Virus record (IMG/VR): IMGVR_UViG_3300023179_009503
Location: 1 to 64,000 of that record
Length of the DNA stretch: 64,000 bases
Origin: a virus
Reading direction: 5' to 3' (one strand)
In this document: piece after piece, positions 1-64,000 of the stretch
Layout of the letters: each line of letters opens with the position of its first letter
Numbering within the stretch: position 1 is the stretch's first letter
Notes under the pieces: generated by a model
The model's input: only the letters and a program-made list of their open reading frames with translations
The model's database searches: none
What the model was told of the DNA's origin: nothing
Position numbers and translations under genes: made by a program

Positions 1-2
1 CC

Positions 3-551
3 GAGGCAAATGACGCCGCTGCTCTCGGGTTGCCTACAGGTGATACTGGTGAAGATGTCGGCGGAGAAGAAGTTAGCTTTACACTACCTCGTGATCTAGC
101 TGAAAAGCTACACGAAGTACTCGGTGCCGTTCTCGGCGGTGAGGAAGAGGTTGGTGGTGAAGAAGGCGCTGGTGAAGAAGGCGCCGGAGACGAAGTAGCT
201 CCTGAAGAAGCTAACGAAGAAAAGAAAAAGGACGAAAAGAAAGAAGAAAAGAAAGACGAAGAAGAAGACAACGTCGCAAAAGAAGCTACAGAATTAAAAG
301 AACTTCCAGATTCAGCTGGCCAGGCCCTTCAAAAGAAGGACAATAAGGTCGGCGATGTAACAAAGAGCCTAGTTTCACACGGTGAAGGTGATGGCAAGGT
401 TACAGATAAAGTTGGTAATGATGGTGAAAAAGGCCATGCTCTAGTAGGCGCTGGTGTAAAGGGCGGTGCCCCTACATCACCGAAGGGTAAGGCTAATGTA
501 GTAAGCTCAAAGACAAGCAAAGTAGGTGCTTATCTAGCTGGACTAAAATAA
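3..551 (+). CDS. 5'-truncated acidic low-complexity protein, probable internal head/core protein
   Basis: Frame is open from position 3 (EANDAAALGLP...); Glu/Gly-rich, then Lys-rich; followed by a terminator. Confidence 0.6.
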   Translation, partial: EANDAAALGLPTGDTGEDVGGEEVSFTLPRDLAEKLHEVLGAVLGGEEEVGGEEGAGEEGAGDEVAPEEANEEKKKDEKKEEKKDEEEDNVAKEATELKELPDSAGQALQKKDNKVGDVTKSLVSHGEGDGKVTDKVGNDGEKGHALVGAGVKGGAPTSPKGKANVVSSKTSKVGAYLAGLK

Positions 552-576
552 TAGTAGTCAAAACATAGTAAAAATT

Positions 577-608
577 AGGGCCTAAGTCAAATTAGGCCCT
601 TTTTTTTG
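577..608 (+). terminator. Rho-independent terminator
   Basis: AGGGCCTAA-gtcaaa-TTAGGCCCT perfect 9-bp stem followed by a T tract. Confidence 0.9.
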
Positions 609-610
609 CT

Positions 611-616
611 TAAATA
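611..616 (+). promoter_or_regulatory. T4-type late promoter core (TAAATA), 5 nt before ATG
   Basis: TAAATA-TCTAT-ATG; the same spacing recurs before at least 17 genes. Confidence 0.75.
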
Positions 617-621
617 TCTAT

Positions 622-942
622 ATGAATACCTTTAAGGATCATTGGCGTAAATTTAATAAGAAAGGCGATTTCGTTAAAAAGCGCCATGAAGGTTTAGGAG
701 CTACTCTACCTTCACAGTCTAGATTTGTTCCTAAGGCTCATCAAACTATTTTACAAAATCAAAGGGTTTTAAGCTTATTAAGAAAAAAGACCGGTAAGGT
801 TGTTGTTAACAGTGCTGACATTAAAGATATAGAAGATCAATTTAATCTTAAATACTCTAGTACTACTCCTAAAAAACTCGGTAATACAGGAATAAGTCTT
901 AGATTTGATCCGGTATTAGGAAAGGCGATTTTAGAAAAATAA
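622..942 (+). CDS. Basic hypothetical late protein
   Basis: ORF behind TAAATA-N5. Confidence 0.6.
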   Translation: MNTFKDHWRKFNKKGDFVKKRHEGLGATLPSQSRFVPKAHQTILQNQRVLSLLRKKTGKVVVNSADIKDIEDQFNLKYSSTTPKKLGNTGISLRFDPVLGKAILEK

Positions 943-943
943 T

Positions 944-1117
944 ATGGCAGATGTAACGATTTCTGGATTGGCTGAAATTACAGCTACTGGTAACTCTGTA
1001 ATACCAATTTCGCTAAATAATACAACTTATAAAACATCTGTAACTATAATTACCCCTGGTGATGGATATACATACCATACCTTTACTTCAACAGGAAACA
1101 ATACTTTTATAGGATAA
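944..1117 (+). CDS. 57-aa mini fibre/decoration-type protein, not in ORF track
   Basis: Manual translation MADVTISGLAEITATGNSVIPISLNNTTYKTSVTIITPGDGYTYHTFTSTGNNTFIG; N-terminus matches ORF 33236; fills the gap between flanking genes. Confidence 0.7.
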   Translation: MADVTISGLAEITATGNSVIPISLNNTTYKTSVTIITPGDGYTYHTFTSTGNNTFIG

Positions 1118-1119
1118 TT

Positions 1120-1848
1120 ATGTCTACAGAATATTATACAGGTAATCTAGAACAGTCTAAGACATACCCTTTCTTTTTTGTAGATAATACTTGTTTTAGA
1201 TTTACTGATAAAGAGAAAAATGCTGATGAAAGAAATATAATCTCAAATTATTGGAGAGAGCAGATTAATCTTTATGGTCAAAAAGTTGGTTATATAGTTA
1301 ATAATACATCTACTTTAAGTGCAGATATGCTTTACGGAGAGCAGCCTACACAGCAATATTCGCCGCCTCAAGATTTAATTATAGCTATTAATTTAAATGA
1401 AAATGCATTGCTTTTGAGTAAGTTTGGTTTGGTTTCAGATGATGAAGTTACAGCGTTTGTACATATAAGTGCGTTTTATGCCACTTTTGGTCAAGGCGCG
1501 GAACCTAAAGCCGGTGATCTATTTCAATTAACTGAATATGGTAATGATAGACCGGGGGGTAGAAACGGTAACATATATGAAATTACCCAGAGATTAGATC
1601 AAGATATAGCACAAATTAATCCTCTTGCAGGTCATTATGTTTGGTTAATAAAAGCTAAGAGATTCGAATACTCGTTTGAACCTGGCGTAACGCCAGAAGC
1701 GCAAAACGATCAAGTATTTGACGATACAACATCTCCTACTGCTTCTGGTGCACAAAAATCTTACAATTATGATGTAAATGAAGCATCAAAAAATATATTC
1801 GACTACAGCCAGACAAGTTACGGTGATGTGTATGGCGGGTACCAATAA
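1120..1848 (+). CDS. gp14: Neck/head-completion protein, T4 gp14-like
   Basis: INLYGQKVGYI, DMLYGE, LLSKFGL, PKAGDL motifs. Confidence 0.75.
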   Translation: MSTEYYTGNLEQSKTYPFFFVDNTCFRFTDKEKNADERNIISNYWREQINLYGQKVGYIVNNTSTLSADMLYGEQPTQQYSPPQDLIIAINLNENALLLSKFGLVSDDEVTAFVHISAFYATFGQGAEPKAGDLFQLTEYGNDRPGGRNGNIYEITQRLDQDIAQINPLAGHYVWLIKAKRFEYSFEPGVTPEAQNDQVFDDTTSPTASGAQKSYNYDVNEASKNIFDYSQTSYGDVYGGYQ

Positions 1849-2124
1849 TTAGTCGGCGACGTTATCAACTACTGGTACTAATTGAACTTCGTAATTAGGG
1901 AGATTTTCGTTTCTAAATTTTGAAATAAACTGATCTGCTTCTCTACAATTATTAAAGTCTACTACTATTTTTTGACCGCCTCCTAAAAATGTATATACAA
2001 CTTTATTATCTTTTTTAGAAATGTGAATTAAAGTGTAGGCTTGTTGAGGAACAAACCGCTTGTCCCTAATTAAAGCCTTGGGATTAGGTGTTACTCTAAA
2101 ACTGGTTCCGACAATGTAGTGCAT
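1849..2124 (-). CDS. Hypothetical protein
   Basis: ORF in a chain of overlapping minus-strand genes. Confidence 0.55.
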   Translation of the reverse strand: MHYIVGTSFRVTPNPKALIRDKRFVPQQAYTLIHISKKDNKVVYTFLGGGQKIVVDFNNCREADQFISKFRNENLPNYEVQLVPVVDNVAD

Positions 2125-2399
2125 GGTAATTTTTTAATATTTATCTTAATACCCTCGTTCATCGACACCTCATCAATCATTGATTCAAAGCGCTCGGCAA
2201 CATATTTTTGAAATGATAAAGGCTTTATCCAATCTACATCTTTTCCGTTTAGGTCGACCTTAAACTTATCAGCACCCCTAGAGACAATATCTAAAGCTTC
2301 AATCAAGCATAACCACCGAGCATATTCTTCGGCTTTAAGCTTATGCGTTGCTTTACTTGTCTGTACTGTTATAAATTTTTTTGAGAAGGCTGATTGCAT
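2091..2399 (-). CDS. Hypothetical protein
   Basis: ORF; ATG at 2399 preferred over TTG at 2405. Confidence 0.55.
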   Translation of the reverse strand: MQSAFSKKFITVQTSKATHKLKAEEYARWLCLIEALDIVSRGADKFKVDLNGKDVDWIKPLSFQKYVAERFESMIDEVSMNEGIKINIKKLPCTTLSEPVLE

Positions 2400-2826
2400 A
2401 TCCAACTATTATGAGGGTAAAGCACTTAACGTCAAGTAAATTCTTTTGTTTATTTAAAATATTTAAAATGTTATAAAACGCGTCAAAGTTATTAGCTATA
2501 CTATCCATGGCCGTTTTAAGCTGTGAAGCAATAAAATGTTTATTCTCTACATCAATATCACTATCATTAACCGATCTTACCAGACTCTCATTTACAAGGC
2601 TTAAAAAATTTTTAACCACATGTTTATCATGAACTGTGTCTTTCTTAAAGTATGCTAATCCTAGCTCAAAGCTTGCAAGCTCTTTAGCAGTAAGAGATCT
2701 TTTGAAGACTAATGCTATATCATCTAAAGGTATTTCTGGTGCTTTACTAACAGATAAAAATGAATCGGAAGCCTTTTCTGTGGTGAGATTTTTAATACTA
2801 TTTGGTATCTGTGGCTCGGGGTGCAT
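2353..2826 (-). CDS. Hypothetical protein
   Basis: 157-aa ORF overlapping its neighbours. Confidence 0.55.
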   Translation of the reverse strand: MHPEPQIPNSIKNLTTEKASDSFLSVSKAPEIPLDDIALVFKRSLTAKELASFELGLAYFKKDTVHDKHVVKNFLSLVNESLVRSVNDSDIDVENKHFIASQLKTAMDSIANNFDAFYNILNILNKQKNLLDVKCFTLIIVGYAISLLKKIYNSTDK

Positions 2827-3247
2827 TTAATATTCCTTTAGCTAGTATTTTATTTACAGCTTCTAAGCTTGAATCCTGGGGTTCAGTAACAACAGCTGTC
2901 TCTGGTGTAATCACCACGCCAATTGTCTTCTTACATTCGCTACATTTGTAGTAATTAGTTGTATTAAGTTTAATAGGAACAAATTCTTTAACTTGCTTAA
3001 AGCAAGGGCATACTACTTCAAGACCTTGATATGTTAGGGCGCTTATCCTTTCGTTTTCTAACTGCTTATTTTTTAATGCAACGATAGCTGTTAAAATATT
3101 TTTAAAAGCATAATACCCTAAAAATTGAATTGCAATACCAAATAACCCTCCTGCAATATAGCTTACACCCCAGTGGGATAATACAACACTGATTAATATA
3201 GAGCCAACTATTAGAGGTATTAGCTGTGATAGTACCGTCTTTACCAT
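2798..3247 (-). CDS. Membrane protein with two N-terminal TM helices and a CxC/CxxC zinc ribbon
   Basis: Hydrophobic N-terminus; CPC...CSEC; TATAAT-N6-ATG at 3247. Confidence 0.6.
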   Translation of the reverse strand: MVKTVLSQLIPLIVGSILISVVLSHWGVSYIAGGLFGIAIQFLGYYAFKNILTAIVALKNKQLENERISALTYQGLEVVCPCFKQVKEFVPIKLNTTNYYKCSECKKTIGVVITPETAVVTEPQDSSLEAVNKILAKGILNAPRATDTK

Positions 3248-3261
3248 CAATATATTATAAC

Positions 3262-3648
3262 TTATTTCTCTTTTTTTGCAACCGGTTTGTTTGCCTGAAT
3301 AACTATTCCTTTTATAATATCTATAATGGCGTCTAATTTACCTACTATTTCTTTTACAGCTTCTTTTGCAGTATTATTTCTTGCAATAACAGGATTAGCT
3401 AACGAATGTTTGAACATTTCCTTTACATTACAAGCATTAATATAAAGATCCCCTATTTGCTGGGTAACATTTTGTAATGGAAAAGGCATTACAGGCTCTG
3501 CTTTAGCATCGTTAGGATTCTGATCTATGTAAGGGTTCGAAAATAAGTCTTTTAAGCTAACTCTTTGTGATGCAAGCTCTCTAGAAGCGATGCCAGATAC
3601 CCATTTATTGTAATTTAAAATATCTTCAAAAACTAACTTTTTTCTCAC
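3262..3648 (-). CDS. Hypothetical late protein
   Basis: TAAATA-ATTTT-GTG on the minus strand. Confidence 0.6.
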   Translation of the reverse strand: MRKKLVFEDILNYNKWVSGIASRELASQRVSLKDLFSNPYIDQNPNDAKAEPVMPFPLQNVTQQIGDLYINACNVKEMFKHSLANPVIARNNTAKEAVKEIVGKLDAIIDIIKGIVIQANKPVAKKEK

Positions 3649-3678
3649 AAAATTATTTATTCAATAATAAATATTAAT
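3649..3678. promoter_or_regulatory. Back-to-back late promoters
   Basis: TAAATA on minus (3654-3659) and plus (3668-3673), each 5 nt from a start codon. Confidence 0.7.
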
Positions 3679-4083
3679 ATGAGTTATTTTGCTGACAGAT
3701 TCACTGCATTATTAGAAGCCGATCAAAATGAAGCACCGGTTGCTACACCTGAAACTGATAAAGACGCTATGGCAGCTTCACTTGATACTGCAAAGCCTGA
3801 AGACTTCGACGTTCAGGGTGGTCGCGAGCAAGTCCAAGACCATAGAAAAAATGAGCAGATTTCTAAGTTAAAAAATTGGATATCACAGATCGATCAATTT
3901 ATTGGCTTTTTAAATAGTACTGATGCATCTAGCATGCAGGTTCAATTGCATACAGCTGCTTGTGATTCTATTTTCGAAGATATAGCTAGAAGCGAAAAGA
4001 AAAAGATTGCTAGATTGGCCGCTGAACTAAGCTCATTGAGTGAATCGTTAAAAGGTTATTTAATTTCTGCTAACGACAGATAA
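3679..4083 (+). CDS. Hypothetical late protein, candidate internal head protein
   Basis: N-terminus MSYFADRFTALLE-A resembles a gp21-cleaved leader. Confidence 0.6.
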   Translation: MSYFADRFTALLEADQNEAPVATPETDKDAMAASLDTAKPEDFDVQGGREQVQDHRKNEQISKLKNWISQIDQFIGFLNSTDASSMQVQLHTAACDSIFEDIARSEKKKIARLAAELSSLSESLKGYLISANDR

Positions 4084-5104
4084 CAGACATTAATAACTTA
4101 GCTTTCATATCTGAATGTGAATTTTCAATAAAGAACTCAGGTTCAATATAGCTTTTATTTCTAGATATACACAAATCGTTTATATCTTTAAATTTTCTAC
4201 CAATATCTTCAGGCCAGATAAAAACTGTCTCGCCATTTTCAATTAGTTTATTAGTTTTGTTTCTACTAGCATTATCTGACCATTGACTATCTAATACCCA
4301 TATTTTATTAAAAAGTTTAAATGGTAAGAGTTGTTTTTCTTGTAGAGTAGAGAACGTATTAGCACTATTCTCCTGAATACCGGCGACAGCTGTACCGTTC
4401 TTTACAAAGAACGAATCAATAGGCCCTTCAAAAATAAAAATATAATCCAAGCTATTATCTATTTTATTAATATTATAAAGTGATTTTTCTCCATTTACTT
4501 TACTCAAATACTTTGGATAAAACTTTTCATCTTGCTTATAGATTAATCTTGTTTGATAAAAAATTATATTATTATTTTCATCGTAAAACGGTATTACAAT
4601 TCTATTTTTATGTACTTTATCTTTTAAGGTAACCCAGAGTGTATCGGGCTTGTTAATAGCTGTATCGAGTTTTCTCGACTTAACAATATCTAATGCATCG
4701 TTAACTATTTTATTATCTTTATAAAACTCTATTTGATTGCTATCAAATAAATTAATACAATCTGCAGGAAGAGTACTTAAGGGTTTCTGCTTTATCTGTT
4801 TATTAGATTCTGATAAAGTATCTAATGGTAATATATCAAAATTTTTTGATTCATTTAAAACTTCGCCAAAGTTCATACCGGACACTTCACAAATCCATTT
4901 AACAGCATCGCTATACCACCCGCAATTGTGACAGCACACTACATTATCTTCTACTATATAAATGCATCTTCTTTTCTTACCCCATGACTTGCCTTCCCTA
5001 CAAATAGGACACCCGGCAACATATGTATTACTGACTTTCTTAAATTGAGGGTAGCCAGCATACTGATAAAATTTTTGCAGTATATATTCGGACGGTATTA
5101 GCAC
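4070..5104 (-). CDS. gp61: DNA primase, T4 gp61-like
   Basis: CPIC...CHNC zinc finger; TOPRIM FEGPIDS; KDIND. Confidence 0.92.
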   Translation of the reverse strand: MLIPSEYILQKFYQYAGYPQFKKVSNTYVAGCPICREGKSWGKKRRCIYIVEDNVVCCHNCGWYSDAVKWICEVSGMNFGEVLNESKNFDILPLDTLSESNKQIKQKPLSTLPADCINLFDSNQIEFYKDNKIVNDALDIVKSRKLDTAINKPDTLWVTLKDKVHKNRIVIPFYDENNNIIFYQTRLIYKQDEKFYPKYLSKVNGEKSLYNINKIDNSLDYIFIFEGPIDSFFVKNGTAVAGIQENSANTFSTLQEKQLLPFKLFNKIWVLDSQWSDNASRNKTNKLIENGETVFIWPEDIGRKFKDINDLCISRNKSYIEPEFFIENSHSDMKAKLLMSVICR

Positions 5105-5140
5105 AATTTAATTATAAAGCAAAGTTATTAAGTTACAAGA

Positions 5141-5332
5141 TTAATCTTTTTTGTCTTTGCTCTTTAAGTCTCTAACAGAAACGATACCTTTTCTAATAAA
5201 GGCGCCACTAGCTGGATCAATATATTCTGCTTCAACAATCTCTTTACCTTCACGAATATATGTTTTTAGTACAGGGCGAACTGTCTGACCGCTAATCGGT
5301 GAAACTATTGGCTTAGGTGTAATGAAGTCCAT
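5141..5332 (-). CDS. Small hypothetical late protein
   Basis: TAAATA-GTATT-ATG. Confidence 0.6.
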   Translation of the reverse strand: MDFITPKPIVSPISGQTVRPVLKTYIREGKEIVEAEYIDPASGAFIRKGIVSVRDLKSKDKKD

Positions 5333-5336
5333 AATA

Positions 5337-5630
5337 CTATTTATCTGAAGTTACCGGTAAAGCACGTGTTTTATTCTTCTTATATTGTGCTTGACATACC
5401 TTATAAACAAAACTAGGTACTTTCTTTACTATGTCTATAATGTTTTGTTTCAACCCAAACTCAAATTTATCTACTGGTACTTCCCTAACATGCATATCTG
5501 GTAAAGACAAAAAGAAAAATGTGTTGTCTATTTTTTCCATAAAAACAAACAATTCACCAAGATATTTACCACCAGTAATTGCATAGACTATCTTCTTTTT
5601 AGGGTGTTTATTTAATAAGTTTAGGAGCAT
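5337..5630 (-). CDS. Hypothetical protein
   Basis: ORF overlapping the upstream gene end. Confidence 0.55.
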   Translation of the reverse strand: MLLNLLNKHPKKKIVYAITGGKYLGELFVFMEKIDNTFFFLSLPDMHVREVPVDKFEFGLKQNIIDIVKKVPSFVYKVCQAQYKKNKTRALPVTSDK

Positions 5631-6463
5631 AGAGACTTTATACTCCTTTCTATAGACTCATGCGTATCTGGTAAACATAGACCTATACTTTTAATTTTAT
5701 CAGTATTTAAAACGCAATTAGATCTATTAGCAATAACATTTAAATCTTTAACTTCAATAAACTTCCAATTTGCATTTATCAAATTATACTTCTGCAAAAT
5801 ATTAACTATTTCTTTTGATTCAATAGGCTGTGGATTGACTACGTTGTATATACCAGGTCTAAAATCATTAACAAACTTTGAAATAAACACACAAAGATCA
5901 TCTATACTTGTTACACTGTTAGGCATACTAATTAAATTATCATACTTTAAAATTTTTATAAGATAATTTTTATCTTCATGTACCCCGGTATATGGCATCC
6001 TTATTCTTAAAACGGCTGATAATTTAGTATTAATAATTGTTTCTAATGCATGTTTGCTCTTTGAATAAAAACTAGATTCAGGATTATATAATCCAAAATT
6101 TGGCGTATCTAGCTCTGTGAATTCTTTTTCGTATCCTGTATAAATACAGCCGCTTGAAATATGTATACACTTTTTTCCAAAGCAATAAGAAAGCCGATCG
6201 ATCATTTCAGCAACTGTTACATTATACTTCCAGCATTCATCTTTATTAGACTCACAGCCGTCTACGTTAGGCTTCCCGGTATATCCACAACAATTAATAA
6301 CATGAGTAAAATTATAATCTCTTAAAAGTGTACTGAAAGTATAATGCGAGGTATAATCTATTTCATTTTGTGCGATATGAAATATATCGGCGCCTTGCTC
6401 AGTTAAAAAAGCGCCTAATTTTTTGCCTACGAACCCTTTGCCAAGTAAAAGTACTTTTACCAC
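5621..6463 (-). CDS. NDP-4-keto-6-deoxysugar 3,5-epimerase/4-reductase (RmlD / NRS-ER-like SDR)
   Basis: LLGKGFVG Rossmann loop; GYTGKPNVDGCE; SSGCIY; YSKSK (YxxxK); LRIRMP. Confidence 0.85.
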   Translation of the reverse strand: MVKVLLLGKGFVGKKLGAFLTEQGADIFHIAQNEIDYTSHYTFSTLLRDYNFTHVINCCGYTGKPNVDGCESNKDECWKYNVTVAEMIDRLSYCFGKKCIHISSGCIYTGYEKEFTELDTPNFGLYNPESSFYSKSKHALETIINTKLSAVLRIRMPYTGVHEDKNYLIKILKYDNLISMPNSVTSIDDLCVFISKFVNDFRPGIYNVVNPQPIESKEIVNILQKYNLINANWKFIEVKDLNVIANRSNCVLNTDKIKSIGLCLPDTHESIERSIKSLCS

Positions 6464-6486
6464 AAAGTATTATAATTAGTAGCTAA

Positions 6487-6813
6487 TTAATCTCCAGAGT
6501 CTTTAGTAGAATTAAATATAAATTTATTCAATAGCGCACCCAGAGAATCGGCTTCCTGCTGGTTGTGGGCAGAAATCATTGAAATGGGTTCACCGTTAAA
6601 GTTATATCCAATTAAAATAAAGCTATTAAGAAACTCTAAAATTTGAGCGTTTAAAGCGTCTAAGTCTTTTTTATTAGAATTTTTTTCACTAATTTGATCT
6701 TTAAGAAAAGACAAAAGAGCTCTGTGCGTTAGCTCTTTAACTTCCTTATTCTCATTAGGATTAAATGCTTTATTTTGACTATCACCTTTGGATGAATTTT
6801 TATTTTTCATCAT
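6487..6813 (-). CDS. Hypothetical protein
   Basis: ORF with TAAATA just upstream. Confidence 0.55.
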   Translation of the reverse strand: MMKNKNSSKGDSQNKAFNPNENKEVKELTHRALLSFLKDQISEKNSNKKDLDALNAQILEFLNSFILIGYNFNGEPISMISAHNQQEADSLGALLNKFIFNSTKDSGD

Positions 6814-7162
6814 AAGTATTTAGTCTTTTTGACAAATATCTATCACGACCTGGGTAATGTTTATTATTAGAAACCCCGTGTCTAACTAGATAGTCTATAA
6901 TTACTTCGATTGAATCTGTTTTAATAGAAAAATTTCTTGGTATAAGTCTATCGCCGTCATTAAGCTCAAACAACACCTCATCAATATTATTCTTGTTTAT
7001 GTAGCAGGTAATAAAAACAGAAGCCTCTGTAGGATTGACAATAACTACCCACTGTCTGGGATCATGCTTTGCAAACACGTTAAATAACTTAATTGCAATA
7101 AATCCGTTATCACGCAAACGCTTAACAAAATAACTTGGTGTTTTAATTTTATTTTTGCTCAT
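6800..7162 (-). CDS. Hypothetical protein
   Basis: ORF directly after the clamp gene. Confidence 0.55.
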   Translation of the reverse strand: MSKNKIKTPSYFVKRLRDNGFIAIKLFNVFAKHDPRQWVVIVNPTEASVFITCYINKNNIDEVLFELNDGDRLIPRNFSIKTDSIEVIIDYLVRHGVSNNKHYPGRDRYLSKRLNTYDEK

Positions 7163-7163
7163 A

Positions 7164-7895
7164 TTAATTAGCTAGTGCGGATATTACAAATTTAAACTTA
7201 GAATTATCGAGATTAAGGTCAAATGTTATAACGCCCATCTTAGTGATTAAATTAGCTTGAAGCTCTTTAAATCTCATAGAAGAAATTATTCTAAATATCT
7301 CAAAATTCAAGGGTATAGCTATAGCAAACTGAGTACCGTCATAGTCGTTAGAAATATTAATACCGTATGAATCTATATTTGCTCTCGTCTTATCTGTTAG
7401 TTCTCCAAATATCTGCTTGTCTTTAACAGATATGTAAATCTTATTAGTTTCCGTGCTTACAGAACTGCCTTTAATAAGATTGATAACTGAGCTGTAAGGC
7501 AGTGTGAATTTACCATCGAACGCCAGTGAATTAAGCTTATCAATACTGAGTTTAGGTGACGGTATTATACCATCATCATACAAATGATATTTAAACCTTA
7601 CATTATTAGAGTTATATCCAAGAAAATTAGAAGATATATCTAAAGAAAACGTAGTATCTTCAATACAAGAAATAATACGACATAACTTTTTAAGATCTGG
7701 AATGTTTAAGGTTTTAGTAGCATTAATACTGTCATCATCATATTCTGCATTAACTATAATTGTATTGTCGCTAGTAGAAATAAGTGATTTAATTTTACTA
7801 GGCGAGACTTTTAATACCGCACTATCTGTTATTTTACTTAAAGGTACTACAAAATTGTTAAGAAAATTATCTCTATCTTTTATATTTAAATTCAC
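7164..7895 (-). CDS. gp45: Sliding clamp, gp45/PCNA-like
   Basis: 243 aa two-domain beta-rich pattern (LNIPDLKKL, RFKYHL); position in replication cluster. Confidence 0.7.
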   Translation of the reverse strand: MNLNIKDRDNFLNNFVVPLSKITDSAVLKVSPSKIKSLISTSDNTIIVNAEYDDDSINATKTLNIPDLKKLCRIISCIEDTTFSLDISSNFLGYNSNNVRFKYHLYDDGIIPSPKLSIDKLNSLAFDGKFTLPYSSVINLIKGSSVSTETNKIYISVKDKQIFGELTDKTRANIDSYGINISNDYDGTQFAIAIPLNFEIFRIISSMRFKELQANLITKMGVITFDLNLDNSKFKFVISALAN

Positions 7896-7925
7896 ACATT
7901 TATAATAAGATAAAAAGTAAAATTA

Positions 7926-8336
7926 TCAATCTTTTTTTAGAATGTTTATAATTTTATCTAGCTTAGAATTTACAGCATCTATCTTTTCTAAAAACGAATT
8001 TGCAAATCCAGAATTACTAAAATTAAATTCAAGCTGATTAGGATCTACTTGTACTACCTGTTGCTGAACAACTTGAGGCTGTTGAACAGGAACTTGCTGT
8101 ACTTGCTGTTGTGTATTAATACCAGCATTAACAGAAGTAGCGTAAGGTTGCTGATACTTAGCAGAAACTGTTTGCAATACTTTTACGGGGTCTATATTTA
8201 GATTCTTAAGTGTAGAGCTTTCACTAATAATATTCTTATTAAGCTCTTTCATCTCCCCGGTGAGATGCTGGCCCATAAACTGAATAGTTGCCAACTTAAT
8301 CTCTTCCGGAGAAAGCTCTCTAAATAAGTCGTCCAT
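7926..8336 (-). CDS. Hypothetical protein with Gln/Val-rich linker
   Basis: QQQVQQVPVQQPQVVQQQ tract. Confidence 0.55.
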   Translation of the reverse strand: MDDLFRELSPEEIKLATIQFMGQHLTGEMKELNKNIISESSTLKNLNIDPVKVLQTVSAKYQQPYATSVNAGINTQQQVQQVPVQQPQVVQQQVVQVDPNQLEFNFSNSGFANSFLEKIDAVNSKLDKIINILKKD

Positions 8337-9190
8337 TATAGATCTTTAAGCAATTCGTTAATACTTTCGTCATCAGAGCTGGTCTCTTTTGCTTCTGACT
8401 TCTTATTTACTGTAACGCTTACTGAGGGCTTAGGAGCCTTAGTAGGCTCCGGAGCAGTAACAACTTCTTCTTCTACATCCTTTGTACCGTAATAATGCGT
8501 ATCAAGTAGACCTTTTAGTTCTTCATACCCCTTTACACTAACATAAGACTCTAAATCAAACGCACTGTTATAGATCTTCTTATAAGAATCCTCATCAAGC
8601 CCTTCAATCTCCTTAGGAGTGGAGAACTTAGAAGAAACATAAGTAGGATAATCGCCCTGCTTCTCAACTTTAATTCTCAAATTACATCCCTTTGGGGAAA
8701 GATCGAATATACGAGGGCCAAGATCTTCTGCCTCTTCACCTTCGATAGCGCCCATAATAATCTTATGAAGCTGACGACCAAAACGAAGTAACTTCACCTT
8801 ACCGTTATTGTCCGCATTAACAGGATCATTAATAACATATACACTAACGAGCCAATTTTCACGACGCTTAATAGCAAGAGCCTTTTCCTTCTCCTTTTCT
8901 GTGCCAGTGCGAAGAATCTTATATCTCTCTTCTGCAATAGGATCACGTTGATTCCAAGTTGTCGGGCTTACTGCGGTAATTAATTCACCAGTTGCAAAAC
9001 TATTCCAGCCGTAAGAATAATAATGAAAAAATGTCTTACTAGGATCCTTTACATTAGGAAGTAATCGAACAGTGTATGTATTGCCTACTTCACAGCGTAG
9101 GTAATCCTTAATCTTTGAAGCTGTGGATTCGTTATTTTTGGTCAAAGCGCCTTTAATACTCTCAAACATCGATGTGGTAAATGTACTCAT
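8336..9190 (-). CDS. gp32: Single-stranded DNA-binding protein, gp32-like
   Basis: VRLLP, YVINDP..NNGKVK, FDL..GCNLRIKV, Y.SSKF, acidic C-terminal tail. Confidence 0.9.
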   Translation of the reverse strand: MSTFTTSMFESIKGALTKNNESTASKIKDYLRCEVGNTYTVRLLPNVKDPSKTFFHYYSYGWNSFATGELITAVSPTTWNQRDPIAEERYKILRTGTEKEKEKALAIKRRENWLVSVYVINDPVNADNNGKVKLLRFGRQLHKIIMGAIEGEEAEDLGPRIFDLSPKGCNLRIKVEKQGDYPTYVSSKFSTPKEIEGLDEDSYKKIYNSAFDLESYVSVKGYEELKGLLDTHYYGTKDVEEEVVTAPEPTKAPKPSVSVTVNKKSEAKETSSDDESINELLKDL

Positions 9191-9220
9191 AAAATAATAA
9201 TAAATGATATTAGGTTTAAA

Positions 9221-9877
9221 TCAAGCATTTTCTGTAATTTTTTTTAAGCCTAGCTCAACTAATTTGCTAGCTTTCTTAGAATTATATAATCTAGTCCTAA
9301 AGACTTGGACATTATTATAGATGTCTTCACCGATAATAAATTTTACTATTTCGGCATTACATCCTTTTAATGTTTTTTCAAAGCTATTAAATCCTAGCAA
9401 CGTATATACATTAACGTTATGCTCTTTAAGATGTATGATAAAACTATGCTCATTGTTAGTTTTGTGAGATATATAATTTCTAACGTCTAAGTTGTTTTTT
9501 CTACAAAAACTATTTATAAAGACTAGCGACTCTTTAATACTCTTAAGTTGTTCATCGCTATCCGGATCCATGTTAATTTGTTTTTTGTTAAACAAAGTAT
9601 ATGATTTTATAGCTTTTAAAGAATAATAATAATCAATTGAAAAATATTTTTCGTCGGGGTATAAAGTGTACGGGGCTTTAAAAAAGTCTTCAACCTTAAT
9701 GTGTGGGTATTTCTTAAAAAAACTTGAAAGCTTTTTTAATGCAATAAAAAGCTTATCATCTATTTTTTCGAAATTTTTACGAAGCTTATACGGTAAGTCA
9801 CTATTTGATCTGGTAACTTTTAAATATGAATTATAAATGTGCTTTTCAAACTCGGTAATCAATTGTAATACTTCCAC
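9221..9877 (-). CDS. Probable helicase loader, gp59-like
   Basis: 218-aa basic/aromatic protein immediately upstream of gp32, as in T4. Confidence 0.5.
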   Translation of the reverse strand: MEVLQLITEFEKHIYNSYLKVTRSNSDLPYKLRKNFEKIDDKLFIALKKLSSFFKKYPHIKVEDFFKAPYTLYPDEKYFSIDYYYSLKAIKSYTLFNKKQINMDPDSDEQLKSIKESLVFINSFCRKNNLDVRNYISHKTNNEHSFIIHLKEHNVNVYTLLGFNSFEKTLKGCNAEIVKFIIGEDIYNNVQVFRTRLYNSKKASKLVELGLKKITENA

Positions 9878-10071
9878 TTAAATCTAGCTACTTGCTTCTT
9901 TAGTTTACGCAACACGCTGGGCTTATAAAAACATCTCTTAAATCTCAAATCCTCTAATACTCCTGATTTCAAAAACTCTCTTGAAAATCTTTTATACGCT
10001 TTATCGAAATAAACTTTGTCTGTACATTTCTTTCTATCTAGTGTTACTGACGCGTTAACTATTTTGCTCAT
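9859..10071 (-). CDS. rpsU: Ribosomal protein bS21 homolog
   Basis: FDKAYKRFSREFLKSGVLEDLRFKRCFYKPSVLRKLKK fits the bS21 pattern (ALRRFKR...G.L.E.R.R..Y.KP...RK); 70 aa, basic. Confidence 0.8.
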   Translation of the reverse strand: MSKIVNASVTLDRKKCTDKVYFDKAYKRFSREFLKSGVLEDLRFKRCFYKPSVLRKLKKQVARFKWKYYN

Positions 10072-10364
10072 AAAAAAAGAGCCTTTTTATTGGAATTTAA
10101 AAACTTCATAATATATTTACTTTTATACAAACTTGAATCAAATTGCAAGAAAAATTTAATAGCCGAAAAATCATTTTTCATATCACAATATATTTTAAAA
10201 ATATCTCTAAATTCTTTATGTTTAAGAAGAGTAATAAAAACATTTGCTAAATTTAGTTTTTTAGTATTCATAAGAGTTATGAACGAACAGAATGATAAAA
10301 ACAAATGAGTTTGTTCGTAATCAGTGATTTGTTCAGAAGGATCGTAACCTTTCACATTCAACAA
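10068..10364 (-). CDS. Hypothetical protein
   Basis: ORF whose stop overlaps the bS21 start (ATGA). Confidence 0.55.
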   Translation of the reverse strand: MLNVKGYDPSEQITDYEQTHLFLSFCSFITLMNTKKLNLANVFITLLKHKEFRDIFKIYCDMKNDFSAIKFFLQFDSSLYKSKYIMKFLNSNKKALFL

Positions 10365-10389
10365 CTAATTATCTAACAAAATCAATAAA

Positions 10390-11718
10390 TCAATTGTCAA
10401 TAGCTAATTTGGTCAACGTACTAATAGATGATGTGCTTGCCTCCGTGTCGTTTATATGTTCGTCTTCAGTAATAGTCAATGTAGAGTAATCAATTCTCAT
10501 TGCGCAATGACCGTAATTTGGTCCAAATCTGTTCTTCATTAATCCCATCTTTATAACGCCAAGCTCTTTATCCGTGTCTTCCTGCCAAATACTCATAATT
10601 ACATCTCCTGTCATAGCAAGGCCTATACTTTCTGAAATGGTCTTTAGCCCCGGATCAGTTATTTCATACCCTTCTCTATTTAACTGAGTTGCAGTTATAA
10701 CTGGGCAATTAAAGCTATAGGATAGAGCTCTAAGTTGTTCGGTGCAAATTTTTACTCTTTCATAGCTAGAATCACCCATAGTTGAGTGTAACAAGTTAAC
10801 ATAATCAAGTACAATTGCGTCTATTTTAATACCTTTTTGTGCAAGCTTTTTAATAAAGGCTTTTAGATTGTTAGGGGTAATAGTAGCTGGTGGAAATTCT
10901 TTAATAATAATTTTTGCATTAGGATTCTCAATGCAATATTCACCAATCTGCGACTTTAGAGATTCAGATTCTAATTTAAGCTGACTTAACGGTATCTTAG
11001 ATACACTAGATACTAATCTTTTAGCATAAATTATTTCAGGCATTTCTAAAGATACAAGTAAGACTGTTCTCCCTTGTTCAGCTATATTAATAGCTACATT
11101 ACCTAAGAAAATACTCTTACCAATATTAGTTTCACCTGCAAACAAATATAATGCTCTACCATCCTCTAAAAACCCACCACCTATTTTATCATCTAACCAT
11201 TTCCACTTAGAAGGAATATATTTTTCGTTTGAATTTAAATCTTGAATAACTCGATCAAGATCAGCATACAAATCTAATCCTATTTCGGTGGTTAAAGATA
11301 TATTACATGCTTTTTCAAACTTTGATAAAATCTTAGATGTGTCTACTGTATTTTTATTAATATCATCTACAACGTCCATCATCGTATGGTACACAGATTT
11401 TTCCTTAATAAATGTTTCTGTATTTGCAGATAGCTCATCATTATTAAAATTCTTATCAAGATTATTAAACTGTGTTACCACTGCTTTAAATGAATTTTTA
11501 AGATCATCATTAACAAGGTATGATTTTATTTCAGTAAGTGTTGGACAAGCGTTTCTCTTCTCGTAAAAGTCTCTAATAATTGTAAAGATTGCTTTAATAT
11601 CTTTATTTTTAAAAAAAATCGGCTTTATATGATCAACAATAGATGCCAGATAAGTTTCATCAGTTAACGACTTATAAGCAATAACAGTTTCAAAAAAGTC
11701 TAAATCTAGCTTAACCAT
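10390..11718 (-). CDS. gp41: Replicative DnaB-like helicase
   Basis: AGETNIGKS Walker A; SLEM; LDYVNL; TATQLNREG; MKNRFG. Confidence 0.95.
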   Translation of the reverse strand: MVKLDLDFFETVIAYKSLTDETYLASIVDHIKPIFFKNKDIKAIFTIIRDFYEKRNACPTLTEIKSYLVNDDLKNSFKAVVTQFNNLDKNFNNDELSANTETFIKEKSVYHTMMDVVDDINKNTVDTSKILSKFEKACNISLTTEIGLDLYADLDRVIQDLNSNEKYIPSKWKWLDDKIGGGFLEDGRALYLFAGETNIGKSIFLGNVAINIAEQGRTVLLVSLEMPEIIYAKRLVSSVSKIPLSQLKLESESLKSQIGEYCIENPNAKIIIKEFPPATITPNNLKAFIKKLAQKGIKIDAIVLDYVNLLHSTMGDSSYERVKICTEQLRALSYSFNCPVITATQLNREGYEITDPGLKTISESIGLAMTGDVIMSIWQEDTDKELGVIKMGLMKNRFGPNYGHCAMRIDYSTLTITEDEHINDTEASTSSISTLTKLAIDN

Positions 11719-11738
11719 TATTTAATAATATATTAAGT

Positions 11739-12431
11739 TTACACAGAATCAATGTCACTATATTCCTCTAGGAATTTTTCTTGACTATTAACAAAATTTG
11801 AATCATCAAAGCTCAGCAACCCCGGAGAAGAATGAACGACCCATATAGGGACAACCCCTATTTTAAGCTTTTTATTGTTAGCATCAATACAGCTAGCTAT
11901 GTCATAATGATGAAATCTATAATTTTCATTAAACTTCCAATCTTTATTTAAATAACATTCTGTTTTAACGCTGATAAATAGGCCATCTATAATTGCTACA
12001 CGAGATGGTGTTGGGCCAAAATTTGTCATGCCTATCTGATCTTTATTAACTTTATGTGCTACCGCTCCTCTTAGATTACCACCATGAAACCCTCCACACA
12101 TTAAATGCCAAAGAGCGGGTTGCTTGATAACAGGATTAAGGCCACCTGCTATACCTACTATATCAAACGTTTGATGCGCATTTTCAAGCTTGCTTACAAC
12201 ACCTAAATCATCAACATAAACATCATCATGAAGAAAAACAATATTATCAAATTCTTCTGCATGAAGCTTGAGAGTATTATTATATTTCTCGCTTAATCCA
12301 ATTTTATTATTTGTATCGTAAAAAATATCGAACTTCCAAGGTGTCGTACTTTTTATTCTTGAAAGTGACTTAAACGCGTACGTTTCTTCTGCTTCTTTAC
12401 ATTTAGTGCAAAAATAAAAAGCTGTTTTCAC
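11739..12431 (-). CDS. GT-A fold glycosyltransferase
   Basis: LSEKYN, VFLHDDV, IVGIAG, IDGLF, FHHYD motifs. Confidence 0.8.
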   Translation of the reverse strand: MKTAFYFCTKCKEAEETYAFKSLSRIKSTTPWKFDIFYDTNNKIGLSEKYNNTLKLHAEEFDNIVFLHDDVYVDDLGVVSKLENAHQTFDIVGIAGGLNPVIKQPALWHLMCGGFHGGNLRGAVAHKVNKDQIGMTNFGPTPSRVAIIDGLFISVKTECYLNKDWKFNENYRFHHYDIASCIDANNKKLKIGVVPIWVVHSSPGLLSFDDSNFVNSQEKFLEEYSDIDSV

Positions 12432-13111
12432 GGGGTAAAAAACGGTGAGTTGGTTTGAAATACGCCTACCGAAGTAATACCTTCTTTAGTTAGAAGATAC
12501 AAAACACCTTCCTCAAGAGCTACAAATTCCTGCTCTTTTAAAGAAGAAAAATCGTTTGACAAAAAATTTGCAAATACAGTACTCCCGGATCTAGCAAGAA
12601 ATATATTTGCAGATTTTTGATTATAAATCCATAAACCGAACGTACCTTTTAGCTTTGACAACGCTTTACAAATTCCTGCAACCTCATCATCTAAATCTTT
12701 AACATGCTGGTTAATAAATGGAGCTATAACCGAAGAATCCACCACATTATAAGCTTTCTTATCTTTAATTTGTTTCTTAAGTTCTTTATCGTTTGTTAAA
12801 ACACCGTTATGTGCGATTATCCAATCTTTGTATTGAAATGGATGTGATGTGTTAGGTGAAAATGCTCTTTTCTCAGAAGTAGGTGCTTGTGTATGGCCTA
12901 AAAAAGTATCAAAATCTGTTATACTCTTCTTTTTTTTGCCATACTCTATTACTAATTTATTAGATAAATTAGCGGTACCTGGTGTCTTTAAAATAGCATG
13001 AAGTTTCGATCCAATTAATAAACCTCCATAAGAAAACGTACCACGTTTCTTATTGCTCTTATAAAGCTTTACATAAGTTGTAAAGTCTTTAGAACCAAAT
13101 ATACCGCAAAT
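12428..13111 (-). CDS. Class II (Ntn) glutamine amidotransferase with AUU start
   Basis: Frame is open 366 nt beyond the track start: (M)CGIFGS...RG...GHTQAPT...HPF...AHNGVL...VDS; ATT at 13111 lies 8 nt after AGGAGG. Confidence 0.88.
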   Translation of the reverse strand: MCGIFGSKDFTTYVKLYKSNKKRGTFSYGGLLIGSKLHAILKTPGTANLSNKLVIEYGKKKKSITDFDTFLGHTQAPTSEKRAFSPNTSHPFQYKDWIIAHNGVLTNDKELKKQIKDKKAYNVVDSSVIAPFINQHVKDLDDEVAGICKALSKLKGTFGLWIYNQKSANIFLARSGSTVFANFLSNDFSSLKEQEFVALEEGVLYLLTKEGITSVGVFQTNSPFFTP

Positions 13112-13119
13112 AGCTATAA

Positions 13120-13158
13120 CCTCCTGATTTATTATAATATAAAGAATAAATAATTCAA
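13120..13158. promoter_or_regulatory. Overlapping divergent promoters plus Shine-Dalgarno
   Basis: Minus strand: TTGAAT-N16-TATAAT, then AGGAGG; plus strand: TAAATA-N7-ATG of 13160. Confidence 0.7.
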
Positions 13159-13159
13159 G

Positions 13160-14062
13160 ATGAACAAAGATACAAAGCTCATTTTCGAAGCGTATTTAAC
13201 TAACAAACCTAAGGTTTTAAAAGAAGCACCTATATATGCTGACGAACTAGGGTATACCGGCGATATTGAAAAGGCACCTGGCAAAGGCTATGGAATAGGT
13301 AAAACAGCTGCAAAAGAAGGTAAAACAAAAGCAGAAATTGCAAACCGTTTACTTCAAGCAATACAGACAAAGCTCTTTAAACCTGCAGTTCATACTATAG
13401 ATGGTAAAGAATATAAACTTTATTATCCGGGATCAAAAATGAAATTTAGAACAGATCTAGAAAATTTAATTAAAAACGAACTCAAGCTCGGTGGTACTGA
13501 AGCAAGATACACTGCTAGAATAGTTGACAATTTGTTAAACGTTTTAAGAGTAGATGTAGAAGGTGGTGCAGCGGCTAGCCCTGCGCAAGTCAAGCAAGCT
13601 GTTACCTCTGGAGTAGAGGGTAAGAAAGTAGTTGCTCCCGGCACACCTGGTACTTCACCTGCAACACCAGCTCCTACAACAAATACTTTTATAAAAAACG
13701 ATGTTAGGTTCATTAAAGAATGGATGCCAATCTTTAATGAATTGCCTGATGAAATAACTGTATCTGGTGGTGGCGATATTTATACTTCACCTGAGCTTAA
13801 AAAAGAAGTAGAAGAGGCTATTATTCGCGCTTATGATGAAAAGATGGCTAAAGACAGCGAAATGGTACAGGACTTTATTGATTCATTAAAATTTAAAAAT
13901 AGTTTTTCACCTTCATCTGAGAAAAAAGAAGGCGAGGGTACCGGTGAAGTGGAAACTGTAGAAGAATATCCTGAAGAAGACGAACCTACTTCAATTGCAA
14001 GAGAGCTAGGCTATAAAGGCGGAAGAAGCTTCGACGAATTTGACAAATATAGTACTAATTAA
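13160..14062 (+). CDS. Hypothetical late protein, candidate internal head protein
   Basis: MNKDTKLIFEAY...VLKE-A leader; opposite orientation inside the early cluster. Confidence 0.65.
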   Translation: MNKDTKLIFEAYLTNKPKVLKEAPIYADELGYTGDIEKAPGKGYGIGKTAAKEGKTKAEIANRLLQAIQTKLFKPAVHTIDGKEYKLYYPGSKMKFRTDLENLIKNELKLGGTEARYTARIVDNLLNVLRVDVEGGAAASPAQVKQAVTSGVEGKKVVAPGTPGTSPATPAPTTNTFIKNDVRFIKEWMPIFNELPDEITVSGGGDIYTSPELKKEVEEAIIRAYDEKMAKDSEMVQDFIDSLKFKNSFSPSSEKKEGEGTGEVETVEEYPEEDEPTSIARELGYKGGRSFDEFDKYSTN

Positions 14063-14078
14063 ATCTAATAAGCTAGAT

Positions 14079-14834
14079 TTACTTAATCATCTTACACTTA
14101 TATTTTTCCCAAGGTATTGAGATTTTATAAGGTAACGGGTCTATATAACCGGAATCTATAAAACCTTTTATTCTCAAAGAGCACGCTGTACACTCTCCAC
14201 AAGCAATTTGCTCGCCTTCATAACATGTCCATGTTTCTGCAAAATTAACACCTAATTTTACGCCTAATTTTACTATATCAGCCTTAGATTTTTCAATAAG
14301 CGGTGCTTGTACTGTAATTCTGTTTCTACGATTAAGAGCTGTGAGTTTATTTATTTGAGTTAAAAATTCCTTACTCCCATCCCAATATCCTGCAACACTA
14401 TCAGCTTGTGCTGCACCGTGAAAAATAGTGGAAGCTCCTACATTTTCAGCTATAGCCAGGCTAATACCAAGCATCATTGTATTTCTAAATGGAACGTAAT
14501 TTACTGTCTGTGGATCTCCCATTACATCTTTTGCTTTAGCAACAGGAATTTTAGTATTGAGAAGGGAAGAAATAGAGCAAATATCCTTAAAAAACGGTAA
14601 TGTAATTATTTTATGTATAACGTTCTTTTCACCAATTTTATTTGCAACAGCAGCTAACTGGCGTGTTGCATACACTAATTCCCTGCTATGCTTTTGTCCA
14701 TAACTAAAGCTAACAGCTATAACTTTGTCGTATCTATCTGCAGCAAGATGTAACAATACTGAGCTATCCATCCCCCCGCTAATAGGAACAACTACTTTAC
14801 TCGACTGGCTCTTCTTGTTCTTGGTCGTTGGCAT
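14079..14834 (-). CDS. queC: 7-cyano-7-deazaguanine synthase
   Basis: SGGMDS; YGQKH; YVPFRN; TWTCY...CGECTAC. Confidence 0.95.
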   Translation of the reverse strand: MPTTKNKKSQSSKVVVPISGGMDSSVLLHLAADRYDKVIAVSFSYGQKHSRELVYATRQLAAVANKIGEKNVIHKIITLPFFKDICSISSLLNTKIPVAKAKDVMGDPQTVNYVPFRNTMMLGISLAIAENVGASTIFHGAAQADSVAGYWDGSKEFLTQINKLTALNRRNRITVQAPLIEKSKADIVKLGVKLGVNFAETWTCYEGEQIACGECTACSLRIKGFIDSGYIDPLPYKISIPWEKYKCKMIK

Positions 14835-15912
14835 TGTATTTATATTCTTCCGTTAATCTCTTATCAAGCTCAGGTATAATAAACTCTTCATAAAAAGCGG
14901 GATCCTTAGCAAAAGTCTTAGCATATCCTAGTTTATCACCTTTTTTGTATTTACCGCTTGTTACACCAACAGTATATGTTGCACCATTTTGTTCAACGAT
15001 GCCTCTCACTGCCGCCATACCAAGAAGACCGCTATACTTGTTTAGACCGGTCTTAAAAGAAAGATACATTTCTGTCTCTAAAAACGGTGGTAGAAAGCGA
15101 TTCTTAACAGTTAGAGCGCGAAGTGTTGTACCGCTGTACTTATTGGCTTCTGCAAGCTTTTTATCCTCAGCATCCATAGAATCGCCTTCCCCTTCCTTTT
15201 CATGGCGCTTGGCAAGCTGCACAAGAATACTAGCCATATATACCGGGCCAGAACCACCAGCTTGATTCTTTACTAAGCTCGGAAACATTGAAGCCGGGTC
15301 ATCATAAGTATGATTAGTAAATAAAATCGTCACACCAGCCTTAGCAGCTTTAAAAGTTAGGGTACGGAACATACTCTTTAATGATTTTGCTCTAAGACCC
15401 ATGTCTGCTGCAGATTTATCCTTGGCAACGTCGTCGAGCTCTTTCTGAGAGGCTAAGTTACCAAGACTGTCAATACTAATAATAAACTTACCCCGAGCAT
15501 CATTTTCAATAATACTATCAAGTAAAGCGCTAACTTGATTACGACACTGATCAATAGTATCTACCGGTACATATTTTACATTTTCAGGATCTAAACCAAC
15601 ACCTTTTGTGCTGTTCTCATCAATGGCAATCTCGGTATCAAATATAACTGGAGTAAGACCCTTCTTCTGAGCAGTAGCAAGAATCTTATTTACAATAAAA
15701 GTCTTACCTGTTTGACTAGGACCGGAGAACCCTGTTATTCTCCCCTTAGGAACACCACCAGCCCTACAACTCCCGCCAAGTATAGCGTTAAGAGCGTAGC
15801 ATCCAGTATCAAACCACTCATCAACTTTACTAAGTGCATTTTCGTTTAAAAATGAAGCTTCTGTATTTAATTTGTCTAGTGATGCAAATATCTTATTAAG
15901 GTCTTTACTCAT
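14797..15912 (-). CDS. uvsX: RecA-like recombinase
   Basis: GPSQTGKT; FDTE; IDSLGNLAS; DMGLRAK; TNHTY. Confidence 0.95.
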   Translation of the reverse strand: MSKDLNKIFASLDKLNTEASFLNENALSKVDEWFDTGCYALNAILGGSCRAGGVPKGRITGFSGPSQTGKTFIVNKILATAQKKGLTPVIFDTEIAIDENSTKGVGLDPENVKYVPVDTIDQCRNQVSALLDSIIENDARGKFIISIDSLGNLASQKELDDVAKDKSAADMGLRAKSLKSMFRTLTFKAAKAGVTILFTNHTYDDPASMFPSLVKNQAGGSGPVYMASILVQLAKRHEKEGEGDSMDAEDKKLAEANKYSGTTLRALTVKNRFLPPFLETEMYLSFKTGLNKYSGLLGMAAVRGIVEQNGATYTVGVTSGKYKKGDKLGYAKTFAKDPAFYEEFIIPELDKRLTEEYKYNANDQEQEEPVE

Positions 15913-15954
15913 AGATACAGTATAAAAGCTGTCTCGAGAAAAACAAGTATAAAA

Positions 15955-16311
15955 TTATTCGTCGAACAATTTAATTACCGGCGCAGATTCTTTTGCAGGG
16001 GTTGCAACAGGAGCGGAAAAAAGCTTGTTATATTGTTCAACTAGCCTCGGATCATTGTCAATTTCAACACCAAGAACTATTGTATTGAGGTTAAACTTCC
16101 AAACGGTACCGTTAGACTTTGACTTTTCACCAACAAACTCCCTAAAGAAAAGTGGAATTGTCTGAACGTTTAACTGCCCGTTCTGCGTAGGTTGCACGTG
16201 AATAATGGCAGGATTTTTTACAGTAAGGTGTGTCTTATCCTGGTCAACTAGAGTCGCCAGCATGGTTCTGCCAATATGATCTATAAATGTTACAATATTC
16301 TCTTTGCTCAT
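15955..16311 (-). CDS. Hypothetical protein (small beta-rich), downstream of the polymerase
   Basis: ORF with TTGATT-N16-TAATAT-N6-ATG upstream. Confidence 0.6.
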   Translation of the reverse strand: MSKENIVTFIDHIGRTMLATLVDQDKTHLTVKNPAIIHVQPTQNGQLNVQTIPLFFREFVGEKSKSNGTVWKFNLNTIVLGVEIDNDPRLVEQYNKLFSAPVATPAKESAPVIKLFDE

Positions 16312-16341
16312 GTAGTTATATTATGATATAATCAATTAAAA

Positions 16342-18930
16342 TCAACTCTCTTTTAACAAATCAAATAAATCAGTTTGTACTTGTGTACCTGGCGACTGAA
16401 GCTTCCAGTTTACGGCTTCATAAAAGCGTTCAATGACTGAAAAAATAATCTTTTCAAACATCATTTCATGGTTTGGTTCAAATGTATCGCTGAACTCTTT
16501 TGGAAATGTATACTTGTAGCCGATAGTGTTAATGCCAAATTTATTGGGTTGCTTTGCATAAAAATATCTTACCTTATCTCCGGAAGAAATCTTTTCATAC
16601 TTCTTTCCGGTATTAAACCTATCTAAAAGTATATTATAAAAATAAGCAGCTTTTACATGTATAGGCATATGTTTAGCTGTCTTAAACCCATCACACATTG
16701 CGGAGTATTTTTCATAGCCTTTAATACCCATTACAAAAGAAATATCTTCGATTTTAAGATTTTTAAATATTTCATACGTTTCGTTAAAAATTTTATTAGT
16801 CTGACCTAGGTCTTTTGTGAGTAGCATTGTCTCAATAATTTTCTTCACGTATGGTTTAATAGGCGCAGGCATTGTTGTTCTTACAACTTCGACTCCCGTA
16901 TACTTAAACTTACTACAGGGTATGCCTTCTTCATCAAGTACGCGTAAAACATATCTCTTTTTTTGTAAAAAGATTCCCGTATCAGCTATAGCTTCTCTCT
17001 TAAAGTTTAACCTACAGTCAATAGAACCCAATGCAGTTTGACCCCAAACCTTAATATTTTTATTCAAATAATCTTCAATATCTTGAACTTCTTTATAGTA
17101 TTCAGGTGTTACTTTACCCTTACTATCTAGCATTCTAAGACCTGTTTTTTCAACTATACTTTTTATAGAAATGTACGAGCTATCTGTATCATTATAGATA
17201 ATTGGAGTATTCTTTAATATATCTTCGTCTGTCATCCCTGTCTTACTCTTTACATATTCCTCAAGTAATCTGTTAGATTCTTTAATAACTGCTTGACCTG
17301 TTAATGTGATGCTTTCGGCTAGCTGATCGTCACCAAGAGGGCTATGTTTATTACCAAAGTAGCCATAGATAGTGTTAATTAAGATCTTAATTGTATGCTG
17401 AGTAATATTTAGATTATCAATTTGACGTTTAAGTTGCTTGTATTCATCAGATCCCTTCTCAAGAGTAATAATCTTTTTCTTTAACAGCTTAAGCTGTCTC
17501 TTAATCTCTACCCTCTTCTTATAATAATGGTCTACTGTCTCAGGTATAATACCTTTTTCTTTCTGAGTAAACAATACTTTAGCTTTAGAAATAGCTATCT
17601 TTTCTTTCTTAATAAAGTCGATAAAATGCTGAGGGGTAAGCTTAAATTCCTGCCCGTTAACATGTTGTATAGTTATCTCCTTATCTGTTTTCTCTGTTAT
17701 GACTCCAACTTTTGTTTCGGGGGAGAGGTTCAAAGTAATCATTACGTTTGGATACAGACTATTCGCATCAAAAGAAACAATATTTTCTTGAAATCCTTTT
17801 AAAGGCTCGCCTACATAAGCACCTGCGTTCTGCTCATCACTATGTACTTCTTTGTTAAATGTTGGTATTCGCTGGTCGCGTGTTCTCGCTCTAATAGCAC
17901 ATAAACCGGTTATAACTGATAATGAGCCAAGAGCGCCTTCAAATGTTGTGAGCCCAGCATAAGCTATCATCCTCAATAGCTCTAAGTATTGAAGTTTTTC
18001 TTCAAGTCTAACTAGAAGATTTACGTCTTGAATGTTATATTCAACAAATAATTCCCAATTATCATCTGCAAGGCTAGTTAAATTAGTATCACCATAATCA
18101 ATTTTATTTTCACCTAGCTCTATTTCACCAATTGCATCTAGCTTATAAGACTCCCGTAGTGTAGGGCAAAATCTTTTGTAGATATCTAGATAATCCACAC
18201 AAGATACACCTTCTATATGCCAATGTACTTGCTCTCTACCAAACTTACCTTTAAACATGATAGGTCGTATATAACCTACGGGGGATAACTTTTTTGTTTC
18301 ATCTTCACCTAGTATTCTTGTAATACGGTTAATAATATACGGCACGTCGAAGAATTCGCTATTCCACCCAGATAAAATATCAGGATAATCAGATGTAAAA
18401 AAGCTAAGAAACTTTGTAAGTAAATCCTTTTCAGTCTTGCAGTATATGTAGAGGCCATTATCTAAAGCTTTATGATAAGCTTTAAGCCCCCAGGTTATAA
18501 ATTTCTTTTTAACAGTATCGTATACTGTAATAATATTAATCGGGTGAGTTGGGTCTTCGGGTTTAGGAAACTCATCAGGGCTGTAGGTCTCAATATCAAT
18601 AAAAAGCACTCTTATAGGGTGTTGAGTAAAATTATCCTTTTCGTTATGCTCCCAAAAATTATCAATTAAAAATTGCTGTTGAATATTTAAATTTTCAAAT
18701 ACACGAACTATTTTATTATCCTTTAAATATCTTGCTCGTTCGGCTTGATTCTTAAATCGCTTCTTCTTTAACTTGGTGTTAAAAATGCTTGTACAATCCG
18801 GATGATTATTAGTCTCAAGATAAATGTAAGGCTCGTAAGTAGTATCTAAGGCTACGCGTTTACCGTCCTGATCCCAGGTAAACAAACGCATAAGCTGCTC
18901 TCTAGGCAAGTATGCAACATTTCTGTACAC
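16342..18930 (-). CDS. gp43: Family B DNA polymerase
   Basis: DIET, GWNSEFFD, YNIQD exonuclease motifs; DANSLYP, KILINTIYG, YNDTDS, KKRY. Confidence 0.97.
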   Translation of the reverse strand: MYRNVAYLPREQLMRLFTWDQDGKRVALDTTYEPYIYLETNNHPDCTSIFNTKLKKKRFKNQAERARYLKDNKIVRVFENLNIQQQFLIDNFWEHNEKDNFTQHPIRVLFIDIETYSPDEFPKPEDPTHPINIITVYDTVKKKFITWGLKAYHKALDNGLYIYCKTEKDLLTKFLSFFTSDYPDILSGWNSEFFDVPYIINRITRILGEDETKKLSPVGYIRPIMFKGKFGREQVHWHIEGVSCVDYLDIYKRFCPTLRESYKLDAIGEIELGENKIDYGDTNLTSLADDNWELFVEYNIQDVNLLVRLEEKLQYLELLRMIAYAGLTTFEGALGSLSVITGLCAIRARTRDQRIPTFNKEVHSDEQNAGAYVGEPLKGFQENIVSFDANSLYPNVMITLNLSPETKVGVITEKTDKEITIQHVNGQEFKLTPQHFIDFIKKEKIAISKAKVLFTQKEKGIIPETVDHYYKKRVEIKRQLKLLKKKIITLEKGSDEYKQLKRQIDNLNITQHTIKILINTIYGYFGNKHSPLGDDQLAESITLTGQAVIKESNRLLEEYVKSKTGMTDEDILKNTPIIYNDTDSSYISIKSIVEKTGLRMLDSKGKVTPEYYKEVQDIEDYLNKNIKVWGQTALGSIDCRLNFKREAIADTGIFLQKKRYVLRVLDEEGIPCSKFKYTGVEVVRTTMPAPIKPYVKKIIETMLLTKDLGQTNKIFNETYEIFKNLKIEDISFVMGIKGYEKYSAMCDGFKTAKHMPIHVKAAYFYNILLDRFNTGKKYEKISSGDKVRYFYAKQPNKFGINTIGYKYTFPKEFSDTFEPNHEMMFEKIIFSVIERFYEAVNWKLQSPGTQVQTDLFDLLKES

Positions 18931-18964
18931 AAATATATTATAACTACTTTAAATAAAAGTACAA

Positions 18965-19144
18965 TTATAAATGCAGTACTATTTTAAAAAGTACAATAGC
19001 TGAACAAATAGCTGCGACTAAGCTTGTAAATGTTCTTAGTAATTCAAGTTTATGATTATGCCTATCAACCCAAATCTCAACTAAGTCTCTTAGCCGGCCT
19101 TCTTCTTCTAGCTGTCTAATTTCTTTTTTAGTTAACTTTCTCAT
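18965..19144 (-). CDS. 59-aa small protein with C-terminal TM helix, not in ORF track
   Basis: MRKLTKKEIR...SLVAAICSAIVLFKIVLHL; start overlaps the upstream stop (ATGA). Confidence 0.6.
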   Translation of the reverse strand: MRKLTKKEIRQLEEEGRLRDLVEIWVDRHNHKLELLRTFTSLVAAICSAIVLFKIVLHL

Positions 19145-20358
19145 AGGTTGTTAATTTTATTTAACAATTTTCTATTAGGATGTCCATAAGGCAAGGTGTA
19201 AAGTTCAACATATTTGTTTATGTTGTCTTCATTTTCAAGCCATCTATCTTCAGCAACTTTTCTATATTTCGCACACATATTCATATATTTGCCCTTTTTA
19301 GCCAACGTCTCCTCTATACACCCGATCATTTCATCACCTGTATTAAATTTAATAGGTGCATTGCTATAAGTAACTAAATCTTGACAAGCAACGGGTAAGC
19401 CGTAGCAGCAAGCTTCAATATACTTTAAATCGCTTTTAGCTTTATTAAATGTGTTGTTTTGAAGGGGAGCGACCATCATATTAACTTTGAGATTAAAGAT
19501 CTTTTCTGGGTATGAATAAAGTTGCTGCCAAGTATGAAATTCGAGATCACCATTCTGCACATAAGGTTTTAAAGGTAGAGGAAACGCACCTAAGAATACC
19601 CACTGATACTTCTTTCTAGTTTTTATAATAGCGTCAATAACATGATAAAAATCATCATTCTGATTTACTCTATTATCAACATCAAAGTGAGCACCTGATC
19701 CTGCATATAATATTCTAGGCCTGCTTGAATATTCATCAAAATTAGATGAAATGCGCTTTTCATCGTAATAATTACCCATCCAAAACTTGGGAGGATAATT
19801 GGGTATAACCGTTATATTCTTGTTAGCGGTCTTACCGAGGTAATACTCCTTCATAAAATCACATGTAACTGTAATTTCATCGCACAGCTCCATGATCTCT
19901 TGTGCGGTTTTTCTAATACTAGGATCAGTAAATGCAGGTTTAAATTTATTATACTCAGGAATATCTTCACTAAAAACTAAATCATCAATTTCATATACCA
20001 TTCTAAATCCAACTTTTTGACTTAGTTCTTTTAAAAACTTTACAAATTTAAGCTGGCTAACAGTAGCTTGTCTTTGTATTCTAACGCATTCAGTACCACG
20101 GTAATAATTAGGATCAAAACACATTACTGTACTACCGTGTACAACTAATTTTTGATGCGCATTTAAAACGTGTTCAGGCCATATCATTCTCCAAAACCCG
20201 CACCCGCTATAATCTGCATAATAGTTTTGCACTCTTTTTAAATCGAGCTCGGGTGGACGCGGGAGAGCGTCTTGAGAGGTGGGTTGCGCTGTACGACCGA
20301 AAGGAGAAGCAATAGGATTAGCAAAAGGCGAAACAAAAGGAGACGCAAAGGGTAGCAT
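19141..20358 (-). CDS. GT-B fold glycosyltransferase
   Basis: SGCGFWRM.WP, YEIDD, VIPN, APLQNNTFNKAKSDLKYIEA. Confidence 0.8.
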   Translation of the reverse strand: MLPFASPFVSPFANPIASPFGRTAQPTSQDALPRPPELDLKRVQNYYADYSGCGFWRMIWPEHVLNAHQKLVVHGSTVMCFDPNYYRGTECVRIQRQATVSQLKFVKFLKELSQKVGFRMVYEIDDLVFSEDIPEYNKFKPAFTDPSIRKTAQEIMELCDEITVTCDFMKEYYLGKTANKNITVIPNYPPKFWMGNYYDEKRISSNFDEYSSRPRILYAGSGAHFDVDNRVNQNDDFYHVIDAIIKTRKKYQWVFLGAFPLPLKPYVQNGDLEFHTWQQLYSYPEKIFNLKVNMMVAPLQNNTFNKAKSDLKYIEACCYGLPVACQDLVTYSNAPIKFNTGDEMIGCIEETLAKKGKYMNMCAKYRKVAEDRWLENEDNINKYVELYTLPYGHPNRKLLNKINNL

Positions 20359-20366
20359 AACTAATA

Positions 20367-22178
20367 TTAACTGCTATATTCTTTATAATCAACTCTCTTA
20401 GTAATACCGTTAGATTTTTCTAAGAAGATGATATCTCCAGTAGCAGCTTTAATGCTTTCCTTTCTATGGCTAATAACCATTATGCATTCGTTATATTTTT
20501 CAACACGCTCCTTTAATATATTAATAACAAGCTCTACACCTCTTTCGTCTAAGCTTGAATCAAACAACTCATCATAGATACTAAAGTTAAACGTTACATC
20601 ACCCTGTAATCTTCTAATATCCATAAATGTAAACAAGCATGCTAAATCTATATTTTTTCTCTCTGCGCCGCTAAAGTTAAAGTATGAGCAAGGCTTACCT
20701 CTACTGTCTATAATCTCTTCTTCGAAATATTCATTAAACGTGCATATGCAATTGGCATCCATCTTCTTTAAATAATATGCTAGCTTACTGTTAAACAACT
20801 GAAGCATTTTTTTAACAATATATGATTTTACACCTTCTTCTGAAACCACAAACTTAGCTATATCGAGCATATTAAGCTTATCTTTAATGACCTCTATTTG
20901 CGTTTTTACAGACTCCAGTCTATTCTTTTGTTCGGTTATAACATTATCAAATGTTTGATGATCAGATTCTAGCTCTTTTAAATCTTGCTCTAGTTCTTTT
21001 TGCCAGGAATTAAGCTGATCTAATCTTGAAGTTAAATTGTCCTTTTCTTTTACTTTATGCTGATATGACGAAAGATTATCTCTAAGCTTTTGAATCTTAT
21101 CATCTATTTTACTTTGTAAAATAACAAATTGTTTTTCTTCTTCTTTAAGCTTAATAATTTTTTCTTCACACGTTTCTATCTCAAGATTAATTTTTTTCTT
21201 CTCGCTTTTAATATGATTTCTATCTACGTCTTGTATAGTTCTTAAGCATGTTGGACATACGTCTTTATCTGTTCCAACTGACGTCATCTTCTTATTTGCT
21301 TGAGAAATAAGCGTTGTATTTTCAGAGATAGAATGACGTATCTCTTGCAGCTTTTTATCAGTTTTTAAACTATTAGATTCTTGTTCAGCTATATTTTTCT
21401 TTATTTCTTGCACGTCGGGTAAAGTAAATTTTTCTAACTTCTTATTAATTTCAGTAATTTCTTTCGAATTACTTTCCTGCCTACCAATATATTTGTCTTT
21501 CTTTCTTTGACGCTCCTGTGCTTGTAGCTCTTGTTGCTTTTGAAGAGATAGAATATTTTTTGATATCTCATCATGCTTAGTTGCTTCTAAATCAAACGTC
21601 TTTTTATTATCATTAACATCAGCTTTTAGAATGTCTAGCATCTCACCAAATATGCCTAGATTAAAAATATCTTCAATAAACTTTCTTTTCTCTAGCTTCT
21701 TCTTAGCCATGAAAGGTACAACATTATTAATCGTCATAATAACACAGTTCTGAAATACTTCTGTATTACTATTAAACTTTGTAGCTATAAACAAATTAGT
21801 ATTCGAAATGCTATCTCTCGTCTTATCTTCACCGTTTACATATACATAGCACTTTGAAGGCTCTAGTGTTCGTATGATTTGTATCTCTTCTTTACTATCA
21901 AGATTAGAGACAGTTGCATCTAAAATAATCTCGCAATTTTTACGATTAATGTTATTAATAATATTTTCTTTTTTAAGATCTCGTAATGTTTCGCCAAATA
22001 CTGCAAAATATATAGCATCTGCAACAGTAGACTTCCCTACACCGTTTCTTCTATCTTCCTTATCTTTATTAATACCGGTAATGATGTGAATTCCTTTCTT
22101 AAAATCGACCACGACCGGTTGATTGCCTACAGAAAGAAAGTTCTTAATACTAATCTTATTAAAACTAATATACTTCAT
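20367..22178 (-). CDS. gp46: Rad50/SbcC-like recombination ATPase
   Basis: KNFLSVGN; NGVGKS; CPTC hook; FSGAE; DELFD. Confidence 0.95.
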   Translation of the reverse strand: MKYISFNKISIKNFLSVGNQPVVVDFKKGIHIITGINKDKEDRRNGVGKSTVADAIYFAVFGETLRDLKKENIINNINRKNCEIILDATVSNLDSKEEIQIIRTLEPSKCYVYVNGEDKTRDSISNTNLFIATKFNSNTEVFQNCVIMTINNVVPFMAKKKLEKRKFIEDIFNLGIFGEMLDILKADVNDNKKTFDLEATKHDEISKNILSLQKQQELQAQERQRKKDKYIGRQESNSKEITEINKKLEKFTLPDVQEIKKNIAEQESNSLKTDKKLQEIRHSISENTTLISQANKKMTSVGTDKDVCPTCLRTIQDVDRNHIKSEKKKINLEIETCEEKIIKLKEEEKQFVILQSKIDDKIQKLRDNLSSYQHKVKEKDNLTSRLDQLNSWQKELEQDLKELESDHQTFDNVITEQKNRLESVKTQIEVIKDKLNMLDIAKFVVSEEGVKSYIVKKMLQLFNSKLAYYLKKMDANCICTFNEYFEEEIIDSRGKPCSYFNFSGAERKNIDLACLFTFMDIRRLQGDVTFNFSIYDELFDSSLDERGVELVINILKERVEKYNECIMVISHRKESIKAATGDIIFLEKSNGITKRVDYKEYSS

Positions 22179-23239
22179 CTTTGTGTGGCTTTCTTATAGA
22201 GCTCTAAGCAATAACGAGACACATCATTCTTTTTATCTATATCTAATAATGTAATAAATTCTTCTATTGCTTTACTCATGTCTACCCCAGATAAATCGTA
22301 GGATTGCTCTTCATTAACTGTAATAGAACTATCATATAAAGAGTAATCTACAGATAGGTTAAATGGTTTATATGTAGAGATTTTTTGTATTAGTAATTCA
22401 ATATTATCACTAGAGATTTTTTTATCTACCTGAAGTTTAACAATATTATTACCAACAAACTCTTTTACTTCTGTTGCGCTTAAAGATTTAAAATTTAATA
22501 ATTCAGTAATAGTCAATTTTCTATGTTTTGGAGAATGCGAATTCTCATAAAAATTATAACTTAAATCATTAAAGTCTAAAATATAATAACCCTTAGAAGA
22601 ACCAGTATCGCCGAAATCCATTTCAAAGGGGTTGCCTACATATATAATAGTTTTATCACCGTACTTTCTTTCATCCCTAAGATGAAAATGCCCAGTCATA
22701 ATTAAATTTGCTTTTGTTAGAAGCTCAGATGTTTTAATACCGTGATCACAGTGTTTATGGCTATTCATTTTGAAGCTCTCAATCTCTAAGTGACCAAACA
22801 ATACATCTGAAGTCTTTATATTTTTTAGACCGACTCCCCAAGGTAGAAATGTAGCTGTCTTGCCAATAATTGTATAGGTTGTAGGTTCGCTAACTACAAG
22901 AATATTCTTCCAACCGTCTAAAATAGAAAGTGAATTAACGTCTGATCTGTCTTTATAAAAAGAGTCATGATTACCAACTAAAATAACAATATTAAACTCA
23001 TTCCAAATCTTAAGAATCTGATTAACAACGTGAATCGTATTTACTGCAATTTCGTCCCTGTAATGATATAGATCACCCAATATAAAAATATCTTTTATCT
23101 TTTTCTTGTTAAGTTCTTCTTTAAGCCAGATAGCCCACTTAAGAGCAGTTTCATGCCAAAAAATACTGTTTTGATGTACGCCTATATGTAGATCAGCAAT
23201 ACAACAAACTTTATCTGATTTAAGTGTAAGTTCCTTCAC
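22175..23239 (-). CDS. gp47: Mre11/SbcD-like nuclease
   Basis: ADLHIG; GD; GNHD; GHLE; GHFH; YVGNP. Confidence 0.95.
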   Translation of the reverse strand: MKELTLKSDKVCCIADLHIGVHQNSIFWHETALKWAIWLKEELNKKKIKDIFILGDLYHYRDEIAVNTIHVVNQILKIWNEFNIVILVGNHDSFYKDRSDVNSLSILDGWKNILVVSEPTTYTIIGKTATFLPWGVGLKNIKTSDVLFGHLEIESFKMNSHKHCDHGIKTSELLTKANLIMTGHFHLRDERKYGDKTIIYVGNPFEMDFGDTGSSKGYYILDFNDLSYNFYENSHSPKHRKLTITELLNFKSLSATEVKEFVGNNIVKLQVDKKISSDNIELLIQKISTYKPFNLSVDYSLYDSSITVNEEQSYDLSGVDMSKAIEEFITLLDIDKKNDVSRYCLELYKKATQR

Positions 23240-23856
23240 CCAGTCGAGTTATAGTTATCATCTGTTGGTTCAACATAGATATGTGCATTACCTGCAACAT
23301 CAGGATCGAGCATTAAATCGGTATAAACCTTTTCTCTATACTCATTAAGTACGGCGTGATGTTTATTTTCTTTCTTAATTCTATTAATAAACGCATGAAA
23401 GGCAATGGTTGTAAAATACGAGAATGGGCTAAACCCTGTATCAAGTTTAAACTTCTTATTTCTTAATGCGGAAAACATCTTAACAATAGCATCACCTATC
23501 ATGTCATCTTTATAAGAGTAGTTAATAAAATTAGGTGCATAAGAAAGACCGTGAGCAATTTTAGTAATACTCTCTCCTAACTTTTGCGTAACATTGCCAG
23601 ATTTATAGTAACGTCTAATTTCTTCTTCAAATTCTTTACCGTTAACATAATGAACCTTGTCTTTACCCTTCTTAACTGGTTCAGCAACTGCTGGTAAAGT
23701 ACCTGTCTTAAGCAACTTTTTAAGCTCTGGATCATTCTCAACAGATTCATCTATATCTGTATCGATATCTTCTTTTAAAGCTTTCTCAGGCTTCTTAGAA
23801 GCTTTTTTAAGCTTCTTGGATTTCTTTAATGGTGTGTTTGATTTGTTCTTTTTCAT
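23236..23856 (-). CDS. gp55: Late-transcription sigma factor
   Basis: HYVN; LSYAPNFINYSYKDDMIGDA; PFSYFTTIAFHAFINRIKKE. Confidence 0.92.
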   Translation of the reverse strand: MKKNKSNTPLKKSKKLKKASKKPEKALKEDIDTDIDESVENDPELKKLLKTGTLPAVAEPVKKGKDKVHYVNGKEFEEEIRRYYKSGNVTQKLGESITKIAHGLSYAPNFINYSYKDDMIGDAIVKMFSALRNKKFKLDTGFSPFSYFTTIAFHAFINRIKKENKHHAVLNEYREKVYTDLMLDPDVAGNAHIYVEPTDDNYNSTG

Positions 23857-25267
23857 ATAAAAGAATTCTTTTATCCATATGCAGTGAGCTATATTTCAAG
23901 TCATCTGCAATATCGAATATTATAAGCTTATCCTTATCCTTATGCAAGCGAAGGCCTCTACCTATTGATTGTACAATTTTAATTTTAGCTTTGCCGCCGC
24001 ATGCAAAAATAATATAATGAAGGTTTTTAATATTAATACCGGTAGAAAATATTTTAGAAATAGCTACCACTACTACATCATTATACTCTTCCATTAGTCG
24101 TCGTATTTTTTCCCTTTCAGTTACCTCTACTTCACCGCGAATAAAATAACACTGTTTCTCCGGGCAAACAGTTTTTATTGTTTTATATAATGCTTCACCA
24201 TGCTCAATGTAGTCAACGAGAATAAGAGAATTGTTGTTTAATTTACAAGCTACTTTACCGATAACATTATTTCTAAACGTGTTGCGCATTAAAAAGCGCT
24301 GTTCTTCTCTATACAAATTAGAAGAAGATATTACTACATCTTTAAAAGGATCTTCTTTATAAATAATTTTTAAAATTTGTACTAGGACATTGCTAACAAA
24401 ATTTTCTAATCTCAATTCATAGCTATTTTTTTCATAAATGATCGGTCCAATCTTTCCTATAATATTCCATTGATCGAGTAAATTCTCGGGCATAGTGCCA
24501 GTAAACCCAAATCTTACTGGTGTTTTAATTCTTTTAATAATTTTATTAACTTCATTTCCTCTTCTAATTTTATGAACTTCGTCAACAATTAATACATCAA
24601 TATTTTCTAACCATGTCAAATCTGTATTTTTACTCTGAAGTATTCCTAAGTTTGCTATTGTAACATTCTTAATATTTTCATCTAAGGGACAATTACCTGT
24701 CCATTTACCAACGCTAAAAGATACATTGTAGTTTTTAAAATCGCTTGATGTTTGTTCAACAAGCCCTAAATCTGGAACAATATATAAGCATTTAAATTCA
24801 GAGCCGTATAAAAGAAATAACTTTGTAAGTAAAGATGCTGCTGTAAGGGTTTTACCTCCGGCAGTTGCTAGTACTATTGTCCCTCTACCTATAGCTAGAG
24901 CTTTCTTAACAATCTCTTCTTGGTAGTCCCTAAGAGGTAAAGAAAGCGGTACTATATCTGTATTAAATTGTGTATTTGTTTTCCATGATTGAGAAGGGCT
25001 AATGACATTAAAAAGAGATTCGTCTGTATTAACATTACCTACATATTGTTGACTGGTAAGATATTTTCTTATTTCATAATAAAGCCCAGGCTCAAATTTG
25101 CCTGCAGGTGTAATAGCGTAAGTGCGTTGCGGAAGAAATCTGCCATACTTTTTTCTCATAAAAAAAGCGGCCTCGTTTTTTACTGAAAAGTTTTCTCTTA
25201 TGTCTTCAACCATTTCGCCGGTAATGACACCCATTCCCTTTTTAGCATCTAAGGAAAAATTAATCAT
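23807..25267 (-). CDS. uvsW: SF2 DNA helicase
   Basis: LRDYQ; ATAGGKT; DEVH; GFTGT; STGINIKNLH; QSIGRGLR. Confidence 0.93.
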   Translation of the reverse strand: MINFSLDAKKGMGVITGEMVEDIRENFSVKNEAAFFMRKKYGRFLPQRTYAITPAGKFEPGLYYEIRKYLTSQQYVGNVNTDESLFNVISPSQSWKTNTQFNTDIVPLSLPLRDYQEEIVKKALAIGRGTIVLATAGGKTLTAASLLTKLFLLYGSEFKCLYIVPDLGLVEQTSSDFKNYNVSFSVGKWTGNCPLDENIKNVTIANLGILQSKNTDLTWLENIDVLIVDEVHKIRRGNEVNKIIKRIKTPVRFGFTGTMPENLLDQWNIIGKIGPIIYEKNSYELRLENFVSNVLVQILKIIYKEDPFKDVVISSSNLYREEQRFLMRNTFRNNVIGKVACKLNNNSLILVDYIEHGEALYKTIKTVCPEKQCYFIRGEVEVTEREKIRRLMEEYNDVVVVAISKIFSTGINIKNLHYIIFACGGKAKIKIVQSIGRGLRLHKDKDKLIIFDIADDLKYSSLHMDKRILLYEKEQIKHTIKEIQEA

Positions 25268-25656
25268 GTCGTTTCTAGTTTGATAATATCAATTATATTC
25301 TTTAAATCGTAAGATGTAGAGCTTAAGGTCTTTTCTGACTTTTCTAATAATTCTACAACCAACTCTAGTTGTTTAATATTATTATCCATATCAACTAATT
25401 CGCTATGCTTTTCAACTGTACGCTCAGCGACTGGTAAATTAAGTTTTACAGGGCTTTGTTCTTGAAGCTTCTCTACTAAAGTTCTTTTAAGTAAATCACG
25501 CTTTTTACGTAAATCGTTAAGCTCTAACTTGTGACGTATACATCTGCCCGCCCACTTATGCTTTACACCAGGTAATCTAAGTTGATAGTCTTTTAGCTCT
25601 AACTCACTTATTTTTAAGTCGTTTTCTAGCTCTTTTATGTAATCTTCTAGTAGCAT
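25264..25656 (-). CDS. uvsY: Recombination mediator UvsY-like
   Basis: Helical ~130 aa (DLKI...HKW...SYDLKNIID) adjacent to uvsW; start placed at internal ATG 25656. Confidence 0.7.
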   Translation of the reverse strand: MLLEDYIKELENDLKISELELKDYQLRLPGVKHKWAGRCIRHKLELNDLRKKRDLLKRTLVEKLQEQSPVKLNLPVAERTVEKHSELVDMDNNIKQLELVVELLEKSEKTLSSTSYDLKNIIDIIKLETT

Positions 25657-25682
25657 TAACTTAAATAATAGTATATAGTTAT

Positions 25683-25946
25683 ATGAAATCAATAGGTCTA
25701 TTCGAGTCTAGATTTTTAAGCCTTTTAGAACAAAATGTAGCTGGAGGTGGGGGTAGCGTTTTTGGTGTAGGGCCTGGTGGCGCTCCTGGGCAATACGGTA
25801 ATCAATTCCCTTCTCAAAACGATACAGCCTATGCTCCAGGTGATGCTCGTATCCCAAAATTTTTAGGCTCAAAAAAGAAAAGAGGCAAAAAAGGTCCTTT
25901 TATACAGCGTAGGCCGCTTCCTGGATTAGAGCTAAAAAATAATTAA
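25683..25946 (+). CDS. 87-aa late protein containing a copy of the major capsid protein N-arm
   Basis: YGNQFPSQNDTAYAPGDARIPK vs gp23 YGNQFPSQNDNAYAPGDARLPK; upstream TAAATA; basic tail. Confidence 0.85.
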   Translation: MKSIGLFESRFLSLLEQNVAGGGGSVFGVGPGGAPGQYGNQFPSQNDTAYAPGDARIPKFLGSKKKRGKKGPFIQRRPLPGLELKNN

Positions 25947-25954
25947 GTAACTAC

Positions 25955-26380
25955 GTGGAACTAGGACACTGGATTTTAAGTGAAGGAATAACTATAGACG
26001 AAAATACCTTTGGGTTTATATATGAAATAACAAATACGGTTACAAATAAAAAGTATATTGGTAAAAAACAATGTAAATCAAAATTAAAAAGAAAACCATT
26101 AAAGGGTAAAAAAAATAAAAGAATTGAAATAAAAGAATCGGATTGGAGAGAATATACAAGTTCTTCGACAGAGTTAAATGAAGACATTGTTAAGTATGGC
26201 AAATCTAAATTTATTTTTAAAATACTTAAAACTTGCGGATCTAAGTGGGAATTAGCTTATAAAGAAATTTCAGAACAAATATCAAAACAAGTTCTACTTA
26301 GAGATGATTACTATAATGGAATTATAAACGTAAGAATTGGACGTCCTCCAAAAAATTATCTTGAAAAGATTTTAGGTTGA
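25955..26380 (+). CDS. GIY-YIG family nuclease
   Basis: GFIYEITN...KKYIGKK; WREYTSS; YYN. Confidence 0.8.
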   Translation: MELGHWILSEGITIDENTFGFIYEITNTVTNKKYIGKKQCKSKLKRKPLKGKKNKRIEIKESDWREYTSSSTELNEDIVKYGKSKFIFKILKTCGSKWELAYKEISEQISKQVLLRDDYYNGIINVRIGRPPKNYLEKILG

Positions 26381-26394
26381 GCCATAATCCAATA

Positions 26395-26955
26395 ATGGTT
26401 AGTCATCTAGAATTTAAGCAATATAATTTTAGAATTATAAATTTTAATTTTTTATTTAAGGATATTGAGACAAGTATAATAAATGACCTTCATAATTACG
26501 GTCTTTTAAAGGACAGAATTTCTTCTAATGCAAAGAAATTTTTTTATCATCATATTATTTTAGGTATTTGCGATTCTCTTTTAAAAAATAAAGTAAAAGA
26601 AAAGTCTATTATATACTTTAATAACACCCAACTAGGTTCGTATCAAATCTTAAAATACTTTAAAGAAGAAGATGTTTTAAAACTGCTTAATATAATTTTT
26701 AAACAAATTAAAAAATTATTGCCTATTAAAATTTTTATATCATCAATTTCATTTGAGTTTCTTATCCATCTTCTACACAAAAACGACGGTAGAAGCGTAG
26801 AGCTTATAAACAACATAAGGACCTATTTAGACTCAGTAAATCTTGAGAATTATACATTTAGCAATATTAAAACATTTACAAAAAAATTTGGATTGGTATT
26901 TCTTAATAAAGAATACTTTAATCAATTAAAAGCAAAGCAACTTATTATTGTTTAA
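26395..26955 (+). CDS. Hypothetical protein, possibly a degenerate RNase H/FEN fold
   Basis: TTGAAA-N16-CATAAT-N6-ATG places the start at 26395; resemblance is weak. Confidence 0.5.
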   Translation: MVSHLEFKQYNFRIINFNFLFKDIETSIINDLHNYGLLKDRISSNAKKFFYHHIILGICDSLLKNKVKEKSIIYFNNTQLGSYQILKYFKEEDVLKLLNIIFKQIKKLLPIKIFISSISFEFLIHLLHKNDGRSVELINNIRTYLDSVNLENYTFSNIKTFTKKFGLVFLNKEYFNQLKAKQLIIV

Positions 26956-26971
26956 TTTAATAAATAATAAT

Positions 26972-27418
26972 ATGACATTTACTGACAAGCTTAATGCATT
27001 GTTAAATACATTAACAGAAGCGCCTCAACAAGATACAAATACACAGGATGCTGCAGCTCCTGCTCCTGCTGAAGAGCAACCTACTCCTGCTCAGCAGCCC
27101 GAACAAGCAGCTATTCCCCCTGAAGGTTATGTAGATATGGTAAGGATGCTAGCTAAAGCATTAGTAATGAATATTCCTACTGGGACTATTGATTCGTTGT
27201 TCACAACCCCTATAACTAAAGAAAACGCAACTACTGTTAGAGAAGGGCTTCAAAGCGCAATTAGATCTAGTGAAACTTCAGAAGATAATGCAATAAGATT
27301 GGGTAACCCCGCGTTTAAAAAATTCGAACAGTCAATAAATGAAAATAACTTTATGGCAAAGTATAAAGAAATTTTAAATGCTATGAAGAAATTTAGCAAC
27401 GATCCTAAGCTGGGATGA
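26972..27418 (+). CDS. Hypothetical late protein, candidate internal head protein
   Basis: TAAATA-N5-ATG at 26972; MTFTDKLNALLNTLTE-A leader; Pro/Ala/Gln linker. Confidence 0.65.
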   Translation: MTFTDKLNALLNTLTEAPQQDTNTQDAAAPAPAEEQPTPAQQPEQAAIPPEGYVDMVRMLAKALVMNIPTGTIDSLFTTPITKENATTVREGLQSAIRSSETSEDNAIRLGNPAFKKFEQSINENNFMAKYKEILNAMKKFSNDPKLG

Positions 27419-27419
27419 T

Positions 27420-29006
27420 ATGGCTATCAAAAAAAATAAAAAGCCTTACAGGCCTTTATCTGAAATTTATTTAAAAGAGTCGTTTGCAAGACCTGTACCT
27501 TTGCTTCCTAGACAAACAATTTTAGGGGAAGCAAATGGAATGGCTGAAATATTAATTCAAAAAGACACCGGTGAAGATTTACCAGTATATAAAGTTCCTA
27601 ATGAAGTGGCTGATGAGGTTCTTAAGCGAATTAAAAGAGCAGAACAACAGTTAGGAGATAAAGAAGGGTTTACTGTTGATAAAATTATAGCCCAATGCTT
27701 AGAGCTAGACGGTTGGGCTGGTGAAGGCAAAGGTCAAAACAGTTCAGTATTTAGAGAGGTCGTCAATGCATTTAATGCAGTTGAGCTCAACTATAAAGAA
27801 TTTAATAAGTTATTATCTTTGCAAACGGATAAAGATAATCCTGTAAGAACTGTTTTACTTAATGACTTAAAGCCACATAGTATGGTTGAACTTCTTTCAG
27901 ACAAATTTAAAGCTCTTTTTGCTGATCCTGCAGGAGCATTAACTGTACTGCAATCGCTTTGGAGATTAATACCTGATGGTGGTAAAAATGTAAATGTAGG
28001 TCCTGGAGAGCTAGCTTTAACATTAATTAGCGATGCAGTAAAAGGTAAAGAGGGAGACTTACAGTTTGATTTTGGATTAGTTGAAGTTAAAGGTAATAAC
28101 GCAGCTTTAGGTTCCGGTAAATATGCAGTGGTTAATACTTATGAAGAGCTTAATAGAATTATGGCTTCTAAAATAGGCGGTGCATCTGTACGGGCTATAA
28201 ATATCGATAGGCAAAAATCTATAATCTTAAATTTAATAGATGAACTTATAGCTCAATATGATAAATTTGTTGCAGACCCTGCATCGGTTAAAGCAACGCC
28301 TGCAGATACACAATTGCATGTAAAAACTAGAGAGTTGCTTAAAAATCTTAAAATAAAAGCAAGCCAAGCTAAGAGTTTTCAGGAACTTGTAAGTGATGTA
28401 CAAAACTCAGATCTTAAAGAAGTTAAAAAAACAAGAACAAAGACTCTTCCTGGAGAAAAGGCTATCCTTTTAAAAGAATTAGAATTATTAAGACGTGTAG
28501 AAGCAGGTGAGGTAACCTCTATAGCCGGGGGTGAGAAAAGTAGATTTAACCCCGCAGTAAATGCATTTTTTAGTAATCCTAACCTTTCCGAAGAAAACAA
28601 ATTGGAAGGAATAAAATTTATTGTTTCTGATGAAAAAACTAATAAAGATGAGGTAGCAGAAGTTGCAAAAGAGCTACTTTCATCTTACCCAGATTTATTG
28701 ACATGGAAAAGTGTAGGTAAGTCTTATGAGGGCGATTCAACTTCGGATTTAAATAGGTTTATAGGTGCAGTACACTTAGCTGAATATCAACAAGAAAAGA
28801 AGTTTAAATACATAATATTTTTTAATGCAGATAGAAAAGATATAAATAAATTGCCTACTAGAATAGTTGCGCTTAGTTTTGCTAACAGCTCATTTAAAGA
28901 AGATGTAAAGAGAGTATTCGAGTTTTTTAAAGATAAAGATATTAATGCTTCAGTAAAACTGGGTATCGATAATACTAGAGGGACCGTAAGGATTGCAATA
29001 TCATGA
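27420..29006 (+). CDS. Putative PD-(D/E)xK nuclease-fold protein
   Basis: GPGELAL...GDL....GLVEVKG motif. Confidence 0.55.
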   Translation: MAIKKNKKPYRPLSEIYLKESFARPVPLLPRQTILGEANGMAEILIQKDTGEDLPVYKVPNEVADEVLKRIKRAEQQLGDKEGFTVDKIIAQCLELDGWAGEGKGQNSSVFREVVNAFNAVELNYKEFNKLLSLQTDKDNPVRTVLLNDLKPHSMVELLSDKFKALFADPAGALTVLQSLWRLIPDGGKNVNVGPGELALTLISDAVKGKEGDLQFDFGLVEVKGNNAALGSGKYAVVNTYEELNRIMASKIGGASVRAINIDRQKSIILNLIDELIAQYDKFVADPASVKATPADTQLHVKTRELLKNLKIKASQAKSFQELVSDVQNSDLKEVKKTRTKTLPGEKAILLKELELLRRVEAGEVTSIAGGEKSRFNPAVNAFFSNPNLSEENKLEGIKFIVSDEKTNKDEVAEVAKELLSSYPDLLTWKSVGKSYEGDSTSDLNRFIGAVHLAEYQQEKKFKYIIFFNADRKDINKLPTRIVALSFANSSFKEDVKRVFEFFKDKDINASVKLGIDNTRGTVRIAIS

Positions 29007-30214
29007 TATCTTTTAAGCAATTTGTTCTTGAAGGAGGTGCAGCTGGTCATATGGCTCATCCGTTTGATTTGCCTAATGTAAATTCTGGCAAAGATCTTAT
29101 TAATTTTTTTAATAAAGCTATTACCAGCTTAACAAAAAAGCCTGCTTCTGTAAAAATTGACGGTGTAAACACTTCTATTAAGCTAATTACGAATAGTGAG
29201 GGTAAAAAAGAGTTTGCTATGGATAGAGGCTCAAATAAACCTGAAGATATAGAAGGTGTTACAATAGCAAGATTAAGTCAAAGATTTCCTGAAGGGCATG
29301 GTATGTTAGAAACCGGTAAAACTGTTTTATCTATCTTCAATTCAGCTCTACCAAATATAGAGAAAGATTTAAAGAAATTAAAAATGTGGGATAATCCAAA
29401 TATTCTTTTTAATATGGAATTTGTTAAAGGCTCTACTAATGTTATAGGCTATGCAACTAACTTTGTAGCAATTCATGGGTTAAACGAAATTATTAAAGTC
29501 AAAAGTCCTGTTAGAGGCAGTGTGAGTAGAGCTTCAAGAGAAATAACTTATGATAAAAAAGCATTGCAGAGTTTAATAGAAAAAGTTAATCCTATTGCTA
29601 GAAAGCAAGGTTTTGATGTGGAGCATGAATTTACTATAAACTTAAAAGAAAAAGTCAATTTTAATAATGCGCTTGATTCCGATTTTACAGTAAATTACGA
29701 TTCAAAAAACGCGATTAAACAGCCCTTAAAAAATTGGCTTGCAAAAGCAAAGAACCCTAGAGCAGAAAAAATAAAATTAACTTCCGGAAAAACTATAAGC
29801 GCTATGAGCTTAGAAAACTTTAAAAATATATCTAGCGGTGTTCCTATGGATCATTATATCGGTAATAACAAAAAAGATATTGAAAAGGCTGTAAACGGTG
29901 CAGTATTTTATCAAGCAACAATTTTACTTGGTGATGCAGTAAAAAATGCTGCATCTTCTGCTTTAGGTTCTTTATCAGCACAAGAAGGTATAGTAATAAG
30001 AGATCCTTCAATTTCTAGCGCACCGGTTAAAATTACTGGAAGTTTTATAACGGGTAAAGAAGCTAGCAAATTCAGAAAGCAAGAAAATGAAGAGGGTATA
30101 AAAGGTGTTATATCTAATACCAATACTGTTTTAAACAAAACTAATTATCAAACTAACCCACCTTTTGGTAAGGAAGGTGCTAGATTAGTACAAACACCTG
30201 GAGTACAACTATGA
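29003..30214 (+). CDS. Ligase-like nucleotidyltransferase (DUF6267-like) with capsid-targeting leader
   Basis: MISFKQFVLE-GGAAGHMAHP; KIDG (motif I); EGIVIR (motif IV); VKITGSF (motif V). Confidence 0.65.
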   Translation: MISFKQFVLEGGAAGHMAHPFDLPNVNSGKDLINFFNKAITSLTKKPASVKIDGVNTSIKLITNSEGKKEFAMDRGSNKPEDIEGVTIARLSQRFPEGHGMLETGKTVLSIFNSALPNIEKDLKKLKMWDNPNILFNMEFVKGSTNVIGYATNFVAIHGLNEIIKVKSPVRGSVSRASREITYDKKALQSLIEKVNPIARKQGFDVEHEFTINLKEKVNFNNALDSDFTVNYDSKNAIKQPLKNWLAKAKNPRAEKIKLTSGKTISAMSLENFKNISSGVPMDHYIGNNKKDIEKAVNGAVFYQATILLGDAVKNAASSALGSLSAQEGIVIRDPSISSAPVKITGSFITGKEASKFRKQENEEGIKGVISNTNTVLNKTNYQTNPPFGKEGARLVQTPGVQL

Positions 30215-30867
30215 AATTTGACCAATTAGTAAATGAAATATTAATGCCTCAAAAGAATAATCTTATTGTTATTTTTCCAGGTAGGTTTCAGCCTTTTCAT
30301 TTGGGGCATAAACGCTTTTATGATTTAGCAAAAAAGAAATTTCCGGGTGCTGATTTTTACATAGCTAGCTCTGATATACCGGAAAAAGCTGCAACTAAAG
30401 AGCCTGGTCGCTATCCTTTTAATTTTGCAGAAAAAAAAGCTATTATGATAGCTGCAGGCATACCTGAAAAAGAAATTGTTCAGGTCAAACAACCTTACAA
30501 ACCTATAGAAATTTTAAAAGACTATGATCAAAATTTTGCAAAAGTAATTTATATAGTTGGTGAAAAAGATATGAAAAAGGACCCTAGATTTGCATTTGGC
30601 ATGACTAAAAAAGGAACCCCTACTTATTTTCAGCCTTTTAAAAGCTTAAACGAGTTACAGCCTTTTAAAGAAGACGGTGGCCATGGTTATATATACTCTC
30701 CTGGAACTATAGAATTTAATGTTAACGGAAAAAATATTACTAGTGCATCTGAATTAAGAGAGCTATATAAAAATTCTAACGAGCAAAGTAAAAAAGAAAT
30801 TATTACACAAATTCTAGGTAAATTCGATACAAAGATTTATAATCTATTTAACGCAAAAATTATTTAA
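30211..30867 (+). CDS. HxGH cytidylyltransferase-like nucleotidyltransferase
   Basis: PGRFQPFHLGH; PFNFAEKK; SASELR. Confidence 0.85.
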   Translation: MKFDQLVNEILMPQKNNLIVIFPGRFQPFHLGHKRFYDLAKKKFPGADFYIASSDIPEKAATKEPGRYPFNFAEKKAIMIAAGIPEKEIVQVKQPYKPIEILKDYDQNFAKVIYIVGEKDMKKDPRFAFGMTKKGTPTYFQPFKSLNELQPFKEDGGHGYIYSPGTIEFNVNGKNITSASELRELYKNSNEQSKKEIITQILGKFDTKIYNLFNAKII

Positions 30868-31502
30868 TTTTTCTTCTTATTTTCAAGAAGTATTATAGTC
30901 TCAAGTAAAACTTTCTCTAAATTTTCAACGCTTTCTCTTTTTAGTACTTTGCTTATCTGACTTAAAAGGGCATCGCCACCTTTAGATATAGCAGAAAATA
31001 GTTCTTCTTCATTATTTTCTTCTAAATTACCGCATGCACCGTGCATAGGGTTTTTAGCAGCTTCATAATCTTCATAACCGAAAACTGATTCAAGTTGATC
31101 ATGTGCATTAGTTATCTTGCTTAGTACCCAAGCTTCAACATTATCTTTCCCATTAAGAATATCGTGTAGCATTGCGGATAACTTAAAAATTCTAAACAAA
31201 AGTTGTCGCGACATTTGTCCATTACTATCATAAGTCGAAGGATCATACCCTTCACAATCCTCGCTTTTACTTTGATTACCTTTACATTCTGGGCAATTAT
31301 TGCAAGTACAGCCTTGAGCTGCAGCATGGCAATGCTCTTCTTCTTCGCAGCCACATTCTCTTTTTACAGGAAAATTTACCTTAGTAATTTTTGATGGTGA
31401 AGGTGTTACAGACTGATCACCTAAAGGACCAAGCCCAACGCTTTCAGTAACTATCTTTTTTACATAAAGATCGTTTAAAGCATCAAAGTCGCGTGCAAAC
31501 AT
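30864..31502 (-). CDS. Hypothetical late protein with a Cys-rich segment
   Basis: TAAATA-N5-ATG; CGC...CH...CTCNNCPEC; EAWVLSKIT helical domain. Confidence 0.65.
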   Translation of the reverse strand: MFARDFDALNDLYVKKIVTESVGLGPLGDQSVTPSPSKITKVNFPVKRECGCEEEEHCHAAAQGCTCNNCPECKGNQSKSEDCEGYDPSTYDSNGQMSRQLLFRIFKLSAMLHDILNGKDNVEAWVLSKITNAHDQLESVFGYEDYEAAKNPMHGACGNLEENNEEELFSAISKGGDALLSQISKVLKRESVENLEKVLLETIILLENKKKN

Positions 31503-31534
31503 ATAAATATTTATTCAAAATTATAAATAATTTT

Positions 31535-31822
31535 ATGTTATTCGAAAAAGCTTTTCTACATGCTCTTGAACAAGATATAATTGAAGAAAAAAAAGGTGCC
31601 AGGTGTACTAAAGTTACAGGTCAGCAATCTTCTACTAGATCTGATAAAAAATATATGCGCTGTACACGTGTAGATGGTAAGTTGAAAAGAATACATTATG
31701 GCGATCCAAATTTACGTATAAAAAAATCTAACCCCAAGAAACGTAAATCATTTAGAGCGCGTCATAAATGCTCGTCCGCAAAACCAGGTACTGCAAAATA
31801 TTATAGTTGTAAGAACTGGTAA
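31535..31822 (+). CDS. Small basic late protein
   Basis: TATAAATA-N5-ATG at 31535; HYGDPNLRIKKSNPKKRKSFRARHKC...YYSCKNW. Confidence 0.7.
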   Translation: MLFEKAFLHALEQDIIEEKKGARCTKVTGQQSSTRSDKKYMRCTRVDGKLKRIHYGDPNLRIKKSNPKKRKSFRARHKCSSAKPGTAKYYSCKNW

Positions 31823-32208
31823 CCTTTACTAGTAGAGTAATAAATCTTTTTAAAATTAAGCTGCTCTAAAAGTGAAGTACAGCCTTCACAAGGTTTAGAT
31901 AAATCTAGCTGATGATTACGATTAATTCGTGTATTAACTATAGTAAATTTAGAGCAGTCTTCTTCTCCTAGTTTTAATATTGCAGAAAGCTCAGAATGCA
32001 CTCCTATAGTATGAGAAATATCTTCACCTTTTCTATTGTAAAAGCCTATTTCTAAATTTTTAGGGTGTGTCTTTGTCGGATTATTAATTCCTATGGAGAT
32101 TAATCTATTTCTCTGAAAGATAAACGAGAAATGCTTGCAGCGATAATTACCATGCTTTTTTAATAAAGCGTAAGAAATTTCGGTACACTTTTTAAAGATA
32201 TTATCCAT
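31801..32208 (-). CDS. Zinc-dependent cytidine/dCMP deaminase-fold protein
   Basis: HSE...SKPCEGC zinc motif. Confidence 0.8.
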   Translation of the reverse strand: MDNIFKKCTEISYALLKKHGNYRCKHFSFIFQRNRLISIGINNPTKTHPKNLEIGFYNRKGEDISHTIGVHSELSAILKLGEEDCSKFTIVNTRINRNHQLDLSKPCEGCTSLLEQLNFKKIYYSTSKGYQFLQL

Positions 32209-32253
32209 AATACTATTATCATGAAAACCTCTTATTAATCAATAAATATCTTT

Positions 32254-32916
32254 GTGCAGTCGTTTAAAGAATTTTATGATAAGCCAGTATTCGGAGTTAA
32301 TGAGCTCATCGAAATTGATGGTATTGGAAAACTAAAAGCTAAAGTAGATAGTGGTAATGAAGCATATAACGTTTTGCATGGAGTAGATATATCTGAAGAA
32401 GGTGAAAATGTCACCTTCACTACCGTTAACGACAAAAAAATAACAAAACCTAAAACAGGCTCTATAACCATCCATATTGGGAGTGGAGTAAAGGAAGAAA
32501 GACCGACGGTTGAATTCGATATTAAGGTAGACGGGAAGCAGTATAATGGTGTGACATTTAGTATAGCTGATAGATCAGAGAATGAAGATCCTATTTTAGT
32601 GGGAGAACCCTTTTTGAAGAAATTAAACGCTGTTATTGATGTTAATAAGGATCAAGTACATGAATCAATAAAATATAAAGTTGTTGCTTTAAATAAAAAG
32701 GATAAGCTTGCAAAAGATTGGAAAAGGTCTAGTTATTCAGAAAATGCAATTCGTGCAATAGCTAATAAACAAAAGACACTAATTGTTAATAAACACGGTA
32801 GTCCAAAATTTAAAGGCAAAGAAACATTAAAAATCTTTAACCCAATTACTAAAAAACCTTTTATTATTTTAAAGAAAAAATTAAAAGCCTCTGAATCCGA
32901 TACTCCTCAAGATTAA
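32254..32916 (+). CDS. Retropepsin-like (RimB / 'putative Zn protease' family) peptidase with capsid-targeting leader
   Basis: MQSFKEFY; AKVDSGN; EERPTV; FSIADRS; ILVG. Confidence 0.75.
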   Translation: MQSFKEFYDKPVFGVNELIEIDGIGKLKAKVDSGNEAYNVLHGVDISEEGENVTFTTVNDKKITKPKTGSITIHIGSGVKEERPTVEFDIKVDGKQYNGVTFSIADRSENEDPILVGEPFLKKLNAVIDVNKDQVHESIKYKVVALNKKDKLAKDWKRSSYSENAIRAIANKQKTLIVNKHGSPKFKGKETLKIFNPITKKPFIILKKKLKASESDTPQD

Positions 32917-33204
32917 CTGCACATTTCTTGCATCTATAATATCTGTTACATAAATTGTCGGGCTATAATGAAAATCTTTATCGATTCTCATACCTTCCTC
33001 TTCTCCGAAAGCTGTTAACTCATCTACGTAATCCATAGCACCGAAGTTTTTAAGATAACGATGATAAAAGTCTTTCTCAGCTATACATTCAATTATTACA
33101 TCTAAATCAAGATATTCATGTGCAATAAAAGTTATATCCCTTACACACGATATTGACGACGGAGGGTTTATTAAATCGCCATTTATTAATAGCGACTGAC
33201 TCAC
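32881..33204 (-). CDS. Hypothetical late protein
   Basis: TAAATA-ATTAT-GTG. Confidence 0.55.
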   Translation of the reverse strand: MSQSLLINGDLINPPSSISCVRDITFIAHEYLDLDVIIECIAEKDFYHRYLKNFGAMDYVDELTAFGEEEGMRIDKDFHYSPTIYVTDIIDARNVQLILRSIGFRGF

Positions 33205-33235
33205 ATAATTATTTAGTCAAATATTAAATAATATT

Positions 33236-33712
33236 ATGGCTGATGTAACAATATCTGGATTAGATAATCTATCACCTGCAGGGTCTAGTTTTCTACCTAT
33301 TTCAACCGGTTCTTTAACAGGTAAAACAACTATAGCATCGCTGCCAGTAGATTATAATAGCATTACGAATAAGCCAAATATTCCTGTAGTAAATAATTCA
33401 CAGCTCGCAAAAGCATGGGTATGTTTTAACGGTCAGGGCTCTAACAGTACTAATCAGCTTATAAAAGCATCTTTTAATGTTACTAGTGTTTATAAAAACG
33501 GGAGTGGTAGTTATACTGTTAACTTCACCCCAGGTACATTCGCTAACGGTAATATAGTTGTTGTGGGCACTTTTATGCACGTTCCTAATGTATCGTGGGG
33601 AGGAGCAGCAGTTCCTAACGCAGAACCAACAGCAAGCTCAGCCACTATTTTTACCGGTGACCATGGTAAAGGTCTTGTTAATTCTGCACACGTGTCGGTA
33701 GTCTTTTTTTAA
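33236..33712 (+). CDS. Short fibre/decoration-type virion protein
   Basis: MADVTISGL N-module; AKAWVCFNG...SFNVTSV...G.YTVNF C-terminal domain seen in phage fibre tips. Confidence 0.7.
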   Translation: MADVTISGLDNLSPAGSSFLPISTGSLTGKTTIASLPVDYNSITNKPNIPVVNNSQLAKAWVCFNGQGSNSTNQLIKASFNVTSVYKNGSGSYTVNFTPGTFANGNIVVVGTFMHVPNVSWGGAAVPNAEPTASSATIFTGDHGKGLVNSAHVSVVFF

Positions 33713-34362
33713 ATAAGTTTTCTATTTTGCGCAAATTCAATGAACTTATAAAACTCGTTTCTAGAATTATCTTTATCATCCAAAAATGCTCCGGACATTC
33801 TCGCTGTACGCATTGTTGAATCATGTCTAATACCGCGGTTTGAGCAGCAAGTGTGCGCGGCTTCAATCATTACAGCTACACCCTTATTCTTTAAGCATAC
33901 CTCATCAATATACTTGTGTACTTGCATTGTAAGGTTCTCTTGAACCTGGGGGCGGCGAGCAAACCAATCAACAATTCTATTAAGCTTACTCAAGCCAATA
34001 ACCTTACCATCTTTAGAAGGAATATAAGCAACATGCGCAAATCCCATAAACGGGGCATGATGATGCGAACAAAGTGATGTTAATTTAATATTAGTTTGTG
34101 CTACAATACCGTCATACTTATCTACGTTATCAAAAGCTGTAACCTTAGGTGGGTTACTATAACAACCCCAAGCAAAATCTTCAACAAATGCCTTAGCGAC
34201 TCTATGCGGGGTATTATCGCTGTTAGGATCATTTCTCCAATCATATCCTAAAGCATCCATATAAGCTTCATATGCTTTGGCTGCTCTTTCTATTATTTGC
34301 TCTCTTTCTTCTTGAGTATGAGGATGATTATGATTCGCAAAAGCTAATTTCTTCTTAAACAT
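33709..34362 (-). CDS. folE: GTP cyclohydrolase I
   Basis: TPHRVAKA; SLCSHHHAPF; GLSKLNR; RRPQVQE; HTCCSNRG. Confidence 0.95.
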   Translation of the reverse strand: MFKKKLAFANHNHPHTQEEREQIIERAAKAYEAYMDALGYDWRNDPNSDNTPHRVAKAFVEDFAWGCYSNPPKVTAFDNVDKYDGIVAQTNIKLTSLCSHHHAPFMGFAHVAYIPSKDGKVIGLSKLNRIVDWFARRPQVQENLTMQVHKYIDEVCLKNKGVAVMIEAAHTCCSNRGIRHDSTMRTARMSGAFLDDKDNSRNEFYKFIEFAQNRKLI

Positions 34363-34418
34363 ATTAGCTATTATATGATAAGATGTAACGAGATCAACAT
34401 AAATAATAGTGTAATATT

Positions 34419-34853
34419 ATGAAGTATAATGACATAATTCTTGAAAGCTTAAAGAAAACAGCTTTAAAGCGTATTAGGATTAAGGTTGATCCTGCGTGTG
34501 TCAGTGCTGAAGCAGATTTTTCTAATATTGATGGTTATGAGGGGTATGTTTTAGAAGAAGGAAAAAGCCATTTAAAGATTTTAGTAATTACTCCTGAGCT
34601 TGGAATACAAGATGTACCTATTGAATTTATTGAGGCTATAGCAGATGATGCAGACTATGATTCTTTTTGTAGCTTAAAAGAATATATTGTTAAAACACTC
34701 TTTAAGGATGGTGTAGTAGAAAACGATCCTATTATAATTCAAATATCTAACAGCAATTGTTTAAACGATATTGAAAGAATAATTAATCAAAAAGGATATA
34801 CAGGAGATAAACTAGCAGATCTGTATAAAAACTTTATCACCAATGATGAATAA
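34419..34853 (+). CDS. Hypothetical late protein
   Basis: MKYNDIILE-S leader; upstream TAAATA. Confidence 0.6.
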   Translation: MKYNDIILESLKKTALKRIRIKVDPACVSAEADFSNIDGYEGYVLEEGKSHLKILVITPELGIQDVPIEFIEAIADDADYDSFCSLKEYIVKTLFKDGVVENDPIIIQISNSNCLNDIERIINQKGYTGDKLADLYKNFITNDE

Positions 34854-36036
34854 TTTTGATAATTTAGCCAACCTTGCTTTGAACGAAAAACTATTTTCTG
34901 ATTACATGAAAGATGCTATGAAAATAGCACAAACAGCTAAACAAAAAGCGGGTAAGCCTTTAAAAAGAGCTGTGCAAAAAACGAGAATTGGGGCCCGGAA
35001 GCTTGGAAGAGATATTATTGATGATCCTGAAAAAGTTGCTAAAGCTGCAGTTACTGGGGCAGCAAAAGGTGTAGCAAAGGGTGCAGATGTACTGGGAGGT
35101 GCTGCTTTAGGAGCTGCAGGAGCTGCAGCTAGAGGCATAGGTAAAGCAGTTACAAAAGTACCGGGAGCCCTTGCGGCAGCTCCTGGAGCAATACGCGGTG
35201 TAACAGATTTCTTTACCGGTAACAGACCGAGCCAGCAAATTGCTGGTGCATTGGGTAAGCTACAAGCAGGTATTGATAAAAAAATGCAAGATAGAACAGC
35301 TAAGTCTTTAGGATTAAGAACAGAAAATCCAAAGTCTGGTGATAATCTTTCTATTGAAATAGGTCGCAATCCTACTGCAGGGGTAGGTATAAAAATACCT
35401 GTTTCAGGTAATGTGGGGACTAAATTTGGTAAAACATCTAAATTCCAGAACATGACAATATATGATGTACCAATTAATAATAATAAAAATATAGCTTTAA
35501 TAAAAGTAGGTGTCGGCGATCCTAAAGATTCAAATGTACAGCTTTATTATTTTGATCAAAATAATCAAAAAGTAGATGGTAGAGGGTTAGGTCTACCTGC
35601 TGCTGCGATTTTAAATTACAGTAATAAAGTAAATGGATGGAAAATAACCGATAAAGAACCGCCCGGTATTGAAGAGTTTAGTCTTGTTAAGGTTAAGCAA
35701 GCTATGCAAAAAATGGCAGCACAGCAACAGCAAGCACAACAAACCACAGTTACACCTACAGCACCTCCTGCTCCGGGTACCCCGGTCTCGGGCACGGTTT
35801 CAGCACCGGGAGCTGTTACCGGCGGTACTGCAACCCCGGCTAGTGCTGCAGGTACAGCATCAGCTGCGACAACTGCTCCTACAACAGCAGGTACACCTGA
35901 ACCTACTAAACCTTCTTCTGCTAATGTTATACCTAAAGTAAATGATGTATTTAATATTGAAGATAGGTATGGTAAATTAAAGAAATATAAGATATCTGCT
36001 GTAGATAATGATACAGTTTACGCGTTTCAGGTTTAA
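34843..36036 (+). CDS. Ala/Gly/Lys-rich candidate internal (ejected) protein
   Basis: MMNNFDNLANLALNE-K leader; long Ala/Gly helices; Thr/Pro/Ala linker. Confidence 0.65.
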   Translation: MMNNFDNLANLALNEKLFSDYMKDAMKIAQTAKQKAGKPLKRAVQKTRIGARKLGRDIIDDPEKVAKAAVTGAAKGVAKGADVLGGAALGAAGAAARGIGKAVTKVPGALAAAPGAIRGVTDFFTGNRPSQQIAGALGKLQAGIDKKMQDRTAKSLGLRTENPKSGDNLSIEIGRNPTAGVGIKIPVSGNVGTKFGKTSKFQNMTIYDVPINNNKNIALIKVGVGDPKDSNVQLYYFDQNNQKVDGRGLGLPAAAILNYSNKVNGWKITDKEPPGIEEFSLVKVKQAMQKMAAQQQQAQQTTVTPTAPPAPGTPVSGTVSAPGAVTGGTATPASAAGTASAATTAPTTAGTPEPTKPSSANVIPKVNDVFNIEDRYGKLKKYKISAVDNDTVYAFQV

Positions 36037-36064
36037 AACCAATAGCAGTTTAATAAATAACTAT

Positions 36065-36265
36065 ATGCCGGCAAAATCTGAAAAACAAAAAAGATTTTTT
36101 GGTGCAGTTATGGGCGCTAAAAAAGGGCAAAAAGGTATTAAAGGTGCAGCTAAAGAAGTTGCAAAAGAAATGCCTAAAAAAGAGATTAAAAAGTTTTTAA
36201 AAAAAGAATCTTTTAATGATACAGTTAATAATATCCTTAGAGAATTCTTTAAACCTACTGAATAA
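36065..36265 (+). CDS. Small basic late protein (MPAKSEKQ.. type)
   Basis: TAAATA-ACTAT-ATG at 36065. Confidence 0.7.
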   Translation: MPAKSEKQKRFFGAVMGAKKGQKGIKGAAKEVAKEMPKKEIKKFLKKESFNDTVNNILREFFKPTE

Positions 36266-36423
36266 TGTCTGCTATAGACAAAATTAAGAAAACCTCACAC
36301 TTTATTCTTCTTCCGGATCAGAAGGCCTATTCTGACGAACACGGAAATATTATCTATTTTAAAACGGCCAAAGAAGCTTTTAAATATTTAAAAGAAAAAA
36401 AAATTGACGGAATAGTAAAATAA
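36265..36423 (+). CDS. 52-aa hypothetical protein, not in ORF track
   Basis: MSAIDKIKKTSHF...DGIVK; TAATG stop/start overlap. Confidence 0.5.
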   Translation: MSAIDKIKKTSHFILLPDQKAYSDEHGNIIYFKTAKEAFKYLKEKKIDGIVK

Positions 36424-36483
36424 TAGTTGATTTTATTAAATTTATACTTATAATATTATAGATAATAGAAAAGACTATTACCG

Positions 36484-37158
36484 ATGATATACGAGAGTAC
36501 AAAGATTATTGAGTTAGGTTCTTGCGCATTTAGACAATGGAAAGCTAATCATAGCCATTGCAAGTTTATTCATGGTTATAGATTACAAGCTAAATTTTGG
36601 TTTGGATGTACAAATTTAGATGATAAAAATTGGGTAGTCGATTTCGGTGGTTTAGATGATTTAAAAAAAATACTACAAAAACAATTTGATCATACATTAT
36701 GTGTAGCTGCAGATGATCCTTTACTAGAAGGATTTAAAACTTTACATACTGCAGGTGGCTGTGATTTGAGAATAATGGAAGGCGGTGTTGGTATAGAAAA
36801 GACCGCTGAATGGTGTTTTAACACAGCTAATGCTTATTGTCAAACCATAACAAGTGGAAGATGTTGGGTTAATAAAGTAGAAGTTTGGGAACATGAAAAA
36901 AACTCTGCAATTGTTTCTTTTCAAAACTCACAAAACTCTGAATTACCTCCTCCTGTACACGCAGCTTTTCAACGCCCGGTAAATCCAATTCGAGAAACTA
37001 TTAATGAAATAGAAAAAGAAACAGGCGTACCTATTTCGAACGTTTTAAAACAGATTCCTGTAAGCAATACTCAAGCTGGTACAAGACCTGCGCCATTAAA
37101 GAACCCTAAATCCGAAGGATATTCGAATTTATTCGGCGGTACAAGCTGGGGTTCATGA
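36484..37158 (+). CDS. queD: 6-carboxytetrahydropterin synthase with C-terminal extension
   Basis: HCKFIHGY; WVVDFG; FDH; VEVWEHEKNSA. Confidence 0.92.
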   Translation: MIYESTKIIELGSCAFRQWKANHSHCKFIHGYRLQAKFWFGCTNLDDKNWVVDFGGLDDLKKILQKQFDHTLCVAADDPLLEGFKTLHTAGGCDLRIMEGGVGIEKTAEWCFNTANAYCQTITSGRCWVNKVEVWEHEKNSAIVSFQNSQNSELPPPVHAAFQRPVNPIRETINEIEKETGVPISNVLKQIPVSNTQAGTRPAPLKNPKSEGYSNLFGGTSWGS

Positions 37159-37334
37159 ATTTAGATAAAAATAACCCTGAAATAAGACAGCAATTATACG
37201 GGGGAGAAATTTCAGATTATTACAAAGAAGTTAAAAAAGAAAGCCAACCTTCATTAAGTCAAATTTACGATAGAATATTAAAGTCAGGCCTTAGGCTTAA
37301 TAGTAGCAATAACTCTGACAAGAAACTTAAGTAA
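37155..37334 (+). CDS. Possible 59-aa protein
   Basis: ATGA overlap with the queD stop; overlaps the phoH 3' end. Confidence 0.3.
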   Translation: MNLDKNNPEIRQQLYGGEISDYYKEVKKESQPSLSQIYDRILKSGLRLNSSNNSDKKLK

Positions 37335-38021
37335 CTTACTTCTTGTTATATCATCTTCAGTAAAATGAAAAACATTTATACCGTGATCTTGACTATCCTT
37401 TGAATCAAAACCATTCATTATATTTTTAAAGCCAGATTTTTGAATATCAGATTGTAAGGAATCGCCTATAACAAACATCTTACAATTTCTTCCATACCTA
37501 GTTAAAATAGTTACTAATTCACTATGCTCTAAATTTTGAGCTTCATCAACTATAACAACACTGTTTGCAAACGTCGCTCCTCTTAGAAAGTTAACAGGAG
37601 TACATTTAAGATATTCGTTCTCAAACAACATATTAGTAATTTGTTTACCTACCAACTCATCGCATTTCTCTATTAATGGAATACTCCAAGGCTTAAACTT
37701 GTCGTCTACTTCTCCAGGTAAACTACCTAGCTTTCTAGTAGCTGATTCTACTATACTTCTTATATAGATAATTTCATCTATCTTTTTCTCCTTAAGCATA
37801 GACAAAGCAACATAGGTTGCGCAGTAAGTTTTAGATGAACCTGCTGGGCCATCACAAAATACAATATGGGTATTATCTTCAAAAGCTTTATCGACAAAAG
37901 CTTTGTGGTGATCATTAAAATGAAATTTTTGCTCTACTTTAAAATTGAGAAAAATATCAGATTTTATGAGCGCTTTATCGTCTCGGGCAGCTTTTTTAAG
38001 CTGTCTATCCTTTTTCGACAT
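37284..38021 (-). CDS. phoH: PhoH-like ATPase
   Basis: GPAGSSKT; LGSLPG; FLRGATF; DEAQN; GDSLQSD. Confidence 0.92.
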   Translation of the reverse strand: MSKKDRQLKKAARDDKALIKSDIFLNFKVEQKFHFNDHHKAFVDKAFEDNTHIVFCDGPAGSSKTYCATYVALSMLKEKKIDEIIYIRSIVESATRKLGSLPGEVDDKFKPWSIPLIEKCDELVGKQITNMLFENEYLKCTPVNFLRGATFANSVVIVDEAQNLEHSELVTILTRYGRNCKMFVIGDSLQSDIQKSGFKNIMNGFDSKDSQDHGINVFHFTEDDITRSKLLKFLVRVIATIKPKA

Positions 38022-38073
38022 CTATTAATATTTATTCTTGAACAATGTAAATTATGTATTATAATAATAAAAA

Positions 38074-38817
38074 ATGAGTGATAAAACTATTTTTCTAAGT
38101 GACGATAAGATATTTTATACAATTGAGGGGGAAGGGGAGTATGTAGGTAAACCATCTGTTTTTATGAGACTTTCAATGTGTAATTTAACATGTAAGGGGT
38201 TTGCTTCAGCAGATTCGCCTAACGGTTGTGATAGTTTTATTAGCTGGTCTGTAAAAAATAAACTTTCATTTGATGAAGTTTTTGAATTTATGGCGCAACA
38301 TAGCTATAACTGCCATCTTAAAGACGGAGCTATATGGAAAATAACTGGTGGTGAACCTCTTATACAGCAAAAAAATCTTCTTGACTTAGTTGATCAATTT
38401 ATTTTTAGATTTAATTTTCTTCCTAAGATTGACTTTGAAACAAACGCAACAATTTTACCAGATCAACAATGGGTTGATTGGAAAGCTACATTCACTACAT
38501 CACCAAAACTTAGCAATAACGGTGACCCTGAAGAAAAGAGGTACAAGCCGGCAGTTTTAAAATGGCATGTTGATCATGGTTCAAGTTTTAAATTTGTTAT
38601 AAATGAAGAAAAAGATCTTGACGAAGTATATGAAAAGTATATTTGTCATAATAATATCTTAGTACCAAAAGATAGAGTATGGTTAATGCCGTGTTGCGGA
38701 AGTCGCTCCGAACATGTTGAAAAAGCAGCTATGGTTGCAGAGCTCTGTAAAAAACATCACTTTAATTTTAGTCCACGCTTACAGCTTGTTATTTGGGATA
38801 AAGCACTTAAAGTATAA
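38074..38817 (+). CDS. queE: 7-carboxy-7-deazaguanine synthase (radical SAM)
   Basis: FYTIEGEG; CNLTC...CDS; TGGEP; ETN; SPK; SPRLQ. Confidence 0.93.
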   Translation: MSDKTIFLSDDKIFYTIEGEGEYVGKPSVFMRLSMCNLTCKGFASADSPNGCDSFISWSVKNKLSFDEVFEFMAQHSYNCHLKDGAIWKITGGEPLIQQKNLLDLVDQFIFRFNFLPKIDFETNATILPDQQWVDWKATFTTSPKLSNNGDPEEKRYKPAVLKWHVDHGSSFKFVINEEKDLDEVYEKYICHNNILVPKDRVWLMPCCGSRSEHVEKAAMVAELCKKHHFNFSPRLQLVIWDKALKV

Positions 38818-38818
38818 T

Positions 38819-39556
38819 ATGAGAATCGCTATATCCGGAAGTGCATGTCAAGGTAAAACAACACTTGTAAAAGATATACTTAAAAATTGGCCAGTTTATA
38901 ACCGATCAAATGAATCTTACAGAAAGCTTCTTAAAAAAGAAGATATAAAAATTAATAAAGAGGTTAATAAAGACGGGCAGTGGAAAATTTTAAATTGTTT
39001 AATTGATGATATTCAACACACTGCAAAAGGTGATAAAGTAATTTTTGATAGATGCCCGCTAGATAATTTAATTTATTCTTTATGGGCAGAAGATAAAAAA
39101 AGTTCTGATATAGATAAAGAATTTATTGATAAGTGTATTCCGTTGGTACAGGAAAGCATGAAATCTATCGATATAGTTTTCTTTTTACCTATTACTAAAG
39201 TTGCTCCGGTTAAGGTTGAGGAAAAGACTAATAGAGAAATCGATACTCTTTTTATTCAAGAGATTGATAATATTTTTAAAGCAATAGAACACAATCTTAT
39301 GAGAAATGGGATATGCCCTTTTCTTTCAAAAGACGATAGACCGCCTATTATAGAAATATTTGGAAATCCAGAGCAAAGAATAGAAATGATTAAGTTTTAT
39401 CTTAACGAAAAAGGTGATCTTATTGAAGATGAAACGAGCGTTTTAGATCAAGAGAATATATCAGATATGGAAAGACTTTTAACTGCACAAAAGAGTGCAT
39501 TATTTGAGGAAAAACAAGAAGATCGTATACGCAAAAAAATCATTACAGGTAGATAA
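38819..39556 (+). CDS. P-loop nucleotide-kinase-like protein (AAA_28)
   Basis: ISGSACQGKTT; FDRCPLDNLIY; start placed at ATG 38819. Confidence 0.8.
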   Translation: MRIAISGSACQGKTTLVKDILKNWPVYNRSNESYRKLLKKEDIKINKEVNKDGQWKILNCLIDDIQHTAKGDKVIFDRCPLDNLIYSLWAEDKKSSDIDKEFIDKCIPLVQESMKSIDIVFFLPITKVAPVKVEEKTNREIDTLFIQEIDNIFKAIEHNLMRNGICPFLSKDDRPPIIEIFGNPEQRIEMIKFYLNEKGDLIEDETSVLDQENISDMERLLTAQKSALFEEKQEDRIRKKIITGR

Positions 39557-39567
39557 ATAATATTGTA

Positions 39568-39777
39568 ATGAAGTTTAACGAAAACTATGATCAAATCATG
39601 GAAGGATTTGGTTACCTAAAAACTGTTAAAAAAGAGTTTTACCCTAAAAACTTTAAGCTATCAGAAGAGTTTGTTAAAACATTTAAATCAGAATTTAAAA
39701 GACTAGTAGACGAGGGTATACATCCAAGAATAGCTTTAGCTAGAATTAATAAAGCTTTAATGTTCCACTCGCGTTAA
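39568..39777 (+). CDS. Small late protein
   Basis: TAAATA upstream; MKFNENYDQIME-G leader. Confidence 0.6.
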   Translation: MKFNENYDQIMEGFGYLKTVKKEFYPKNFKLSEEFVKTFKSEFKRLVDEGIHPRIALARINKALMFHSR

Positions 39778-40475
39778 TAAGTATAAAGAATGCGCCAAAA
39801 AATATTTGTGGCTACCGGGACATTATATCCTAAATTTACCCTAAAAGATAAATCGTTTATCGAGCTTCTATCTTGATTAATATCTGTAACGTAAGGAGCT
39901 GCTGATACACGAGAAGTTGCGGTACACAAAAAATGTAATGGTCTTAAAGACGTACTACTAAACTGGGTGTTATTTTGATAGAAGTTACTAATAATAATTA
40001 TATCAAAAGGAGTACCGGCATCAATAGTAGCAGTGCCATCATAATCAAAAACTCTCTTATATTGAGTGTTCTGCCATGCAGTTACATTGGGAATTATAGT
40101 TTGTGTTATTAAATTGTATTCAGGAGAGCCGAGAACATAAGATGCTGTTGTTACTAAACCACCATTTAAAGTAAATCTATTGTAATATGCATTTGTACCG
40201 TAATAGCCCTTTACATTATTTGCATAATAGTTAACAGCTCTTACGTCATTTGATGCTGACAAAGTTGTAAATTGCGCAGTAGCTAGACCAGAGATTGTGC
40301 CTGCAACAGTAGCATTGCCAGCAGCATCTGTCTTTACAACATTAAAGTCATTAAAAGTTATCGTACTGGTACCGCCGTCAGTTTGCACTATAAGTAAATC
40401 ATTACCAAAAACTTGTTGCGTTTGTGGTAAATTACTAATATTGACGTAGTTGCTATTAGATGTATTGATTGCCAT
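39774..40475 (-). CDS. Fibre/decoration-type virion protein
   Basis: TATAAATA-N6-ATG; ISNLP...GNDLLIV...T.TIT module; Thr/Asn-rich beta structure. Confidence 0.65.
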   Translation of the reverse strand: MAINTSNSNYVNISNLPQTQQVFGNDLLIVQTDGGTSTITFNDFNVVKTDAAGNATVAGTISGLATAQFTTLSASNDVRAVNYYANNVKGYYGTNAYYNRFTLNGGLVTTASYVLGSPEYNLITQTIIPNVTAWQNTQYKRVFDYDGTATIDAGTPFDIIIISNFYQNNTQFSSTSLRPLHFLCTATSRVSAAPYVTDINQDRSSINDLSFRVNLGYNVPVATNIFWRILYTY

Positions 40476-40507
40476 CGTTATTATTTATATTAAAATAATA
40501 AAATTAT

Positions 40508-41305
40508 ATGGGTAAAATAGGTATAGGCATAGTTACATGTAATAGACCTTCTTTCTTTCTAAAATGTTTTAGATCAATACCTGATAATTATTTAATAGCA
40601 GTTGTCAATGATGGTTCAGATTTTGAAGATATTGATAAACTTCAAAAAGAAAAGAGCTTTACCTATTTTCATAATAACGTTAATTTAGGGGTAGGTAAAT
40701 CAAAAAATATTTTATTTAGATATCTATTAGATAGTGATTGTGATCATATTTTTATAATAGAAGATGATATAATTGTAAAAGACAAAACAGTTTTCGAAAA
40801 ATATATACAAGCTAGTAAAAAAAGCGGATTACAACATTTTTTGTTCGGATATCACGGACCTGCAAATAGAGGTAACGTTTCAAAAGGTACACCTCAACCA
40901 AGATACATTATAGACTACAAAGACTGTAAAATTGCATTTAATGCAAATTGTGTTGGTGCTTTTTGCTATTATTCACGCGATTCGCTAAAAAAAGTAGGTT
41001 TAATTGATGAAGACTATATTAACGCGTTTGAGCATGTAGATCATAGCTATAGATTAGCTAAAGAAGGTTTTTGCACACCTTATTATCATTGGCCAGATTT
41101 AGCAAATAGCTATGAGCTGTTAGATGAAGTTGAATGCTCCGAAAAGAGCAGTGCAATAAGACCGAGAAATGATTGGATGGATAATATTAAAAAAGGCGCT
41201 ATACTTTTTAAAGAAAAGCATAATTATTCACCAGCATGGCAAAACGCAGTACCAGATACACCTCCGGAAAAAGTGCTTACTTTTTTAAAAAAAATTAAAC
41301 AATGA
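40508..41305 (+). CDS. GT2 glycosyltransferase
   Basis: IVTCNR; VVNDGS; NLGVGKSKN; IIEDD; FEHVD. Confidence 0.88.
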   Translation: MGKIGIGIVTCNRPSFFLKCFRSIPDNYLIAVVNDGSDFEDIDKLQKEKSFTYFHNNVNLGVGKSKNILFRYLLDSDCDHIFIIEDDIIVKDKTVFEKYIQASKKSGLQHFLFGYHGPANRGNVSKGTPQPRYIIDYKDCKIAFNANCVGAFCYYSRDSLKKVGLIDEDYINAFEHVDHSYRLAKEGFCTPYYHWPDLANSYELLDEVECSEKSSAIRPRNDWMDNIKKGAILFKEKHNYSPAWQNAVPDTPPEKVLTFLKKIKQ

Positions 41306-42036
41306 AAATTGCATTATTATTACCTACAAGAGAAAGACTTAATAATAAAATAAGCTTTATTATGTCTGCTCTTGCAAGATGCAAGGACCCTAGCAATTAT
41401 AATTTATATCTAGGGTTAGATCCGGATGATCCTACTCTAGAACGATGCAAAAAAATTGCAAAAGGATTTACCAATTTAAAAATAGTTATAATACCGCCTA
41501 ACCCTACCGGTAAATTTAGTCTAGGTTATTTTTGGAATGTTTTAGCTAATAATTGTAATGAAGAAATAATTTCTATGTTAGGAGATGATTTTGTTTTCTC
41601 TACAGATAACTGGGATGAAGAGATTTTAAATGAATTTAAAAATTGCCCTGATAAATTTAAACTCGTTTGTGGATTTGATGGGCATAGACGAGATGGTTTT
41701 GCTTCTTGGCTCTTTATTCACAGGTTTTACATGGAAAAGACAGGATACTTTATGAGAGAAGAGTTTTCACGCAATTGGATTGATCAATGGCTTGACAATA
41801 TGTACTCAGCTTTTAATAGAAAAGTTTACAGAAAAGATATAACAATAACACACAATCACTGGGTATTTGGTTCTTCCAAGTTTGATAAAGTTGCAGAAAA
41901 ATTACGTGAACATGAAGGTAAAGACAAAGAGTATTCAGATAAAATTTGGCCTGAACTATACAACGAAAGGATTAAGGAGGCAAAAATGTGGGAGCAGGTG
42001 TTAAATATAACGCCAGACCTAAGTAAAATACAATGA
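41302..42036 (+). CDS. GT-A fold glycosyltransferase
   Basis: LLPTRER; DPDD; MLGDD; NWD; D.W; HNH. Confidence 0.8.
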   Translation: MKIALLLPTRERLNNKISFIMSALARCKDPSNYNLYLGLDPDDPTLERCKKIAKGFTNLKIVIIPPNPTGKFSLGYFWNVLANNCNEEIISMLGDDFVFSTDNWDEEILNEFKNCPDKFKLVCGFDGHRRDGFASWLFIHRFYMEKTGYFMREEFSRNWIDQWLDNMYSAFNRKVYRKDITITHNHWVFGSSKFDKVAEKLREHEGKDKEYSDKIWPELYNERIKEAKMWEQVLNITPDLSKIQ

Positions 42037-42758
42037 AAAAAGTTGTTAGTTTTAGCCTTTATGGCTATGCAGATTATTACAGAAAAGGGGCTTTAAAAAA
42101 TTTAGAGCTCTGTAAAATACATTACCCGGACTGGGAAGTCTGGATGTATGTGTCACCTACTATACCTAAAGAAATAGTTACAAGCTTAAAAGAAGGCGGA
42201 GCAAAAATTTATATTGTAGAGGACGGCGATACACCGTTTTTTATGAACTATAGATATTTTCCTGCTTCCGATGAATCGGTAGATTATGCTATTTTTAGAG
42301 ACACGGATTCACGTATTGATGAAAGAGAGGCAGCTGCTGTAAATGAATGGATTAATAGTGGTAAGAGCCTTCATATTATGAGAGATCATCCATGGCATGG
42401 TCCTGCACCGCTTCATCATATGATGCTAGGTGGTATGTGGGGTGTAAAATGCGATAAACTACGCGACGCAAAAGATATTATTCTCGCAAATAAAATTCCC
42501 TGTAATCATGGATATGATCAATATCTTATTACCAAATATTTTTATCCCAAATTTACGGAAGATTATATTGCGCATGATGAATTTTTTGAAAAAACAAAAT
42601 GGCCTCTACCACGTGTAAAGCGGTTTATACGGGCATTTAATAGAGAGATGTATCTATTTACTGGATGTCAGTACGACTGGGATGATCAGCCTCTTCACCC
42701 TGAACATTTAGCAATGGTTGAAGATTATTTAAAACAGAATAATTTATTACCAGAATGA
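42033..42758 (+). CDS. Glycosyltransferase-like protein
   Basis: SFSLYG; YPDW; RDTDSR (DxD); HIMRDHPWH; GGMWG; DQ. Confidence 0.7.
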   Translation: MKKVVSFSLYGYADYYRKGALKNLELCKIHYPDWEVWMYVSPTIPKEIVTSLKEGGAKIYIVEDGDTPFFMNYRYFPASDESVDYAIFRDTDSRIDEREAAAVNEWINSGKSLHIMRDHPWHGPAPLHHMMLGGMWGVKCDKLRDAKDIILANKIPCNHGYDQYLITKYFYPKFTEDYIAHDEFFEKTKWPLPRVKRFIRAFNREMYLFTGCQYDWDDQPLHPEHLAMVEDYLKQNNLLPE

Positions 42759-43627
42759 ATTTTCTTTTTATTCAAGAAGCCGGGAGGCATGAAGCTAATA
42801 AACATTTTAGAGAAAGCCTATGCTTAAAAAACTCTATTAATAGAATTCAAGGTCATTCTGCAGAAGTTTGGGGAATGAACTACCCAAAGTTTAATGAATT
42901 TGAGGAGTTAGAAAAATGGGCTGATGTTATTTTTATACTAGAGAATTATACACCCGATTGGCTTCCATTAGATAAAATTAGTAAAAGTAATAAGCTTAAA
43001 ATTTATTGGAGTATAGATAGTCATTGCGTACTGCCTATGCATATTGATGTATGTAAAAAATTAAAGCCCGATATACATTTAAATTCTACAGAATATTATC
43101 TGCAATATTTTAATGATTTTTCAAAATATACATATTGGTTTCCTAACGCTTATCCTAGCGATTTAATTAAACCTATTAACAATGTAGATAAGAAATATGA
43201 CTTCGGATTTTGTGGCAGCCTTCACAATGAAAGAAGGGACATTATGAATGCATTAGCTGAGTTTAACCCTAAGGTAGATAATTTTGTTATAGGTGATGAT
43301 ATGGTCAAAGCAATTAACTCCTATAAAATTCATTTTAATAGAAATTTAGGTAATGACATAAATTATAGAACTTTTGAAACTTTAGGTTGTAAAACTTTTT
43401 TAATAACCAATCACACACCAGGGCTAGAAAAATTATTTGATATTGGTAAGGATTTAGTTACATGGGACAATATGAATGATTTGAAAGAAAAAATACGGTA
43501 CTACCTTGACAACCCTAAATCGAGAGAAGAGATTGAAAATAAAGGATATGAAACAGTACTTAAAAAGCATACATATGATTCAAGAGCAAAGTACTTATTA
43601 AGAATAATTTCTGGAATTAGCAAGTAA
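42755..43627 (+). CDS. GT-B glycosyltransferase (CgeB / Glyco_trans_1_2-like)
   Basis: FCGS; INYRTFETLGC; KIRYYL; HTYDSR. Confidence 0.85.
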   Translation: MNFLFIQEAGRHEANKHFRESLCLKNSINRIQGHSAEVWGMNYPKFNEFEELEKWADVIFILENYTPDWLPLDKISKSNKLKIYWSIDSHCVLPMHIDVCKKLKPDIHLNSTEYYLQYFNDFSKYTYWFPNAYPSDLIKPINNVDKKYDFGFCGSLHNERRDIMNALAEFNPKVDNFVIGDDMVKAINSYKIHFNRNLGNDINYRTFETLGCKTFLITNHTPGLEKLFDIGKDLVTWDNMNDLKEKIRYYLDNPKSREEIENKGYETVLKKHTYDSRAKYLLRIISGISK

Positions 43628-43645
43628 TTATATTATAATTAAAGC

Positions 43646-44236
43646 ATGATTTTAAAGGATATTAAAGTATACGACGGTAGTTTATTACACTCAAGATTTG
43701 CATATAGGTTTTTTAAAGAACGTACTCTACCGATTGGCAATGTTATTGCATTTAGAGCACCTATGAAGGTAGAGGCTGCTGGTATGATTGACAGTGAAGA
43801 TATTATTAATAATGATTTCATTTATAGTGATGATGCTATTAATTTTCTTTGGGAGATACCTAATTTAGATTCTTTTGGTGCAGTTGCTTGGCAGAGGCTT
43901 TTTAATACCCAGATTGCAAATATTTTAAGTACAAAATACTTAAAAGCGCCTATTGAAGTTGATGGAGACGATCTAATTGTTCATAAAGAACATAGCCAAG
44001 GTGGAGTTACGCAAACTAAAGGGAAATGTTCTGTTAGTATTACATATGTAAATAATAACATAGCTTTAGGCCATACCGGTATTAATATTGTAGCGGGTAA
44101 AAAAGCGCCGGCATTTGCTTATTCTACTAATCTCACAAATGAACAAGCTGATGAATTTATGAAAGATATTATTGGGCTTTTTTATACTATGAACGATGAT
44201 ATTTTTATTGCTACGTCAAAAGTTATTTGTAAATGA
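43646..44236 (+). CDS. DUF366-like protein (biotin/lipoate ligase-like fold)
   Basis: YDGSLL; FRAPMKV; DSED; QRL; GDDL; KCSVSI; HTGINI. Confidence 0.7.
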   Translation: MILKDIKVYDGSLLHSRFAYRFFKERTLPIGNVIAFRAPMKVEAAGMIDSEDIINNDFIYSDDAINFLWEIPNLDSFGAVAWQRLFNTQIANILSTKYLKAPIEVDGDDLIVHKEHSQGGVTQTKGKCSVSITYVNNNIALGHTGINIVAGKKAPAFAYSTNLTNEQADEFMKDIIGLFYTMNDDIFIATSKVICK

Positions 44237-44610
44237 CAATATTTGATCATATATCAAGTATTCTTTTCTTAAAAAAGAAAATAGTTTCAAATGTTGAAGA
44301 AGAAAGCGAATTTTCACCTTATTTAGTCAATAGATGGGCAAGCATGTATTCACCTTCAGTAGCTAGTGTCAGTAATGTAGTTAATAAATACCTTCAAGTC
44401 TTTAATAATAAAAAAGATCTGTTTAATCTTTTTTTAGCAGTTTTTCCAAAAGTTCAAAGTAAAAAAATAACTTACTTTAAAAGGCGTAAAGATGATGAAA
44501 CTGACGAAATTGAAAATTTAGAGTTAATAGCAAAATACAGAGAAATAAGCAAGAGAGAAGTTTTAGATAATATTCAAACATTGAAAATGCTCAATACACA
44601 ATTAAATTAA
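44233..44610 (+). CDS. gp62: Clamp-loader small subunit, gp62-like
   Basis: FSPYLVNRWASM; ELIAKY..ISKRE. Confidence 0.7.
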   Translation: MTIFDHISSILFLKKKIVSNVEEESEFSPYLVNRWASMYSPSVASVSNVVNKYLQVFNNKKDLFNLFLAVFPKVQSKKITYFKRRKDDETDEIENLELIAKYREISKREVLDNIQTLKMLNTQLN

Positions 44611-44613
44611 CAT

Positions 44614-45075
44614 ATGCCATTAGACATTGATACGCTGCCTACGCAAAAGAGTTTAATCGATTTATCAGAACTACCTAAAAATTCATTTAACTCAGTATTC
44701 TTTGGTTACAATCTTAAAACAGTTCTTGATGATGTGTTGTTAGTAAAATACGTTGACGAGACAGAAGATGGATCTTCGATAGTAAGAAACGGTATTGTAG
44801 TTCCTATTAATGCTGATACACGCGCTTGGAGAATTGGTGAAGTTATACTTTGCGGTCCAACAGCTAAACATGTAAATAAAGGTGATTACGTTTGTTTTCC
44901 CAACAATCTAGGCGTACCGGTAGCTAATCTTGATATCGATGGATACGGTACCCTTAAGAAAGGTTTATTTTTAAACGAGCAACGTATTTTCGGTATTTGT
45001 TCATTAAGAAAAGATGATGAAAGCGTCGCTAGCCACATTAAAAAAACTTCTTCTAAACAACGTGGCAGAAATTAA
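44614..45075 (+). CDS. GroES-like co-chaperonin
   Basis: LDDVLLV; GIVVP; GEVILCGP; VNKGDYV; LNEQRIFG. Confidence 0.8.
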   Translation: MPLDIDTLPTQKSLIDLSELPKNSFNSVFFGYNLKTVLDDVLLVKYVDETEDGSSIVRNGIVVPINADTRAWRIGEVILCGPTAKHVNKGDYVCFPNNLGVPVANLDIDGYGTLKKGLFLNEQRIFGICSLRKDDESVASHIKKTSSKQRGRN

Positions 45076-45391
45076 ATTTCTAAGGAAGAGACCACGGCCT
45101 GGCCTTCCTCCCACGCGTAGAATGCTATGTACCAATTCGCTTCCTCTGCTCAACAGCCCTGAAGGGAGAATAGCTTTAAATTATAGAAGAGCTATTAATA
45201 GAGTAAAATATGACCCAGATTCAAAAAATATTTTAATTACTTGGGACATACTTATGCAAGATTATAGGTGTATTAATATGGCAGCATGCGATCTTGTAAG
45301 TGTTATTCCAGTGCAGCAATTTTGGAAGTTTTTTAATGAAAAGCTGGCTCTTATGCCAGCTAACGAAAAAACGAGATTTATGAACTCATGA
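45014..45391 (+). CDS. WYL/SH3-like protein (DUF2693-type)
   Basis: EIKF.RK...RRMLCT...WDI...DYRCI. Confidence 0.55.
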   Translation: MMKASLATLKKLLLNNVAEIKFLRKRPRPGLPPTRRMLCTNSLPLLNSPEGRIALNYRRAINRVKYDPDSKNILITWDILMQDYRCINMAACDLVSVIPVQQFWKFFNEKLALMPANEKTRFMNS

Positions 45392-45735
45392 CATCGCCAT
45401 TAGAAATAGAAAAGGCTATTAGCGATCATCTTCAGAAAACTGTACAGTTTTCTATTGAAACAAAAATACTTAAAAAAGGTAAATTAATATTATTTTGTAT
45501 AAAAGATTTCTTTTGTGTATTTACATTATTATGTGAAGAAAAAAAGAATAAAAGAATTATTTACGAAATACCTTACCCCTTTGATTTACAGGTAATGAAC
45601 GATAAGCTTATTTTTGATTATACTTTAAATACATTTTGCAGAGTTAATAAAGAGTTATCAAAAGCTATAAGCTTATTGCCTATAAAAAAACCTGCTAAAA
45701 TTTTTAATAAAAAAATTACTATTACACCGCTTTAA
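45388..45735 (+). CDS. Hypothetical protein
   Basis: ATGA-coupled ORF. Confidence 0.55.
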   Translation: MTSPLEIEKAISDHLQKTVQFSIETKILKKGKLILFCIKDFFCVFTLLCEEKKNKRIIYEIPYPFDLQVMNDKLIFDYTLNTFCRVNKELSKAISLLPIKKPAKIFNKKITITPL

Positions 45736-45765
45736 TTTTGCAAAATAGATATTATAATATAAGTT

Positions 45766-47397
45766 GTGTTTAGCAGATATTTACTACATTTTCCTAAAGA
45801 GTATAATCCGAGCTCACAGCAAGTTAAACTTATTAAAGGTGTGGAAAAAGCTTTTAATAATGGCAAGAAATTTGTAATTTGTTGTGCACCGACAGGGACA
45901 GGAAAGAGCTTTTTAGCTAAAACGTTATCTGGATTAAGTTCAGCCCCTACTGATAGATTCAAACATAACATTACCACATACTCTGCATATAAACAAGATT
46001 TTGCGGGTAATTATATTAACGAGGTCGATTGCCTGTCACAGCCACCTTTTGGTACATTTGCATTAACTATAACTAAATCATTACAAGATCAATATTTAAA
46101 TTTATTTCCGGATACAGATATCTTAAAAGGTAAAACAAACTATCTCTGTGACATCGATAATAATTTTGATGTAGAGACTGCTCCATGTGTACTTGTGTCA
46201 AAAATTAAAGATGAATGCTGGGAGAAAAATAGATGTCCATATTATAATGCTAGAAATAGCGCACTATTATCGAAGTTTGCAGTTTTAAACTATAAGATGT
46301 TTATGACATTGCCAAGTCATGTTAAGAGAAAAAACTTTATAATATGCGATGAGGCTTCAGAGTTAGAAGATGAATTGATAAAAAGATTCTCTGCAGAAAT
46401 TACATATGATAAATTACGCAGCTACGGGGTAGAGTGTAGAACGTTAATAACTGATGATCGTAGTAAAATTCGTGCATGGATGTATGATTTATTGTTTAAT
46501 ATAAGCGAGCAAATAAATGTATTAATTAATCGCGCTAATAAAAAACATAGAACATTATCACAGCCAGAAAAAATAAAAATGCAATACCTCAAGACTGTGC
46601 ATAATTCACTTACAACAGTTGACGGGCTTTGGCGCGATGTTGAATATATTATTGACAAAGACACTAAAAAAGTTACATTAACGCCTCTCAAAGCTGACAA
46701 ATTAACAAAATTTATTTTTGACTATGCAGATAATGTTTTACTAATGTCGGCTACAATTATTGATCATAAAAATTTTGCAAAAACTTTAGGTATTAAAGAC
46801 TATGAGTATGTAGAGGTAGATAGTGATTTTGATCCCCAGAAATCACCAATTTACGTTTCATCAAAACATAAGTTAAATTATAAAAATCTTACCAATATAT
46901 TACCACAGATTTGTGAACAAATAAAAGTTATAACAGAGCATCATAAGACAGAAAAAGGTATTATACATACTCATTCGAATGAAATAACAAAATTTATAAA
47001 AACAAAGTTAGCAAATAATTCAAGATTTTTGTTTAGAGATGAAATCTCGAATAACGAAGATATATTAAAAGAGCACTATGATACTACGCAGCCCAGCGTT
47101 TTAGTATCTCCTTCGCTAGCTTTCGGTGTAGATCTTAAAGATCATCTTGCAAGATTTCAAATATTAGTAAAAATGCCTTATCCATCTCTTTCCTGTAAGC
47201 GTATTAAAAAAATGTTTGAAACAGACAAAAACTGGTATGAGAATAAAATGTTAAATGCGCTAGTACAAGCATGTGGACGTGCTACACGTAGTAAAAATGA
47301 TTTTTCAACTACATATATACTTGATGGTAATGCTGTTAACGTTTTAAAAAGAACAAAAGATAAGTTACCAAAAACCTTTATTGACCGTATTTGTTAA
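45766..47397 (+). CDS. DinG/Rad3-like SF2 helicase
   Basis: APTGTGKS; LQDQY; KGKTNYLC...CPYY; DEA; MSAT; GVD; QACGRATR. Confidence 0.88.
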   Translation: MFSRYLLHFPKEYNPSSQQVKLIKGVEKAFNNGKKFVICCAPTGTGKSFLAKTLSGLSSAPTDRFKHNITTYSAYKQDFAGNYINEVDCLSQPPFGTFALTITKSLQDQYLNLFPDTDILKGKTNYLCDIDNNFDVETAPCVLVSKIKDECWEKNRCPYYNARNSALLSKFAVLNYKMFMTLPSHVKRKNFIICDEASELEDELIKRFSAEITYDKLRSYGVECRTLITDDRSKIRAWMYDLLFNISEQINVLINRANKKHRTLSQPEKIKMQYLKTVHNSLTTVDGLWRDVEYIIDKDTKKVTLTPLKADKLTKFIFDYADNVLLMSATIIDHKNFAKTLGIKDYEYVEVDSDFDPQKSPIYVSSKHKLNYKNLTNILPQICEQIKVITEHHKTEKGIIHTHSNEITKFIKTKLANNSRFLFRDEISNNEDILKEHYDTTQPSVLVSPSLAFGVDLKDHLARFQILVKMPYPSLSCKRIKKMFETDKNWYENKMLNALVQACGRATRSKNDFSTTYILDGNAVNVLKRTKDKLPKTFIDRIC

Positions 47398-47408
47398 TAA
47401 ATAATAGT

Positions 47409-48221
47409 GTGAAGAACCAAACGTTTCACTTTGAAATTAAAGATGTTCTAACGCAATTTGTTGCTGCGTTTGATAACATTATTATACGACGGTTTGATAA
47501 GAATAGAGAACCGCAAAACAGAGTACAAGTTAGATATGTTTATGCTCCAAAGCAAAGAGTTATTTACGATCTTGTAAATAAAGCTCAAAACTTAACAGTA
47601 CCATGTGTTGCAGTTAATATCACTTCTGTTAGTAGAGATGAAAATAGAGTCTTTAATAAAAATAACGGTTTTTATATTACTCGCGGTGGTAAAGAAAATA
47701 ATTACAAATTAACTTCTGATTACTACCGTACGCCTGTACCAGTTAACATTTCTATCTCTATGTCTATCTTAACAAAATTTCAAACTGACATGGATCAGAT
47801 TATTTCAAACTTTGTACCATATACTAACCCTTACATTATTATTTCATGGAAAGTACCTGAAGATTTAGCTACAGGATTATTTTCTCCCAAACAAGAAATA
47901 AGAAGCGAAGTATTATGGGATGGTAATATAGCTTTAAGCTATCCAACAGATATAAGCGCTAACGAAAAATATAGAATTGTAGGCGACACCACTTTTGTAA
48001 TTAAAGGATGGTTATTTCCATATGTTCAAAATCCTTATGGCAATATCTATTATATAGATGCAAACTTTAGATCATCATCAATAATCACTACGTACGACTC
48101 GCTTTCGGACAACACATATTCTTGGCCTGTTAGTACAGGGCTTATTAATGAGATTGAAACAATATCTCTATCTGGCAATCCTCTAATAACAAATGTAGAT
48201 TATACTAATTATAGTCCTTAA
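47409..48221 (+). CDS. gp15: Tail terminator/sheath stabiliser
   Basis: FVAAFDNI.I.R; YAPKQR; PVPVNI; DMDQII; start at GTG 47409 after TAAATA-N5. Confidence 0.85.
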   Translation: MKNQTFHFEIKDVLTQFVAAFDNIIIRRFDKNREPQNRVQVRYVYAPKQRVIYDLVNKAQNLTVPCVAVNITSVSRDENRVFNKNNGFYITRGGKENNYKLTSDYYRTPVPVNISISMSILTKFQTDMDQIISNFVPYTNPYIIISWKVPEDLATGLFSPKQEIRSEVLWDGNIALSYPTDISANEKYRIVGDTTFVIKGWLFPYVQNPYGNIYYIDANFRSSSIITTYDSLSDNTYSWPVSTGLINEIETISLSGNPLITNVDYTNYSP

Positions 48222-48235
48222 ATAATTAATACTTT

Positions 48236-50035
48236 ATGGCAGATCCAAATAGAGAGAGTTCATTCGGGAGAGAGTTAGTTAAGTTTATTTCCTCTAAACT
48301 ACCTTACCAGTCTATAGGCATTGAGGATCAAATAAACAAGCTCAATCCTAAGTATGAAGAATTTTTTAATAAGGGTACTAAAAGAGAAGAAGCTCTAGCA
48401 AGACAATCTGTTTCTTCTTCTCTTAGCTTTACTGATGATTTATACGCTAATGTAGTACAAAATAAAGACTACCATAACTTTATGTACGCAAATCTTCAGC
48501 CCGATAAGGGTAGAAGGTTGATGGATTATAGGGTTATGGCTGCTTTTGCAGAAGTAGCAGATGCGCTAGATGAAATTTGTGATGAATTTATTAACAAAGA
48601 TGATAATGGCGATATTGTTAAAGTACAATTTAAGTCCGCTACCCTTTCCGAAGATCAAAAAGAAAAATTAAAAAAAGAATTTCAAAAATATGTAGGTTTT
48701 TTTGATTTAGAGAATAAAGGGTGGGAGTATTTAAGACAGCTTTTAGTAGATGCTGAGCTTTATTGGGAACATATTATACACAAAAAATATCCCGAAGAAG
48801 GTATTCTAGGTGTAGTAACAGTACCCCCGGATGTTATAGACCCTATCTTTGAAAATGTTCAAAATCAAATAGTGAGAGGGTATTTACTTAGAAAAAATAT
48901 TTACGATGCAAAGAATCCCGGTAAAGTAGCTAAAGTAGAGCTGGTACCAATGGATGTAAACCAAATTACATATATTAATTCAGGTATATGGAATGAAACA
49001 AAAACAGTTAGATTACCGTTTATTGAAAATGCACGTAGAGCTTACAGACAGCTATCTTTAATTGAAGATGCAATAGTAATTTACAGGCTTGTAAGAGCTC
49101 CGGAACGACTCGTATTTAACGTAGATGTTGGTAATATGGCCCCGCCTAAAGCGGAAGCCTACCTTCGTAAGTTAATGCAAAACTATTGGTCGCGTAGAAC
49201 TTATGATGCAGATCAAGGCGCTTCTGTACAAAAATTTAATCCACAAAGTATGTTAGACAGCTTTTGGTTTGCAAAGCGTGCTGGTAGTACCGGAACTGAA
49301 GTCGTTCAACTCCCTGGAGGAGCGAATCTCGGTGAACTAACAGATTTAATGTATTTTGTACAGAAGCTTTATAAGTCTCTCAAGGTACCAGTTACTAGAT
49401 TAAATGTAGAGGATGTCTTTAAAGATGGTGTAGATATTTTGCGCGAAGAATTAAAATTTGCTAGATTTATAATTAGACAGCAACAACGATTTGCATCTGG
49501 ATTAAAGAATGGATTTATTACTCATCTTAAATTAAGAAAACTTTGGGAAGAATATAAATTAAGAGAAGTAGATATTGATCTGGTATTTAATGTTCCTACT
49601 AATTTCTACGAATTAAGAGAAAATCAAAAATTCCAGCTTAAAGCTGAAAACTTTAATAATATTACACAAAGTGATCTCGTGTCGAAGACATTTGCACAGA
49701 AAAAGTATCTTGGCTGGTCTGAGATTGATATTATGGCAAATAGAGAGTTTCTTAGAAAAGATAGAGAATTTTTATGGGAGTTAGATCAAATTTCTAATAG
49801 CGGTCCAAACTGGAGAGAACTAGGTGCTACTGCTCCTGGTAGTAGTGGCGCAGAAGAGCCCGGCGGCGGTGGGTTTGGTGGAGGCGCTGCAGCTGCAAGA
49901 ACGCCTCCAGAATTCGGACCTGGCCCGGCAGGTGCAGGCGGGGCTACAGAAGCGCCTGTTGCTGGCGGTGAACCTGCAGCCGGCGGTGCTGCTCCTGCGG
50001 CAGGAGGAGCTCCTAGTGCAGGCCCTACAGCTTAA
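48236..50035 (+). CDS. gp20: Portal vertex protein
   Basis: YRVMA; EDAIVIYRLVRAPERLVFNVDVGNM; LPGGANLG; LYKSLKVP; REELKF. Confidence 0.96.
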   Translation: MADPNRESSFGRELVKFISSKLPYQSIGIEDQINKLNPKYEEFFNKGTKREEALARQSVSSSLSFTDDLYANVVQNKDYHNFMYANLQPDKGRRLMDYRVMAAFAEVADALDEICDEFINKDDNGDIVKVQFKSATLSEDQKEKLKKEFQKYVGFFDLENKGWEYLRQLLVDAELYWEHIIHKKYPEEGILGVVTVPPDVIDPIFENVQNQIVRGYLLRKNIYDAKNPGKVAKVELVPMDVNQITYINSGIWNETKTVRLPFIENARRAYRQLSLIEDAIVIYRLVRAPERLVFNVDVGNMAPPKAEAYLRKLMQNYWSRRTYDADQGASVQKFNPQSMLDSFWFAKRAGSTGTEVVQLPGGANLGELTDLMYFVQKLYKSLKVPVTRLNVEDVFKDGVDILREELKFARFIIRQQQRFASGLKNGFITHLKLRKLWEEYKLREVDIDLVFNVPTNFYELRENQKFQLKAENFNNITQSDLVSKTFAQKKYLGWSEIDIMANREFLRKDREFLWELDQISNSGPNWRELGATAPGSSGAEEPGGGGFGGGAAAARTPPEFGPGPAGAGGATEAPVAGGEPAAGGAAPAAGGAPSAGPTA

Positions 50036-50058
50036 CATTCAATTAAATAAATATTGAT

Positions 50059-51135
50059 ATGGATTGCTCTGCTATTACTCCTATAACAGCGTTTCAAAGC
50101 ACTAATCTTAGTAGCAAAATAGATTCTTTCTCTAGATTAGGTGACAGAATTTCCCGTACATTAGGTGCGCCAATGATAAATTTAGAAATACATCATGATC
50201 AACTATTTGAAAATATTTCTATAGCTTGCGAAATGTTTGCAAAGTTTGCCGGGTATACAGAAGAATATCTTATATTTGATTCAGATCTTTATGAAAAAAA
50301 TAAAGGATTAAAACTGGATGAGTTATTTACTATTACACCTTATTTTAATAAGGTAATCGACCCTTCACCCACAGTTTATGCCGCCACTTCTTCTATTCCA
50401 TCTAGTTATTTCCTAACTTCACCTACTCTTTCTTCAACTTATAAAGATGGTATTTTTGAGAATCAAATACTAACACAGACAAATTATTTATCTGTAATTA
50501 ATTTTAATGGCGTACTAGGTGAATACTTTAAACCTTCTTCTAATTCACAAATTAAATTTGTTAATAGTTTTGATTATGATATTATGGACTACAGAAAAGT
50601 AGTTGATATAATAGATTTTGAAGAAGGATCATCTACTGGTGTTAATACCTTATTTACAATTGAGCAAACACTGGCGCAGCAAACATATTTTAGCTATGCA
50701 ATGGGTAATTACGGTTTTGATCTTGTTAGCTGGTATGTATTAAAAGACTGGCTTGAAACGCGTGAAAAGCTTTTAGCAATAAGAAGATATTTCACGTTTG
50801 ATGATAGAACTCAGTATCTTACTTTTTACCCACCACCTAAAACTCCAAGCTCAGGCTCTAGATTTTATGGTATAATAGGTGCATATGTTGAGAAAAGATT
50901 AAAAGATATTATTAAAGAACCTTGGGTCTATCAATATGCATTAGCATTAAGCAAGATAGCTGTTGGTAATGTAAGAGGTAAATATACCGGTACAACGATG
51001 TTCGGTGGTGGGCAAATAAATTATAACGATCTATTATCTCAGGGATTGAGGGAAAAAGAAGAATTAGAAAGAAAGCTTTACGAAAGCGCGCCTGGCTTTG
51101 GAGATGCTGCTCCACCTCAATTTTTTGTTGGATAA
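50059..51135 (+). CDS. gp13: Neck protein
   Basis: LGAPMINLE; WVYQYALAL; GKY; GGGQIN; FFVG C-terminus. Confidence 0.85.
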   Translation: MDCSAITPITAFQSTNLSSKIDSFSRLGDRISRTLGAPMINLEIHHDQLFENISIACEMFAKFAGYTEEYLIFDSDLYEKNKGLKLDELFTITPYFNKVIDPSPTVYAATSSIPSSYFLTSPTLSSTYKDGIFENQILTQTNYLSVINFNGVLGEYFKPSSNSQIKFVNSFDYDIMDYRKVVDIIDFEEGSSTGVNTLFTIEQTLAQQTYFSYAMGNYGFDLVSWYVLKDWLETREKLLAIRRYFTFDDRTQYLTFYPPPKTPSSGSRFYGIIGAYVEKRLKDIIKEPWVYQYALALSKIAVGNVRGKYTGTTMFGGGQINYNDLLSQGLREKEELERKLYESAPGFGDAAPPQFFVG

Positions 51136-51596
51136 TGATACCCTTAAATAAAAGCGATAAATTTAGACAGGGATTATTTCGTCCAAAAAATACGAGTAAA
51201 TACGTTGGCCGCACTCCACCAGTTTATAGATCAGGGTGGGAATTAAAATTTTTTAGATGGTGTGATGAGAATACTAATGTAGTTGAATGGGCAAGCGAGG
51301 CAGTAATAATACCTTATACAAATCCGCTAGATGGTAAAGTTCATAGATATTATACTGATGGTATAATTGCTATTAAAGAAAATGGTATATTAAACAAATA
51401 TATTATAGAAATTAAACCATCTACTCAAGTAGAAGCTCCAAAACCTGGCAAAAAAAAGCATAGTACTGTAATTTATGAAAATAAGAGATATATACAGAAT
51501 ATGGCTAAGTGGGAATCTGCTAAAAAGTGGTGTAACCAAAGAAATTATAAATTCTTAATATTAACAGAAAAAGAATTGGGACTTAATAAATATTAA
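51135..51596 (+). CDS. gp4: Head-completion nuclease-like protein
   Basis: PKN..KY.G; YRSGWE; WASE; HRYYTD; IEIKP; KW..A; LTEKEL. Confidence 0.9.
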   Translation: MIPLNKSDKFRQGLFRPKNTSKYVGRTPPVYRSGWELKFFRWCDENTNVVEWASEAVIIPYTNPLDGKVHRYYTDGIIAIKENGILNKYIIEIKPSTQVEAPKPGKKKHSTVIYENKRYIQNMAKWESAKKWCNQRNYKFLILTEKELGLNKY

Positions 51597-51597
51597 T

Positions 51598-52269
51598 ATG
51601 GCGCTTCGTCTACTAGTCGAAACACCTGCTTCTGAAGAGCAGTTTGAATATATTTTAGAGGAAAAAAACCCTAAAGAGCCCGCAAAACTCTATATTCAAG
51701 GTCCTTACATGGTTTGTAATGAAGTAAATAAGAACCAGCGTATTTACGAGCGTGATGATATGCGTCGTGAAGTTGAACGCTATATAAAAGAAATGGTTTC
51801 AACAAACAGAGCGATGGGCGAGCTTAATCATCCCACATCCGCAGAAGTTAATCTAGAGAGAGCCTGCCATCTTGTTACAAATTTAAAATTTGAAGGAAAC
51901 CAGGTAGTAGGAAGATCACAAGTACTTTCAACACCGATGGGTCAGATTGTACGTAATCTTATCAATGATGGTGTAAAGGTAGGAATGTCTAGCCGCGCAC
52001 TTGGAAAATTAAATGAAGAAACAAATGGTATTAATCGTGTAACAGATATGAGATTAATTGCTGTTGATTGTGTAGCTGATCCGTCATGCCCTAAAGCATT
52101 TGTAAATGGAATATTAGAAAGCAAGCAATTTATTTTAAATACTAAAGGTGAACTAGAAGAAGTTTATGATGCTTTCGAAAAATCTATTAATAATTTACCT
52201 CGAAAAGACGTACAAGCTTATTTAAAAGAGCAAATTTTGACGTTTTTTAAATTTTTAAGAACTACTTAA
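51598..52269 (+). CDS. gp21: Prohead protease
   Basis: NKNQRIY; GELNHP; TPMG; GMSSRALG; DCVADPS. Confidence 0.95.
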   Translation: MALRLLVETPASEEQFEYILEEKNPKEPAKLYIQGPYMVCNEVNKNQRIYERDDMRREVERYIKEMVSTNRAMGELNHPTSAEVNLERACHLVTNLKFEGNQVVGRSQVLSTPMGQIVRNLINDGVKVGMSSRALGKLNEETNGINRVTDMRLIAVDCVADPSCPKAFVNGILESKQFILNTKGELEEVYDAFEKSINNLPRKDVQAYLKEQILTFFKFLRTT

Positions 52270-52317
52270 TATATGAAAAGCCGTAGAAAAAATAGCAAAG
52301 GCAAAATAAATAATTCT

Positions 52318-52488
52318 ATGGCAAAGGCTAAGAAAGACTCAAGGATTGACGAAAATAATAATATTGTTAAATTTTTAAAGTCAATTTCTCAAAAAAATTA
52401 TTCTGAAGCTAATAAATATTTACAGAGCGTCATCGATTCGAAGATTAAATCTAAGATTGGTGGCTCTCTAAAAGAAAAATTATTTTAA
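52318..52488 (+). CDS. Small prohead core protein (gp67-like)
   Basis: TAAATA-N5-ATG at 52318; helical; lies between protease and scaffold. Confidence 0.55.
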   Translation: MAKAKKDSRIDENNNIVKFLKSISQKNYSEANKYLQSVIDSKIKSKIGGSLKEKLF

Positions 52489-52491
52489 TTT

Positions 52492-53376
52492 ATGGAAACA
52501 AACATTAGCAAAACTCTAAAAGAAGCGACTAAAGATATTCTCACAGAGGATGTTCTTAAGGAAATCGAAACTGCATTTGAAACATCAGTTAATGAAAAAG
52601 TTCAAATTCATGTTGAGAAAGCTCTCGCTGAACAAGATGCTGATTATTCCAAAAAATTAGAGACTTTAGTAGAAGCAATAGATACAGATCATACCAACAA
52701 GCTTAAGAAGGTTGTTGAAGCAATTGATGCTGATCGTGCTGCTAAGCTAAAGACGGTAGTAGAAAAATATGAAGCAGCATTGAATAAAGAAGCTTCTGAG
52801 TTCAAGAATAGCATTGTTGATGAAATAAGCAAATATCTTGATCTCTATATTGATGAAAAACTACCCTCAGCTTCAATTACTGAAGCTGTAAAGAATAAAA
52901 AGGCTATTTCTCTTTTAGAGAATTTACGCCAGGTTCTTGCTGTTGATATGGCACTCGCTAAGGATAATATCCGCGATGCTGTAGTTGATGGGAAGAATAA
53001 AATAGATGAAGCTGCTAGCCAGCTTGAAGCCGCTACAAAAGAAGTAGCTAGATTGTCAGAAGAGAATAAGAAGCTCTCCGCTAAAGTAATGCTTGAGGAA
53101 AGAGTTTCTAAGCTCGAAGAAGACAAAAAGACTTACATGAAGAAAATGCTTAATGGTAAGTCTGCAGAGTTTATTAAAGAGAACTTTGACTACACTTTGA
53201 AGCTGTTTGAAAAGACAGAAGAAGAGCGGCTGAAAGCATTAAAAACGGAAGCGGTTTCTGAAACTGTATCTGCACAAGTTGATAGACCAGTAATTGAAGA
53301 AGCTGTACAGCCCCAGGAAGTAAATGAAGCAGATCCAATGTTTAATACTTACATGGGCGAGCTTTCGAAGTATTAA
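52492..53376 (+). CDS. gp22: Prohead core scaffold protein
   Basis: Acidic coiled coil; KYLDLY; C-terminal MFNTY; directly upstream of gp23. Confidence 0.85.
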   Translation: METNISKTLKEATKDILTEDVLKEIETAFETSVNEKVQIHVEKALAEQDADYSKKLETLVEAIDTDHTNKLKKVVEAIDADRAAKLKTVVEKYEAALNKEASEFKNSIVDEISKYLDLYIDEKLPSASITEAVKNKKAISLLENLRQVLAVDMALAKDNIRDAVVDGKNKIDEAASQLEAATKEVARLSEENKKLSAKVMLEERVSKLEEDKKTYMKKMLNGKSAEFIKENFDYTLKLFEKTEEERLKALKTEAVSETVSAQVDRPVIEEAVQPQEVNEADPMFNTYMGELSKY

Positions 53377-53384
53377 TTTTGCTT

Positions 53385-53410
53385 TTGTTGAGGGTTTAAC
53401 CCCTGAATAG
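53385..53410 (+). promoter_or_regulatory. Hairpin in the gp22-gp23 intergenic leader
   Basis: TTGTT-G-AGGG / CCCT-G-AATAG stem. Confidence 0.4.
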
Positions 53411-53453
53411 TTTATAAAAGGTCGACATATTATATTGGAGAAATATAATTTAT

Positions 53454-54977
53454 ATGGCTAAACAAATTCGTCCTACACAGGCTTACATTGATGAGTCACG
53501 CGCTAAGGTACTTCTCGAGAAGTGGGGTCCAGTTCTGGATTACTCTTCCGATAACGTCCGCGCTATCGAAGACGATCACACACGCTTAAACACCGCTATC
53601 CTTTTGGAAAACCAAGAGAAGTGGTGCTTTGAGGCTAGCAACACAGTCGGTGGAAACACTGGCGTATTCGGCGGCGCTATTAATAATGGCGCTTACGGTA
53701 ACCAGTTCCCTTCACAGAATGATAATGCTTACGCCCCAGGCGATGCGCGTCTACCGAAGATCCTCATCCCGATGATTCGCCGTACGTTCCCTGAGTTGAT
53801 CACTAACGAAATCGTTGGTGTTCAGCCCATGAGCGGTCCAGTAGGTCTTGCTTTTGCCCTCCGTTATAAGTACGAACCCACCAGCTTAGGTTACAATCCC
53901 GATGGCAAGATCGACGCAAGCAACTCTACAACAAAGTATGCTAGCTCGTTCTTACAGTCATTGTCGACAAACCCTGAGCTAGGGTATCAGTTCCTCGCTT
54001 CCGGCTTTACCGGAACGCAGCAGCCACAATTGTCGGGTAATTCCGACTTCACAATGCTAACACAAGATCAGGGTGTTGCTCAGCTACTCGGCCAGTTCGA
54101 GTTGAATGCAAACATTCCTCAGGTCGTTGTAAGCTTTGAGAAGACAGCAGTCGAGGCCGGCACACGCCGTCTCGCCGCTCGCTGGTCAGTTGAGCTCGAG
54201 CAGGATCTTAAGAACATGAACGGTATCGATATCGATACTGAGCTCACAAACGCTATGTCGTATGAGCTACAGGCCGAAATCGACCGTGAAATGATCATTC
54301 GCATGATCCAGACAGCACTCAATGCTGGCTACGGCACAGGTTATTCAATCTGGTCGCCCGTATCAGCAGACGGTCGCTGGCTCGTTGAACGTAATCGTGA
54401 CTTCTATCAGAGACTAATCGTCGAAGCTAATCGTATTGCAGTACGTAATCGCCGTGGTTCTGCCAACTTCGTTGTTGCAACACCTCGCGTTTGCGCTATC
54501 CTAGAAATGCTCCCTGAATTCCAGTGGGTACCAGTACAGGGTAATGTTAATACACAGCCCGTCGGTGTTGCAAAAGTAGGTTCGCTGGGTGGCAGGTTCA
54601 ACGTTTACCGTGATACTCGTACAGAAGCTCAGGCTGAAGCTTATAATACTGGTGGCATCCCTCCTGGTAATTTCCAGGGTCAGGGCTGGCCAACAGCTTA
54701 TGGCACCCAGAACTTCTCGCGTCAAGTACGCCTCGAGTATGCACTCCTTGGTTACAAGGGCCCGGAATTCTACGACACTGGTATCATCTATTGTCCGTAC
54801 ATCCCGGTAATGGTTCAGAGAACGATTGGTCCTAATGATTTTGCTCCTCGCGTTGGCTTACTAACACGTTATGGTGTAGTAGACAACATCTTTGGTGCTA
54901 ATCTTTACTACCACGTCATTATTCTCAAGAACCTCGGTACTCCGTTTGTTCCTGGAACACAGTCGGTCTACTTCTAA
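53454..54977 (+). CDS. gp23: Major capsid protein
   Basis: LLEKW.PVL; LLENQ; VGVQPMSGP; ELEQDLK; EIDRE; YCPYIP; TRYG. Confidence 0.97.
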   Translation: MAKQIRPTQAYIDESRAKVLLEKWGPVLDYSSDNVRAIEDDHTRLNTAILLENQEKWCFEASNTVGGNTGVFGGAINNGAYGNQFPSQNDNAYAPGDARLPKILIPMIRRTFPELITNEIVGVQPMSGPVGLAFALRYKYEPTSLGYNPDGKIDASNSTTKYASSFLQSLSTNPELGYQFLASGFTGTQQPQLSGNSDFTMLTQDQGVAQLLGQFELNANIPQVVVSFEKTAVEAGTRRLAARWSVELEQDLKNMNGIDIDTELTNAMSYELQAEIDREMIIRMIQTALNAGYGTGYSIWSPVSADGRWLVERNRDFYQRLIVEANRIAVRNRRGSANFVVATPRVCAILEMLPEFQWVPVQGNVNTQPVGVAKVGSLGGRFNVYRDTRTEAQAEAYNTGGIPPGNFQGQGWPTAYGTQNFSRQVRLEYALLGYKGPEFYDTGIIYCPYIPVMVQRTIGPNDFAPRVGLLTRYGVVDNIFGANLYYHVIILKNLGTPFVPGTQSVYF

Positions 54978-55035
54978 GAAGTACATCGGTTTAGAAAAAG
55001 AAAGTAATTTTCACCTGGTAAGTCCCAGGAACTTT

Positions 55036-55065
55036 AAAAAAGGGCATCTTGCGGTGCCCTTTTTT
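55036..55065. terminator. Rho-independent terminator after gp23 (potentially bidirectional)
   Basis: AAAAAAGGGCATC-ttgc-GGTGCCCTTTTTT. Confidence 0.88.
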
Positions 55066-55109
55066 ATGTTTAAATTCAAAAAAAACACATAAAAAGAATA
55101 AATATTTGT

Positions 55110-55478
55110 ATGGCATTAACAATATTTTCTAATATAGTAGCTGACCCTGCAGCAACACTACCTACAGCTTTTAACCTAACAACATCAAATAACGGTGTTA
55201 CAGCTACAAGCTTAGGCAGCAATGCAAAAGCTATTTTGTTTAATGCAAAAACAACAACATCTACTTGGAATAATCTACAATTTTTAGTAGATGGTGTTAC
55301 AACCTCGTTTGCTGTTGCTAATGAATATAATGGTGAAACCTTTGCTTTATTACTTAATAGTGGCGATTCTTATACATATACAATCAATACTGCCTCGGTA
55401 TTACAGAAACTTTCTGCCTATAATGCTTATGATTCAATAAGCACTGAAAAAACAAGACTTTGGAACTTAAACGGTTAA
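55110..55478 (+). CDS. Late virion protein, possibly a capsid decoration
   Basis: TAAATA-N5-ATG; Thr/Asn/Ala-rich beta protein right after gp23. Confidence 0.55.
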   Translation: MALTIFSNIVADPAATLPTAFNLTTSNNGVTATSLGSNAKAILFNAKTTTSTWNNLQFLVDGVTTSFAVANEYNGETFALLLNSGDSYTYTINTASVLQKLSAYNAYDSISTEKTRLWNLNG

Positions 55479-55479
55479 T

Positions 55480-56394
55480 TTACTGCCTTACAGTCTTAGT
55501 AAAATACTTATATTCGTCTATTAGCGCTTTATCTAGAAGACTATAGTTACTAGCTCTTGTAGGGTTAATATCAATACCACCGCGCCTTACGTATAGACAG
55601 CTCACAACAAGCTCTTCAGGTTTAAACAGTCTAAATAAACGCATATAAATTGTTTCACAAATCTCCTCATGAAAATGACATTCATCTCTAAAAGAAACAA
55701 TATATTGTAAAAGAGATGTTTGATTAATCTCATACTTGCCTTTATAGTGAATATAAACATCGCCCCAATCAGGTTGAGAAGTAACTCTACAATTACTCTT
55801 TAATAAAGCAGAATGAAATCTTTGTACTTTAGCTTCAGGGATCTCTATTGCAGATAAAATAGAAGGATCCTCTACATATGATCTAGATTGTATCATAGTA
55901 ACATCAATATTATTTTCAAGTGTAGGATAATCTTTATTGCTAAATACCGGTGGATAATACAAATCGTCTGACACCGCAGCCGTAGATCTTACATATACTT
56001 TGACATCCGTCTCAAGTAAACTGGACAAATCCTTTGCAATAGTACTCTGTAATTCGTTTAATACTTGAATCATGTTACCTTTAAATACTTGCATATTAAA
56101 AGAATTCATGTATAGCTTAATAGACTTTGATTCTACAATATACTTGTTCTTAGCAGGATAAACTATTTTAGCAATTGCTGCAATAGGCATACCTTCCTGT
56201 GTTAAGCAAGAAACTTCATATGCATTCCAAATATCAAAACCACCGAAAGGTGCGTTTTCGTCTGTGATATCTAAATGCTTACGATTGTTGATTCTTGGCT
56301 CACGTACTAAAAGTGAAGGATCATAAGTCGACTTATACCCTGTTACTTTACCTAAATGCTTCGAAATGTTGCTATTGTCTAATACCTTGTTCAT
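55480..56394 (-). CDS. queF: NADPH-dependent preQ0 reductase (two-domain type)
   Basis: DIWNAYEVS; VESKSIKLY; LKSNCRVTSQPDWG; FHEEICE; YVRRGGIDINP. Confidence 0.95.
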   Translation of the reverse strand: MNKVLDNSNISKHLGKVTGYKSTYDPSLLVREPRINNRKHLDITDENAPFGGFDIWNAYEVSCLTQEGMPIAAIAKIVYPAKNKYIVESKSIKLYMNSFNMQVFKGNMIQVLNELQSTIAKDLSSLLETDVKVYVRSTAAVSDDLYYPPVFSNKDYPTLENNIDVTMIQSRSYVEDPSILSAIEIPEAKVQRFHSALLKSNCRVTSQPDWGDVYIHYKGKYEINQTSLLQYIVSFRDECHFHEEICETIYMRLFRLFKPEELVVSCLYVRRGGIDINPTRASNYSLLDKALIDEYKYFTKTVRQ

Positions 56395-56959
56395 ATAGTT
56401 TAATTTTAATCTGTTCTAAGCGTTCTTCAACTGTTCCTTTTAAAATAGTTACTCTATCTCTCCATGAAGGTTGATTCAAATAATGATCTTCGTATAAATC
56501 TATAATAGCATTCCTAAACTCAATATCAGTACTTCTCTCTCCGTCATCAACTAACTTAATTTCATGAGGATCAGGATAAAAAATAATATCATACTCATTA
56601 TAAAATCTGTACCAATAATGAACTGCTTGTTGCCATACTTGCTGAGTTACTAATTTCTTTTTAAAGAAATATTCTGTATAAACCAACCCGTCAAGCAGAC
56701 ATCTATCATGAACAACGCCTTTACACCAATCGCCCATACCCCTACATGTAAATAAATTCTTTAGTTCTTCGTTTATAATTAACAATTGAGTTATATCATT
56801 AGCACCTTCTTCATTAATAGGTATATTACATTCATCTCTTATTTTTCTTGTAACTTCATCAATATAAAAGAATTTATCAAAAATACCACCACTACTCTTC
56901 ATTAATTTAAGCAAAGTAGTCTTGCCCGAACATTGCGGCCCAGTAAACGTAATATTCAT
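56372..56959 (-). CDS. P-loop nucleotide-kinase-like protein (AAA_28)
   Basis: TGPQCSGKTT; DRCLLDGLVY; DDGERS; GTVEER. Confidence 0.8.
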   Translation of the reverse strand: MNITFTGPQCSGKTTLLKLMKSSGGIFDKFFYIDEVTRKIRDECNIPINEEGANDITQLLIINEELKNLFTCRGMGDWCKGVVHDRCLLDGLVYTEYFFKKKLVTQQVWQQAVHYWYRFYNEYDIIFYPDPHEIKLVDDGERSTDIEFRNAIIDLYEDHYLNQPSWRDRVTILKGTVEERLEQIKIKLYEQGIRQ

Positions 56960-56981
56960 TAAACTATTATATACTAAGAAC

Positions 56982-57329
56982 TTACTTACACCACTTTTTT
57001 CTTTTAACTATTTCTGCAATAATACAATAAACAGAAGTATCACTAAAAGCATCAAATATAGGCTCATTAGCTGACTCAAATGTCTTTTTACGTAGAACTA
57101 AATTAATTAGACGTTGTATTTTATCATTTAATCTTACCACTATAGCGGATATTGATGCAACAATATCTTCTTTTTTATGAAGATCTGAACCAAGACTTAT
57201 ATTATGCGGGCCGTAGTCAAATTGCTTTTTGCAAAATGTTTCATATTGCTCGCGTTGAATTTTTTTAAATTCTTCACAAGTCTCAGGATACGTGGCTTCA
57301 ACGCTCTTAATATAGTCTTCCGGATTCAC
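56982..57329 (-). CDS. Nucleotide-modification-associated domain 1 (Nmad1/DUF1599; all-alpha)
   Basis: KKQFDYG; RLNDKIQRL; E...DAFSD..VY. Confidence 0.75.
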   Translation of the reverse strand: MNPEDYIKSVEATYPETCEEFKKIQREQYETFCKKQFDYGPHNISLGSDLHKKEDIVASISAIVVRLNDKIQRLINLVLRKKTFESANEPIFDAFSDTSVYCIIAEIVKRKKWCK

Positions 57330-58297
57330 AATCTTACCCCGTAACCAACTTTACTTAAACTAAGAGTATTTAAATTGCAACCCCCCGCATAACTAATAGC
57401 GCTTTGCAAGTCCTGTGTAATTTCTAAAAGCTTTTCTTCGTAAGTAAAAGAATCGGTTTCCATAAGCTTCATTGTACCTTCAATGTTCTTTTTATCCATC
57501 TTATTGTGTATGCTAGCAGATCCGTAGTACTGTTTATATCGTCGTCCAGAAGCGTCTTTTACTACCGGTGCGGGGCTATCTGAACATGCAGCAAATATTG
57601 ACCCACACATAACTATCTTAGCTCCTGCAACTAAAGCTTTCGCTATATCACCATTACAGCGAACACCTCCATCCGCAATAATAGGTATATCAAAATTTGT
57701 TGCATCATTATTAGCACACTCCATAACACAACTAAACATTGGATAAGTAAATCCTGTTTTATCTTTTGTAGTACAAGCATAGCCGCCTCCTATACCAACC
57801 TTAACTGCATCAGCACCCGCCATAGCTAAATATTCTACCCCATTACGTGTTGCAACATTACCTGCAATTACTTTTGTGTTAGGCAAATTATCCTTAATTA
57901 TTTTAATTTGATCAGCGACTTTAGAGTGATGTCCGTGTGCGACATCTATAGTAATAAAATCCACTCTAAGCTTATGGTTACCTAAATTATTAATTAAAGC
58001 TTTATCTTTAAATTGTATTCCCACGCTAATTGAAACATTATTAAAACACGCCTCGTTTGCATCTCTGACAAATGCAAAAATATCATGATCAAACCTATGC
58101 ATAATGTAAAAATAATGCTTTGAATCTAACATTTGACAAGTATCAAAATCAACACAGCATTTCATATTCGCCGGTACCACTGGTAAGCGAAAGGTTTTAT
58201 CTAAAAAATTTACCTCCGTACTAATGTCTGCTCTTGTTCGAACAGAATTAAAGTTTGGCTTTAAAAAAACGTTTTCGTAATGTAAGGATATGTCCAT
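57326..58297 (-). CDS. guaC: GMP reductase
   Basis: VVPANM; YFYIMHRF; IDVAHGH; AGNV; KVGIGGGYACTT; IIADGG; YYGSAS; KKNIEG; no CBS domains. Confidence 0.85.
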   Translation of the reverse strand: MDISLHYENVFLKPNFNSVRTRADISTEVNFLDKTFRLPVVPANMKCCVDFDTCQMLDSKHYFYIMHRFDHDIFAFVRDANEACFNNVSISVGIQFKDKALINNLGNHKLRVDFITIDVAHGHHSKVADQIKIIKDNLPNTKVIAGNVATRNGVEYLAMAGADAVKVGIGGGYACTTKDKTGFTYPMFSCVMECANNDATNFDIPIIADGGVRCNGDIAKALVAGAKIVMCGSIFAACSDSPAPVVKDASGRRYKQYYGSASIHNKMDKKNIEGTMKLMETDSFTYEEKLLEITQDLQSAISYAGGCNLNTLSLSKVGYGVRL

Positions 58298-58866
58298 TAT
58301 TTTTCTAAGATTTTATAACCGGTAAATAAGCTTTTCCACAAATCAAATGCAACTTCATGTAACTTACTGTATACGTCTGGGAGTGTAAGATTTTCTATAC
58401 CTATACCCTGACTTAACAGAATTTCACCTGCATCTACCTCGGGTACTACTCTATGTATAACGCAACCTGCATGCTTATACCCTTCTAGGAACGCTCTCTC
58501 TTGCGGATTAAACCCTTTAAGAGAAGGGTACTTATCAATAAGACCGGGGTGTAGATTATAAATTTCGTATTTATTACAGATATCTTTAGGTATAATTCTC
58601 AGATAGCCGTGCAGAGTTATAACTGGATTACTAAATTGACTTAAAATATGCTCATAGCTTTCTACAGACGGTTTAGATTGCAACATATACCATATAGTCC
58701 TATTAAGTTTATGCTCCCTAAACGTGGTTGTAGTCAGCAAATCTTTATTAACACCATCTGTGGTCAAGCGGTTTGTAACAATTGCATCAGGGTAAATGCT
58801 AAGAGCATTACAAAGATTATTAATCTCTGTACCTGTTTGTGAAAAAAAAGCTATCCAAGGTCTCAT
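58297..58866 (-). CDS. PurN-like formyltransferase (candidate DpdN, preQ1 formyltransferase)
   Basis: FSQTGT; LHGYLRI; YNLHPG; GCVIHRV..EVDAGEI; adjacent to the DpdA-like gene. Confidence 0.8.
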   Translation of the reverse strand: MRPWIAFFSQTGTEINNLCNALSIYPDAIVTNRLTTDGVNKDLLTTTTFREHKLNRTIWYMLQSKPSVESYEHILSQFSNPVITLHGYLRIIPKDICNKYEIYNLHPGLIDKYPSLKGFNPQERAFLEGYKHAGCVIHRVVPEVDAGEILLSQGIGIENLTLPDVYSKLHEVAFDLWKSLFTGYKILEK

Positions 58867-59675
58867 CTTCTAATAATCTTTTTAAACATCGATGTATTAT
58901 ATTTGATTAATTCTAGCTGATCATCAGTAACTTGATGTGAAATTAGATCAGCTAACTTAGTAGTTGGCTTATTGCTTAAACCGTAATCAGCATCATATTT
59001 TAATCCGAATATTGCGCATACAATAGGATTACTAGTATCACAAGAGACAATATTGTGTATGTTTCTATCGACATAATAACGAAATTCTTTTGCTAAGGAG
59101 CAGCCTAAAAGATGATGAGGCTTGCTCCAATCCCATACATTACTATTTATTAAATCAGCTATAAAACGTTGCCGACCTGAACAATACCGCTCAAGATTTG
59201 TCTTACCGTACCCTGTAGTTTGATAATAACTAAAATCAAAACTAATAGCTATCATATCTGCGTTATCAGACATAAATTTGTAGCAATCAACCAAATCTTT
59301 CCAGGTTTTCCCTTGTACTGCGCCAATAGCTTTTGTATAAAAGCTCTGCTTTAATGAATCAGCTTTATCTTCAAAAGATCCCCAACTTTCTACGGTGCCG
59401 TCCGCATCTTCTAAAACATCCGGTACAATAAACATATTTGGTTTAATATCTAGCCCGGCTTTATAAAATTCTTCTGAATCAAACGCTTTGCCTAATTCAA
59501 ATATAGAGTTATCTAATAAAACCTCTCTATTATAAGTATCTCTTGCTGACTTAAAATAATTGTAATATTCCAGGTAATCTTTAAATAGATGAACTAATGC
59601 ATAGTCAAAATCGTTGTAACTTCTTGATTCATTTAGTATAGATATAGGCGATTCGTGCGAAACTTTCATTAGCAT
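58863..59675 (-). CDS. dpdA: Divergent TGT-fold guanine transglycosylase (DpdA-like, probably DpdA3-type)
   Basis: LLDNSIFE; VPDV; AVQG; HHLLG; SCDTS.P; no C-terminal zinc motif; full Que pathway present. Confidence 0.75.
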   Translation of the reverse strand: MLMKVSHESPISILNESRSYNDFDYALVHLFKDYLEYYNYFKSARDTYNREVLLDNSIFELGKAFDSEEFYKAGLDIKPNMFIVPDVLEDADGTVESWGSFEDKADSLKQSFYTKAIGAVQGKTWKDLVDCYKFMSDNADMIAISFDFSYYQTTGYGKTNLERYCSGRQRFIADLINSNVWDWSKPHHLLGCSLAKEFRYYVDRNIHNIVSCDTSNPIVCAIFGLKYDADYGLSNKPTTKLADLISHQVTDDQLELIKYNTSMFKKIIRR

Positions 59676-59711
59676 AATTATATTATAAATGTAAATAATA
59701 AGTAGATCAAC

Positions 59712-62549
59712 ATGAATTATCCCAAATACTATGGTAATTATCTAGGTATAGTCGTACAAAATAATGATCCACTTAAAAGAGGTAGGGTAAAAGTCTTTGT
59801 ACCGCATATTTCGCCGACTGTTTATAAAAAATGGAATGAAGTTTCTAAAGATAAAAAGTTTAGATTTATAGGTGCAAATGTTTGCAGTGATATAACAGAA
59901 ATTCTAGAAGATTTAAAATTAATTTTACCATGGGCTGAAATGGCTGCACCTTTAGCAGGTGAAAGCGCTAGCGGTAGATTTAATGCTTTTTTAAACGCTT
60001 CAACTATTAGTGATAGTAGTAATTTCGAAACTGCTTTTGTTAATTTAAGTTCTTGTGAACCAAATCAAGAAGAAGTGTCCGAAGATACACAAAATGTAGA
60101 TAATATAGGTGAGAAACCCGCTAACATATATGATATTTCGTATTTTAAATTAAAAGATGCATTTAGTAATCCTGCAGAAGTTAATGCCAATACGGCTAAT
60201 GAATTTTCTTTTTGCTATAAACCTGAAGCATATAGTAATTGTGCTAAGGGAGCATTTCCTCTGCTTAGAGTTGGTGCGCATGTATGGGTATTTTTTAATG
60301 ACGGAGATCCGCTCAAACCAGTAGTATTTGCCGCATCTTTTGGAAGTGAGGATTGGAAAGGCATACATGACATAATTGATGATGATGTTGGTAGTAATGA
60401 GCCTGATGAAGGTATGGATTACCCAGGGACATATGAAAATGTCGCTAAAACAGAAAATGAAAATGAAGATATTAATACACAGACTTATCGAAATAAGTAT
60501 GTCATCAATCAAAAAGGCGGTACAATAGCATTCGTTAACACAGATAACAAAGAAGTTTTAAAATTGACTCATTATTCAGGGTCTTTTAAAGAGTTTAATA
60601 ACAAAGTAAATATTGAATTAGCTACAGGTAACGATCAGAAATTAGTTTTAAGAAATCAATTTTTAACAGTAAGAGGAAGTAGAAGTGAGTTTACAGAGCT
60701 AGATTATGATAGTATAGTTCGAGGTGACTTTTATAAAAAAATAGGTCTGCTCAATACAGACGTACATGAACAATGGAAAGAAAAGGTTTCTCTCATTAAT
60801 CAGATTAAAACTTTATTTAATATTGATAGAGCTAGCGGAGGAAATTATGATGTATGTCCATCTTGTAACAAGCCTATAGATAAAAGATTTTTAATTAATT
60901 CTTATGTTGAAGAAGGTAATAACCAACAATTTTTGTTTGATATTATGAACGCTACATCTTCTTCCAGTAAAGCTAATAGCGCTTGGAGCAAAGGGCTTAC
61001 CCCTTCTGGGTTAGTTGAAAATATTAAAGTCGGGCCTAAAGGGCAACCAGTCTTAAAAGATCCTACAGAAACTATTGATGGTACAGCAGATGGCAGCTCT
61101 TTCTTTCCTCCCCCTGGTAATGCATTTGGCTCGACTTGTAAAACTTGTGGTGGATCAGGAAATAGTCCTAGTTCTGCGGGTGGCAGTTTTTCAAAAACAC
61201 CAGAAAAATCACAAATACCAGATTTAATTAAAGGAAAAATAGGAGAGCTTACAGAATTAGAAAAACAAATGGGGCTAGGTGGAAGTGAGATTATTGAAAT
61301 AACAAAAAATAAAATTGAAACTATTGGTATGACTATGAATGATTTTTCTCCTTTAAGAGTCGATCCTGAAGGTAGATTACTAATATCAGAAGTCGCAGTA
61401 TCTAAATACGGTGCATATACAGCAAGAAAACCCTCTCCATATTTTGAAAAAGTTCAAGTTGATGATCTACCTGGCGGCTCATACACATTAAACGTATGCA
61501 ACAAATATAATGTAATGGTTGGTGCAGGGGGACTGAACTTAAAAAGCTTTGGTATTGTTAATATTGCTGGTGCTATGACTAATATAACAGGCATGCAAGT
61601 TAATATAGGTAGTCAGCATGAAATTAATATTGATGGTGGACAGCGACTGAATTTAATTGCTGATACTGTAAGCGTCTCGCAAAGAGAAAATAAGCAAGTT
61701 GTTGTAGGTGGGTCGCTAGGTGTTACTCATAATGTTACGATTGAAGGCGGTCTTCATGTAGAAGGAGAGCTTTCCTGTAACCACTTAACTGTGCCTATGC
61801 AAGCACTAGAAACCGGAGAAGCAAATGTATATGCATCTCCAAATACAGATGCACAAAATAAAAACGGTTATGTTATAGGGTTTGCTGTTCCAATGTCTAA
61901 TTACGCCACAGTTAATGATGCAAAAAATAAAACGTATAAAGAAGGACAGCCTAAAGATACCGGTGAGCCGTATTTAGGTTTTACAGATGCATCTGTAGTC
62001 GCAGGTCGTATTAAGAAAAAGACAAAAATAGGATATCTCAAGAGAGACGAGGTTATAGGCTATATTGACCCTACTGATTATAATAAAATATTTGCACCGG
62101 ATGTAGGCGGCCCGTGTTATGGGAGCCAGCGCATACCGATTTACGCCACTAAAAATGTTAATACATTAGAGGATGTTCCTGTCTTAGCTTCTGATGTCGG
62201 CGAAGAAGCTGATGCTAAAGATATTCCGATTTATGGGTCCGGACCCGGTGATGATGCAGATCTTCGAAATGGTACGGTTCGAGCTAGTATTAAAGGATCT
62301 GATGCAGGAACAGGCGGAAAAGACCCAGAAAAAATGCCATTTATTGTATACGGCTCTGGCGCAGATCCGGATTCTATTTTAAGCTATCCTCATACACATA
62401 CATATCAAACACTTGCTGTTGATCTAAAGAAAGCGCAGTATGAAGTAAGACAAGAGGTAATCGATCGAGGCGACGCGCGCGGAATGGCTAAGCTGCCTAC
62501 AAATGCTCCTCAAGGTGATAACCGTAGTATTAATTCAATTGAAGGTTAG
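59712..62549 (+). CDS. gp5: Baseplate hub/central spike, gp5-like
   Basis: YLGIVVQNNDPLKRGRVKV OB-fold; WAE; VWVFF..GD...PV; HYSGSF.E; beta-helix repeats; HTH tip motif. Confidence 0.85.
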   Translation: MNYPKYYGNYLGIVVQNNDPLKRGRVKVFVPHISPTVYKKWNEVSKDKKFRFIGANVCSDITEILEDLKLILPWAEMAAPLAGESASGRFNAFLNASTISDSSNFETAFVNLSSCEPNQEEVSEDTQNVDNIGEKPANIYDISYFKLKDAFSNPAEVNANTANEFSFCYKPEAYSNCAKGAFPLLRVGAHVWVFFNDGDPLKPVVFAASFGSEDWKGIHDIIDDDVGSNEPDEGMDYPGTYENVAKTENENEDINTQTYRNKYVINQKGGTIAFVNTDNKEVLKLTHYSGSFKEFNNKVNIELATGNDQKLVLRNQFLTVRGSRSEFTELDYDSIVRGDFYKKIGLLNTDVHEQWKEKVSLINQIKTLFNIDRASGGNYDVCPSCNKPIDKRFLINSYVEEGNNQQFLFDIMNATSSSSKANSAWSKGLTPSGLVENIKVGPKGQPVLKDPTETIDGTADGSSFFPPPGNAFGSTCKTCGGSGNSPSSAGGSFSKTPEKSQIPDLIKGKIGELTELEKQMGLGGSEIIEITKNKIETIGMTMNDFSPLRVDPEGRLLISEVAVSKYGAYTARKPSPYFEKVQVDDLPGGSYTLNVCNKYNVMVGAGGLNLKSFGIVNIAGAMTNITGMQVNIGSQHEINIDGGQRLNLIADTVSVSQRENKQVVVGGSLGVTHNVTIEGGLHVEGELSCNHLTVPMQALETGEANVYASPNTDAQNKNGYVIGFAVPMSNYATVNDAKNKTYKEGQPKDTGEPYLGFTDASVVAGRIKKKTKIGYLKRDEVIGYIDPTDYNKIFAPDVGGPCYGSQRIPIYATKNVNTLEDVPVLASDVGEEADAKDIPIYGSGPGDDADLRNGTVRASIKGSDAGTGGKDPEKMPFIVYGSGADPDSILSYPHTHTYQTLAVDLKKAQYEVRQEVIDRGDARGMAKLPTNAPQGDNRSINSIEG

Positions 62550-62740
62550 TTTTTATTTTTCCAGTCAACTCTATGTTTTATATTCCAGTCTAATAAAGCA
62601 CGTTCGAACCCTACATCTTTACCTTCTTTTTCAGACATAAACCATTTATGTCGTAAGATTTCTTCGCGTTCTTTAAAAAATTCTTTATAAAGATTAGAAT
62701 TTCTTAAAATAGTATCTGAAGACGACAGGGAGCTCGTCAT
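62546..62740 (-). CDS. DUF4032-like small protein
   Basis: SNLYKEF..EREEILRHKWFMSEKEGKDVGFERALLDW; TAAATA-N5-ATG. Confidence 0.7.
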   Translation of the reverse strand: MTSSLSSSDTILRNSNLYKEFFKEREEILRHKWFMSEKEGKDVGFERALLDWNIKHRVDWKNKN

Positions 62741-62764
62741 ATTATTATTTATTTAATAAAGTAT

Positions 62765-62832
62765 AAAAAACACTAGTCACCTCAAAGGTGCCCACCGTCC
62801 CACCCCTAGTGCATATATGCTTTGCTCCTTCT
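62765..62832 (-). ncRNA. Candidate ~68-nt late small RNA
   Basis: TATAAATA (62845-62838) + N5, then a GC-rich sequence closed by CACTAG/CTAGTG pairing and a T6 tract. Confidence 0.5.
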
Positions 62833-62845
62833 AAATTTATTTATA

Positions 62846-63070
62846 TTACTCTAACAGCTTTTTTTTCAAAGAATTAAAAATTTCTTTTTTTTCGTCTAAT
62901 GCTTGCGTTTGTAAAACATCAATCATTTTTAATATAACATTTAATCTTAGCATTTTTAAATACTGAAACTTAGCACTAATGTTAATCGGCTCAAACATTT
63001 TTTCACAAATCAAAAATAATATAGAAAGCTCATCATCATTAAGAGATCTTAATGTTTGCTCGTAGATCAT
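62846..63070 (-). CDS. Hypothetical protein
   Basis: ATGA-coupled to the nrdB stop. Confidence 0.55.
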   Translation of the reverse strand: MIYEQTLRSLNDDELSILFLICEKMFEPINISAKFQYLKMLRLNVILKMIDVLQTQALDEKKEIFNSLKKKLLE

Positions 63071-64000
63071 AATTTTATATCTAAAAATGATTCTTCTGTT
63101 ATATTAGTATCGCGTGCGCCTATTTTATAGGAAGAAATCTCTGTCTCTTGAGGCGCAACCTGAACTTTGCTACTATCTAAATAACTATCCAGCCACCCAG
63201 ATATAGGATTTTCTTTTTGATTATATATTTTCTTGTAACCTAAGGATCTTAATCGATTATCACAAAGCCACTTTGCATAACCGCCTAATACATCTATATT
63301 AAGCCCTAATAATGACCCTTTACTAAACAAAAATTCTGCCCACTCTATTTCATTCTTAACAGCTTGCTCATATATAGCATATATTTTATCTTCACTCTTT
63401 TTTACTATAGAAGTAAATCCTTCTTTTTCTTCGTCGCGCAAAATTTTAAGTAAATTTTGTGTTATAGCAAAATGTTGAGATTCATCTCTTTGAATAAATT
63501 TTATAATCTTTGCATTGCCTTCCATCTTACCCCGATATCCAAAATAAAATGAGCATGCAAAGCTCACATAAAAAACCAGCCCTTCCATTACATTAACTGA
63601 CAAAATACAATCAAATATTTTCTGCTTTAAATCTTTTCTATCTTCATCACCAAGAATTTTATCATAATTATTTCTAATTAATTCTGCTCTACGAACAATT
63701 TCTTTATCTTCCATTATGCTATCAAAAAAAGCAGAAGCATCAGGGTGTACATTATTTAAAAGATAAGAATAGCTATAACTATGTATACCTTCAAAACGTT
63801 GCCAAGTATTCATGCATATCTCTAATTCTGGATTTGAAACATAGTCTTTTAAGGAATGTATAGACCTAGAGAGCATGCTATCCCCTAATGTTTGAAATCT
63901 CAAGTTTTGATCAAAAACAAATCTTTCTTCTTTAGAAAGCTCTTTATAATCACTCCTATCTTTACCTAGCGCTATTTCATGAGGCCACCAAAAAAACTCT
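63067..64000 (-). CDS. nrdB: Ribonucleotide reductase class Ia beta subunit, 5'-truncated
   Basis: FWWPHEI; FQTLGDS; EGIHSYSY; EGLVFYVSF; RDESQH; VAPQETEI; frame open to the window edge. Confidence 0.95.
   Translation of the reverse strand, partial: EFFWWPHEIALGKDRSDYKELSKEERFVFDQNLRFQTLGDSMLSRSIHSLKDYVSNPELEICMNTWQRFEGIHSYSYSYLLNNVHPDASAFFDSIMEDKEIVRRAELIRNNYDKILGDEDRKDLKQKIFDCILSVNVMEGLVFYVSFACSFYFGYRGKMEGNAKIIKFIQRDESQHFAITQNLLKILRDEEKEGFTSIVKKSEDKIYAIYEQAVKNEIEWAEFLFSKGSLLGLNIDVLGGYAKWLCDNRLRSLGYKKIYNQKENPISGWLDSYLDSSKVQVAPQETEISSYKIGARDTNITEESFLDIKL

Follow-up and report, generated by a model that had tools for sequence, protein, structure and literature searches.

The window analysed here is a stretch of 64,000 nt, positions 1 to 64,000 of the IMG/VR record IMGVR_UViG_3300023179_009503, from an uncultured freshwater T4-like phage. 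It comes from a 74.6-kb fragment, with a completeness of about 35%, of a distant T4-like phage whose G+C content is about 33%. The minus strand carries a stand-alone gene of the class II (Ntn) glutamine-amidotransferase fold that opens with an ATT codon behind a strong Shine-Dalgarno (SD) sequence (Table 1). A preliminary description of the locus had reported the minus-strand string TATAAT-AAATC-AGGAGG-TTATAGCT-ATT-TGC-GGT-ATA-TTT, which we found to be exact, the AGGAGG reading from 13125 to 13120. It had also proposed a frame of 227 codons with class II amidotransferase motifs; the frame is indeed open to 12428 and its translation matches the Pfam families GATase_6 and GATase_7. As had been pointed out as well, the mechanical ORF list retains only the last 105 aa (12428..12745), read from an internal GTG, the first ATG, GTG or TTG in the amidotransferase frame being codon 123. 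Because ATT precedes TGY, an out-of-frame TTG at 13110 is unavoidable; this UUG, one base past the AUU, is a canonical start and should compete for initiation at the amidotransferase SD.

Table 1. Features of the amidotransferase locus and of neighbouring genes in the 64,000-nt window.
Feature	Positions	Strand	Evidence or remark
-35-like hexamer TTGAAT, amidotransferase promoter	13153..13158	-	promoter scan
-10 hexamer TATAAT	13131..13136	-	direct reading and promoter scan
Shine-Dalgarno AGGAGG (AGGAGGT including 13119)	13120..13125	-	8 nt before ATT; -11.0 kcal/mol
Initiation codon ATT	13109..13111	-	direct reading, open frame, conservation in relatives
TGC, catalytic N-terminal Cys (Cys1 after removal of the initiator Met)	13106..13108	-	C2 invariant in all alignments
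Stand-alone class II (Ntn) glutamine-amidotransferase-fold gene	12428..13111	-	227 codons plus TGA (12430..12428)
Out-of-frame TTG overlapping ATT-TGC	13090..13110	-	6-codon frame MRYIWF, then stop
Glycosyltransferase-like gene (Glyco_tranf_2_5)	11739..12431	-	GTG overlaps the amidotransferase stop as GTGA
Divergent 300-aa gene	13160..14062	+	late-type ATAAATA (13146..13152) ends 7 nt before ATG
QueC (7-cyano-7-deazaguanine synthase)	14079..14834	-	Pfam 191.5 bits; TIGR00364 167 bits (cut-off 150)
Phage ribosomal protein bS21	9859..10071	-	Ribosomal_S21 40.6 bits (cut-off 27)

The two hexamers form a sigma-70-like promoter, TTGAAT-N16-TATAAT (13158..13131), with 10 of 12 matches in the promoter scan; its -35-like element overlaps the region immediately upstream of the ATG of the divergent gene. 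The end of TATAAT lies 19 nt from the ATT, a distance of 18-20 nt across the clade to which the window belongs. If transcription is assumed to begin about 7 nt past the -10 box, the transcript is predicted to start near 13124, on the SD itself, and to have a leader of about 13 nt. The SD would then lie right at the 5' terminus of the transcript, where it is assumed to function. The duplex of the SD with ACCUCCUUA is the strongest in the window. The window's genes are otherwise almost entirely devoid of SDs, the other 83 ORF starts having a median pairing energy of +0.1 kcal/mol and a best value of -8.2 kcal/mol at poor spacing. GGAGG occurs 32 times on the two strands together, and the copy at 13124 is the only one placed 5-10 nt before a separate long-frame gene start, in agreement with the earlier remark that a full AGGAGG had been noticed at no other gene start. 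No significant RNA structure was predicted around the SD and AUU (z -1.3), giving no support for a structural switch, and the window contains no tRNA genes and hence no special initiator.

In many other genes of the phage the promoter element lies close to the start codon. In 7 genes the start codon follows a TATAAT at a distance of 6-7 nt, and in 10 genes it follows a TAAATA at 5 nt, a strong enrichment over the expected value of about 0.1 per position. To judge from this spacing, leaderless transcripts look like the default of this phage, for early and late genes alike. Downstream of the amidotransferase, the start codon of the glycosyltransferase-like gene shares bases with the amidotransferase stop; the junction reads GTGA in the window, while ATGA is the form found in 152 of the 161 loci. 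The second gene is probably translationally coupled to the first, and by this overlap the same initiation setting would govern both enzymes. The block made up of QueC, a variable gene, the amidotransferase, the glycosyltransferase and the gp41 helicase is syntenic in all loci. In the window the variable position is occupied by the divergent 300-aa gene, which had no match in Pfam, PHROG, NCBIfam or the PDB and whose place is taken by different genes elsewhere in the phage group.

The amidotransferase product was characterized by profile, structure and alignment comparisons. The Pfam matches (GATase_6, 41.3 bits, cut-off 27; GATase_7, 33.7 bits, cut-off 25) cover residues 67-175. An AlphaFold model built on 33 homologues reached a pLDDT of 92.6 and a pTM of 0.90, with the first beta-strand beginning at residue 3, and Foldseek placed the GlmS glutaminase domain 1xff first (E 1e-12, TM 0.72), followed by PurF (1ao0) and EgtC (4zfk). 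The model has the four-layer alpha-beta-beta-alpha arrangement of Ntn enzymes. The nearest solved sequences were the glutaminase domain of GlmS, with an identity of only about 18%, and then GFAT; NCBIfam listed glmS, purF, EgtC and asnB, all far under their equivalog cut-offs. Cys2, Arg23-Gly24, His-Asn-Gly 101-103 and Asp125 are invariant in the alignment, and Cys2 is so in the 33- and 8-sequence alignments and in all 161 loci inspected. The N-terminal Cys is shared with GlmS, PurF and EgtC, as are the fold, the Asn-Gly pair of the oxyanion hole (AHNGV aligning with GlmS VHNGI; N98, G99) and the Asp that binds the substrate amino group (VDSS aligning with GlmS TDTE; D123). In contrast to GlmS, the phage protein stands alone, with 227 aa and no fused synthase domain, and it has no counterpart of Arg73, which we take to be the Arg that binds the glutamine alpha-carboxylate. 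An invariant Gln75 occupies this position (GHTQAPTS vs. AHTRWATHG), which suggests that the substrate may not be free glutamine. We assign the product with confidence to the class II (Ntn) glutamine-amidotransferase fold and describe it as a stand-alone Ntn amidotransferase or amidohydrolase with a putative glutaminase function. Among the cultured phages of INPHARED there was no nucleotide match, and a protein search returned distant GlmS-like matches only; the phage has no cultured relative in this collection.

To ask whether the ATT is the genuine start, we used a protein search that yielded 330 relatives, the DNA of whose loci was then fetched. The closest of them (70-97% identity) are called at 174-216 aa in the databases, with their N-termini missing, while relatives under about 62% identity start with MCGIFGS. 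At the DNA level, ATT precedes TGC or TGT in every one of the 27 IMG/VR loci with 72-87% identity, and a GGAGG lies 8-10 nt upstream, the spacer between SD and ATT varying freely in sequence. Four or five further lineages likewise keep both elements. The conservation of ATT and SD, which the preliminary description had proposed to check in related phages, is therefore borne out, and ATG, which would have pointed to an assembly error or a private mutation had it occurred in close relatives, was seen only in SD-less homologues with a -10 box abutting the ATG.

The pattern of codon usage at the N-terminus points in the same direction. In all 42 distinct ATT-type sequences, codon 1 is without exception ATT, never ATC or ATA, and it is the sole codon for an invariant residue that lacks synonymous variation; synonymous variants occur in the same set at C2 (both TGC and TGT), I4, F5, G6, Y17, R23, G24, F26, Y28 and G29. 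Purifying selection acts on codons 2-34, where synonymous changes abound. Since this regime applies from codon 2 onwards while the ATT is fixed, the gene appears to be translated from the ATT and not to be a pseudogene. In this comparison the ATT behaves as a fixed signal rather than as an isoleucine codon, and it is, on the same grounds, neither an error nor a private mutation.

It could still be imagined that the locus is a pseudogene or an assembly artefact, or that translation starts elsewhere, either upstream with a cleaved propeptide or at the GTG at 12745 to give a 105-aa product. The lack of a canonical start before codon 123 and the shortened calls made by gene finders in close relatives would fit such a scenario. 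Some class II amidotransferases do carry a cleaved propeptide, for example PurF of B. subtilis. The same ATT recurs, however, in independent assemblies from dozens of metagenomes, and the selection on codons 2-34 is not that of a decaying gene. An upstream start with a propeptide is excluded by in-frame stops, which lie one codon upstream of the ATT in L002 and L005, four codons upstream in the L003 group and 1-6 codons upstream in many relatives. Initiation at the internal GTG is contradicted by the Pfam domain and the predicted fold, both of which span it; the model needs residues 2-122. We consider these alternatives, taken together, to have an almost negligible probability. The ATT start proposed in the preliminary description thus stands by virtue of the upstream stops; its argument that a Cys at position 2 by itself dictates initiation at this codon does not strictly hold, because propeptides exist.

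We then compared 161 loci, including the window, collected by four alignment-based and two pattern scans. The codon before the catalytic Cys is ATT in 55 and ATG in 106. All 55 ATT loci have a strong SD, the pairing energies against ACCUCCUUA ranging from -8.7 to -13.6 kcal/mol around a median of -11.5. In the first sample, with 50 ATT loci, it takes the form of a GGAGG 8-10 nt upstream; of the five deeper ATT loci, four have weaker variants (AAGGAG, GGAAGG), the spacing in these having been read by eye. A -10 box 5-9 nt upstream of the start was found in none of the 55. The ATG loci present the opposite picture: their median SD energy is +0.9 kcal/mol, none of the 106 has a well-spaced SD, and in 85 of them TA[TC]AAT ends 5-9 nt before the ATG, often after TTGATT-N17. 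Judged by its sequence, the layout of these 85 loci is that of a leaderless mRNA. Purine-rich leaders do occur before a few ATGs; those of L084 and L089 contain GGAGGAG or GAGGAG mis-spaced at 13-15 nt upstream, and those of L325-L328 are weak.

Two scans addressed the missing combinations directly. A search of IMG/VR for GGAGG-N5-11-ATG-TGY-GSN-ATH-TTY-GG returned 19 matches, all of them other amidotransferases with at most 30% identity, so that no SD+ATG member of the family was found by this pattern. Conversely, an ATT pattern scan blind to the SD recovered 27 family members, and GGAGG was present in 27/27. In a maximum-likelihood tree of 160 proteins, from which residue 1 had been left out, 11 changes of start codon are needed, and at least 7 can be taken to have occurred. 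Seven independent contrasts could be drawn on well-supported branches; the SD changed in the same direction as the start codon in 5-6 of them and in the opposite direction in none (p ~0.03). An upstream cassette ending in ...caggagaggagggtaacgct ATT is identical in three separate protein clades, and because of this shared 5' cassette some of the changes may reflect recombination, the number of independent events then being lower than 11.

By this comparative evidence, the ATT form of the gene alternates with a leaderless AUG form, and the two designs are mutually exclusive. One could nevertheless suppose that the ATT has no regulatory role, a strong SD having relaxed the constraint on the start codon and allowed ATG to drift to ATT under A+T pressure. 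The genome is A+T-rich, and strong SDs can sustain near-cognate initiation (PMC5499595). Drift would predict a mixture of ATG, ATT, ATA, GTG and TTG behind the SD, yet 55 of 55 loci have ATT, and SD+ATG at a functional spacing was never seen. We therefore give drift very little credence, though slightly more than the pseudogene and alternative-start scenarios above. Since SD+AUG is only one mutation away and still absent, it seems to be selected against, and the repeated coupled changes of start codon and SD likewise argue for selection. The comparative data show, in our reading, selection that favours the SD+ATT pair and disfavours SD+ATG.

Our favoured interpretation, which we hold to be very probable, is that this is an intact gene with an AUU start behind a strong SD, that SD+AUU and leaderless AUG are exclusive designs, and that the weak start is kept by selection. 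The TTGAAT-N16-TATAAT promoter would give rise to a transcript beginning at the SD, whose GGAGGU would pair with the tail of 16S rRNA and set the AUU in the P site. The initiator tRNA would decode the AUU despite a mismatch at its third base, and the catalytic Cys would become exposed once fMet is removed. On a leaderless mRNA the 5' AUG is the ribosome-binding signal and is irreplaceable, and IF3 counteracts initiation of this kind (PMC4611024). In the leaderless form of the amidotransferase gene an AUG would accordingly be obligatory, whereas in the form with a leader and a strong SD selection would hold the start codon weak. The AUU may keep output low in a gene that would need only modest output; conserved AUU and AUA starts behind extended SDs in S. 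aureus give about 10% of AUG output (PMC13009471).

Amount may not be the only trait at stake. IF3 discriminates against AUU starts, as in infC and pcnB (PMC5499595), and by analogy with these E. coli genes the AUU of the amidotransferase would be sensitive to IF3 too. It would probably keep the gene in the IF3-antagonised class of initiation, like the other, leaderless genes of the phage. As both designs would be IF3-sensitive, the way in which translation is initiated may be conserved in addition to the amount of product. The preliminary description had spoken of deliberate translational control and not a pseudogene; the purifying selection supports the second part and the coupling supports selection on the SD+ATT pair, while the element of IF3 sensitivity is an extrapolation from work on E. 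coli. Taken one step further, the SD+AUU gene could serve as a sensor of the initiation state of the host (IF3 level or bS21 occupancy) that times two DNA-modification enzymes, IF3-antagonised initiation being the selected trait whether achieved through leaderless AUG or through SD+AUU. We put this forward as a speculative extension that is more likely wrong than right.

The phage gene for bS21 is a possible modifier of SD use and suggests another explanation, in which the SD-led AUU is read mainly by special ribosomes, the anti-SD being unavailable as in Bacteroidia or altered by phage bS21, so that bS21 occupancy acts as a switch. Several observations fit. The bS21 gene lies 2.4 kb downstream of the amidotransferase, and no gene in the window but the amidotransferase has a functional SD; DpdA3 and the formyltransferase of this phage have their nearest counterparts (45% identity) in a Flavobacterium phage; and Bacteroidetes are the predicted hosts of freshwater myophages with bS21 (PMC9723584). 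F. johnsoniae has a single SD gene, rpsU, which is read by bS21-less ribosomes (PMC9976891). The amidotransferase resembles it as a single strong-SD gene within an SD-free gene set, with bS21 involved. The likeness is limited, however. The SD of rpsU has to be extended, with a pairing energy below -13 kcal/mol, and we found no mention of a non-canonical rpsU start codon in that study (PMC9976891); the phage SDs have a median of -11.5 kcal/mol, that of the window -11.0, and only 4/55 reach -13 or lower, on an energy scale that may differ from that of the F. johnsoniae work.

The distribution of bS21 also fails to follow the start codon. Phages of both the ATT and the ATG type encode it, and no copy was found on one contig with the ATT form (79 kb, only 36% complete), so we rejected bS21 as a correlate of that form. 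The promoters, with TTGnnn-N16/17-TATAAT immediately next to the start codon, differ from the Bacteroidetes type, and the gene starts of the Flavobacterium phage itself differ in look. For a Bacteroidia host, whose ribosomes sequester the anti-SD, the SD-less genes, bS21 and the likeness of DpdA and DpdN to Flavobacterium-phage proteins are arguments in favour, and the TATAAT-type promoters and leaderless layout are arguments against; the comparison with the Flavobacterium phage is suggestive rather than decisive. A search of genomes for bS21 relatives that could indicate the host returned no matches. Nor does gating by bS21 explain why an AUU start should be required. We consider this explanation improbable, less so than drift but more so than the sensor idea.

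The selected pairing of a weak start with a strong SD, which we prefer, is in itself a known design, seen in infC, pcnB and S. aureus cvfC1. In E. coli infC and pcnB, as here, an in-frame AUU is the sole start after an SD and is conserved among homologues (PMC5499595), and the AUU limits output and confers IF3 sensitivity (PMC5499595 and references therein). These genes differ from the amidotransferase, a phage enzyme gene and not a translation factor, which has no evident autoregulatory loop and in which the AUU form and a leaderless AUG form have replaced each other in evolution. The cvfC1 (AUU), ccpN and infC (AUA) genes of S. aureus also combine a conserved non-canonical start with a strong, properly spaced SD (PMC13009471), but in a host with SDs on about 90% of its genes, whereas the phage SD is the only one among SD-less, largely leaderless genes. 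The ATG forms of the amidotransferase and many other genes of the phage resemble leaderless mRNAs of the lambda cI type, with the -10 box 5-7 nt before the start; the amidotransferase of the window is the leadered alternative to that layout. AUU initiation has a precedent in a T4-type phage, gene 26* of T4, where it is an internal, secondary start inside a gene and not the sole start as here.

The genes around the locus offer a candidate role for the enzyme. Besides QueC, the phage encodes QueD, a two-domain QueF, a GMP reductase, two kinase-like AAA_28 P-loop proteins and a PurN-like formyltransferase that is 45% identical to DpdN of Flavobacterium phage immuto. The Pfam TGT model detected no DpdA gene, but direct comparison with immuto DpdA revealed a DpdA3-like transglycosylase (45% identity, E 1e-70). 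The presence of QueF and the DpdN-like formyltransferase points to a preQ1 derivative rather than archaeosine. From its synteny with QueC, the amidotransferase most likely works with this enzyme in a 7-deazaguanine DNA-modification pathway, for example in supplying ammonia. A class II amidotransferase also accompanies QueC in the Gat-QueC proteins of phage 9g and archaea, again in a 7-deazaguanine-modifying phage (PMC6884629). There the two are fused, in contrast to the separate genes of the window, which have the divergent gene between them, and the match to the fused Gat-QueC PHROG is only weak (phrog_10428, E 6e-6).

In the literature we found no account of an AUU-initiated phage amidotransferase, nor of an evolutionary alternation as clean as this one between such a start and a leaderless AUG; work on pelagimyophages mentions S21 but not the amidotransferase gene. 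The family amounts to a natural evolution experiment, with several switches between leaderless AUG and strong SD plus AUU and never to SD plus AUG, and it offers comparative evidence of a trade-off, under selection, between the strength of the start codon and that of the SD. It also raises the idea that IF3-antagonised initiation may be conserved, in a phage that encodes a ribosomal protein adjoining the anti-SD. At a practical level, gene callers cut the enzyme to 174-216 aa in dozens of public assemblies and thereby lose the catalytic Cys, with the result that a whole clade of phage amidotransferases is mis-annotated.

At the start of the amidotransferase gene, the junction of the ATT initiation codon with the following TGC (Cys) codon contains a canonical TTG, shifted to the +1 frame and lying 9 nt away from the Shine-Dalgarno (SD) sequence; this TTG opens a 6-codon ORF. 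In the few relatives inspected by eye, this short frame is found again and is closed by TAA, because Ser/Ala-Lys/Asn codons come next. The second-best SD of the window precedes the ATG of a 97-aa ORF by 12 nt, apparently too far away for the SD to work normally.

Two homologous IMG/VR loci with ATG before the catalytic Cys, L084 and L089, carry GGAGGAG or GAGGAG 13-15 nt before this codon, and one of them encodes a protein 91% identical to an ATT-type protein. L084 and L089 may be intermediates between the SD-ATT and leaderless-ATG designs. ATT starts occur in a deeper branch of the family as well (L323, L335, L345, L347 and L351; 220-222 aa, 37-45% identity to the window protein, motif GHNQAPTS). 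Their leaders there have AAGGAG, AGGAGG or GGAAGG, and they stand among many perfectly leaderless ATG forms of the arrangement TTGATT-N17-TATAAT-N6-ATG.

Two promoter-like motifs at a constant, very short spacing from start codons were also found across the whole window: 7 genes have a TATAAT that ends 6-7 nt before the start codon, and 10 genes have a TAAATA that ends 5 nt before it, compared to an expectation of about 0.1 per position. Leaderless early and late transcripts thus look systematic in this T4-like phage.

Coordinates of features in the window
Feature	Position	Strand	Remark
6-codon ORF from out-of-frame TTG	13090..13110	-	created by ATT-TGC
97-aa ORF	5337..5630	-	SD AAAGGAG, -8.2 kcal/mol
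TATAAT-N6 start codons (examples)	5104, 6463, 18930, 45766
TAAATA-N5 start codons (examples)	3648, 3679, 31502, 33236, 50059, 55110
Amidotransferase residue 75 (Gln)	12887..12889	-	counterpart of GlmS Arg73
Divergent 300-aa gene adjoining amidotransferase	13160..14062	+
Phage-encoded ribosomal protein bS21	9859..10071	-	Pfam, 40.6 bits
Putative DNA-modification operon	55480..59675	-
QueD	36484..37158

Gln is invariant throughout the amidotransferase family (motif GHTQAPTS) at the position of GlmS Arg73, the residue with which GlmS binds the carboxylate of glutamine. The substrate of the enzyme may be something other than free glutamine.

The divergent neighbour of the amidotransferase gene has no relative in Pfam, PHROG, NCBIfam or PDB; in other clades it is replaced by unrelated genes, with the short divergent promoter region retained. 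The phage bS21, whose C-terminus reads ...RFKWKYYN, occupies the same syntenic site throughout the ATT clade, as it does in some phages of the ATG type; on other large contigs it lies elsewhere.

The putative DNA-modification operon encodes a DpdA3-like transglycosylase and a PurN-like formyltransferase (each with 45% identity to its counterpart in Flavobacterium phage immuto, DpdA and DpdN, respectively), as well as GMP reductase, a small unknown gene product, an AAA_28 kinase and a two-domain QueF. This gene content suggests that the phage DNA carries formyl-preQ1 or a relative.

Follow-up and report, generated by a model that had tools for sequence, protein, structure and literature searches.

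A partial copy of the major capsid protein's N-terminal arm in a small gene of an uncultured T4-like phage, with equivalents in T4 and a cyanophage

The stretch of DNA analysed here (64,000 nucleotides, hereafter the window) derives from a 74.6-kb IMG/VR record (IMGVR_UViG_3300023179_009503; ~35% complete) of an uncultured T4-like phage, whose own major capsid protein, gp23, is only ~32% identical to the gp23 of any cultured phage. The window encodes a portal in addition to a gp21-type protease and a gp22-like scaffold, and the genes and features that concern us are the following:

25264..25692, minus strand: uvsY (Pfam UvsY), the divergent neighbour of the small gene and a conserved synteny marker
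25683..25946, plus strand: the small gene (87 amino acids, ATG start, pI 10.4), a partial copy of gp23 residues ~59-115
25955..26380, plus strand: SegE-like GIY-YIG gene (Pfam PF19835, E 5e-29), immediately downstream and syntenic in relatives too
51598..52269, plus strand: gp21-type prohead maturation protease (phrog_207, E 1.5e-57), the presumed processing enzyme
52492..53376, plus strand: gp22-like scaffolding core protein (phrog_237, E 5e-4; position between gp21 and gp23), a candidate common partner
53454..54977, plus strand: gp23, major capsid protein, 507 amino acids (Pfam Gp23, E 3e-88)
53628..53798, plus strand: gp23 residues 59-115, comprising C-F-E60, presumed to be the cut site, and the N-terminal arm, source of the copy

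The small gene is surrounded by recombination and nucleotide-modification (7-deazaguanine-pathway) genes and not by a head operon. In the region 25656-25692 (minus strand), the TTG given as the start of uvsY (25692) overlaps the start codon of the small gene, and an ATG 12 codons further in, giving a protein that begins M-L-L-E-D-Y, is the likelier start; the spacer between the two divergent genes is then only ~26 bases, so that their promoters must sit within the neighbouring coding regions. The word TTAAATAAT, which lies upstream of the small gene, is common to gp20 and had been considered as a late promoter, was not enriched in the window (9 found versus 7.2 expected), and a scan for sigma-70 promoters and terminators was uninformative. 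The 7-deazaguanine (preQ) pathway of the phage includes a QueD-like protein (PTPS), QueF (both domains, E 4e-34 and 2e-22), a possible QueE-like protein whose radical-SAM-type match is weak and falls below the Pfam cut-off (Fer4_12, E 5.5e-4) and a cytidylyltransferase-like protein (ORFs of this set at 36484-37158, 38074-38817, 55480-56394 on the minus strand, and 30211-30867), with GMP-reductase/IMPDH-like and formyltransferase genes close by (57326-58866), and probably serves DNA or tRNA modification.

Residues 38-59 of the small protein (25794-25859) are identical to residues 81-102 of gp23 (53694-53759) at 20 of 22 positions, a match that the first-pass annotation had reported and that realignment confirmed, and its count of different codons at 12 of the 20 identical residues holds as well (the other 8 codons are the same, and nucleotide identity is 50/66). 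BLASTP of the small protein against the gp23 of the window returned 29/50 identities (E 1e-14 to 1e-15), and comparison of the two families by hhalign aligned small-protein residues 15-82 to gp23 residues 59-115 (probability 99.7%, E 1e-25); by these scores the match lies far beyond chance and is longer than first noted. With both MAFFT and hhalign the similarity is no island of 22 residues: it is colinear, interrupted only by a Lys-rich insertion of ~10 residues, and runs from the Glu of L-L-E16, aligned with that of gp23 C-F-E60, through a Gly-rich stretch, the motif and P-K-x-L to the insertion and then to an end block in which I-Q-R-R-P-L-P-G-L is aligned with gp23 M-I-R-R-T-F-P-E-L. The small protein is made up of four parts, all on the plus strand:

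25683..25730, plus strand: leader, residues 1-16, a predicted helix with L-F-E (6-8) and L-L-E (14-16)
25731..25859, plus strand: arm copy, residues 17-59, a Gly-rich stretch and a conserved motif of 21 residues
25860..25898, plus strand: Lys/Arg-rich insertion, residues 60-72, missing in gp23
25899..25931, plus strand: C-terminal block, residues 73-83 (x-I-Q-R-R-P-L-P-G-L-E), corresponding to gp23 106-115

The extent of the copy therefore differs from that of the first-pass annotation, which recognized the 22-residue match but overlooked the leader at the N-terminus, the gp23-like block at the C-terminus and the existence of lineages with a decayed motif (G014 and G015, below); what it took for a basic tail is the Lys-rich insertion (60-72), which lies inside the longer copy and is followed by the gp23-like block (73-82). 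Its upstream alignment of L-L-E with C-F-E was correct, in that the Glu of a hydrophobic-x-Glu site, aligned between the two proteins, is where the similarity begins, and a protease cut there would release an arm with an end like that of gp23*. Between the leader itself (residues 1-16) and the end of the gp23 propeptide the alignment is of low confidence. In the AF2 model of the small protein (mean pLDDT 62), residues 6-18 form a helix and the remainder is coil predicted with low confidence, and the predicted product of a cut at Glu16 is a 71-residue peptide with a pI of 10.5.

Of the 39 full-length family members, 36 when scored by script and 37 when scored by eye have a hydrophobic-x-Glu triplet just ahead of the N-V-A-G-G block, and the C-terminal block is nearly invariant across the family. 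The leader, the E-x-N-V-A-G-G junction, the Lys-rich insert and the Q-R-R-P-L-P-G-L end are found in the family and in no gp23. The copied residues 59-115 of gp23 lie upstream of the capsid fold, and Pfam detected no HK97-like capsid fold (PF07068) in the small protein, to which Pfam, PHROGs (E 0.01) and the protein atlas assign no family; cultured-phage DNA and tblastn searches with the window small protein returned no match.

The small gene is real and under selection. Its metagenome relatives fall into at least 39 clusters (90% identity) of 78-88 amino acids that are 53-91% identical to the small protein, and IMG/VR holds 287 relatives. In relatives the gene is invariably flanked by uvsW-uvsY, on one strand, and by the SegE-like GIY-YIG gene together with a gene for a ~190-residue protein, on the other; the placement beside uvsY is kept down to 52-58% UvsY identity, and the same synteny is present in a complete genome (184.5 kb, terminal repeats included). 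The motif has the lowest pN of all segments (0.167; pN/pS 0.24, with pS saturated at ~0.67). The neighbouring SegE-like GIY-YIG gene encodes 141 amino acids with the nuclease domain only (in relatives, L121 2216-2647 and L107 654-1064, minus strand), and because its position is kept at ~52% UvsY identity it looks fixed, perhaps domesticated, rather than like a mobile homing endonuclease. Hitch-hiking of the small gene with a homing endonuclease was considered and ruled out by the synteny, the GIY-YIG gene being itself fixed in place.

The first-pass annotation had also proposed that co-variation of the small gene with the gp23 of its own genome be examined. When the small gene was paired with the gp23 of the same record in 14 phages, the outcome was positive: own gp23 was the best of the 14 matches for five small proteins (G003, G006, G009, G012 and G027), and the summed own-pair score was 1708 as against 1468 +/- 60 in 20,000 permutations (p ~1e-4). 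Where the gp23 motif deviates from the consensus the small protein deviates likewise, both proteins of a phage having S-P-P ... S-x-D in G012, F/V-P-G-x-P-N-D in G009 and G027, A-P-N-D-T-R in G006 and G027, and A-P-N-D in G003, and a tree of the gp23 body distributes these cases of parallel change over three or more separate lineages. Of the 382 aligned residues that are identical, 132 have the same codon in both genes, compared to 169 expected from codon usage, and this figure, the codon comparison within the motif and the low pN of the motif bear out the first-pass view that the peptide rather than the DNA is conserved. Close to the parallel changes, at a distance of one to three codons, is an Arg codon for which the small gene has AGA/AGG and gp23 has CGT, a contrast seen in all five phages (G003, G006, G009, G012 and G027). 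Gene conversion was rejected as the source of the similarity, given that there is no excess codon sharing and that the Arg codons are gene-specific in five lineages. The simplest reading of the co-variation would be parallel selection, with both segments fitting one co-evolving partner. The correspondence is not universal: in G014 and G015 the motif has decayed while own gp23 stays canonical, although the small proteins retain the leader, the junction, the Lys-rich part and a Q/A-R-R end, and in G028 and G030 own gp23 is the poorest match. In these four phages the copy has drifted from its own gp23, so exact mimicry is not always needed.

The first-pass annotation knew of no described equivalent, but T4 gene 61.1 (phrog_1823/2086) and PHM2_171 of the Prochlorococcus phage P-HM2 (phrog_4187) match the design; T4 gp61.1, its long forms in other phages and PHM2_171 are annotated only as hypothetical proteins. 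T4 gp61.1 (54 amino acids; phrog_1823, E 3e-33) matches T4 gp23 residues 57-93 at 17 of 37 positions (E 6e-9 to 1e-8). In T4 gp23 the cleavage site is L-T-E65 and residues 66-91 form the N-fist (PMC7136217), and the copy in gp61.1 spans both. The first 10 residues of gp61.1 are identical at seven positions to the capsid targeting sequence (CTS) of IPII/IPIII, and its first seven residues are those of IPI; residues 4, 7, 8 and 10 of the T4 targeting sequence matter for targeting and processing (PMC9026906), and at these positions gp61.1 either retains the residue or carries the substitution present in IPI. The gp61.1 versions of 44RR, RB43 and Ac42 carry the same gp23 copy, and in the long forms of RB43 and Ac42 (phrog_2086) an N-terminal domain of ~110 residues replaces the short leader. 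The T4 gp61.1 leader also aligns with T4 gp23 residues 57-65 (F-x-x-F-L-x-E; T4 loci in this comparison: L158 3967-4131, minus strand; L159 946-2511, plus strand; L167 3417-4416, minus strand), and its likeness both to this segment and to the IPII/IPIII targeting sequence raises the prospect that the T4 targeting sequence may copy the end of the propeptide.

The window family and the gp61.1 proteins of T4, 44RR, RB43 and Ac42 have the same order of parts (a hydrophobic-x-Glu site, a copy of own gp23 and a Lys-rich stretch), and the two families share a junction, E-(D/E)-(M/N)-V-A-G, that is missing from gp23. Each small protein matches only the gp23 of its own clade (window small protein versus T4 gp23, E 0.5; T4 gp61.1 versus window gp23, E 0.16). 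Alignment of the window family with the gp61.1 family by hhalign gave a probability of 78% (E 1.7e-5), the 17 aligned columns comprising the end of the leader and the E-x-V-A-G junction; the phrog_1823 and phrog_2086 models do not recognize the window family, with phrog_1823 touched by only 2 of 40 window-family members, at E 0.23. The T4 copy ends at gp23 residue 93 with a mixed-charge tail, whereas the window protein runs on into the block corresponding to M-I-R-R and is strongly basic, and the gp61.1 gene lies beside primase gene 61 in T4 and 44RR, whereas the window gene lies between uvsY and the GIY-YIG gene. Judged from sequence comparison, the window family appears to be a distant counterpart, or at least an architectural equivalent, of T4 gp61.1, and common descent of the two is plausible.

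PHM2_171 of P-HM2 (234 amino acids; T4-like gene cluster 538, phrog_4187) copies P-HM2 gp23 residues 55-97 at its N-terminus (25/43 identities, E 2e-11), continues with an Arg/Lys-rich stretch and is encoded four genes from the primase gene. It differs from the other forms in having no leader, the copy beginning at about residue 8, in a C-terminal extension of ~190 residues and in belonging to a different PHROG family. A search of phage Melnitz for a second copy of its own gp23 N-terminus found none. By tblastn, 1389 phage records have a match to gp61.1; in three of the 40 listed among these the matched feature is annotated as major capsid protein, and such labels (in, for example, Acinetobacter phage Minot, Klebsiella phage Miro and Cronobacter phage SemperBestia) are probably the product of automatic annotation catching the same similarity. 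A literature search found no role for T4 gene 61.1, which is named only in passing, and no discussion of the resemblance of its family to gp23.

Small proteins with a removable leader are familiar from the T4 head, in which the leader of the internal proteins loads them into the prohead core and is removed by gp21, whose recognition pattern is a hydrophobic-x-Glu triplet (PMC9026906). IPI, IPII, IPIII and Alt are of this kind, small and basic proteins with an N-terminal leader of 10-19 residues ending in L/I-x-E (PMC9026906). The window protein begins with a leader (MKS...) that is predicted to be helical and has two hydrophobic-x-Glu sites; features that may be compared with a CTS, the targeting rules being those known for T4 only, are F7, F11, L-F-E at 6-8 and L-L-E at 14-16, and the gp21-type protease expected alongside CTS-bearing head proteins is encoded in the window (phrog_207, ORF 51598-52269). 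The T4 internal proteins differ in carrying no copy of the capsid arm, and the window leader is longer than the T4 CTS and only loosely similar to it. Two further small core components of T4 that are cut by gp21, gp67 and gp68, are implicated in head-size control (PMC9026906); their genes lie in the head gene cluster, unlike the window small gene, and a role of this type is of the kind that a competitor for capsid-core contacts could have. In the T4 prohead, gp23 up to about residue 105 is disordered, lies inside and probably touches the scaffolding core, and the head-length mutations A66D, A94V and G97S map within this segment (PMC9546572); upon expansion the segment goes outside and forms the arm and the N-fist, contacting four subunits (PMC9546572, PMC9958956).

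A protein that combines a targeting-type leader, a cut site and a gp23 segment is most simply explained as a passenger of the prohead core. The reading that we favour, and that we consider just short of probable, is that the small protein is loaded into the prohead, trimmed by gp21 and has a partner in common with the capsid arm. The gene would produce a small precursor whose four parts stand in gp23 order (a helical leader ending at L-L-E16, the arm copy, the Lys-rich insertion and the gp23-like block), and the precursor would co-assemble inside the prohead, using those contacts by which the N-terminal region of gp23, itself internal at this stage, is held; the likeliest partner would be the gp22 scaffolding core. 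As copy and original would have to fit the same partner, they would change in step. Cleavage by gp21 after Glu16 would then yield a 71-residue basic, disordered peptide with a new N-terminus like that of mature gp23, and the freed peptide could, as the T4 internal proteins do, stay with the DNA, or else modulate head size and the contacts between capsid and core.

In support of prohead loading we count the selection on the gene, its colinear homology to gp23 59-115, the aligned hydrophobic-x-E site, the encoded gp21-type protease, the co-variation (not explained by gene conversion), the gp23 copy and CTS-like leader of T4 gp61.1, the restriction of each match to own-clade gp23, the predicted helix, the internal position of the gp23 segment in T4 proheads, and the early class of T4 61.1 mRNA, to which ipII and ipIII also belong. 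Against it we count that the presumed gp23 site is here C-x-E and not L/I-x-E, that the P-HM2 form is leaderless and the RB43 and Ac42 forms have a domain of ~110 residues in place of the leader, that the window leader is only a loose match and some copies have decayed, that the gene lies outside the head operon, that the link to gp61.1 spans 17 columns and is missed by PHROG models, and that gp61.1 went undetected in a T4 proteome time course (PMC9697503), in which a 54-residue protein is easily missed, and is absent from a published inventory of T4 core proteins. Prediction of a complex between the small protein and gp22 (alignments A3 and A2) scored 0.00 and carries no weight either way. 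On balance, the family fits best among the leader-bearing internal head proteins, with the capsid-arm copy as its distinctive part.

Fusions and further leaders occur in the window and its relatives. In G012 (L107 1057-1725, minus strand; 222 amino acids) the gene continues beyond the arm copy into a C-terminal domain with a faint likeness to the ParB/Srx-like part of SbnI (E 0.056), and in L035 (4010-4606, plus strand; 198 amino acids) the arm copy is fused to a repeat that is also present in the preceding ORF; the C-terminal or N-terminal extensions of the L035, P-HM2 and RB43 proteins matched no Pfam family. The fusions in G012 and L035 suggest that the leader-plus-arm module is able to carry cargo. 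Leaders similar to that of the small protein are also seen on window ORFs 26972-27418, 31535-31822 and 34843-36036 (plus strand) and 30864-31502 (minus strand), as well as at L035 5660-6052 and 6052-6246, and one ORF of 95 amino acids begins almost like the small protein. A pattern consisting of M, F near position 3-6, a hydrophobic run and hydrophobic-x-Glu at ~12-20 fits 4 of 84 N-termini in the window, compared to a background of 1.5% (P 0.035), a weak enrichment. To judge by their N-termini, these ORFs could be further head passengers trimmed by the protease.

An alternative that we regard as unlikely is that the cleaved peptide acts as an arm in trans, docking on gp23 where the arm and N-fist normally sit, and perhaps filling empty sites by the portal or the vertices or serving as cement, with the Lys-rich part towards the DNA. 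An arm acting in trans was the idea of the first-pass annotation, whose particular suggestions (occupation of vacant sites by the portal, a tether for DNA, a decoy for Lit or CapRel) gained no support. The copied segment corresponds to the T4 N-fist and arm, which bind four neighbouring subunits (PMC9958956), the T4 N-fists that face the portal are disordered (PMC7136217), and a docking site on gp23 would explain the co-variation as well as a scaffold partner does. The T4 N-fist ends up outside the shell, however, whereas the design of leader plus cut site points inward, and the close match has been lost in several lineages. In two T4 head cryo-EM papers covered by a text search, neither 'extra density' nor 'unassigned' was used of the outer surface, which is weak evidence against such docking, and the sole extra density mentioned in them is helical and lies under gp24.

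The small protein might instead work outside the head, as a soluble competitor or decoy that vies with nascent gp23 for a factor reading the cut-site and arm segment; candidates for this factor are the protease prior to assembly, a protein that assists folding or assembly, and a host defence that senses capsid protein, so that the small protein would alter timing or blunt the sensor. An early time of expression would suit such a role, and 61.1 mRNA is of the early class in T4, along with those of ipII and ipIII (PMC9697503 Table S2). In T4, P-HM2 and the window the genes lie among those for replication and recombination, and the P-HM2 form has no leader. The last block of the window protein would overlap the start of the region corresponding to the T4 Gol peptide, which we take to be gp23 residues 93-122. 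The T4 copy, however, ends at gp23 residue 93, where Gol begins, and so cannot mimic Gol; the T4 leader, near-identical to a proven capsid targeting sequence, is hard to square with a purely cytoplasmic protein; and no defence-related signal was found in this analysis. We consider a decoy improbable.

It is scarcely credible, finally, that the gene is a functionless remnant of gp23, perhaps that of another phage, brought in by the GIY-YIG endonuclease or kept by gene conversion: the SegE-like gene does start 8 bases downstream, and a diverged donor gp23 could in principle yield synonymous differences with conserved residues, but the locus is the same down to 52% uvsY identity, the complete 184.5-kb genome included, the family has parts found in no gp23, the motif has the fewest amino-acid changes, there is no surplus of common codons, the two genes use different Arg codons and the GIY-YIG gene is fixed in synteny.

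Prohead loading followed by trimming remains the reading that we prefer for the window protein, and T4 head assembly, a model system for sixty years in which gene 61.1 has gone unstudied, is where it bears most directly. If the design is functional, the small protein would be an extra component of prohead assembly or of the protein complement that is delivered along with the DNA, which would account for a copy that keeps pace with the capsid arm of each phage. A broader and more doubtful proposition is that T4-like phages ranging from T4 through cyanophages to the uncultured clade have a free copy of the cut site and arm, dedicated and co-evolving, that acts in trans in head morphogenesis, competing or substituting at a scaffold or shell site and thereby setting head size, expansion timing or stability; in that event it would be an unrecognized component of a much-studied virus assembly pathway. 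Should the T4 targeting sequence copy the end of the capsid propeptide, this would provide a loading mechanism for T4-type heads, of relevance to T4 protein delivery. The likeness to T4 gene 61.1 makes the role of the small protein open to standard T4 genetics.

Follow-up and report, generated by a model that had tools for sequence, protein, structure and literature searches.

The window, by which we mean the whole 64,000-nucleotide stretch of viral DNA that was analysed, has the backbone of an uncultured T4-like myovirus with a gp23 capsid protein. On its minus strand, at positions 55480-59675, lies an operon of six genes whose ends overlap or nearly touch, encoding DpdA3, DpdN, GuaC, a DUF1599/Nmad1-like protein, a P-loop kinase (kinase 1) and QueF, with capsid genes on one side and baseplate-hub genes on the other. 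An earlier annotation of this DNA, here called the sequence-only reading, had reported six contiguous genes, which was borne out at these positions, and had noted folE, queD, queE and queC outside the operon, all four of which were recovered elsewhere in the window (Table 1).

Table 1. Coordinates and supporting matches of the genes and the promoter discussed in the text.
Feature	Position	Strand	Basis
Class II glutamine amidotransferase near QueC	12428..13111	-	GATase_6, 41 bits
QueC	14079..14834	-	PF06508, 192 bits
FolE, GTP cyclohydrolase I	33709..34362	-	PF01227, 165 bits
QueD	36484..37158	+	PF01242, 57 bits
QueE-like radical SAM enzyme	38074..38817	+	Fer4_12, weak
Kinase 2, paralog of kinase 1	38819..39556	+	AAA_28, 37.7 bits; starts 2 nt after QueE stop
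QueF, bimodular preQ0 reductase, 304 aa	55480..56394	-	QueF_N, 118 bits, and QueF, 80 bits
Kinase 1, P-loop AAA_28/dNK/TMPK-like, nucleoside or nucleotide kinase, 195 aa	56372..56959	-	AAA_28, 56 bits
DUF1599/Nmad1-like four-helix protein, 115 aa, accessory	56982..57329	-	Ortholog and Atlas matches
GuaC, GMP reductase homolog, 323 aa, accessory	57326..58297	-	IMPDH/GMPR domain PF00478, 192 bits
DpdN, PurN-like formyltransferase, 189 aa	58297..58866	-	PF00551 Formyl_trans_N, 60 bits
DpdA3-type 7-deazaguanine transglycosylase, 270 aa	58863..59675	-	45% identity to immuto and CP220 DpdA3
Sigma-70-like promoter, TTGATC-N17-TATAAT	59682..59710	-	Ends 6 nt before DpdA3 ATG; best site of the region

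Proteins of the operon and the preQ1 pathway

The similarity of DpdA3 to the "DNA guanine transglycosylase" of Flavobacterium phage immuto_2-6A and to gp056 of Campylobacter phage CP220 extends over more than 90% of the protein, and the family profile also matched a protein of phi19:2, a phage of the phiST species, at 1e-25. No TGT match was obtained for the window protein in a Pfam search; its AF2 model (pLDDT 96.7) has the TGT (beta/alpha)8 fold and matched the Z. mobilis TGT with a Z score of 18.0, an rmsd of 3.0 A over 231 aligned residues and a Foldseek probability of 1.00. DpdA3 lacks counterparts of about 100 TGT residues, and no CxCxxC zinc motif follows its presumed nucleophile Asp. 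Across 70 DpdA3 homologs, Asp55 (LDNS), Asp86 (PD) and Asp213 (DTSNP) show no variation, and the QG motif (Gln121-Gly122) has a nearly invariant Gly122. From the order of the motifs, we tentatively equate these positions with Asp102, Asp156, Asp280 and Gln203 of TGT.

DpdN aligns with the GAR transformylases across the N-x-H-P and D-x-G catalytic stretch; the activity of DpdN is a prediction in the literature (Cui 2023). QueF scored 263 bits against the equivalog TIGR03138, below the cut-off of 293, and the annotated QueE of immuto was reached at 1e-74 from the window QueE in an iterated search. The amidotransferase has the N-terminus Cys-Gly-Ile-Phe-Gly with no canonical start codon ahead of it and, given its closeness to QueC, is a possible ammonia donor.

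The best solved-structure match to GuaC was the GMP reductase 1YPF, over the full length (E 4e-69), with alignment of the Cys-Thr-Thr and Glu-Gly motifs; the protein is an IMPDH/GMPR barrel that lacks the CBS insert. Its scores fall below the curated equivalog cut-offs (NF003966, 319.5 bits versus 344; TIGR01306, 280 versus 466). Kinase 1 belongs to a family with the invariant motifs G-x-x-G-K-[TS], D-R-C and D-D-G-x-R, the profile of which matched the NadR ribosylnicotinamide kinase domain, dNK and TMPK (E 1.6e-4 to 3.2e-4). The same profile recovered kinase 2 at E 4e-25, which is 27% identical to kinase 1 and is predicted from its start site to be translationally coupled to QueE; its homolog is located next to QueE in genome G006 and about 1.9 kb away in G001.

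The Nmad1 label is the weakest identification in the operon. The 115-aa protein itself had no Pfam match, and 10 of 13 orthologs matched PF07659 DUF1599 ("Nucleotide modification associated domain 1") below threshold, the best with E 0.0023. In tblastn it matched crAss-like "DUF1599" proteins at E ~3e-3, and 25 of its 30 Atlas neighbours were DUF1599 clusters (score 0.96). The model consists of four helices, for which VIA-align gave generic helical matches (Z < 8), and dCTPase and YpjD appeared only among the non-significant Foldseek rows.

Of 122 unique regions upstream of DpdA3, 56 contain a strict form of the promoter pattern, as compared to 56 among 2093 starts of other ORFs and a single one among 2440 shuffled sequences. 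The predicted promoter is conserved and of an early type.

Comparison with related phages and known systems

The closest known system is the fdPreQ1 system of immuto_2-6A (2023, PMC10516641), in which DpdA3 and DpdN are 45% and QueF 47% identical to the window proteins, the gene order is DpdA3-DpdN-kinase-QueF with a kinase of the same family, and immuto also has a homologous small PRTase. In the window, GuaC and the DUF1599/Nmad1-like gene separate DpdN from the kinase, whereas immuto has a PRA-PH pyrophosphohydrolase gene upstream in place of Nmad1; the window phage further differs in its T4-like backbone. In CP220 (Firehammervirus), where dADG replaces all G, DpdA3 is followed directly by a kinase of the same family, with a second paralog elsewhere in the genome; it differs in having no QueF, DpdN, GuaC or PRTase and in carrying an HD + AAA_33 fusion protein upstream of DpdA3. 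Cellulophaga phages phiST and phi19:2 (Cbastvirus ST) contain dDG, and in phi19:2 the DpdA3 homolog is directly preceded by genes for a P-loop protein and for an NTP pyrophosphohydrolase, but these are of the AAA_18 and MazG types rather than AAA_28 and Nmad1, and QueF, DpdN and GuaC are absent. The claim of a DpdA3/DpdN/QueF guanine-replacement system in the window is supported.

Among 113 unique viral loci, which come from related phages and do not represent independent events, DpdA3 is followed by QueF in 107 and by the kinase 1 family in 101, the Nmad1-like gene was found in 37 and GuaC inside the operon in 13, always together with Nmad1; in nine loci, DpdA3-DpdN-QueF stand without a kinase in the operon. 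The suggested co-occurrence check showed that the kinase travels with DpdA3, including in immuto (gp203) and CP220 (gp057), and a kinase of another P-loop family takes its place beside DpdA3 in phiST-type phages. A tblastn search of cultured phages recovered the kinase family only in DpdA3-bearing Campylobacter phages; neither the sister dI phage NCTC12673 nor the DpdA1 phage 9g carries it, and it is missing throughout the phiST lineage.

In four phage lineages, DpdA3 is flanked by an NTP-pyrophosphatase or HD enzyme and a P-loop kinase. The phosphohydrolases are not orthologous, being MazG in phi19:2, PRA-PH in immuto, HD in CP220 and Nmad1 here, and hhalign found nothing between the Nmad1-like protein and the immuto PRA-PH or phi19:2 MazG. 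In 13 further loci, PRA-PH or MazG homologs are encoded close to DpdA3, in most cases on its upstream side. All four types are absent from two complete related genomes, and a dedicated dGTPase is therefore no general feature. A Gpt-like PRTase is encoded on the same contig as the operon, in the immuto cluster and in six of the eight DpdA3 genomes that were checked; in most T4-like loci its gene is at a distance of 7-9 kb or lies elsewhere, and no PRTase-domain gene was found in CP220 or G005. No such companion enzymes are annotated in the DpdA1 control cluster of phage 9g. Kinase 2, the Gpt-like PRTase, the DpdA3 flanks in four lineages and the promoter had gone unmentioned in the sequence-only reading.

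At what level guanine would be replaced

The operon is best explained as one of the known DpdA3/DpdN/QueF kind, enlarged and early-expressed, and its predicted product is best explained as DNA in which every genomic G is replaced by 7-(formylamino)methyl-7-deazaguanine. The company of two kinases, a PRTase, a GMP reductase and an NTP-PPase-like protein, all of them mononucleotide enzymes, agrees with the suggestion that the operon works on the nucleotide pool. To our knowledge, every other complete base replacement is pre-replicative, and we consider it about an even call that the base swap here also takes place before replication, on free nucleotides. From the gene identities, folds, linkage and promoter, we infer every substrate assignment past QueF as follows. 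DpdN would formylate the 7-deazaguanine base before or after its attachment, and DpdA3, with its minimal TGT fold and presumed Asp nucleophile, would replace the guanine in a free deoxyguanosine nucleotide or nucleoside, most simply dGMP, with the 7-deazaguanine. The two AAA_28/dNK-like kinases would phosphorylate the product toward the triphosphate, which the phage polymerase would incorporate. Where present, an NTP-pyrophosphatase-type enzyme, here Nmad1, would convert dGTP to dGMP as the T4 dCTPase does for dCTP, and the released guanine would be disposed of or recycled by the Gpt-like PRTase and GuaC.

This pre-replicative route is favoured by kinase 2, the PRTase, the flanking NTP-pyrophosphatase or HD enzyme with a kinase, and the promoter before DpdA3. 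Also in its favour are the linkage of the kinase to DpdA3, the lack of companions in phage 9g and the zinc motif and TGT residues missing from DpdA3, as well as the failure to demonstrate DNA modification by DpdA3 in E. coli and the ADG nucleoside observed in the cytoplasm of CP220-infected cells (Cui 2023), and the modified dGTP route put forward for Campylobacter phages in 2019 (Hutinet 2019). Against it stand the nine of 113 loci without a kinase in the operon, the two complete relatives that lack MazG, PRA-PH, HD and Nmad1, the absence of the kinase family from the phiST lineage, the action of all characterised DpdA and TGT enzymes on polynucleotides, and the post-replicative swap on DNA proposed by the discoverers of DpdA3 (Cui 2023).

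The proposed logic resembles the hydroxymethyl-dCMP pathway of T4. There, gp56 is the dCTPase, gp42 the dCMP hydroxymethylase and gp1 the dNMP kinase; in both, a canonical dNTP would be converted to the dNMP, the monophosphate modified and the product re-phosphorylated by a phage kinase, but the enzyme families are unrelated and the step in the window would be a putative TGT-fold base exchange.

The sequence-only reading had GuaC and Nmad1 drain canonical guanine nucleotides. Their occurrence in 13 and 37 of 113 loci, together with the absence of GuaC from all three lineages in which complete replacement was measured (immuto, CP220 and phi19:2), indicates that they are optional extras and not core components, and the assignment of Nmad1 as a dGTP pyrophosphatase, by analogy of position alone, is not supported as written. 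Somewhat short of evenly balanced is the reading that both are general purine-balancing auxiliaries of an AT-rich phage, placed in the operon by chance and with no specific link to the modification. It is consistent with the few loci with GuaC inside the operon, with the few other loci that carry it some 4 kb upstream and its distant position in G001, and with the GMP reductases of many phages without DpdA3 (phage G, Cr30, XacN1), as well as with Microcystis phage Mel-JY01, which carries a p115-like domain and a GMPR-like gene and has no DpdA3 match. It is countered by the overlap of the GuaC stop and start codons with the operon neighbours, by the constant pairing with Nmad1 and by the MazG, PRA-PH or HD genes that fill the analogous position in other lineages.

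The published model, which we regard as rather unlikely, casts DpdA3 as a highly efficient DNA transglycosylase that exchanges every G once replication is over; the kinases, PRTase, GuaC and NTP-pyrophosphatases would then manage supply only, converting released guanine via GMP to GTP for FolE and any excess to IMP. The TGT fold and the action of the nearest characterised relatives on nucleic acids argue for this model, which is the view stated in Cui 2023. DpdA3-QueF and DpdA3-DpdN fusions occur in some phages, and no DpdA3-kinase fusion was found in the "longer" search; these fusions fit the published model but are compatible with any model in which DpdA3 takes a free base. A PRTase followed by a kinase is exactly the guanine-to-GTP salvage path, and an equally good reading of the kinases, PRTase and GuaC is guanine/GTP salvage to supply FolE. 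However, a dNTP pyrophosphatase or HD enzyme beside DpdA3 is not required for salvage, GuaC would counteract the supply of GTP, and phage 9g, which swaps bases on DNA by DpdA1, lacks such companions; the unsuccessful E. coli experiments also count against the model. We know of no precedent for complete post-replicative replacement of both strands, which likewise weighs against it.

Deazapurine antibiotic synthesis offers a further parallel. The toyocamycin and tubercidin clusters combine a FolE-QueD-QueE core with a PRTase (ToyH/TubE) and a GMP-reductase homolog (ToyE/TubD) at the mononucleotide level, but they make secreted nucleoside antibiotics with adenine-type end products and have no TGT-family enzyme (PMC6112128). 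It is improbable that the Gpt-like PRTase similarly joins 7-deazaguanine to PRPP, with kinases and ribonucleotide reductase yielding the dNTP and DpdA3 only mopping up residual G in DNA or having another role: its recurrence in immuto and most DpdA3 genomes checked, the two kinases and the demonstrated loading of CDG onto PRPP by TubE (PMC6112128) speak for such a route, but CP220 replaces all G with no PRTase-domain gene, which G005 also lacks, the PRTase gene is distant from most T4-like operons, and the gene common to all complete-replacement phages is DpdA3. Less probable still, by analogy with ToyE and TubD, GuaC of those phages that have it inside the operon might act on a 7-deazaguanine mononucleotide supplied by DpdA3 or the PRTase and strip the 2-amino group to give DNA with 7-substituted 7-deazahypoxanthine, a base so far unreported in DNA, the formation of which by GuaC would prove a nucleotide-level pathway.

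The DpdA3 operon and its setting

The window derives from a 74.6-kb IMG/VR viral contig with an estimated completeness of 35%, and the phage is T4-like, with a gp23-type capsid gene and a baseplate hub gene on the plus strand. The gap between these structural genes is filled by six minus-strand ORFs at 55480-59675, the ends of which overlap or lie 22 nt apart. The ORFs and gene identities confirmed the operon described in the sequence-only reading, with QueC, FolE, QueD and QueE located elsewhere in the window. A megablast search of the operon against cultured phages gave no match. Upstream of DpdA3 lies a sigma-70-type promoter (TTGATC-N17-TATAAT), the end of which is 6 nt from the ATG. The strict form of the pattern was recovered from 56 of 122 unique DpdA3 upstream regions; its frequency was 56 in 2093 at the starts of other ORFs and 1 in 2440 among shuffled sequences. 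The promoter points to early transcription of the operon by the host polymerase. The sequence-only reading had missed it, as well as a second kinase (kinase 2), a Gpt-like phosphoribosyltransferase and the NTP-phosphohydrolases found at DpdA3 in other lineages.

Coordinates of features in the window and on the same contig, with the number of loci (out of 113, from related phages and not independent events) in which the gene follows DpdA3
Feature	Position	Strand	Loci	Details
Class II glutamine amidotransferase	12428-13111	-		GATase_6, 41 bits
PhoH-like ATPase	37284-38021	-		between QueD and QueE
Kinase 2, AAA_28/dNK-like	38819-39556	+		27% identity to kinase 1; starts 2 nt past QueE stop
gp23-type capsid gene	53454-54977	+
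Bimodular QueF	55480-56394	-	107
AAA_28 P-loop kinase (kinase 1)	56372-56959	-	101
115-aa helical protein	56982-57329	-	37	DUF1599/Nmad1-like
GMP reductase homolog (GuaC)	57326-58297	-	13	NCBIfam 319.5 bits, cut-off 344
PurN-like formyltransferase (DpdN)	58297-58866	-	86
DpdA3	58863-59675	-		45% identity to immuto_2-6A "DNA guanine transglycosylase" and CP220 gp056; no Pfam TGT match
Baseplate hub	59712-62549	+
Gpt-like phosphoribosyltransferase, 151 aa	71018-71413 (L170:1483-1938)	-		same contig, outside the window

Two further genes lie near the preQ1 genes outside the operon. The PhoH-like ATPase gene keeps its position in the complete related genome G006 and in the related genome G001, and PhoH is also present in the Campylobacter phage CP220, a few kb from DpdA3. 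The glutamine amidotransferase, encoded about 1 kb from QueC, has the N-terminus Cys-Gly-Ile-Phe-Gly with no ATG, GTG or TTG ahead of it, and may serve as ammonia donor to QueC.

Conserved and accessory neighbors of DpdA3

The DpdA3 family is abundant in nature, with 3258 homologs at E<=1e-3 in a 90%-clustered collection and 1455 representatives when clustered at 50%. Over 570 stretches were confirmed in IMG/VR, from which the gene contexts of distant homologs were taken. Neighbors were scored in the 113 unique loci, out of 160 fetched, in which the sequence extended 3 kb or more past DpdA3 on the downstream side. Kinase and QueF follow DpdA3 in most of these loci; GuaC and the Nmad1-like protein are both accessory. 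The full six-gene order was found in 13 of the 113 loci and the shortest form, DpdA3-kinase-QueF, in 20. A sub-clade of clusters similar to that of the Flavobacterium phage immuto_2-6A (immuto), with the order DpdA3-DpdN-QueF-QueC, has DpdN and QueF too close together at the locus to accommodate a kinase gene (L091, L093, L095, L101, L113, L118, L121, L138, L139, L151).

The kinase profile matches immuto gp203 (1e-33) and CP220 gp057 (3e-38), both encoded just downstream of DpdA3, and it resembles the ribosylnicotinamide kinase domain of NadR, deoxynucleoside kinases and thymidylate kinases. A tblastn search over 50,697 cultured-phage records recovered kinase matches in DpdA3-bearing Campylobacter phages only; neither DpdA3 nor the kinase was found in NCTC12673, from a sister genus that uses deoxyinosine, or in the DpdA1 phage 9g. 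Kinase 2 adjoins QueE in G006 as well, where the order QueD-PhoH-QueE-kinase 2 is that of the window. In G001, some 1.9 kb separate it from QueE. The second kinase copy of CP220 is located beside the dUTPase gene.

NTP-phosphohydrolases were identified at DpdA3 in several lineages: PRA-PH in immuto, MazG together with an AAA_18 P-loop protein in the Cellulophaga phage phi19:2 (phiST species), and, directly upstream of DpdA3 in CP220, gp055 (L003:7868-8899), in which an HD phosphohydrolase is fused to an AAA_33 kinase-like domain. In another 13 loci, a PRA-PH or MazG homolog was found in the vicinity of DpdA3, in most cases on its upstream side.

The best solved relative of GuaC is 1YPF (E 4e-69), with which the catalytic Cys loop and Glu align. 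Because immuto, CP220 and phi19:2 all lack GuaC, the gene is dispensable for complete replacement; it is distant from the operon in G001, and GMP reductases are also present in phages that have no DpdA3. Draining of the guanine pool, the role assigned to GuaC in the sequence-only reading, is possible and competes with two others. GuaC could recycle released guanine toward adenine nucleotides in this genome of 33% GC, or it could, by analogy with deazapurine antibiotic clusters, act on a deazapurine intermediate. In such clusters, reductive deamination of an intermediate resembling GMP is catalyzed by the GMP reductase homolog TubD, and toyocamycin clusters have the TubD homolog ToyE as a signature tailoring enzyme (PMC6112128).

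The Nmad1 identity was the softest of the earlier labels. The 115-aa protein of the window does not match PF07659, the "Nucleotide modification associated domain 1" of Pfam, but 10 of its 13 orthologs do so weakly, and 25 of its 30 Atlas neighbors are DUF1599 clusters. Fold searches gave generic helical matches only, and hhalign comparisons with the MazG and PRA-PH neighbors of other DpdA3 genes gave no match. By analogy of position with the MazG, PRA-PH and HD genes, the protein may have a pyrophosphatase role. In the Microcystis phage Mel-JY01 (L006; PP395634.1 78230-83368), where DpdA3 had no match, a GMP-reductase/IMPDH-like gene lies at a distance of about 3.5 kb from the gene for a protein with a C-terminal part 40% identical to the 115-aa protein.

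The DpdA3 protein and its fusions

Searches of DpdA3 against the PDB by sequence and profile gave nothing significant, with the bacterial DNA-guanine transglycosylase 7ui4 reaching only E 1.1. An AF2 model built from 70 homologs (pLDDT 96.7) was superposed on the Z. mobilis TGT with Z 18.0 and an rmsd of 3.0 A over 231 of 270 residues, leaving about 100 TGT residues with no counterpart in DpdA3. Asp55, Asp86 and Asp213 are invariant in the 70 homologs, and the last Asp is not followed by a CxCxxC zinc motif. On account of these features of the model and alignment, DpdA3 is predicted to be a stripped-down TGT barrel in which the base-exchange residues are present. The family is acidic, with a median pI of 5.5. 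Complex prediction for DpdA3 and kinase 1 returned "no answer" (score 0.00), which is evidence neither for nor against an interaction.

Some homologs are fusions of DpdA3 with QueF (P0122-P0124) or with DpdN (P0132, P0188). A fusion to the kinase was sought among the longer proteins, where only the QueF fusions and one GIY-YIG endonuclease fusion were seen. A possible fusion to a DUF1599-like domain (P0230) is weak (hhalign E 0.0018, probability 15%; Atlas score 0.79-0.82). The fusions tie DpdA3 to base-making and base-tailoring enzymes and leave its sugar substrate undecided. Of two metagenomic homologs, P0138 ends in a domain of some 160 aa that is GNAT-like by eye, and P0155 has an unassigned N-terminal domain of 317 aa; such fusions may mean that preQ1 also occurs in DNA in other acylated forms.

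Base exchange before or after replication

Two mechanisms have been put forward for the replacement of every guanine by a 7-deazaguanine. Hutinet et al. (2019) record an earlier proposal, of the same year, of modified dGTP for Campylobacter phages, whereas Cui et al. (2023), after DpdA3 had been found, concluded that insertion is a post-replicative swap on DNA. The genes that accompany DpdA3, namely two dedicated kinases, NTP-phosphohydrolases of four families, a Gpt-like phosphoribosyltransferase and sometimes a GMP reductase, mean that a few purified proteins would suffice to test this question directly. This company consists entirely of mononucleotide enzymes and as such fits a scheme similar in logic to the T4 hmC pathway, in which an NTP pyrophosphatase would make dGMP, DpdA3 would exchange its base and the kinases would re-phosphorylate the product. 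Phage 9g differs in that about a quarter of its G is modified, on DNA, by DpdA1; in this one control, the deposited annotation of the cluster contains no kinase, phosphoribosyltransferase, GMP reductase or NTP pyrophosphatase.

We give the pre-replicative route via DpdA3 about an even chance of being correct. Against it count the 9 of 113 loci without a kinase in the operon, the different P-loop protein used by the phiST lineage, and two complete relatives without MazG, PRA-PH, HD or Nmad1. No paper linking DpdA to dGMP or to a kinase was found in our literature search. If base exchange does take place on a mononucleotide, DpdA3 would become the first enzyme of TGT fold to use a small-molecule sugar substrate, and 7-deaza-dGTP analogues could be made enzymatically with it.

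The published model, in which DpdA3 swaps the base on DNA after replication, appears less likely to us. Complete replacement, measured in immuto (fdPreQ1) and phiST (dDG) and cited for CP220 (dADG), was assigned to DpdA3, the activity of which could not be demonstrated in E. coli, and ADG nucleoside was seen in the cytoplasm of CP220-infected cells (Cui et al., 2023); the word "kinase" is absent from the text of that study. In favor of the post-replicative model, a phosphoribosyltransferase and a kinase also make up exactly the salvage path from guanine to GTP, which would serve a post-replicative swap. A route based on the phosphoribosyltransferase is improbable, even with a gene on our contig that is homologous (28% identity) to the one inside the deazaguanine cluster of immuto. 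Genes with a phosphoribosyltransferase domain are present in six of the eight DpdA3 genomes that were checked, and at 31 loci a homolog of the immuto enzyme lies within about 10 kb of DpdA3.
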